Positions 1 to 34,381 of a stretch of DNA of 34,381 nt are shown here, one piece after another. A program made the position numbers and the translations under genes. The stretch spans positions 1 to 34,381 of the forward strand of contig JALAIB010000085.1 in the NCBI GenBank assembly GCA_023645945.1, read 5' to 3'. The first letter of the stretch is position 1, and every line of letters begins with the position of its first letter. The notes beneath the pieces are model-generated. The model was not told the DNA's origin and did not search any database. It saw only the letters and a program-made list of their open reading frames with translations. This DNA comes from Diploschistes diacapsis. Its lineage: Eukaryota.

Positions 1-380
1 TACGTGTAGTAACTGGAAAAGGAAATATAAGGAATTTAAGGATATTATTGATATAATATTACCGAATATAGATGTTATTATTTAAATATATTTAAAGGAT
101 CCTTTTAACGTCAAAACGATATTTAAATATTTCGGTAATAAAGGTTATAAAAGCCTAAAGATAAAAGAGAATAAAGAAATAATAAAGGTAAAGGAGAATA
201 AAAGAAAGAAAGCCCGTTTAGAATTCAGGCCTAAGGCGAAGCTCCTCGAAGAGGAAGTTGTATCGGATATCTCAGACTTTTTAGAAAGAGTATACGAAGA
301 TGCAATGCAACCGAATTAGGGGGAGTGTGAGAAGGAGCAGGAGCAGGGGGACATGATTAGTCATATAGAATGTATATAAT
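1..380. mobile_element. AT-rich, TpA-enriched degenerate sequence, probably the edge of a RIP-mutated repeat or transposon relic
   Basis: Positions 1-200 are very AT-rich with many TA/TAA/TATA and few CA/TG, unlike the ~50% GC remainder. The bias fades toward ~380. No intact ORF, and the element family cannot be identified. Confidence 0.4.
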
Positions 381-1396
381 CCGCTTACAGACATCTCTTG
401 CAGAGCAATACAATCCTTCTTCTCCACCAATATAACTGACATACTTGATGTCCTTTACTATGAAACTCCAGAGAACTTCCGGACGCCTTTGCTTTGTATT
501 CCTAGGTGTCCCAAAAGACTCGAGCATCTTTGCTGCATGGCTATATTCCCATCATAGCCGTGCAGCGGCAAGTCAGCGCTGCGTTGTGATTTCTTTTCAT
601 CCGATGTGCTTTCGTCGTGGAACGGCCAAACGAAAGCAAGACTCGTGGAGTGCCAGCTAGGGTGTGTCCAGATAATCAGCAACCCTGAGCATGTTCAAAA
701 TCCTTCAGAGCTAAAGGTTTTCCTTCCTTCAACGAGCCTCAGTGTTGTCGAGTATCCCCACGACCTCTGTTACGTAGGTCTGTGGAGGGTGGTGTTAAAA
801 CCCTATCTTTCAATAGCTTGTTTGTGAAGAATTAGTTAGAGATGGCTTTTCCTTTGCTCCAAGATGATGGTACGGGGTTGGTTGTCATAAAAGCCCCTGG
901 CCTACTCGTCGTTGGGCGAAGGCCTTTGTATTAATTTCTCGCTTTCTTCGACGTTCGTTATCTTCGGTTGCAATTCTTCGATCATGCCACCCGTCTAGTG
1001 GCTCCAACTTGGAGAAAAGCTTGATCTGGCGACATCAGCAATCAGGGCGCTCGTTGTGATCTTCAAGGACGAATGACTTCTGATAAGTCTCTCATGCTTC
1101 GACATTACCCGAGGACAAAGCATCGAGTCAGGATCTGTATGCCTTCAATCGATACCTGTTCATAGTGTACTGTGAATAACGACTCGAACTTTGCAAAACT
1201 ATTATGGAATTACTGAGTTGTGTAAAAAGTCCATATCAAGGAATCACATGCCCGCAATGTCAAGCACGTCTATTGCAAGGTATTTCATTGACGATTTGTC
1301 AATTAAGCATGGAAAATCAATCTTTTCTACAACACCTTAAGCATACTTGCTGCACTCATAACATGTGGATGCCAGTTCAATGACCAGCTTTCTAGG

Positions 1397-2364
1397 CTAT
1401 TCAACTCGCATAGCTTCGAACAGAGACATACGAGCATCAGGACCGAGCCAGTCCCAATCCTGGCTTACTATGAAGAACCTCTCCATTTTCCATAAATCAG
1501 CCTTGACCTCCCATTTCGTCCCACTAGCCTTGCTTACCTTTTGCCACATTACCTGCATTGTCTCGTTGTCATGATAAAACATTGACTTTGTAGCATTCTT
1601 CCATTTCGTCTCGAACTCCCTTCCATTTACCCAGCCCACACCGAAGCCAAACATCGTGCTTCCTACCTTCGACAGCGGCACCAGAGCCACTAGCGCGTCA
1701 ACCTGCTCCTGCCAGCTAAACAGATGCAGCACGGCCCCTAAATACAGGATGTCAACGCTTCCTCTTAAAGTTTTCAATGACGAGTCAAGGTCAAAGATAT
1801 CGGCTAGCATAAATTTGGCCTGAAGGGTATCATTGTCTTGGAACAGCTCGTAGCCAAGTTCCCAGAAGCCATCCGCGATATCGCAGCCGTACATATGGGT
1901 ACTGAGCGCGCCGTTCGCCACCATCTTCCGGAGATCCTGGCCCAAACAACAACCGGTATCGAGGAAGGTGGCACCCTTCTTGACGCGTTCAAGTACCTTC
2001 GGGTAGGCAGGCATATAGGTTGAGAAGCAGGGGAGAAAGTTCCATGCCCCTATGCATGGATAAGGGCGAATGTCCCAGGCGCGTTTATGCTGTGGTGCAT
2101 TGTCAGTGGTGTGAACAATCTTCACACTTTAAAGATTGGAGCGAGAGAAATATCCAGTTTTACAAAACCTACAATAGACCGGAGATGAGGAAGCAGCTCA
2201 TCCTCCAGGATTCCAGTATATGTGCTATAGAATTCACGAATCTCTCGGGTCACTCGTGCTCCTGGTTCCTCATCGTACCACTTCACGGAGGTATCCTGGG
2301 TTTCAATGAGGTTGTTTGTGGTTTGCTCGCCAGCACCAGCTGCACTACTCTGTTCATCTGCCAT
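1397..2364 (-). CDS. Class I SAM-dependent methyltransferase, AusD/Trt5/AdrK-like family (~294 aa)
   Basis: Exons 2364-2173 and 2089-1397. The 83-nt intron has GTAGGT...CTGAC...CAG. Family motifs: RAWDIRPYPCIG, FLDTGCCLGQDLRKMV (motif I), LGYELFQD, LHLFSWQEQ. Confidence 0.88.
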
Positions 2365-3097
2365 TTTTGTGTTTTTTTACGTAAGAACTATCTTCAATCT
2401 GTCACCGAGGGCATTTTCCGGCTTTTCGTTTGTTTGCTTAAGTTAATAATCTCATCTTCAGATAGCAATCTATGAAGTGAAGCGGCTGTGCGAACTATAA
2501 GGTGAGTATTCACATTTGTCAAGCTAGCATCATAGCCAGCATCATAGCATGTCCACATCGCTGACTTAATTGCTTTTTATGGAGGGGTCACATCGTCCCT
2601 TTTGACCGCATACACTCATTGCAGGAGCAGAGCAACTCGAATACAATATCGCCCTCACTTACTGACGCGCTTGATGCTTCAAATCTTTTATCGGACAATC
2701 ATGACAAGGTAGCATGGCGAACTTGAAGTCGTTGCTGACTTCAAGTGTGGATGAACCAAACATTGGGGTTCCTGGCATTCCAGATTCCGCGGAACCACAC
2801 CGTGCAGCTACTCTCGGCACACTCCCTAAATATATGTTTCTTATTTAATTGTATTCGCTCTTTATCTGCAAATTCTATTAACCGTCCGAATATGAGTGTA
2901 TATAGGACGTTGCAGCTACGCTACCGCGCTTCCGCGTAACCCTTTCAGAGTACTCCTCCCCAACCATCCTATATCCAATCCATTATCCTCTTGTGACTAC
3001 GGAGTACTCCTCGACACACCAGCCAGCTTATAATCTAGGAAAGCTATCCGAGTGTTTACTACACCAGATACCTTTCCCTGCTCTCAACTCCAGGAAG

Positions 3098-5644
3098 ATG
3101 CTCTCGTCTGTTCTGAAGAGCACCTACCTACAATACAAAGAGGACACAGATGCTGTAGCCTCATGGCTGGCAACAACCGCGAAAGCGTGCGGCTACGCAG
3201 TTGATCTCTTAGTCAATAGGGACGAGAATAAGACCAAGCCACCTGTTTCCGGCCGGCTCAAAGGTAAAGCACGAAAAGCAGCCCGGGAAGCGGCCAAGGA
3301 TGCTGGCACAACGAACAGCCCCCATGCTCCGAAACCTCCAACCTACACCATAGCCGTCAAAGACTTTGTGAGCTTGGCCGAGTGGATCGTGGGCCGTCCT
3401 AAGCCCTCGGTTCAAGTTCCAGCTCGATTTGTCAGTGCCATCAACCGAGCCATTTCCGTCCGGCAAAGACATGGAAAGGAGCTCTCTGGTAAAGACGAAA
3501 AGTCCGACAAACGCCACAATTTCTTCGTTGGCATACTGGAGCAAGTTCGCGACATTCTACGTCCAACGATGTCTCGTGATGCTGCCGAGCTTTTGGAGGA
3601 AAACGTCGACGCCAAAGCAACGCCACTGAATAGATTTGAAGGTCTGGAGGTTGAGGAGCCGTCGAAGGAGCTCTTACAAGCTCCGAATATCTCCTCAGGG
3701 ACTGGGAAGCAGGCTGTAGAAGAGCATTACGAAGCAGAGCGAGACAGTCGTACTGAGGCTTTTGTTGCCCTGAGACTGATCTTGGAGGATTGTAATAGAT
3801 TCCGAACGACAATCTCCGAGAGCTGGGATGGCTACCATTTAGGGATTTTTGATCTTGTGTCTGTGTCGCTCATGACAAATACTGCTATTGATCTCGCTCG
3901 TCGGCTGGAAGAGGACGCGGCGCCTCTGTTCAACAAATATGGAGGCTCAGAGCAGTTGCTTCAGGAGTACTACCTAGCCACATGCCATGTTTGCGGGGAG
4001 GAAGAATCGGCGAGGGAGCAACCAGATGACGAGATGAACTTCCGCATGTACGATGCTGCCGAAACTTTGTTCGTCCCTACATATATGCTTCTGGAGGCCT
4101 TTATGCGCGTGGTCGAGCCGGGCCACGCGCCCATTATGAAGCCGGGGTACTTCGGAACCTACGATGCCACCAGTGACCGGTCCAGGAAAAATGCCCGAGA
4201 AAAGTTCAAAGAAGACAAAGCAATGCTATGCGGAATCCTGCCGGATTTCTACCTAACTGTTCAGGGGCCGCCGAAGACAATGATTGCCGAAGACGAGCTT
4301 ACCCGAGGCCTGAGAGACGCGTTCCGGACGAAGGAGCTTCCACTATGGTTGATATTCGCAACCCAGGTTTACGTCGACATTCATCATGTTTTGCGAGGGT
4401 ATGTGTCGAATGGTATCAGCGATCTTCAGAAGACTGGGAAGTATCTCTATGATTCTATCGATCAAATTTTCAAGTTCCACGCTTCACTTCGGATCGAAAA
4501 TTGGCCGCGTTCGAATGATCTAGTATTCAAGCAATTACAGGAGGATATCGACAGACTCGTCATGAACGACCCCCTTTTCAAAAGAAAACAAGACATGGGC
4601 TTACCACCACAGTTGGTCGGTGCTCCCCACCAATTGATGTCATCCCATCCCCTCCGCTGCGGCCTGCATGCATACTATCTGAAGATCATGCACCAAGAGA
4701 TCAGCATCGCATTCGTAAACGCCTGGGGCTCGATTATCTACACCTACCAACTCTACAACGCCGTGCGCCAAGAGGAGCTCATCCAGCGCGAATGGCAGGA
4801 CATGGCCATCCTCATGTCGATGCAAGACAGCATCTTCGCCGGCGACAGCCCCTCCACCTTCGACGCCTACCTAAAGTGGTTCTCCCTCAGCATCGGCGTT
4901 TCCGCTACTGTCTTCGCCAAGGACAAGCGCAAGTCCTCCCGGTCCACGGTGGCCGCGTCCAAAACCGGTCCGAGGGGAATGCTCAAGGAACAAGCCCCCG
5001 TGGCCCAGATGTTCAAGAGCCGCTACTGCAGCGACTCGGCGCGCGTCGATCTCACGGAGCAGGATCTGCAAAAGATCGTCTCGAAAGCGGTCTGGAAACA
5101 GGACGCAGAAAGTGCCGTCCTGGCCGAGTTGGGCATTCTCTCCCTCGCCCGAGAATCCAAGGGCGAGGAACCCGTGAACTCTCCGCCGGCCACGGACCCA
5201 GACGCGGCAACAGCGGCCCGGCCCCTCCGCCCCACAGCCGTCCACCTCCTCGAGAGCATGCGCAACACCCTGTCCAGCGAGCGCTTGGAGCTCGACTTCG
5301 ACTACCTCCTGCTGCACCGCATGTGCTGGCGTCTGCTGCGCTCTGTCCAGGAGAAGTGCGATGCGCAGCTGAAGGACATGTTCGGGCCCGGGTACCTGGA
5401 GAGGGAGAGCCAGCTGCCGTTCGTGGTGGGGTATATCTTCATGGGCGCGACGCGGACGAAGAGGCTGGGGGCCATGCTGGTGAAGAAGAAGTCAGACGTT
5501 GTGTCGAGTAAGTTGCTTGAACAAGCGGCGGGGGTGATGGACGGGTATCTGGAGAGTTGTGGTGGGTTTGTGGCGAGGATTATGCGGGAGCTGAGGGGGG
5601 TGGAGATTGTGATTGAGGGCAGTGATGCGCAAGGACGGGGTTGA
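3098..5644 (+). CDS. DUF6604-domain protein (~848 aa, intronless)
   Basis: Long ORF with first ATG at 3098. The N-terminus STYLQYKEDTDAVASWLATTAKACGY, plus INRAISVR, HNFFVGILEQVRDILRP and NRFEGLEVEEPS, matches recalled fungal DUF6604 proteins. Confidence 0.8.
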   Translation: MLSSVLKSTYLQYKEDTDAVASWLATTAKACGYAVDLLVNRDENKTKPPVSGRLKGKARKAAREAAKDAGTTNSPHAPKPPTYTIAVKDFVSLAEWIVGRPKPSVQVPARFVSAINRAISVRQRHGKELSGKDEKSDKRHNFFVGILEQVRDILRPTMSRDAAELLEENVDAKATPLNRFEGLEVEEPSKELLQAPNISSGTGKQAVEEHYEAERDSRTEAFVALRLILEDCNRFRTTISESWDGYHLGIFDLVSVSLMTNTAIDLARRLEEDAAPLFNKYGGSEQLLQEYYLATCHVCGEEESAREQPDDEMNFRMYDAAETLFVPTYMLLEAFMRVVEPGHAPIMKPGYFGTYDATSDRSRKNAREKFKEDKAMLCGILPDFYLTVQGPPKTMIAEDELTRGLRDAFRTKELPLWLIFATQVYVDIHHVLRGYVSNGISDLQKTGKYLYDSIDQIFKFHASLRIENWPRSNDLVFKQLQEDIDRLVMNDPLFKRKQDMGLPPQLVGAPHQLMSSHPLRCGLHAYYLKIMHQEISIAFVNAWGSIIYTYQLYNAVRQEELIQREWQDMAILMSMQDSIFAGDSPSTFDAYLKWFSLSIGVSATVFAKDKRKSSRSTVAASKTGPRGMLKEQAPVAQMFKSRYCSDSARVDLTEQDLQKIVSKAVWKQDAESAVLAELGILSLARESKGEEPVNSPPATDPDAATAARPLRPTAVHLLESMRNTLSSERLELDFDYLLLHRMCWRLLRSVQEKCDAQLKDMFGPGYLERESQLPFVVGYIFMGATRTKRLGAMLVKKKSDVVSSKLLEQAAGVMDGYLESCGGFVARIMRELRGVEIVIEGSDAQGRG

Positions 5645-6817
5645 TGGTTGAAGTATGGTGTTTGGAGGTTGGTGGGAGTTGGAAGCACTGGAGATTGTTA
5701 TACTATAGAGGATAGGAGCGCCCGTCATACCTTCCAACACTTACCGTTCAATCATCCAAAGCCCTTCCGAAGATGTTCGCCATCGCACCATTGCTACTAA
5801 GGCACCTTATTGCCACCCGCCCAAACACCCATGGAGTCCTCCCACCACCACTCTTCAACAAAATTTCAACAACCAAGCAACTCCAACTCTGCAGGCAATC
5901 TTATGAGCCGTCTGTCATGACATCCGACTCTACCAACATTCGAACCTCACCCACCCATCCACCTACGAAGTCGTCCAATAAACCCTTTACTTAGATCACC
6001 GCATAACCCCCCACCGCGCCGCTTTTAGTTCGTGCCGTAGATATGCCACAAAAACATCTTGATATCACTAGATCCACGAGATGGAACCTCCGGCTCCAGC
6101 CCCAAACATGCAAAACACAGCCAAGAATTGCGGAACGGGGGGGTCGGACGGGGAAATTTTGGCTGGAGAAAACAGAGATGAATGCCCGTCGCATAACCCA
6201 GAAACGCGTTGCTGTTCAATTGATGAATACTATTCTGCCGTGGGAGGGGCGATCTCCTGACTTGCCCCTGGCGGATTGGGGTTGGTGGTTCGGTAATGCG
6301 TGCTGGGTTTAGGTTCTTAGCTTGCGGGCTATGATAGCGGGTTCGCAAAGGCTTTTGGACTTCAAGAACTTCGCTTGCTTGCGTAAAGAACGGAGAAGAA
6401 AATCAAAATGCATCAATCTTGCAAAAGTCACCACTGCTGAAGGAAGAATTATGAGATAAGTATCAACAGTTCCAGTCAACTAAAAAAAAAACCGAAATAT
6501 TATCGACCCGAGACGAATAACCAAGAGCGCCAGGGGTATATGTACGAGAAGTCCAGAATGGTTTTCCCAAACCTCATCTAGCAAAGCGCAGATCAGAGAC
6601 CAACGCATTCGCTAGAACAATCCTGCGCTGCAAAGCTCCCATCCCTCGCGATCGGGCCTGTGAAAAAGGTCCGCTGGACTTTTCACGATACTCGCCTCCC
6701 TCGTTTTTCCAACTCCGGCGCCAGCGACGCTAGCATCAAGTACCTTCCCTCGTCCGCGTATCCAATCCGAAGGTTCCCCACCTACCAAGTCCGATGGAAA
6801 AACCCAACCACCATCCT

Positions 6818-9742
6818 CTACTCCAGCAACCGACTGATATCCCCCATCCTCGCATCCCTGCCCTTCCTCTTGTTCTCCGTTTCTTTAAATGCCGCGAGCA
6901 TCAGCTTCCTCTTCTCCTCCTGGATGCTCAAAACCCTCTCCTCGATGCTCTCCTCCATCACCAGCCTCCAAACCGTGCAGTCCCTCTTTTGGCCTAGCCG
7001 GTGCACCCGGTCCACCGCCTGGTCTTCGATCGCGGGCGCCCACCAGCTGTCCGAGAGCACGACGGTGTTGGCCGCCACTAGGTTGAGCCCGACGGCGCAG
7101 ACGCCCAGCGACGCCAGCATGATGCTCGTGTCCGGGTCCGAGGAGATGGTTGATAGCGCGGCGTCGCGGGCCGCCGCGTTCATGGTGCCGTCGAGCCGCG
7201 TGTACTTGTAGCCGGCCTCGCGCAGGTGCGGCTCGAGCAGTGAGAGGAAGCGCGTCCACTGAGAGAAGACGATAATCTTTGGGTTCGGCTGCTTGTGCGT
7301 GGCCGCGAGGATCGACATGAGGGCCTCGACCTTGCTGCTGCTGGTATCGGGGTCGATGACTTGCTCGGGAAAGTCGCCTGCGTCGGCCTCGCCCAGGCCC
7401 GCGGCGGGCTCGACGAGCTTTGATTCGTCCTCTAGTGGGGCACGGCACATGGGGCACTTTGACTGAGTTTCGATGACGCGGGTGATGCAGGACTTACCGA
7501 AGACGTGCGCGCAGTGAGTTATCACCGGTTCGTGGCCAGTCAGGTCTTCCAGGCAAATGGGGCAGTCCTCGCGCGACTCGATGCTCAGTTGGAGCATGTC
7601 TTGCAGGCCCTTGCGATTCTCTGGCGTGAGCTCGACAGTCGCCTGATGCTCCAGGGCTTCCATAAGCTTAGCCATGCGCTCCGGACAGAGCTGCCAGTGG
7701 TTGCAGATTTGGCGGAGGCGGAGTAGAACTTCGAGAAGGTTATTGTAGGCTTCCTGGGCTCTGCGGCCTCGGCCTGCCTCACTGCGCATTTGATACTCTC
7801 TCAGCATACCCTGAGCCTCGGCTTGAAGGGCAAGGTAGCGCTCTCGCTCGGGCTTGAGGAATTGGATGCGGTGAATGTATTCGTTGATTGCAGGTAGCCG
7901 TAGATCGATAAAAGGCATCTCCTTCTTGCGGCGGAGGCACAGCGTTGTCATAATCGCTTGAAGAAGGACGGTGGCTCTCTCGTTGTAACGTTGCATGGGA
8001 CGCATGAGTACCTGGCTGAAAACATCCAGACGCTCCAAACCTCCGGTGATGCCAATGAAACGAAGGAGTGAGTAGAGGTCTTTGAGGTTGTTGATGATTG
8101 GTGTGCCGGTGAGAGCCCAGCGCGAGCGTGCCATCAGGCTTGTTGCCGCCAAAGCACCTTTTGTACTAGGGTTGCGGATGCTGTGGCCCTCGTCAAGGAC
8201 TACACGGCGCCAGTCGATTGAGAACAGCCCAGAAGGTCTCGGTATTGGAGCAGGCTTCGCGCCCTTCGCTTTGGACTGGGGCATGTACTCAGCAGATAGT
8301 GTTCCTACAACCGTTAGGCAACGCTATAGTAAGGGTTTGAGGAAACGCTTACCATAGGTAGTTATTACCACATCGATCTGGTGCTCTGTAATATATTGAG
8401 AATTAATCTGCTGCTTGTTGGGACCATGGTAGGTGAGGATCTTCAATGGGTATTTTGCATCCACATGTTGAGCAGCCTAAGAAGAGATTAGAGGGTAATA
8501 GAGAATTACTATATGATCTCATACCTGACCGCTCCAGTTACTCATAACGCTCAGAGGCGCGACAATAAGCGTCGCTCTCTGACCACTGCTTTGGATATTA
8601 AATCGCTCCATATCGGCGACAATAAGAGAGATGATCTCGAGAGTCTTGCCTAACCCCATGTCATCCGCAAGGATTCCACCAGAAGCAAGCGTGGGTTCTT
8701 CGTGTTGGATGGAATAATTCGTTGCAATATTCGTGAATACCCGCTTATCGGTCGGCGACCTCTTCCAAAGTTGGACGATGCTGCTGTCGCCTTCAGCTGG
8801 AAGCTTGAGATTCTCCTTGTCGAGCAGCCATGCCAAAGCCTGAAGCTGATACGGAAGCATCTCAGTTGCGATCCTCTTTGGCTGGTCTGCTTTTGGTAAA
8901 TGTTCAAGATCCTTTTCATTGGCACCAAATTTGTCGGAATCTTGCCCTATCTCTCTGGGATTGAAAACCTGACTTCCTGCCATGATATCCGCCATCGTGG
9001 GGCCTTCTTGCGGATTCTGTGCATCAGCAGGACCCAGGCCAGCTTTAAATTGCTGATTGCTAGATCCAGACGCCCCAACATACCATTGGGCGACCTGCGC
9101 TAGTTCTGTCTTTTGACGTCTTTGTTCTTCCTGCTCCTTTCTCTGAAGCAACTGCATGGGTAGTTTGTCCCTTTGCATCATGTCTTTCAGCATTTCTCTC
9201 CCGTATCGCTCACTTGTGCCGTAGAGGCCGAGTTCGATCGGAACATCAAATTCGCCCCGCTCTCCAGCGAGTTGGGCGTCGACAACCAAAAGACCCTGAT
9301 CAAGGTATTTGGCCAATTTGGCTGCAACTTGACGTGGTATGTGACCAACCTGTTGTCGACGCACATTGTCCACCCTGATTGCATTGCGGTCGTAGGGATT
9401 CCTTGGTTCCCTGACGAGGCTAACAAATTCACTCTGCGTCGCGATGCCATTGTAATATCTGATGCCGACTACTTTAGTAGGCAAACTTCCATATTTTTCA
9501 TATGTTTCAAACGCTTGATATGCATTGCCATCGTCCTGCGTAGACATTATCAGCTGGTCAGCTTCGTCATCGTCGAGCTCTAGGTATTCGCCACTATTTA
9601 ACGTCTGGGTAGGCTGCGATGTCTGGCTGTGGTAGCCAGAGTCCTGAGTGAGCCGAGCGGTTTTGCTTGGGCGGGAATCCTCGTCGTCGCTGACCGTGAG
9701 GTCGATGTCCACACGCTCTTTGCCCTGCGGTCTTTTTGCCAT
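6818..9742 (-). CDS. Rad5/HLTF-like SNF2-family DNA translocase with HIRAN and RING domains (~942 aa)
   Basis: Exons 9742-8525, 8476-8353, 8304-6818, with two 48-nt introns. HIRAN: VVGIRYY...REPRNPYDRNAIRV...VGHIP. Walker A region GGILADDMGLGKT. RRVVLDEGH. RING CPIC...CAH...CPMC. HELICc VFSQW...QAVDRVHRLGQ. An alternative in-frame ATG lies at 9811. Confidence 0.93.
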
Positions 9743-9834
9743 TGCGTTGTAAGCGCCAGAGATGCGATGCTGTCGACGTTGTGAGCGTTTCCATGGAAGT
9801 GAACGCCCCATGCTGGTGTTGAGCTGAGGTTGTC

Positions 9835-9910
9835 CTAATAAATAGAAAATAGACAATCTCGGATAGCCGCGGCGGAGATTAGATTAGATTAGATAAGGGG
9901 AAATACTCAC
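9835..9910 (-). other. Predicted 5'-leader intron of the Rad5/HLTF-like gene
   Basis: Minus strand: GTGAGT donor at 9910, tandem CTAAT branch-like repeats, pyrimidine-rich tract, TAG acceptor at 9835; 76 nt. Confidence 0.55.
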
Positions 9911-10935
9911 TGTCGCGACTTCACATGACTTTTCTTGGCAGCATGTTCATTGAGCTTCAGGTAATTCAAATCTCATTCTATTCGTCTTATATAGATGTGA
10001 AAACATCTGGATAGCTTTCTTGACACCCACTCAGCATTTACGATTCTAATTCCTAGCCGCATTGACTGGGCGCCTGGCTGTCAGTTCTGGCCAATTGAGG
10101 AGCACTCAAGAGCACTCTGGAGCCCTTGGATGCTCGGGTCTTTGTATATACTATTTCAATGGCTGGCTTCTAGTGATAGTTAAAGCTCGTCAGTAGGCTT
10201 CAAATGCTATTTTCTATGCTCATAGAAAGTAAGTGAGCCGCATACGTCAAAGCACTTCCAGAATGCTCAATCTAGTAAGGGGTGTTGCTTTCCCCGCACT
10301 CGATTGGTTCTCGACTTAGATACATGTATCTACTATGCTCCCCCCAGTCCGCTCTCTACTCCTTTGTACACAGCTTCAACATCCGAGCTTCTCCTCCCAC
10401 TTTTGCCTAAGCATTTTCGTCGGTTGTCTAAGCTCGTTCATCTACTTTGCTTTTGACTAGGAATTGTGCAGTTAAGGATTGATAGTAGTGCTCGGATAGC
10501 TCATCTGAAGCCCTTCATCGGTACAAATCTCTAGCTACATGTACGACTGAAGTGTCCCACATTCAACGACTGTTGCCCTGAGTTTCGCCTTCTACTAGAT
10601 CTCCTTGTTGGGCCGTAACATCGTTAGTGCATTGAAAAACGTTCTGGTCTGCTGCGGCTCTGCAACGTGGGCGCAAATTCCACCTTTACTCGTTCAAACT
10701 GTCGTCCACGCGATCCCGCCGGTGGACGGTTGTCAACGCTCAGCTGGTCTTTTGCGTGGCATTCCTGTTCGCCCTAGCTTTCCAGTTTCTGTATCAGCCA
10801 GGGCGCTTTTCAATTCCCTTGCCAGTACATCAGCAGCAGCCTCAGCAAGCTACAATTGTACGGAAAGTCAAAGCTCCAGTGTGCCCCAACGAGCACGTTC
10901 TCTTAGAGAGCCAGCCAGTTTCAAGGCCGGAACAG

Positions 10936-12747
10936 ATGACTTTGAGAGAGGCTGCGCAGCGCATAGCTGCCGAGTTTGACTATCCGGCGGCAGATGTCAA
11001 CAGGGGTGTCAGGGAGTTCCTAAAGGAAATGGGTAGGCCAGGTACTGGTGCTCAGGATGCTGCTGCTAACCAAGGCGATACAGATGAGGGCTTGGTTAAA
11101 GTCAATGCTACAATGAGCCAGATTCCAACCTATGTCACAGCCGTTCCCAATGGAAAAGAGAAGGTGATTATGCCGCTTTTGCAGACCGCGATCAATTAAC
11201 GAGTTTAGGGCCTCTATCTCGCCGTCGATCTGGGAGGAACTAATTTTCGAGTCTGTTCTATACGCCTGAACGGAGATACGACTTTCTCCCTGACGCAATC
11301 AAAGGTGGCTATCCCAAGAGAGCTCATGGTAGCGAAGACATCAAAAGAGCTATTTGGTTTCTTGGCAAAGCAAATAGAGCTATTCCTCCAGATGCATCAC
11401 AATAAACATTTCGAAGCTACCATAAAGAGAAGGCAGACAATTAGTCGACCGGAAGGATACAGAGAAGAGGAAACCTTCCAATTGGGATTTACATTTAGCT
11501 TTCCGGTTCAGCAGGTAGGCATCAATAAAGGATATCTCATTCGCTGGACCAAAGGCTTCGACATTAAAGACGCCATTGGTAAAGACGTCTGCGCCCTGCT
11601 GCAAGAAGAATTGAATGCCCTGCAGCTGCCCGTCCGAGTTGCAGCGCTCGTAAACGATACGGTGGGTACGCTAATGGCAAGATCGTACACCTCTCCGAAC
11701 AAGACAAGCACACTGCTAGGCGCGATCTTTGGAACCGGCACAAACGGGGCATACGTTGAGAAATTGGACAAAGTTCAGAAGCTGAGGACAATGGAAGGCG
11801 TAGAAGACTACGACAAGAGCACGGGCGACATGATCGTGAACACAGAGTGGGGCTCGTTCGATAACTCCCTCAAAGTACTACCCAACACTCCTTATGACGA
11901 TACTCTTGATAGAGAAAGCGTCAACCCAGGCGTACAAATGTTCGAGAAGCGAGTATCTGGTATGTTTTTAGGTGAAGTGCTCCGTAGAGCATTGTTGGCT
12001 CTTGTCAAGGATCCAACAGCACAGATCTTCCACGACGAGGACTCGAGCAAGAACGAGTTCCACAGTACCACCACGATTGCCGAGAACTCGGCACTGTACA
12101 AGCAATGGGGCATCGATACCAGCTTTCTCAGCATCGTGCAGGATGACCAATCCCCAACTCTCAAGATCGTGCGGCACGCGCTAGAAAAAGACCTGTCTGT
12201 CGACGCCGCCAGCTTCGAGGACGCCGAGGCAGTGAAGCTCCTCGCCTCCGCGATCGGCAGACGATCTGCACGCCTGAGTGCTGTCGCCATCGGAGCGACC
12301 GTCATCAAGTCCGGCAGGCTTAGGACGGACCCCACGGTTGATGTCGGTGTGGACGGAAGCCTGGTCGAGTATTATCCCGAGTTCGAGGAGCTCATGAGGG
12401 AGGCGCTGCGCGAGATCACGGAGATCGGCGCGGAGGAGAAGAAGATACAGATCGGCATAGCGAAGGATGGTAGTGGCGTGGGTGCGGCGCTCATTGCGTG
12501 GTCTGCCGCCCAGAGGCTTAAGACAAATCAAGAAGGGTTAGTCGGTCCACAGATGGAATTTAGAAGGTCAAATACGCTAACAATACGCAGAAAACCCCCT
12601 GCGCTCTCTTCTAGTTCTCCCAAGCCTCGGCCGCAGCAGCAAAGGAGGGCTTCATTGACGCAGCGTATCCGCCATGCCTACAGGCGGTCGCTAGGAGCAA
12701 TCTTTGGGTCGGGTGGCACGGCAGAGGAACCGAATCCGGGAGACTAA
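10936..12747 (+). CDS. glkA: Glucokinase (hexokinase family, GLK1/GlkA type; ~553 aa from the AUG)
   Basis: Exons 10936-11032, 11084-11163, 11209-12536, 12591-12747 (introns 51, 45, 54 nt). Motifs: LAVDLGGTNFRV, LGFTFSFPV, LIRWTKGF, NDTVGT, IFGTGTNGAY, NTEWGSFD, FEKRVSGMFLGE, DGSGVGAAL. Confidence 0.93.
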
Positions 12748-13171
12748 CCATTAAGGTCACGGCTGGTGATGGTAAGGCCGGTATGGGCCTCTCCACCTTC
12801 TAGCATATTATAGCGTTTGAAAGAGTCAGGCTCTCGCAGGAGATGATGGAGCATCATATGCCATTGTATAGCTGTCACAAAGGAAAGCACTTGTACAAAG
12901 CTGGAAGGAATACATACTATACACACTCGAAGCTATGCGAGACCCTTTCCATAAGCGACAATCTTAAGGTTGATGCGATGCCTGGCACGGTTCTTGTCTC
13001 AAGCTCATGCCAAGCCCTTGTCTATTCTTCATACCCATCCCACCCCGAGCATAGAAGCTACCATCTCCCTCTCCCTCTCCCTCTCCCCCTTCTTCCACTC
13101 TTCGTCACCCTTCTCCTTTCATTTCTTCTCCCTTCTCTCCCTTCTTCCCTCCCCTCAATCTCGATGTCCCC

Positions 13172-14112
13172 CTACCTGTCCTTCCCTTCCACCTCATTCC
13201 AACCAACATCTCCCTTCAAAACCCTCCCCAAAAACACCCCCTCCAATCTCCGCACCTCCGCCCGAAACGCCTCCACCTCCGCCCAGCAATCCAGCGGCCG
13301 CCGATCGTTCGCCCTCAGACACCGAACCAGTCCTTCCTTCGCCCGCGCGACGCCCGCGTCGTTCGCGACGTCTTCTTTTTCCTGCCGCGCCGAGAGCTTT
13401 TGCTGCAGCGCGGAGATGCTGGATTGGACCCGGGCGCGGGAGAGGGTTGTTGGGTCTTTTGCGTTGGTGTTGGAATTGCTAGGGGAGGAGGATGATGGAG
13501 AGGAGGTTGGGGGTTGGGTTTGAGGAGATGAGAGGAAAGAGGGAGGGGAGCGCGGCTGCTGGGAGGCGGGTTTGCTGGGGTCTGGGAAGATGGAGGGGTC
13601 GGAGACTGTGGGCCACTTGGGGGTTTTGGATGGAGGGGAGGGTTGTTTTGAGGCTGTTGGGGTGGAGGAGGGTGTGGACGGGGAGTCGGCGGATATTTGC
13701 TCGGACAGGTCGCGTAGGATTTTGTCCTGTTGTTCGGCGAGGCGCGTGAGCTCAGCGTGTACCCGGTTTTGAATGTGTAGCTCTAGGTCTTTAGCGCGGG
13801 TTGAGTCGGTCTGGGAGAAAGGGAGGATAGAGGGTTAGCGGAGGTCTTGTGAGGGAGTTGGGAGGGTTAGTGAGGAGAAGGGAGAAGGGAGGAGACGGGG
13901 GAGAGTGGAGGGCATAAATGGGACCTACCTCGTTGCTGTTCTGCAGGGCGTCAATCACTTCCTGGGAGAAGCGTACAGGGGTGTCGCTGCGCGGGAGTAA
14001 GCATGTGCAGTGCTGGGAGCTGGGAGCTGGGAGCTGGGAGCTGGGAGCTGGGCTACCTCTTGAAGACATGCTGTGTTTTCGTTTCTGCGGGTTTTGAAGT
14101 ACCTTGGCCCAT
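13172..14112 (-). CDS. MIC19: MICOS complex subunit Mic19 (Aim13 / DUF1690; ~250 aa)
   Basis: Missed by the ORF track. Exons 14112-14057, 13986-13929, 13810-13172. Translation: MGQGTSKP (myristoylation motif), HVFKSDTPVRFSQEVIDALQNSNETDSTRAKDLELHIQNRV, and C-terminal LVRCLRANDRRPLDCWAEVEAFRAEVRRLE (Cx10C). Confidence 0.88.
14012..14052 (+). repeat. Heptamer tandem repeat (GCTGGGA) x~5.9 inside MIC19 intron 1
   Basis: Five perfect GCTGGGA units plus GCTGGG are directly visible. Confidence 0.95.
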
Positions 14113-14697
14113 TGCAGTAAGCTTCAATGGCGAGTATCGAGGGTTCTACGGATGCGTGATTGTGTTCATGTCAGACGGCGGAGGTTGAGAAAAAGATGGC
14201 CCTGTAAGGCAGCGCCAAGAGACTAGGATTCTGCTCCGATATTCATCACAAAAATGAATATGGTTAAGAATAAAGTGTCCTTGGCCTGATCATTCTATGA
14301 GAGGTCACAGCGTCTGTCTTTACTATCTATCGGATCTTCGATAGCGCACACTACAATGATGGTGAATAGATGCAGCGCCTCGTTCATCACATCTGGCTTT
14401 CCCAGTAACTGAGGTTATGGGAGAGACCATTAGCATAAGGTAATCGAACATCTGCAAGCATCTCCTGGGTTCAATCCTCTCGTTGAAAATCTCTTCAAAG
14501 GTCCATTTGCGAACAGGTTCTTTATCTCGCTACCTCTTCTCCATGACCTGTCATTCAGCATAGATTGAATGCCACAAAGAGTTGTTTTTCTAATCTAAAG
14601 GCTATCGGCCAGCAAGAACTCCTGATAGGCATTTGATTCGGCCCTGAACATGTGGAGCTAGAGTTGAACAGGAGTACCCTTGCTAGAGGCGAGCAAT

Positions 14698-15567
14698 CTA
14701 GGTAATGACCATCCCAGAGTCTACCCTTATCCGCTCACCAGTAAGCCCAGGATTCTTCGCTGCAAAGACAAAAGCAAGTGCTACGTCCTCTGTTGTTGTT
14801 ATCCTGTCCAGCACGGCCATATTCTTATAACCTTCGATGCGTTCCTCGGTCAAGGCCTCGCTTCTCTCAGTCTGGACCAGTCCCGGCGCAACTGCGTTCA
14901 CACGAACCTTGGGGCCATGTGTGGCTGCCAAGCACTTCATGAGATGCAACCCGCCAGCTCTGCACACGGAATACGCGAGACTGTTCCCGTTGGTCATGAC
15001 ACCCGCAATGGACGACATGATCAAGAAGATACCACCTTCCGGATTACTATTGAACGTGTCCAGAACTGCTTGGAACAAAAACAAGATCGATTTGATGTTT
15101 ATGGCAAAGGTGTAGTCCCAATCGCTTTCCGATAAAGCGTGGACGTCCTTGAAGTCTGCAATCTTGGAGTCCCCCTGGGCTCGGTCAGCTCCCCAATCAT
15201 GGCCCACTATGTGACTGATGAGAATTCAATTACGCCATTGTTGATCACAATATCCAGGCCGCCTAGTTTCTGTATGCTTTCAGCAACCACGCGGTAGCAG
15301 TCTTCCTGTTTGCTCATATCCTAACGAACGTTATTTGGTAATGCCCCCCGAACACGAATGGCAGGCGTTTACTCCTTGTATCACAGCCGTATTGATGCTA
15401 TGAGCATCCTCCATTTCCTTGGCAATCCCATTGGCCTTGTCCTCATTCGACAAGTATGTAATGGCAATATGACAGCCCTCCTTTGCGAATTCTCGGACGA
15501 TAGCAGCACCCAAGCCTCGACCGCCTCCGGTAATAAGCGCCTTCCGCCCCTTTAGATCGTATACCAT
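14698..15567 (-). CDS. Classical short-chain dehydrogenase/reductase (~252 aa)
   Basis: Exons 15567-15373, 15320-15234, 15174-14698. Rossmann motif ALITGGGRGLG, LGGLDIVINNGG, MSSIAG, Y-S-V-C-R, VRVNAVAPG, TGERIRVDSG. Confidence 0.9.
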
Positions 15568-16184
15568 TGTGTCGGTCTCTTAACTGCTGTAGCAGGACTG
15601 ATCCATAAACGTCCGGCGTTTTTCTACACTTAAATACTCATCATTTTACCCCGCGTTGTCAGTTCGGTTCGGTGTTATGTAATAGACTTGATAGAACAGC
15701 ACATTATCGCCGTAACCGCCAATCTCGAGCTGACCGGTATTCGCAGCAGCGACAGGGTGGATACAAGTTGTAGGCTTAGACTTGGGCTGGTTACTAAGGT
15801 CGATTAGGAGTGCCGAAATTCTGGAATATATCCTGCAACATCTCGAACCCCTTCTCCAAAAACGTCAAGCTTTACCACCCGATGGACATTAAACACAACT
15901 AACCTACGGTTCTCTGTCTGCTGGGAAGTATTCGTGCAGAAGAGTTGCCGAATTCTGGCCCGGCACGTGGAGGGGCAACATGTCATATCCATATCTATTA
16001 ACAGAAGAGAGCTTCGTGAGTACATCAAATGTAGGTTTCTCTCAAATATCATTCCTACCAACTCAAGACTCTCAATTCAATACACCACCGCTTAGCTTTC
16101 ACATTTTGCGTTTCCAACTTGTTTTCTTTTGTTACAGTCCCCTAGCCTTCCAAAGACGTATTCATCCGCCCCAAGAATCCCAAA

Positions 16185-17347
16185 ATGGATTCCCCCCACA
16201 CCAAGCTTCCCCCCATGAAAGACCTCACAATAGAAAACATAACCCATAACACTATAACCACCAACTCCCTCAACCCCTCACCGCGCCTACGCTTCCTCCT
16301 CTCCCGCCTGGTCACCCACATGCACGATTTCGCGCGTGAGACCCGGCTCTCGACATCCGAGTGGCGCTCCGGCATCGACTTCCTGACCGCGACCCGCCAA
16401 ACCTGCACCCCAGACCGACAGGAATTCATCCTCCTCTCCGACATCCTCGGGCTCTCGCTGCTCGTTGACGCGATCGACCACCCGAAGCCGCCCGGCGCGA
16501 CAGAGGGCTCCGTGCTGGGGCCCTTCCACACGCACGACGTGCCGCACATGCGCTCGGGAGACTCCATCTCGCACGACCCGCGTGGCGAGCCGTGTCTTGT
16601 GCTCTGCAGCGTGCGGGACGGCAGCGGGAACGCGATCCCCGGCGTGAAGGTGGATGTCTGGGAGACGGACAGCTCGGGGCATTACGATGTGCAGTATGCG
16701 GACCGGAAGGCGCCGGATGGGCGGTGCGTGATGCGGAGCGGTGAGGATGGGGGGTTTTGGTTTCGGGCGATCAGGCCGGTGAGCTATCCGATTCCGCACG
16801 ATGGGCCGGTGGGGAAGCTGCTGTTGCTGCTGAATAGGCATCCGTTTCGGCCGGCGCATATGCATTTCATTTTCGAGAAGGAGGGGTGGGATCGCTTGAT
16901 TACGTGAGTCGTCCGTGCCTTTTCCTTCAGGCTGCCTTGCATCCTGGTGGGCGAGACAAGTATGAGTCTCCGACCCGCGATGTTGGGAGCTTGAAATAGC
17001 TGTCAAAAGCTTCGCTCTCCGCTATCTTGGGGCCCTGCGCCATGTGGCACTCTGCCTCTGTGACTGACACCCTTCACCCGCACAGCGCGCTCTACATCCG
17101 CGGCGACCCCTACGAGACCTCGGACGCCGTCTTCGGCGTCAAAAACTCCCTGCTCGTCGACTTCGAGCAGGCGGACGAGGAAACCGTAAAGAAATACGAC
17201 GTCAAAGCCGGCAGCCTGGTGCTGAAGCACGACTTCGTGCTCGTGTCTGCCAAGGAGACGAGCGATTTGCGGGATCGGCTGTCGAAGGAGGCGCTCGGGC
17301 AGAAGGTGAAGATTCTCCATGGGTTGCCTGTGCCGGATGTGGATTAG
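16185..17347 (+). CDS. Intradiol ring-cleavage dioxygenase, hydroxyquinol/catechol 1,2-dioxygenase type (~326 aa)
   Basis: Exons 16185-16903 and 17086-17347. The 182-nt intron has GTGAGT...CTGAC...CAG. Motifs: RQEFILLSDILG, TEGSVLGPF, Fe ligands in GHYDVQY, PVSYPIP and RPAHMH, and SDAVFGVK. Confidence 0.93.
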
Positions 17348-17700
17348 GTGAGGCGGGTGAGGTGGTGGAAGCGGAGAGTGAACGGGGACGTATGAAGTAT
17401 GATGAGCGATGTATGATTTCTGAAGAGCTTTTATTGCTTTTTGTTTGTTCGTGATGGGTTTGTGTACATTGCTCGTGTGGCTTTATCCGCCTCCTCCCAT
17501 GTCCCATGCGGATCCATTGAGGAAGGTGCCCATAAGGATCTCGTTCATCCAACGACACGCCATAGATCCAAAGAATATAACTACATAGCGCGTGCGCATA
17601 GAAGAGAAGAACCTTCATCAACATCAACCAAAATGTACACCAGACAACGCAATCATACACCTACATGCCATTTTGAGGGGATCCGTTGTTCTGCGTCTCT

Positions 17701-20700
17701 TTACCCACGACTCAAACCCTCAACGGTCCGCAGGGCCTCGTTCAACGAGACCACCTTCTCACCATCCCTGGGCCTTCCAAAAGGACTGAACTTGCGTTCG
17801 TCCCATTTTCTGAACGCCAATTGCATGTCTTTCGGGGTCGGTCCGGCCGCAGCCAAGAAGACAACGTGACCATGCGGAACGAATGGACGGTCTTGGGCGG
17901 ATGCAGCAAGGATGCCGTATTCCTGCGCAAAGTTGAGGGCTAGAGTAAAAGAGGCGAACTTGGAGGTAGCAAGCGGCCCGACAATACTAAATTTGTTAAT
18001 CAGTTATGGAGGATGAGTATAGGGTTCTTTTGTTGCTGAAACTTACATGTAAATTTCGAAGAAGGCATCTAGCATGTAGATGCCGTCCCTCGCGATATCG
18101 GCCTGAGAATAAGGCGAGATCTCTTTGATTTGGCCGCTCGCATCCTCGTTAGAGGGAGCGCTTGGTCGCCGGGTGAATAATCCTGTGAAACTTGATGCGG
18201 ATTTGGGTCGCGCATCTGTGTCGATAGCAAACAGGCGAGTCTCATAATTCCCCACGCTGCCTTTCTGTAACCAATGCTCAGTCAATGGACTTGTGTTGCC
18301 AGACGGCTTGAGTGCTCCAAGAAAGGCGCGAGGCTCGTTTCCCTCGTCGACTTCGTCTATTTCGCTCGTAAGACCCAAATCCATGCCTATCAGACGCGCG
18401 CATCCTAGCTCATCTGCATTTGCTCCTTTCCCTTTCCAGAGATAGACATGTCCGCCGGTAGCGGCGACAATGAAAGGAAAGCCACTACACAGACTTGCTT
18501 GAGAGTGATCGACCTCATCGAAAGCTATTTGACCCATGTGCCGTCGGCCACACAGTGTGTAAGTGGCGGCAGAATTTCGGCGTGTAATGACGATACCACC
18601 CAGAGCCTCGAAGAAATTCGACGACTCTTTCCCCTGAGCAAGAGCTTGTAGCTTCCCTCCGGCGTCCCTAGCTTCATTGCGTGCAAAGAGCTGCGCATCT
18701 TCAACTGCAGACTGCGAGACTTGGTCTCCGCACCAGAGATATACCTCGGTGATCCTCTTGCCATTGGAGGACCCAAACACATGCTTGCAAAGATACATCT
18801 TATCCTCGAATAGGATGTGCTCCTGATGTGCCGCTAGGGGCGTTTTTTTGCCATCAGCGCCAAGCTCCCAAATCTCTTTCCTCAAAGTCTTGATCTTGCC
18901 CTCGCCACTTGCAACACCTGAAAGGAGAGCGTGAGCATTGATGCCAGCCTTGCTAGTCTGACTACTAGAGTTATCAAAGAAGCCACTGAATACTTTAGAA
19001 GGACTGCTGTGACTTGAACCGGCGAGCAAGTCTGGCTTTGGTTCGCGAATCTGCGGACTTGAAAGACTATTGGACGCAATTCGAGCTAGAGCTTTGGGTT
19101 TATTGGACGGTATTGGTGGTGACTTTGGTGACTCCTGCAGTAAAGATCGGTTCTTGGTCGCTGCTCGACTTGAAATTGGGGTGGCTGGTTTCGTGGGAAT
19201 ATCTTGAGATTGAGTTTCGGATGGGTTGCGCTCCAGCTTCAATGCTGGAGGAATTTTTGGTATTATAGTTGGACTAAGATTCGATGGAGCGAGTTGAGGC
19301 TTGCGGCTTTGGATCTCGGGCTTCGAGGGCAGTGCTAATGGTCGAGGAGAGTATGTGGTGGGATTTTGATTGTCGCTCACAACGGCCGAAGACGCTAACT
19401 TTCCAACGCTTGGATTAGAAGAACGAGTCTGGCAAGAAGATGGAGCAGTATCGCTGGAAGCAGTGCGTAAGGTCAAAGTTTCCATGCTTGGCTTGGGCGA
19501 GCGAATTTCTGGAGGTTTTGGCTGAAACGAGGACTTCCTGTCGGCAGTGCCTGTGGACTCTGTTGCGGGTTTCGTTGAGGTGTCGGGCGTCGAAGTAGAG
19601 TCAGATGTTTTCGAGACTTGAGGTAACCGCCTTTTTGGACCTCGAGCTCTGGACTTCGTGGCGTGAGTCAGCTGAGAGCTTTGCGAAGCACCACTCAGTC
19701 GCTCCTCATTCTCCGCTGGTCTAGGACTCTTGCTATGAGCTGGGGGTTCCCCAGCAGACACGGCAGACGGCCCTCGAGCAATGGTCCCTGGCAAAGAAGG
19801 GTTGAACCTCTCGGCCAAGCCGTTGCTCAAGCCGCCTGCTCCAATTTGAAGGCGACCCGGTGCACTCGTCTTTTTCTCGATAGGCGCAAACTTTGGTGGT
19901 TCGATTTGCATAGACGATTGCTTTTGAGGTGCTTCGGGCTTCGGTCGCTCTGCGGGCGGAGTAGCTGTAGAGTCTTGAGTACCCAGCCCCCGCTGCCTTG
20001 CAATAGCTTCAGGTAAAGAATAGTCAGAGGGCTTCGGAGTTGGAGTTGGCTTGCCACGGATCGAGCCATCAGTTTTCATTGCTTCCTTCTTTTTCAGAAG
20101 GCTATCTCTGAAGTCATCTCGCTTCTCGTACTTGCGTGGACCTCCGGTAGTTGCCAGCCCAGCCTTGCCTCGCGCAATGTTGCCTCTCAACTCATCCGGA
20201 GCAATGTAATTCTTGGTCTCAGCCTTCTTGAGCTTGCCAAACATGTTTTTGAACTCAGGTTCTTCATCCGCAGATTTGTCCTTCCCAGGCTCATAGCTTT
20301 TCAAGTTTGCCCTGAAATTCTTTTTTGGTGGCGTTTCGGGCTTTGGCTTTACCCCTGCCGACGTTTTTCTTGTGCCCAGCTCAATTCTGGGAGATTGCGA
20401 ACCATTGGTAGTCTTTTTGCGGTCTGAAGGCGACGGCAAGGGTTCTTCTGTTTTACCTGGGGAAGATTGCACTGTAATTTCCTTATCACTGAAGCCCGAT
20501 GTATTCGAAGTGAATGACTCCTGTGGATTATCCTTAGGCTCATTTGGAAAGCTACTCGCTCGTGCCAGCGACGGGGCTTTGTCGCTAACTGAAGGGGCAG
20601 GAAACCCACCGAAACCTGGAGATTTAGAGGCCGATCCCAGAGCAGGGGAGCGCATGAAGCCTCCAATTTCTACCTGTTTGTAGCTCGGAGACCTTCCATC

Positions 20701-22237
20701 ATCGTGGGACGTCGCAGACTGTTTGGATTTTTGGAGCTCTGAAAGCCACATCGGCGGCTTCTGGGGGGATGGCTTAGGCTTTGGTGAGTCTGTCTTTTGA
20801 ATTGCGCTCTCAAGCCATGTGGTCTTTGTCGGACTCCAGCGTCTTGAGTCCATAGTCCGCGAGGATACTATAGGTAGAGTTGCATCCGCTGAATCTGCGA
20901 ATTGATCCTTCTCTTGCTGATGAGATTGGGCACGACTGGGCAAAGCAGGCTTTACGAATCCACCGTTATCCTCTGCCCCCGCGGCTCTAAGTGCAATTGG
21001 TTCATCCATATTCTCATTCCGCGTGCTAATTACAGAATTGCTGCGGCTGAGCGAAGCCGTCGCCTGCGAGCCAGCCCTCATGTGTTTGTTGATGCTGTCA
21101 GATCTTTTCAACATGGCACTCTGAACGAATCCTCCAAGGCCTTTTGTTGGTGAAGATGGGCGTTCTGTTCGTTCTGGAGATAGACTTCGTTGAGATGGGG
21201 ACATGGCGAGTCCACGTAGGGGTGAAGTATCGGCAGATAGTGGACTCGCACCCTCTCTTTGCGAAGGCTCTAAACGCTGTGAGGACAGTAATGGCAGTGG
21301 CGATTTAGATCTAGAAGAAAATGTGTTGGTTGTAGAGGACTGAATAGTTGAGAGAGTGCCCTTAGTTATTGTTGATTCGCCCGATGATCGTTTATCTGCG
21401 TCCCGTGAGTTTCTTGTATTAGCCTCTTCACTTTTTTGATCCATAGCTGGTGACAAACCCGGGAGCCGCACACTGTCGCCGGTATTGGTTGGATCGTCTT
21501 CTTGATTTCTGCGAAAGGCAGCTGACCCGTTTCCTCGATCTGCGGTCTGACGAAACCAAGACGGATCTTTGCCTTCTAACGAACGTGCTACATCGGCTCT
21601 CGACGTCGTCTCCGGCCCGTTGGGCTGTGTGGACTCGGGCATTGCTCTTGGTGATTTGCTTTCCGAAGCCAACATAGACAGTGGCCGTCCTTTCATTGTA
21701 CCCGAGCCTTGAGAAGAGGGTCTCTGCTGCCAGGATAGCGTACCAGAACGTGACAAAGAAGTAGTGTTTGAAGGTGGTGGGGAAGGTTTCGCAGATTCAA
21801 GGTCTATTTGAGTTGTAGAGTTGCGCGCAACGTTCGATCTGGCTGAGATTGCATTGGAGTCTTGGGGCATCGAGTCACCAAGTCCAAGAGACGGTGTTGG
21901 TGAGGCTCGGTACGAATAAGTAACGTGAGAAGCAGGTTTCGTAGTTGAAGGTGTTGTCGTTCGAGGGGAGTCTTTGGTTGGTGAAAGTGACTTAGCGCGT
22001 TCTAAACAGTGAGAGATAAGCTCAATTCTGCGCACTAGTTGTTCAATAGAATAATCATGGATCAAGCAGCCTACCTGCTCGCCGTGCTTCTCTCTCTTTC
22101 CGACCTTGTAGAATCTCCTCTTCTAGTTTTTTTGTGCGCTCCTCATCTTCTCTGTTCTTCCTATCACCTAGCTCCCTAATTTTTTCCAGAAAGTCCGCTA
22201 CATCCTCGGATCCATCACCGTCGCCAATAGCTGCCAT
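17701..22237 (-). CDS. DUF4045-type low-complexity protein with C-terminal gelsolin/villin-like repeats (~1467 aa)
   Basis: Exons 22237-22075, 22001-18047, 17986-17701. N-terminal DVADFLEKIRELG...EEEILQGRKER...RAERAKSLSP; SWFRQTADRG; SPTKGLGGFVQSAMLKRSDS. Gelsolin-like VYLWCG...QGKESSNFFEALGG, VYLWKGKGA...EGNEP, YMLDAFFEIYIIVG. Confidence 0.85.
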
Positions 22238-22658
22238 CTTAGTCTCCTCCAGCTCTGTAGCCTGCAGACACCAAAACTGGAGGGTGGGCCGCAGAAAAGG
22301 TCATTAATAAGAAGCAAAGGTCCCTGTAAGCACATCCACCTCTAGTCAGTACTGTTTCACTATGTTACGATTAAGTAATAGTCATGGAAGCCAGTTGCTT
22401 CATATTATATACCCAGACTCGTCAAGCATGAAGCTCTCTTTCTTTTGTCCTGCGACCAGAGGATCCCAATGTTTACATCGCACAAGTAAAGTTTGCCGAG
22501 CTGCATCGAGGCTCTACGGAGTTAAGGCCCGTCAAGTCCGATGACGTAGAAACTCTACCGCACTCTAGGCCGTTTGTTTGCCCTATGCAAAGGCACTTCC
22601 TTGACACTGTTTCGAAGATGTTATAGCACGAGCATCTTAAGATGCTCTACTTAAGATA

Positions 22659-23466
22659 TCAGTACAGGAACAACCGCTGCTTCGCATCATCGACGACCCA
22701 TTCGATACCAGTGTCCAGATTCATTCCGGTTATTGCGCTACATGATATGATCTTCCACTGGTGTGTCTTGATGGAGGCCAGGTCAAGATGCTACACTGTG
22801 TTATTTCAAATGCTCCTCATGAGTTAGCCTATGCTCACCTTCTGGACTTCTTCGGTCGTCATACAATTCTCCACATCCGTCTTATTTAAGAAGATTAGTA
22901 GTGACGCGCCCGCCAATCGCTATCCTTGTTAGCCTCCAGGTATCTGCTGCAAGTAGGGCCTTGAAACGGACCTCTTCGAGTAGCAACCCGGCTAGTTCCT
23001 GCCTACAATCCTCAATTCGAAGCCTGTCTGTGGAATCTACGACCCATATCAGAGCATCGGTTTTCTCGAAATAATTTCGCCAGTATGTGCGTAGCGTCTT
23101 TTGGCCGCCCACATCCCCTATGCAAGTCTTCATGAGGATTATTCGAATACCTCGGGACGTTTTGACCCACAAATGTTCAACTTGTACCTATTGTCACGGT
23201 CAGATTGTTGCTGATGAGATACACAAATTGCACATACTCCCCGTACTCAATGGTCTTGATCACGAAGCCTAGGGTTGGGCTAACAGTATTCACGTCCTCC
23301 TTCATTATCTTCTTAACTATTGTCGTCTTCCCAGCATTGTCCAAGCCCCTGCAATATGTCAGCCCGCCTTGCCTAGCGGCAGATATATGACCTGGGTTCT
23401 CCTTCACAGCATGAGGATCCTCATCTCCTTATCCTTAAGCCTTGCTTTTCTAAGTATCGAGAGCAT
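22659..23466 (-). CDS. ARL2: ADP-ribosylation factor-like GTPase 2 (ARL2/Cin4/Alp41; 181 aa)
   Basis: Six exons: 23466-23408, 23348-23238, 23187-23171, 23117-22972, 22919-22839, 22790-22659. Translation [29 protein letters not shown]...[21 protein letters not shown]...NKTD...CSAITG...AKQRLFLY. Confidence 0.95.
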
Positions 23467-23647
23467 GCTTATATGGAATTGCGCAGCACCTCGCGTTTCT
23501 TATGTTAACTTGAGATGTGAAAAAGGACCTTCTCAGAACTATTGCTTTATTTAGCATTGAATTCGTTGCACACAGTTGTTGAACTGTAGGAAATGTATTT
23601 CCATGGATACTCTAACTTAATCAAGAGAAGAATTGCTTACATAACAC

Positions 23648-23659
23648 TATCACGTGATA
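23648..23659. promoter_or_regulatory. Palindromic E-box TATCACGTGATA (bHLH Cbf1/SREBP-type site) about 180 bp upstream of ARL2
   Basis: Perfect 12-bp palindrome containing RTCACGTG in the divergent ARL2/GNAT intergenic region. Function is inferred only. Confidence 0.35.
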
Positions 23660-24449
23660 TCATTTTGGACTTTGCTCTGAGCCCCAGAAGCTAAGTTCAC
23701 GCACGTTGCGAGACTAGTTGTATGGATTAATGATTTCATATCAGGTCGAGCCTGTCTCTCAACACCTGATGTTCAAAGGGATTTAGTTCAAGGTTTCCAG
23801 GCTTGAGCCAAGCAAGCCCCGAGCACTATGCGTGCGAAGTAGTCATGCGGGTAAGAAATGCACAAGTCCAGGTGGAATCCATAGCGAGATGGGGCGATAC
23901 CGGCGCTTTGAGATATGGGACACTGGAACGCAATGGCTGAGCAGAGGCTCGAGGAGAATCTATAGATTGAGTAGCGTGTCTTGTTTCCGCTGAGCGTTTC
24001 TCACCATACCCCTTCACTTAAGTATAGGGTTTGATAGAAGAACTACGCTAATGCTGTGTGTGTATGAAGGCTCCCTGAACTTCAAGATCAACTTCGTAGT
24101 CGCTATCCTTTTTGGAAAACATTTCCCAGCCTCTCTTTTTATGGCCCCAACATCAACACGCTTGCTTGTAGCGTTTCCCCCGTGCGTTAACTATCGCTAT
24201 AGAATACCAGATGTTCAAGAAGATTCATTAGTGCGATCAGCCAATCTCCATAACTGTATCATGAAAAATCCTGCCCCATCATCTATCATCTACCTCCATC
24301 CCACAACCATATTTCTCTGAATTCCATTTCCCTCTTATCACTCCTTTTATTCTTTGATAATACCGCTTCGGTCCATTGTCAGGCTTACCAAGCTCATTTA
24401 ATCAACTACAGAAGCCCAAGCTTAAGCAATACTAAGCACAAAAAAAGTG

Positions 24450-24928
24450 GTAAGTTCTCCAATTTCCTCCATCGCACTTGAAGGAACCTGTGAACGCTCT
24501 CCCTGAGCAGTTGTATTTTCATCATAGAATTCAGAGGCTAACCGTCACTCACAGCTTAACTCTCTCTGAGAGCAATCCTGTTACTCGGCTACTCTGGTAT
24601 GTAAGCACCACTGCTGTTACCCCTCAATCTGCCTACGTCTCCATATCGCATACGGCTGGCTTGACTCTTCATTCTCCCTATCTGTGGTAGAGCTGGTACC
24701 GAAAGCACTTTTTTCAAAATGCCACAAACGCGTGCAATATCATTGCCAAATCTGAACTCGAGCAACCCAACCGAACTCGTGAACACTTTGATAACACAGA
24801 CGCTGTGGCTGGGTTAAATAAGAAAATTTTCGCCTGTCTCTCTCTTCTCCAACTTCTTCATCTATTTTGGTCATTGGAGTCTCTTGCTGGTTTCTGTTCT
24901 CCATTTGCTAACAAACCTTGCCTCCTAG
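24450..24928 (+). other. Multi-intron 5' leader of the GNAT gene
   Basis: Intron 24450-24554 (GTAAGT...GCTAAC...CAG). Tandem donors GTATGT (24597) and GTAAGC (24601). Strong GCTAAC...TAG acceptor at 24928, and a possible acceptor at 24690. Confidence 0.55.
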
Positions 24929-24951
24929 ATCAGTATCGCTTATCAATTACC

Positions 24952-27900
24952 ATGACGGACGAAGGTCCTCGTAGTCCCACTGGGGCTGAATGGACTCGAG
25001 AGGACCTCAAAAGTAAGTGAATAATTCCCATTCGGATATCCTCGTGGGCTTCTTTTGACAGAGCTGTAGGAAAACACAAAGTACTACCATATCTTGAGGA
25101 AGAGGCTCTTGCTGCAGTCAGGATGTCAAGCTCATTCCCGATCCAGAAGATTAGAAGAGAGGTCTGGACCGACAAGGACATAGACGAATACATGGAAGGT
25201 GGTTCAGAGGTTAGGGCTAACATAGGGCAAGAGATGCACTTTTGGGAAAATATTGTGCCTTGTATTGCGTTCCGTAAGGCTCTCGATGATGTCTGTGCCA
25301 AAAGCAAACAAGGAGGTCTTGAAGGCTCACGCTATGCTCGCCCTGGATTCGCTGCAAACAAAGCAGCTAAGAAGAATCAGCCTGCAAAGGCCCCGGCTCC
25401 CATCCAGGTCACATCAGTGACTAAGGAGTCCACAAACTCCTCGAAGTCCAGGTCAAGTCCTTTAGTAACCGACTTTAAGTCCTCGAGCCAACTCAGTCAG
25501 TCAGGCCAGCCTATCTTTCAAACGAAGCAAGATGTTCCACCGAAAAATGCAGAAAAAGGCAAATTGGGAGGACTCGGTTCATCCTTGTGGGGTATAAAAG
25601 CTCAACCGAAGGCAGTTGAGCATTACAATACTCCTAGGGCTGTGGAACAGAAGAGTGCTCTGAAGATTGTTGAGCCGAACGGTATACCAGAGGTTGTCCA
25701 TCAATTGGATACTCCGAAGGCCACACCGGAGGCCGTTGATCACACCAGTACTCCAAAAGTCGATGACAAGGATAGTACACTAAAGGCCGTTAACCAGAAC
25801 AGTATGCTAAAGGCCGTTGATCAAACCAATTCTACAAAGATCCCCAATCAAACCACCATGCCGAAGATCGCTGGACAGACTGGTACGCCAAAAGTGGCTG
25901 AGCAGAACAATATCTCAAAGATCGGCCCAATCGACAACCCAGAGCCTTCCACGGTAAAGAACAAGGGTGGCCTGGGTGCATCTTGTTGGACTGGGAAAGC
26001 TCAATCGCAGGTCGCCCTCTCGGCGAATGCTCAAAAGTCTTCTCACACTGATTTGAAGATAAAGGGCAAGCAAGTGCCTTCTAACGTAGTAGGTGGCCAA
26101 TCCACTGGCCCAGGACTTTCCCAAGCAAAGAAGCAGGATGGCCCTGGATTATCACGTTGGACAGCTCCAGCTCGAAAGAATGGCTGGAAGCGTCGCAAAG
26201 ATATCAAGTCGTCTAGAACTAACGTTAAAATGGAGCCATTCGCGAGTAAGAACGAAGCCCCTTTTTCATTGGAAGCCAAAGAGGCTGTTGTACAACCTGT
26301 TGAAGTAAAGACCCCAGCATCTGGCATTAATGTGGTTGGTTTAGCAAACTCAGTTCATGCTGGAGGCTCCTCACAAATTCCTTCCAACTTTATGCCCAGT
26401 ACCTATGTCAAGGAAGCCCGTGTGAAGAGATTTTTGCAAGAAGTGAAAAGTGAAACAGAGCCGACTCCGGCCCATGCCAAGACCTCGTCCGAAAGCAAAT
26501 CGGCAACCTCAGGTTCGAAGTCTAGCATTGACAAAGTTCCATGGCCTCATATATCCGATGTCGACACAAAGGTTCAATCTCCGACATCGTTTGGCTTAAC
26601 CAAAATCAGCGACTCGTCTCCTAATAGCAGCATGGAGATTCCGCATCATCTCCTCAAATACATGGAGAGCTCTCCTTGTTCTCAGGAGTCTGAGAGCACG
26701 AGCCCAAAGATCCCTTCGCATCTTCTCAAATACATGGAAGATGCACCGTCCTTTAAAGTAGCTGGTGACGTCTCTTCTACCACCGAAAACATCTCCAAAG
26801 GTTTTACGACTTCGGGTGAAGCTGTCTCTACTAGTCCAAGCTCCAATACTTCATACGGTCAATACGTAGAAGACAAGAAAGAAGCCGTCACTTGTGAGCA
26901 GAAGACGTCCAGTCCGGAGAAGCCTGAACAACCTCGTGGATCACAGGAAACAGAAACTTCACAGGAAAAGGGCGAAGCACCAAAGGCCACGCCCAGTGAA
27001 AAGTCAGCCAATCGCCTTTCGGCATCCTATTATGTACCGCCACATCTTCGTAGTCTTGCAACGCAGAACCAGAAGACTTCTAAGCAAGATCAGCTCGCAA
27101 CCGCATCTAAGGGTGAAGCTCGTGAGATTATCAAGGGAGATGATAGAGCTTCGGGCTCCACCGCTCCACATCAAAAAGGCTTTGTTTCTCAAGAATCCCC
27201 AAAGGCATGTAGCAATGTCGGCTCTCAGCTCAAGGGTTCACGGGCGGTTGAGCGCCTGGATGGTTACGAGCCTCCTCATGTGCAGGGTCTGCAGCCTACT
27301 TCAGTTGGGCTTCCAATAATGAATGACGTACCTACTGCTGAGCAGAATGTGACACGCCTGGAGAGCATTACTGGCAAAGAAAGTAGCAAGATCCTTCCAC
27401 CTCACTTGAGGGTAGTCGCGAAGGCTGAAGCAGACTCTGCCACTTTGATGAAACAGAATGCTTCCCAAGTTGATGTGAAGACTGCTCCTGCTATAGAAGG
27501 GAACACAAAATCGGAGACTTCAAGTGTCGAAATAATTGTAGGCGAACGAAGCAAACTTACCAAAAGGCCGATTCACAACTCTGACATCAAAGAACCTTGC
27601 CTGCGTGGAGATAAGTCCCTGATTGTCAACAGTCTTACTCGCAATGCTGACGAGGCTCCTGCTGACAACGCAAAGGAGCAAGCTGTCAAGTCTAATATTC
27701 TTACCTTATCAGAGGCGCAACCAACGAAAACTGGGAACGACACAATTGAAGCCGCTGTTCAGGCAGCTGACTCTCCGCCTAATGGCAAAGAAGGTTCAAT
27801 GCAAACGCCCACGAAGATCCAAACATTTTTGCCCGACCACTTGCGCAATGTCTTTGCACCAATTCACCTCAACGAGCAGCAACCCAAGAAGCCTATCGCG

Positions 27901-29841
27901 GGGGTCGTTTCGGCGAAGACCAGCAAGGTGAACGATTACTGGAGCAATGGCAAGTTCCTTACCAAGGCGCAAGATGGTGCACAGAAGAAAAATTCGCCCG
28001 AGGTGGAGGTGAAAGACATGATTGAGAGATACCTCAACCCGTGGCAGCAACCCAAGAAGAAGTCTCAAAACCAAGCAAAGGTGACTGGCTTGAAAACACT
28101 GAAGAAAGACAAGGATGGCTTGGTTATCCTTCCTCGTAAGCCAGGAATGATCTGGAAAAAAGAGATGCAGCAGGAGCTGGGAATTCGTATCGTCCTCTCT
28201 CGCCCTCTCAAAGAATTGAAGCAGGAACTCAGGGATGAAGGGGAGACATTCCGCGAAACCGATAAGGTCTATCTCGATCCTTCTGCCTTTGGTGAGCAGC
28301 TGTCGGTCCACTCTTCAGAAGCCGCCTTACCGGAGAAACACAAAACCGGTTATAATCGTCCCGAGCCCAGGGTCGGTATGTGGGAGTGCCTGGCGGAGAA
28401 GCCACTTGATGGATCAGCTGGCAAGAAGGTCAAGTACGTTCATATTCGTGCGGAGGGCATGGACCGTAAGCGCGACCTCGTGCCTGGCGAAGATGACACC
28501 ACTTTGCAAGGGAAGACCGTGATGATTACTACCACTTGGCACGTCGGTCGCCTCAACCGCTGGTTGGACGAATTAGTCGAAAATGCGTTGAGTTACGGTT
28601 ACAAGCTTGACATCAATGATCCAGGGTTTCGAGACGGTACGGTTGGTGATACTGGATTAGCGGATATCGCCGTCAGATTCCCCCCAGATGTCCTTCATCC
28701 ACCCATGGATCCACCCAACTTCGGTCAAGAAGAATGGGATGCTGCCGAAGAAGAGGGGCCAGCACACGAGGAGGACGTTTACCGTCTCGTTGAGGTAGAA
28801 GAGCGCGAAGACCGCCGTCTGCAGACCGTTACTAGAGCGATTACCAAACGGATGGCGGAGGGGCTTCAGCTCCTTCAGGACCGCAAGCGCCACAGAGAGT
28901 TCTTGAAAGAACAGAAGAAGTACGAATACAGCCCGACGTCCAAGCTCCATGTTCCCGATTCCTTTGGGCGCCCAGATGAGCGCGATAATCCCTTTGATCC
29001 TCGTCTATACATGTACATGCGTCCCGCCCGCGCCACCGACTTTGATCTTATCGCCGAGCTCTACAACTGGTGGGGCCGTCATACTATTCACGCTCCTCAC
29101 TCTTCGCCTGTTTCACAGGAGTACTTCGCAAGCGTCTTCGAGACATGCAAGGTGCAAAACCTCCCTTTCCTTGTCGCCTGCTCGTGGAACGACAAGATCA
29201 AGAACCGCCGCCGCAAGGTAGCTGGGCCCAAAGTGCACCGGGAGCGCATCATCGGCTTTGCCTTCGCCAAGCGCTTCCGCGACGAAGAGGTATTCAAGCA
29301 CACCGTAGAAGTCTCCGTGTATGTCGACCATGACTGCCTGCGCCTGGGCATCGGCAAGAACCTCATGGACCGCATGCTGCCTTGTCTCGACCGCTCATAC
29401 AAGTCCCATATCGCGACCGAGTTCTTTCTGGAGGACCAGTCGTCGGCCAACTTCGAGCGAGGCGGTCTTAACTCGACGAGGAAGATTATCGTCTCAGTCT
29501 ACCACGTATCAGAGACAGCCCAGGAGAAGGAAGAGCTGCTGTGGAAGAAAGGAGCGCTCGCGAAATTCGGCTTTCAGCCTTATGCGAACTTCTACAACGT
29601 CGCTAGCAAGCACCTCGACCCTTCGCGCATTGGATATGGCACTGGGTAAGTTTTGCATTTTGATGGGCTAACCCACTCTTGAAGCTTTCTCCAACAACCT
29701 TACCGAAGCTGACTTCTTCCCTGCAGATACTCAATGGCCCAGTTCATGCGTGAAACCACGAATGAGCCCTGGTACAAGGGCTCGGGGTGGTACAAGCCTA
29801 AACCTGCGGCTCTGCACGATGTTATCAACTTTGCTGCATGA
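24952..29841 (+). CDS. Large disordered protein with C-terminal GNAT acetyltransferase domain (YncA/phosphinothricin acetyltransferase-like; ~1583 aa)
   Basis: Exons 24952-25012, 25070-29645, 29727-29841. GNAT motifs: MRPARATDFDLIAELYNW, LPFLVA, IIGFAFA, HTVEVSVYVDHDCLRLGIGKNLM (acetyl-CoA R/QxxGxG loop). Confidence 0.82.
25606..25941 (+). repeat. Degenerate 27-bp (9-aa) coding tandem repeat, ~12 units
   Basis: PKAVEHYNT/PRAVEQKSA/LKIVEPNGI/PEVVHQLDT/(PKAT)/PEAVDHTST/PKVDDKDST/LKAVNQNSM/LKAVDQTNS/TKIPNQTTM/PKIAGQTGT/PKVAEQNNI/SKIGPIDNP. Confidence 0.75.
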
Positions 29842-30196
29842 GCGCACCAAACCATATGGGCAACAGGGCGGGCCGGATGGCTTTGGTAATTCTAACGGCG
29901 ATACGGTCCAGATCTCTCCTCCCATCGCATCTCTCCTCACCTCTTCGATCGAGATCTGTCGTTCGAAACCTCTCTTACTGTGATCGAGGTTTTGGCTACG
30001 GGTTCTCTCACTCAGCTCCGTGATCGAGGTCTGGACAACAACAACTTACGACTATGTACACGCAAGGAATGGATGGACGACGAGGACTTTGAGATAACAG
30101 GTGCAGTATCCATTAGGCCGATCCAGCCGAAAACAGGTTAAAAGGATAAACCTTGCAAAAAAAAACAAAGAAAGAAATAAGGAAGGGAGAAAGAAA

Positions 30197-30236
30197 GGAA
30201 GGAAGGAAGGAAGGAAGGAAGGAAGGAAGGAAGGAA
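30197..30236 (+). repeat. (GGAA)10 microsatellite between the convergent GNAT and LAMMER genes
   Basis: Ten perfect units embedded in a longer purine tract. Confidence 0.95.
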
Positions 30237-31085
30237 GAGAGATAGATAGGCAAAAGGATGGCTAGGAGGTGATAATGAAATGGGTTGTTATATGTATGGT
30301 TGTGTGCCATGCATGTGCTTTTGCGTTGATCTGCTTTGCTCTGTGCCTGCCTGCCTGTGACGAAACGCCTGCGAGGTCGGTATCTACTTTACTCACGGAT
30401 TGCCGGGTGTACGACCCGGAGGTCGCGGAAAACATAGATATGGATCTATTTATATGGACCCTGGGCCATCATTTGATGACAGCCTGCCAACGGCTACCTA
30501 CCCCGTACGGGAGAAACCCGACGATATGCGGGACGAGAACCAGTTATCTAGAACTGAAAGCGACTACGACAGCATAGTTACATTTTTCAATATGATAGGC
30601 CGCCGAGTCAAGTATTCGAAACGAGCTTGGGGGTGTAATAGATACACATAATCCTAGCCCTAATCCTAGTCCCCTGTCCCTCCTTTTCTTCCCGGCCTCC
30701 TCGTCCCCCGTTCCCGTCCCCGTCGCCGTACCAGTTCGATTCCAATTCCAAGCCCGAGTAATCAAGTCGTCGACATTCGTTAAGAGTGTGAGCGCTCGAG
30801 CGACGTTAGATCCGACCATCTTGCGACCTATTCCCCCAGATGCCCATCAATGCGTACAGACTTTAGTAGTCACTAACTTCTCGGTAGTAAAGGCCAAGGC
30901 TTGATTGTCGATGAAGACCTGTCTGGGGTGAACGCCAGTATAATGATGTAACGCATATAAGGTACGTAAAGAATACGCTTGCGATCCCCTTGTAATTCTA
31001 ATGCAGTGCCGCCCTCTGTATCGCCCATCCGTCATTGGTTCGTCCAAGGTCGCTATGTACAAGTTCGTGTAGGAGTACTCATGCG

Positions 31086-33297
31086 TCACCGTATGCCGTT
31101 CGTGGAGGCAGATGCCTGGCGTTCGCGTCGGATACGCACAGCCTCGGTGCCGTCATCGACGATACTCTCCTGAAACCAAGGGTGCTGGAGGGCCTCTTTG
31201 GCGGTGATGCGCTTGTTCGGGTCGTAGACGAAGATCTTCTTCAGGAGGTCGAGGAACAGCTTGTTGAAATTGGTGTGGTTGGTGTGTGTAACGGGGATGA
31301 TTTCCTAGAATGGGTGAGTTTAGAATAAGAGTTAATGTGGAGAGTGACCTACAGCGAGGCTCTTCATAGCCTTCACGTAGCTTCTGGATGCCTTGCTGGC
31401 ATCTTTGCCGGGGTAGTCAAGTTTATTTTGCTTGAAAAATCTGCACCCTTTAGTTTAATGCCAACGGTAAGAAAAAGAAGAGGGACTTACTTCGAAGCAC
31501 TGTTGTTATTCCCCCTGGCATGCGTGACCTGACGAATGATTTTCGCGTCGATCTTGGACGAACACACGGATTCCATCATGGCAAGATGCTCGAGATTGTC
31601 GTGCGTTTGAAAAAGCGCGTCTCCGGTAAAGAACTCCACCAAAATACATCCAACGCTCCAGATATCACAAGCGTAGCTCCAGCCGAGGTTCAGAATAATT
31701 TCCGGAGCACGATAGTGGCGGGTAGAAACTACGGTGGAGTGGTATTCGTCGTTAAAGGTTGCAGATCCAAAGTCGATTAGCCGAATGTCTGTATCCAGAA
31801 GAACTCGTCTCTGTCGGGCCGTGCGCTGCGTAGCAGTAGATGAAGAGGGGATGTTCTTGTTGTAGGTAAAGGTCTGGTATGAATTATTCACCAGCAGAAT
31901 ATTCTCGGGCTTCAAGTCCGTGTGGATGAGTTTGAGATCGTGGAGGACTGAGCATGTTAGCTCAGCATGGATATTGAAGACTCGAGCTACTCACAAGCAA
32001 CGCTGGTCAGTAGCTGTCGTGCAAAGTTCTGGATCTGACTGCTTGGGAATGGTACAAAGCAGTTGGCCTTGAGGAAGTCGAAAACGCTTTGCCCGAGCAG
32101 ATCCGTGACTATGCAGATGTGATTTCGGAAATCGAAGCAGTCACGTAGGTGAATGCACTTGTTCCTATTTTCGGAGTCGTTCTGAGCTAGCGTAGAGAGT
32201 ACTCGAAGCTCGATTCTCGAAGCATCACGGTACTTCTGCACTGAGCGGATCACCTTGATCGCACACTTGCTTCTTTTTCGCTTGTCGTAGGCCTCAACAA
32301 CTTTTCCAAAAGTGCCTTGACCCAATAGTCGTAGTATTTGATCTACGAAAGCCGTTAGAGCCATCAATCTTGGCTGGTAGAAGAAATGTGGCTCACATCT
32401 TTCGGAAAGATCAGAGTTCTCAAGGATTATGAAGTGACCGTCTTCGTCGTCGACTCGCTGGTGATTTTGAATTGCCTGTCAACATCAGCATTCATCCACC
32501 AGACAGGAGCAGGCGGCGTTCCCCACCTCTTTGATGACCCTCACAGGGACATCCGTGGCTTTGACGGGCGGCTGCTTCGGTGGCACGTAACTGCTCAAGA
32601 CATTTTCGACTTCTTTGCGCTTCTTCTCGATGGTGCTGGTGGTTTGTCGAGTGATTCTTTTTCTTTTCTGTCCCGTGGCTTGTGCATCGCTGGGGCCGTT
32701 CGTGCCAATGCTTCCGTGCGATCCAAGAGAAGTCGGGGCCGTTGTGTGAATCGAGGTCGTCCGGTCTAACGAAGTGGTGTTCGAGTTTGAGTGGATGTAT
32801 TGAGGGGTGAGGTGATCGTAGGAAGTTTGTACGGTATCTTGGGCTTGCCCCGTTCTCCTCTTTTTGGCTGCTGGCTGAGCACCGCCTCTGATCTCGGTCT
32901 GAGGATTCTGGTTTGGCATTCGAGCTGAGCTTCTCGTTGTGGGAGGGGGGGTGTCGTCGATGACGATGATCTCCTCTGGGACCCCATTTCGATAGAATTC
33001 GTTCCAGTTTGGTTGACGTTTTGCCTTCCCTCCTACCATACTCGAGGTACTCTGGGGAGAAGCGATCGAGGTCGAAAGTGCAGGCTGTCGTGTAAGATTT
33101 GTAGTGTTTCGGTTCGAATTCGCAGCGATGTTCGGGTATGAGGCGTAGGACTGGCCAAAGCGTGTGGCTCCACCCAAAGCCGTCTCTCCGGTACTTTGAA
33201 CAACAGTATTCGGCTGGTAAGCCTGATAGTGCGAATGCCCGTAGTGAGCAAGATGAGGATGAACAGTCGTGGCGGTTGCTGTAGAGGGCGTCGACAT
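31086..33297 (-). CDS. lkh1: LAMMER/CLK-family dual-specificity protein kinase (Lkh1/Kns1; ~653 aa)
   Basis: Exons 33297-32527, 32475-32397, 32342-31995, 31947-31491, 31440-31353, 31304-31086. Motifs: [50 protein letters not shown] signature. N-terminal [18 protein letters not shown]. Confidence 0.95.
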
Positions 33298-33304
33298 TTC
33301 GTGG

Positions 33305-33337
33305 TCAACGGCCGTCCTCGACCCGGGCTTGGTGCAT
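33305..33337 (-). promoter_or_regulatory. uORF MHQARVEDGR* ending 7 nt upstream of the LAMMER kinase AUG
   Basis: ATG at 33337 with A at -3, and TGA at 33307-33305. It lies downstream of all candidate acceptors of the leader intron. Confidence 0.5.
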
Positions 33338-33794
33338 GCTCTGCAATCTAGAGGTTACGAGACTAGATTTGACTATTGTCAGTAGCCTTTTCGAGATAGA
33401 TCCAAGAGCAAGGTGTGGGGAAAGCCGAGATAGACTTACGAGGCTCCATTGGAATTTGAGATGGTGGAAACGAAGTAGAGTGGTGGCAGCAGCAGTAGTA
33501 GTAGTGTGTGACTCTCGCGTCACCGCTCACAAGTTGGGGAGATGTTAGTGGCTATGTAAAACAGCGATCAAATGGAAGATTCATATAATCCCTTCGAAGA
33601 TTTCGCACAAGACTGAGAACAGTGAACACAATACAGTGAATTGATGGTAGTTTTCACGACAGAGTTGATGGAAAATGATGTTAATTCTGCCGGTTCCGGT
33701 CCCAGAGTTACTTACTACCACTGCAGTATCTCACCGGATTACTAGAAGACTCGTAAGGTAAGTAAGTTGTAGTTGTAGTGTAGCATTTCCCCCC

Positions 33795-33830
33795 CCATTA
33801 CCCTGCCCATTGCCCTGCCCATTGCCCTGC
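33795..33830 (+). repeat. 12-mer tandem repeat CCATT(A/G)CCCTGC x3 upstream of the LAMMER kinase
   Basis: Directly visible. Nearby are ATCACGG repeats (33903-33930), CTGA/CTGG repeats (~34007-34040) and (GT)n (~34108-34122). Confidence 0.8.
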
Positions 33831-34381
33831 TGCTCGAGGCGTGATTGTGATTGGTTCGCTAAGGGCTGTCTGTCCATCACCGCACTGTATCACATACCAC
33901 GGATCACGGATCAAGTATCACGGATCACGGGCCCGAAGGCACACAACAACCTCAATAAATACTGTACCTATGATTCATGATTCGATAATGGTTGTGAGAA
34001 ATGAATGGCTGACTGACTGACTGGCTGACTGACTGGCTGGAGTTATTCTTATATAGTCTTTAAAGCGCGTACTGTGCAATATACAGAGCTATATGCATGA
34101 CATTTGTTGTGTGTGTGTGTGTATGAGGTATGAGGGGGTTGGTTTCTCGGGTAAACTATATTCCGCCACATAGAACAGGGCAAGCTTATCCGCGCTCGGC
34201 CCTACTAACATCCGCTGCTCTATTCTCTAACAGAACCCCGTATAGTATAATATAATATTATAATATAGTACAGTACATCTTCATGTCCCGTTGTTCCACC
34301 AACACCGCCACGCCCGCTACGCCAGTGCCCTTATGCCTTGAGATATTGCTTACTCTTGCACAACCTACTTCATGGATAATC

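Follow-up and report, generated by a model that had tools for sequence, protein, structure and literature searches.

A Probable Second, Longer Isoform of Glucokinase Initiated at a Non-AUG Codon in Diploschistes diacapsis and Its Conservation in Related Fungi

Introduction

Fungal glucokinase is a textbook cytosolic enzyme, and in most species its annotated protein begins at the canonical Met. The glucokinase gene described here lies on a contig of Diploschistes diacapsis (NCBI GenBank assembly GCA_023645945.1, JALAIB010000085.1, positions 1 to 34,381 of the forward strand), and this whole stretch of 34,381 nucleotides is called the window hereafter. Ahead of the canonical ATG at 10936 the reading frame of the enzyme is open for 100 codons, that is, over positions 10636-10935, so it is of interest to ask whether this leader is a plain 5′ untranslated region (5′UTR) or is itself translated from a codon other than AUG. 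An earlier note on this DNA had proposed that an AUG-less extension adds a membrane segment to glucokinase. The open frame, a hydrophobic helix, selection, depletion of ATG and a conserved near-cognate site all speak for that proposal, and positions 10636-10935 probably (about 0.7) code for a second, longer glucokinase isoform that would be initiated at a non-AUG codon. This paper describes the evidence for this reading and weighs it against three other explanations.

The Glucokinase Gene and Its Leader

The gene encodes a fungal glucokinase of the hexokinase family, since its best named relatives are annotated as glucokinase (64-74% identity) and the main exon matches PF00349 (5.5e-58) and PF03727 (4.9e-78). 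The end of exon 1 was placed by the GT at 11033 together with homologs. The features of the gene and of its leader are collected in Table 1.

Table 1. Features of the glucokinase gene and its leader (positions in the window).
Feature	Position	Strand	Basis or remark
In-frame TGA, upstream bound of the extension frame	10633..10635	+	8 codons 5′ of CTG 10660
ACG near-cognate codon, AAA ACG T; first candidate of the earlier note, possible alternative start	10639..10641	+	Sequence context
CTG near-cognate codon, GCG GCT CTG CAA; proposed initiation codon of the long isoform	10660..10662	+	Corresponds to the CTG/TTG-GC site conserved in relatives
Basic N-terminal segment of the putative long isoform	10660..10725	+	22 residues, net charge +7, zero acidic residues
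CTG near-cognate codon, TTC AAA CTG T; second candidate of the earlier note	10699..10701	+	Relatives not consistently near-cognate here
Hydrophobic transmembrane-like segment, ending in the conserved Q-F-L motif	10726..10794	+	Best 19-residue Kyte-Doolittle mean 2.18
Linker, about 47 residues, with a conserved motif around Cys 10882-10884	10795..10935	+	Alignment with relatives
Canonical ATG and exon 1, start of the short isoform	10936..11032	+	Met aligned with the annotated start of 13/13 NCBI-named relatives
Inferred intron	11033-11083	+	Compared with intron-less relatives
Exon 2	11084..11163	+	Compared with intron-less relatives
Inferred intron	11164-11208	+	Compared with intron-less relatives
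Main exon(s), Hexokinase_1 and Hexokinase_2, stop at 12745-12747	11209..12747	+	Open frame and Pfam
Possible in-frame intron, 54 nt	12537-12590	+	Inside main exon(s)

The sequence agrees with the earlier note that no stop interrupts the glucokinase frame over the 100 codons back to the TGA, and the interval without ATG in any frame, given there as about 390 nucleotides, measures 397 (the preceding ATG is at 10539) and is the second longest among the ATG-free gaps of the window. Further ATGs are present 5′ of 10539. When the 300 nucleotides were shuffled 5000 times with the dinucleotides preserved, the frame was open in 9.7% of the shuffles, ATG was absent in 14.6% and both held together in 1.3%; these shuffles are conservative because the low content of stops and ATGs in the region itself is retained in them. 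In addition, another forward frame is likewise open at 10599-10979, a point missed by the earlier note, so openness alone is weak evidence and the case depends on comparison across species. Taken by itself, the combination of open frame and ATG-free stretch in the window is only modestly unusual. An ordinary long 5′UTR, the frame of which is open by chance or composition and which lacks ATG through selection against upstream ATGs, would agree with the shuffle frequencies for openness and for absence of ATG taken singly, with the second open frame and with the Pfam search of the extension, which gave no family match.

Conservation and Selection in Related Loci

Related loci were gathered with the kinase alignment as the query, and 42 unique glucokinase loci (41 metagenome loci and the window), each with at least 450 nucleotides of upstream sequence, were counted. 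Left out of the counts were 18 of 80 loci lacking an exon-1 match, mostly hexokinase paralogs (37-46% identity) or cut contigs, nine loci in which Met is not at profile position 1 (L031, L032, L045, L046 and L054-L058, with in-frame open runs of 68, 57, 153, 45, 33, 60, 102, 28 and 5 codons, respectively), duplicates and loci with too little upstream sequence. Upstream of the canonical ATG, 35 of the 42 loci have an in-frame open run of 90 codons or more, against 2 and 5 in the other frames, although the loci are phylogenetically related and the counts are not independent events. The median open run was 137.5 codons in frame against 43.5 and 27 codons in the other frames. ATG is depleted as well: the 300 nucleotides upstream of the canonical ATG hold 23 ATGs in 43 unique loci, against 83.7 expected from shuffles, and none in 31 of them, whereas the same loci have 6.28 ATGs per 300 nucleotides further upstream and 3.72 in the main exon.

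Selection was measured on the loci of relatives; the closest relatives of the window itself, P0002 and P0003 with 86-89% identity, are represented by protein sequences only. In these relatives the leader is under purifying selection, and in the glucokinase frame only. Among 46 locus pairs, all 38 defined NG86 dN/dS ratios for the last 100 extension codons were 0.42 or lower, the main exon giving 0.03-0.15. In four pairs without gaps, differences at codon positions 1, 2 and 3 numbered 56, 35 and 104 (chi-square P = 4e-9), and dN/dS was 0.17-0.32 in the glucokinase frame against 0.69-4.73 in the other two. The frame, the helix and the linker motif are kept in many loci of Pezizomycotina, the helix and the motif across classes of fungi. 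The comparison of Pezizomycotina leaders, which the earlier note had named as a check, gave the conserved open frame, the hydrophobic helix and the low dN/dS that it had looked for.

A phmmer search with the extension and exon 1 against 1.84 billion proteins gave 56 matches, of which 53 align beyond the canonical Met in the 5′ direction and 26 begin at or before query residue 40, thus spanning the hydrophobic segment. A word-indexed search for longer proteins with the same query gave no match at E ≤ 0.01, and with a profile the same search gave 38. The closest ORF match, P0121, starts only within the hydrophobic segment, which may be a gene-caller artefact or may reflect an intron.

Provided that the leaders are orthologous, the counts of open frames, the dN/dS ratios and the codon-position bias already contradict an ordinary 5′UTR. 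The helix and the linker motif conserved across fungal classes stand against it too, as does an intron within the region that restores the frame in some lineages, and such an explanation is highly improbable.

The Site of Initiation

The earlier note had named ACG 10639 and CTG 10699, both in an A-rich context, as candidate start codons. Both exist with A at -3 and T at +4, but the relatives point to a different codon. In 24 loci a conserved site could be set, at which the codon is CTG in 18 and TTG in 6 and never another Leu codon, while across five conserved Leu columns in these genes CTG and TTG together account for 59 of 119 codons. G occupies +4 in 22 and C occupies +5 in 23 of the 24 sites. 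About 19 of the 24 were, however, chosen by a filter for a near-cognate codon, a purine at -3 and G at +4, so the counts at -3 and +4 are circular and that of CTG/TTG is partly so. This CTG or TTG, followed by GC, lies 16-55 residues ahead of the helix, and amino-acid conservation begins there, rising from 0.26 upstream of the site to 0.79 at -2 and -1, with 0.60 downstream. These values come from 21 rows, among which P0049 was misanchored; L003 and P0132 failed to fit the pattern used for anchoring. Between the site and the canonical ATG, 17 of the 24 loci are free of ATG in every frame, and in four an in-frame stop lies at most 10 codons upstream of the site with no ATG after the stop.

The counterpart of this site in the window is CTG 10660, the neighbours of which (A-A-L) match the motif where conservation starts in Lecanoromycete-like relatives, and this codon is most likely the start of the putative long isoform. 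Its -3 position is G, and its +4 position is C in place of the G of 22 of the 24 relatives. Of the two codons named before, ACG 10639 is still a possible start, since a Leotiomycete-like locus (L006) has AAA ACG T within its N-terminal segment where L009 has AAG CTG T, a correspondence judged by eye; the place of CTG 10699, on the other hand, does not consistently hold a near-cognate codon in the relatives. Initiation assisted by RNA structure was also considered and was dropped, because folding 3′ of the candidate starts was no better than that of shuffles (z = -0.31; 71 of 200 shuffles fold at least as well).

Some protein models begin at or near the site. P0126 starts at the residue that corresponds to it, as does P0099, and the NCBI model P0182 begins within one residue of it, P0099 and P0182 having been placed by the author's comparison and not by a tool alignment. 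The initial M of P0022 and P0040 was rejected as an AUG, since the near-identical L001 has GTG there and its open frame is ATG-free; gene callers of the kind behind these two ORFs print M for GTG and TTG starts.

The Encoded Extension

The composition given in the earlier note, with five R, two K, no acidic residue before position 85 (counted from the ACG) and a hydrophobic stretch, was found to be exactly so. In 31 loci with a set start site the N-terminal segment has a median of 42 residues, a net charge of +5 and 2 acidic residues, so that of the window is about 20 residues shorter. The basic segment takes up 16-55 residues before the helix and the linker about 41-71 residues after it. A hydrophobic segment N-terminal to the kinase domain, as is found in membrane-anchored hexokinases, is present in the window (Kyte-Doolittle 2.18), and in all 31 loci the best 19-residue mean is 2.07-2.96. 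AlphaFold2 predicts the hydrophobic segment of a relative, P0014, to be a helix (residues 50-67, block pLDDT 73-80) with disorder on both sides. In the same model the conserved linker motif is not packed on the kinase and residues 69-103 have pLDDT below 50, so the model gives no hint of what the cysteine does. This linker Cys is kept in at least 90% of 34 aligned sequences, and the linker ends in a P-V-S-R-P stretch immediately before the canonical Met.

The extension of Diploschistes diacapsis might instead be a recently disabled relic of a long isoform that the lineage once made, the start being weakened and the leader now serving as a 5′UTR that has not yet collected stops. The C at +4 of CTG 10660, the shortness of the N-terminal segment (22 residues against the median of 42), the in-frame stop only 8 codons 5′ of this CTG and the late start of P0121 are what such a relic could look like. 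All 100 codons are nevertheless intact in the window, the hydrophobic segment, Q-F-L, the near-invariant Cys and P-V-S-R-P are retained, the leader is still free of ATG in every frame, other near-cognate codons with A at -3 are on hand (ACG 10639 and CTG 10699) and the start of P0121 may have the causes mentioned above. A relic is consequently improbable.

Introns and AUG-Started Long Forms

The earlier note had claimed that gene finders would miss the extension. This holds for the 13 NCBI-named models examined, all of which begin at the canonical Met, but several Dothideomycete models annotate the long form with an AUG start, namely those of Zymoseptoria tritici (694 aa), Alternaria spp. (630 aa), Phaeosphaeriaceae GLK1 (642 aa) and Meristemomyces frigidus (684 and 715 aa). 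Like the window, they have an N-terminal segment, a hydrophobic helix, a linker with the conserved Cys and an internal Met; unlike the window and most other loci, which have no ATG there, they start at an upstream ATG and are therefore found by gene finders. No discussion of these long forms was found in the literature searched. Seven Pleosporales-like loci likewise have an in-frame ATG, 29-49 residues ahead of the helix.

Eight of the nine loci with short open runs have an upstream exon-like piece that encodes the first half of the hydrophobic segment. L034, L042, L049 and L051 show a short intron together with its branch-point and acceptor motifs, and that of L049 (58 nucleotides by eye count) shifts the frame unless it is spliced out. 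Removal of the whole leader of the window as a 5′UTR intron, which the earlier note had named as an outcome that would speak against its proposal, is unlikely, because the intron-less ORFs of relatives (P0014, P0022, P0040, P0049, P0058, P0059, P0088 and P0099) keep the extension contiguous with exon 1.

These observations also bear on whether the extension is coding but starts at an AUG in an unrecognised upstream exon, or in an alternative transcript spliced into the leader. AUG-started long forms do exist in the Pleosporales-like loci and in the NCBI models of Zymoseptoria, Alternaria and others, the introns within the extension of Leotiomycete-like loci show that introns occur in the region, and the ATGs 5′ of 10539 would be available in the window. 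Against this, the ATG-free interval from the CTG/TTG site in 17 of the 24 loci and the closely preceding stops in four do not point to an upstream AUG, and conservation starts exactly at the site, whereas a residue inside a longer protein would not be expected to mark such a boundary. The ORFs of P0049 and P0058 even continue in frame well 5′ of the site, but that sequence is not conserved. Furthermore, on inspection by eye the window has no AG dinucleotide from 10636 to about 10740, and an acceptor there would remove the conserved basic segment. An upstream AUG is thus an unlikely origin of the long form.

Proposed Expression of the Two Isoforms

With non-AUG initiation as the preferred reading, a fraction of the scanning ribosomes would initiate at a near-cognate codon of the leader, most likely CTG 10660 with ACG 10639 as a possible alternative, and would continue into the kinase domain. 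In the long product a short basic segment would be followed by a single transmembrane helix (10726-10794) and then by a flexible linker, about 47 residues long, that includes the conserved Cys motif. Most ribosomes would bypass the weak start and, because the leader contains no ATG in any frame, would get to ATG 10936 and make the ordinary cytosolic enzyme, so that the two start sites of one mRNA would yield a soluble and a membrane-tethered glucokinase. We infer transcription of the leader and initiation in it in Diploschistes diacapsis, as well as the ratio of the isoforms and the topology and target membrane of the long form, from sequence.

The best guess for the target membrane is the mitochondria, since the N-terminal segment is basic, has many Ser, Thr, Arg and Ala but few acidic residues, and precedes a hydrophobic segment. 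An anchor of the ER type may be an alternative. The more positive flank of the helix is the N side in 23 of the 31 loci (positive-inside rule), so an ER anchor would put the kinase in the lumen, which would be an odd location. A wider reading for filamentous ascomycetes at large is tentative and somewhat doubtful: an ancient CUG/UUG-started glucokinase, brought to or into the mitochondria by its basic segment and transmembrane helix and made by leaky scanning from the same mRNA as the cytosolic enzyme, with the linker Cys serving for import, lipid attachment or redox control.

Relation to Known Systems

Non-AUG N-terminal extensions are a known kind, and glucokinase would be a new member of it. 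Conserved extensions of this type have been described for cpc-1 of Pezizomycotina (Ivanov et al. 2017, mBio, PMC5487733). As described there, the leader of cpc-1, like that of glucokinase, is open in the main frame across Pezizomycotina and has no AUG able to start the extension, amino-acid conservation is likewise seen in the main frame only, and its near-cognate codons, which have A at -3 and G at +4, show deep conservation. According to the same account, cpc-1 differs in that it encodes a transcription factor, has regulatory uORFs in the leader and has an extension without a membrane segment; initiation in the cpc-1 leader was demonstrated in vitro, with support in vivo, whereas for glucokinase it is predicted from sequence.

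The 6-phosphogluconate dehydrogenase of Ustilago maydis is closer in function, a non-AUG start giving a peroxisomal isoform (Kremp et al. 2020, PMC7214817). In that account the shared features are a sugar-metabolising enzyme, a targeting signal in the annotated 5′UTR, no AUG upstream of the signal, conservation of the signal in related fungi and dual localisation from one gene, the last being proposed for glucokinase. The signal described there is, however, a PTS2 for peroxisomes with a tandem AGG AUU start, against a transmembrane helix and a likely CUG/UUG start in glucokinase, and the case is that of a basidiomycete and reporter-proven (PMC7214817).

If the long form is made, filamentous fungi own a membrane-tethered hexose kinase that is left out of current proteomes, and glucose phosphorylation, perhaps also glucose sensing, gains a spatial component as in plants and animals. 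Glucokinase would then stand beside cpc-1 among the most deeply conserved cases of fungal near-cognate initiation and would be a clean system for studies of leaky scanning. An open, ATG-free in-frame leader together with a conserved CTG/TTG-GC would provide a search rule for further cases.

Mammalian HK1/HK2 bind mitochondria. In plants, type B hexokinases are membrane-anchored (Physcomitrella, PMC3045890). Both groups of enzymes have an N-terminal hydrophobic segment before an ordinary kinase domain, as the long glucokinase would, but their anchors lie at the extreme N-terminus, start with AUG and belong to separate genes or fixed isoforms. The glucokinase helix, in contrast, comes after the basic segment and before the linker, and the long form would share its mRNA with the soluble form. 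If the mitochondrial reading is true, filamentous ascomycetes would have their own equivalent of the hexokinases that bind mitochondria in plants and animals, made, however, from the same mRNA as the cytosolic enzyme. Compared by sequence features with a bipartite mitochondrial presequence, the N-terminal segment of the window has 22 residues with a charge of +7 and no acidic residue, followed by the hydrophobic segment.

Glucokinase Gene and Its Open Leader

The window contains a fungal glucokinase gene. Its exon 1 and the N-termini annotated in named relatives align residue for residue, and both hexokinase Pfam domains were located in the main exon by a Pfam search. An earlier note had proposed that the leader before the canonical ATG encodes a non-AUG-initiated extension that adds a membrane segment to the enzyme, and the features on which this was built are present in the sequence: the frame open back to a TGA, the stretch without ATG in every frame, the two near-cognate codons ACG 10639 and CTG 10699, and the basic and hydrophobic stretches (see the table of features). 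Only one longer gap without ATG exists in the 34 kb window. In dinucleotide-preserving shuffles of the 300-nt leader, the frame was open in 9.7%, ATG was missing in 14.6% and both were true in 1.3%, and a second forward frame is also open over the leader. Taken alone, the open frame and the ATG-free leader of the window are modest evidence. The interpretation is, however, supported by comparative sequence evidence, from which we estimate a probability of about 0.7 that a membrane-tethered isoform with a non-AUG start is encoded by the leader and translated in Diploschistes diacapsis; in this lineage, the extension is very likely to be true coding sequence.

Features of the glucokinase locus and its surroundings
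Feature	Positions	Strand	Remarks
RAD5/HLTF-like divergent neighbour gene	6818-9883	minus	HIRAN, SNF2, RING and Helicase_C domains; two large open pieces
Three-codon upstream ORF	10539-10550		ATG TAC GAC TGA; last ATG before the ATG-free stretch
ATG-free stretch, every frame	10539 to 10936		397 nt
Second open forward frame	10599-10979	+	126 codons
TGA bounding the glucokinase frame	10633-10635
Open in-frame leader (extension)	10636-10935		100 codons
Near-cognate ACG	10639		A at -3; directly after the stop
Counterpart of the conserved site (proposed start), CTG	10660-10662		GCG GCT CTG CAA; residues A-A-A-L-Q
Near-cognate CTG	10699
Conserved linker Cys codon	10882-10884		about 18 residues before Met
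Canonical ATG, start of exon 1	10936
Candidate in-frame intron	12537-12590	+	54 nt; GTTAGT, then CTAAC, then CAG
Stop of the glucokinase frame	12745-12747
Pyrimidine-rich tract	13040-13180		repeated CTCTCC units

Extension in Relatives

In a search with the kinase exon, the closest relative was 89% identical, and the closest named ones, Lecanoromycetes and other Pezizomycotina, were 64-74% identical. The canonical Met is the start in all 13 NCBI-named models examined. Eight intron-less ORFs (P0014, P0022, P0040, P0049, P0058, P0059, P0088 and P0099) extend 85-150 residues upstream of it, each with a hydrophobic segment and, just before the internal Met, a Cys-containing motif, both of which resemble those of the window; three of these ORFs share 87-92% identity with Parmeliaceae glucokinases that NCBI models without the extension. 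A long form is annotated from an upstream ATG in Zymoseptoria tritici, Alternaria, Phaeosphaeriaceae, Meristemomyces and other Dothideomycetes, so the protein architecture is already in databases, with no discussion of it found in print. A phmmer search of 1.84 billion representatives with the extension plus exon 1 matched 56 proteins, most of them short genomic-contig ORFs in which the extension and exon 1 run on into intron 1; the alignment extends upstream of the canonical Met in 53 and begins at query residue 40 or earlier, thus covering the hydrophobic segment, in 26. Because short ORFs of exon 1 only are seldom called as genes, this protein sample is biased, and therefore the genomic DNA of the loci was taken.

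Eighty loci came from JGI metagenome contigs scanned with a kinase-domain alignment; in 62 of these, as well as in the window, an exon-1 profile located exon 1 ahead of the kinase exon. Met stood at profile position 1 in 54 of these 63 cases (50 unique), and nine loci were dropped. For the 42 unique loci in which 450 nt or more of upstream DNA were available, the glucokinase frame was compared with the two others (see the table of open runs); the window is one of the five loci in which frame +2 reaches at least 90 open codons.

Open runs upstream of the canonical Met in 42 unique loci
Frame	Median run (codons)	Loci with at least 90 codons	Loci with at least 50 codons
Glucokinase	137.5	35	42
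+1	43.5	2	18
+2	27	5	14

In seven of the 42 loci the in-frame run is short (53-61 codons). When these and two further short-run loci were inspected, the first half of the hydrophobic segment turned out in eight of the nine to be encoded further upstream, by a piece that lies just past a stop or in a different frame. In four Leotiomycete-like loci (L034, L042, L049 and L051), the sequence shows a short intron inside the hydrophobic segment, together with its motifs for branch point and acceptor; that of L049 (approximately 3515-3567; 58 nt counted by eye) contains several ATGs, and its length means that the frame is restored only by splicing. A spliceosomal intron that preserves the frame within this region fits poorly with a plain leader.

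Selection on the Extension

Over the last 100 codons of the extension, NG86 dN/dS was at most 0.42 in every one of the 38 locus pairs, out of 46, with a defined ratio, for example 0.02 in L016/L064, 0.17 in L004/L038, 0.24 in L010/L026, 0.26 in L011/L020 and 0.32 in L007/L008; the kinase exon gave 0.03-0.15 in the same pairs. Four gap-free pairs, which are independent of alignment choice, differ at codon positions 1, 2 and 3 by 56, 35 and 104 substitutions, respectively (chi-square P = 4e-9), and their dN/dS is 0.17-0.32 in the glucokinase frame versus 0.69-4.73 in the other two. These substitution patterns indicate that selection works on the extension protein.

Proposed Start Site of the Long Form

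ATG is depleted in the leaders of relatives. In the 300 nt before the canonical ATG, 43 unique loci contain 23 ATGs in all frames, several of them within the intron of short-run loci, versus 83.7 expected from shuffles, and 31 loci contain none; in the same loci, the DNA upstream of this stretch has 6.28 per 300 nt and the kinase exon 3.72. A filter for in-frame near-cognate codons upstream of the helix, with a purine at -3 and G at +4, returned a single match in most loci, and this site falls in one protein motif, Leu-Ala, across every clade; in front of the motif stands Ala-Ala in Lecanoromycete-like loci, and Lys or Thr in those resembling Dothideomycetes and Eurotiomycetes. With five added by eye, 24 sites were collected, of which 18 are CTG and six TTG, with G at +4 in 22, C at +5 in 23 and a purine at -3 in 21, although the codon, -3 and +4 counts are partly circular, since about 19 of the sites were chosen by those features. 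No Leu codon other than these two occurs at the 24 sites, an observation which we regard as independent of the filter; over five Leu columns conserved in the same genes, 59 of 119 codons are CTG or TTG. When rows were anchored by the protein motif alone (21 rows, one mis-anchored), column conservation was 0.26 at -15 to -3, 0.79 at -2/-1 and 0.60 over the next 16 residues.

This column conservation does not depend on the filter either, nor do two further observations. First, the site is preceded by an in-frame stop at a distance of 5-9 codons in four loci, one of which is the window, and no ATG comes after that stop. Second, the place of the site alternates with starts that are real or called: an in-frame ATG stands 29-49 residues ahead of the helix in seven Pleosporales-like loci; P0126, another related protein, starts at the corresponding residue; and, compared by eye, P0099 also starts there and the NCBI model of Meristemomyces frigidus at most one residue away.

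In the window, the counterpart of the site is CTG 10660, at which -3 is G and +4 is C instead of G. The segment between this codon and the helix has 22 residues, compared with a median of 42, a net charge of +7 and no acidic residues. ACG 10639, which had been proposed as a start, is not the counterpart, but it is still a possible start because of its context and place, and AAA ACG T is found in one Leotiomycete-like locus where another has AAG CTG T. The other start proposed, CTG 10699, finds no consistent near-cognate codon at the corresponding place in relatives. RNA folding gave no sign of a start-enhancing hairpin. CTG 10660 is the more probable start, and ACG 10639 a possible alternative.

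Proposed Mechanism and Destination

Leaky scanning on one mRNA is the best reading. A weak near-cognate start would give a minor long isoform with a membrane helix, and the ATG-free leader would let the remaining ribosomes reach ATG 10936 to make the soluble enzyme. In our view, the strong depletion of ATG in all frames is understandable only if the entire leader has to be scanned by ribosomes, and the open, selected frame only if some of them translate it. Leaky non-AUG initiation is known from yeast ALA1 and GRS1, which the earlier note cited. A full-text literature search found no paper on a membrane segment or non-AUG extension of fungal glucokinase. The closest published cases are Pezizomycotina cpc-1, a transcription factor gene with the pattern described above for the glucokinase extensions and for which A at -3 and G at +4 of the conserved near-cognate codons are emphasised (PMC5487733), and Ustilago 6-phosphogluconate dehydrogenase, with its non-AUG peroxisomal isoform (PMC7214817).

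In the predicted long form, a single membrane helix follows a basic N-terminal segment, and a flexible linker (about 41-71 residues) joins the helix to an ordinary glucokinase. The best 19-residue Kyte-Doolittle mean is 2.07-2.96 in all 31 loci with an assigned start site (2.18 in the window). An AlphaFold2 model of P0014, the nearest relative whose long ORF is full-length (kinase exon 77% identical; alignment of 36 sequences), has a helix at residues 50-67 (block pLDDT 73-80), disorder at residues 1-48 and 69-103, and a helix that starts a few residues before the internal Met and continues into the kinase fold. Of 34 aligned extensions from several fungal classes, 90% or more keep the linker Cys, which lies in a region left disordered by the model.

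The N-terminal segment (medians over the 31 loci: 42 residues, net charge +5, two acidic residues; about 45% Ser/Thr/Arg/Ala) has the composition of a mitochondrial presequence and is followed by the hydrophobic segment. This is the bipartite arrangement suggested in the earlier note. The hydrophobicity of the helix would also suffice for an ER anchor; the more positive flank is the N side in 23 of the 31 loci, so the kinase would be in the lumen if the ER were the destination. Plant and animal hexokinases offer an analogy for a mitochondrial hexose kinase, the plant side of which is reportedly supported by a Physcomitrella study, and by this analogy a mitochondrial location is favoured, at roughly even odds.

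Flanking Sequences

About 1.1 kb separates the RAD5/HLTF-like gene from the glucokinase ATG, so the promoter region may be common to both. At the other end, the frame continues to its stop with or without splicing of the candidate intron, giving a Ser/Pro/Arg-rich tail of about 50 residues that is absent from the called ORFs of the closest relatives, P0002 and P0003. Further downstream, the GC skew of the long pyrimidine-rich tract is about -0.55 to -0.71.
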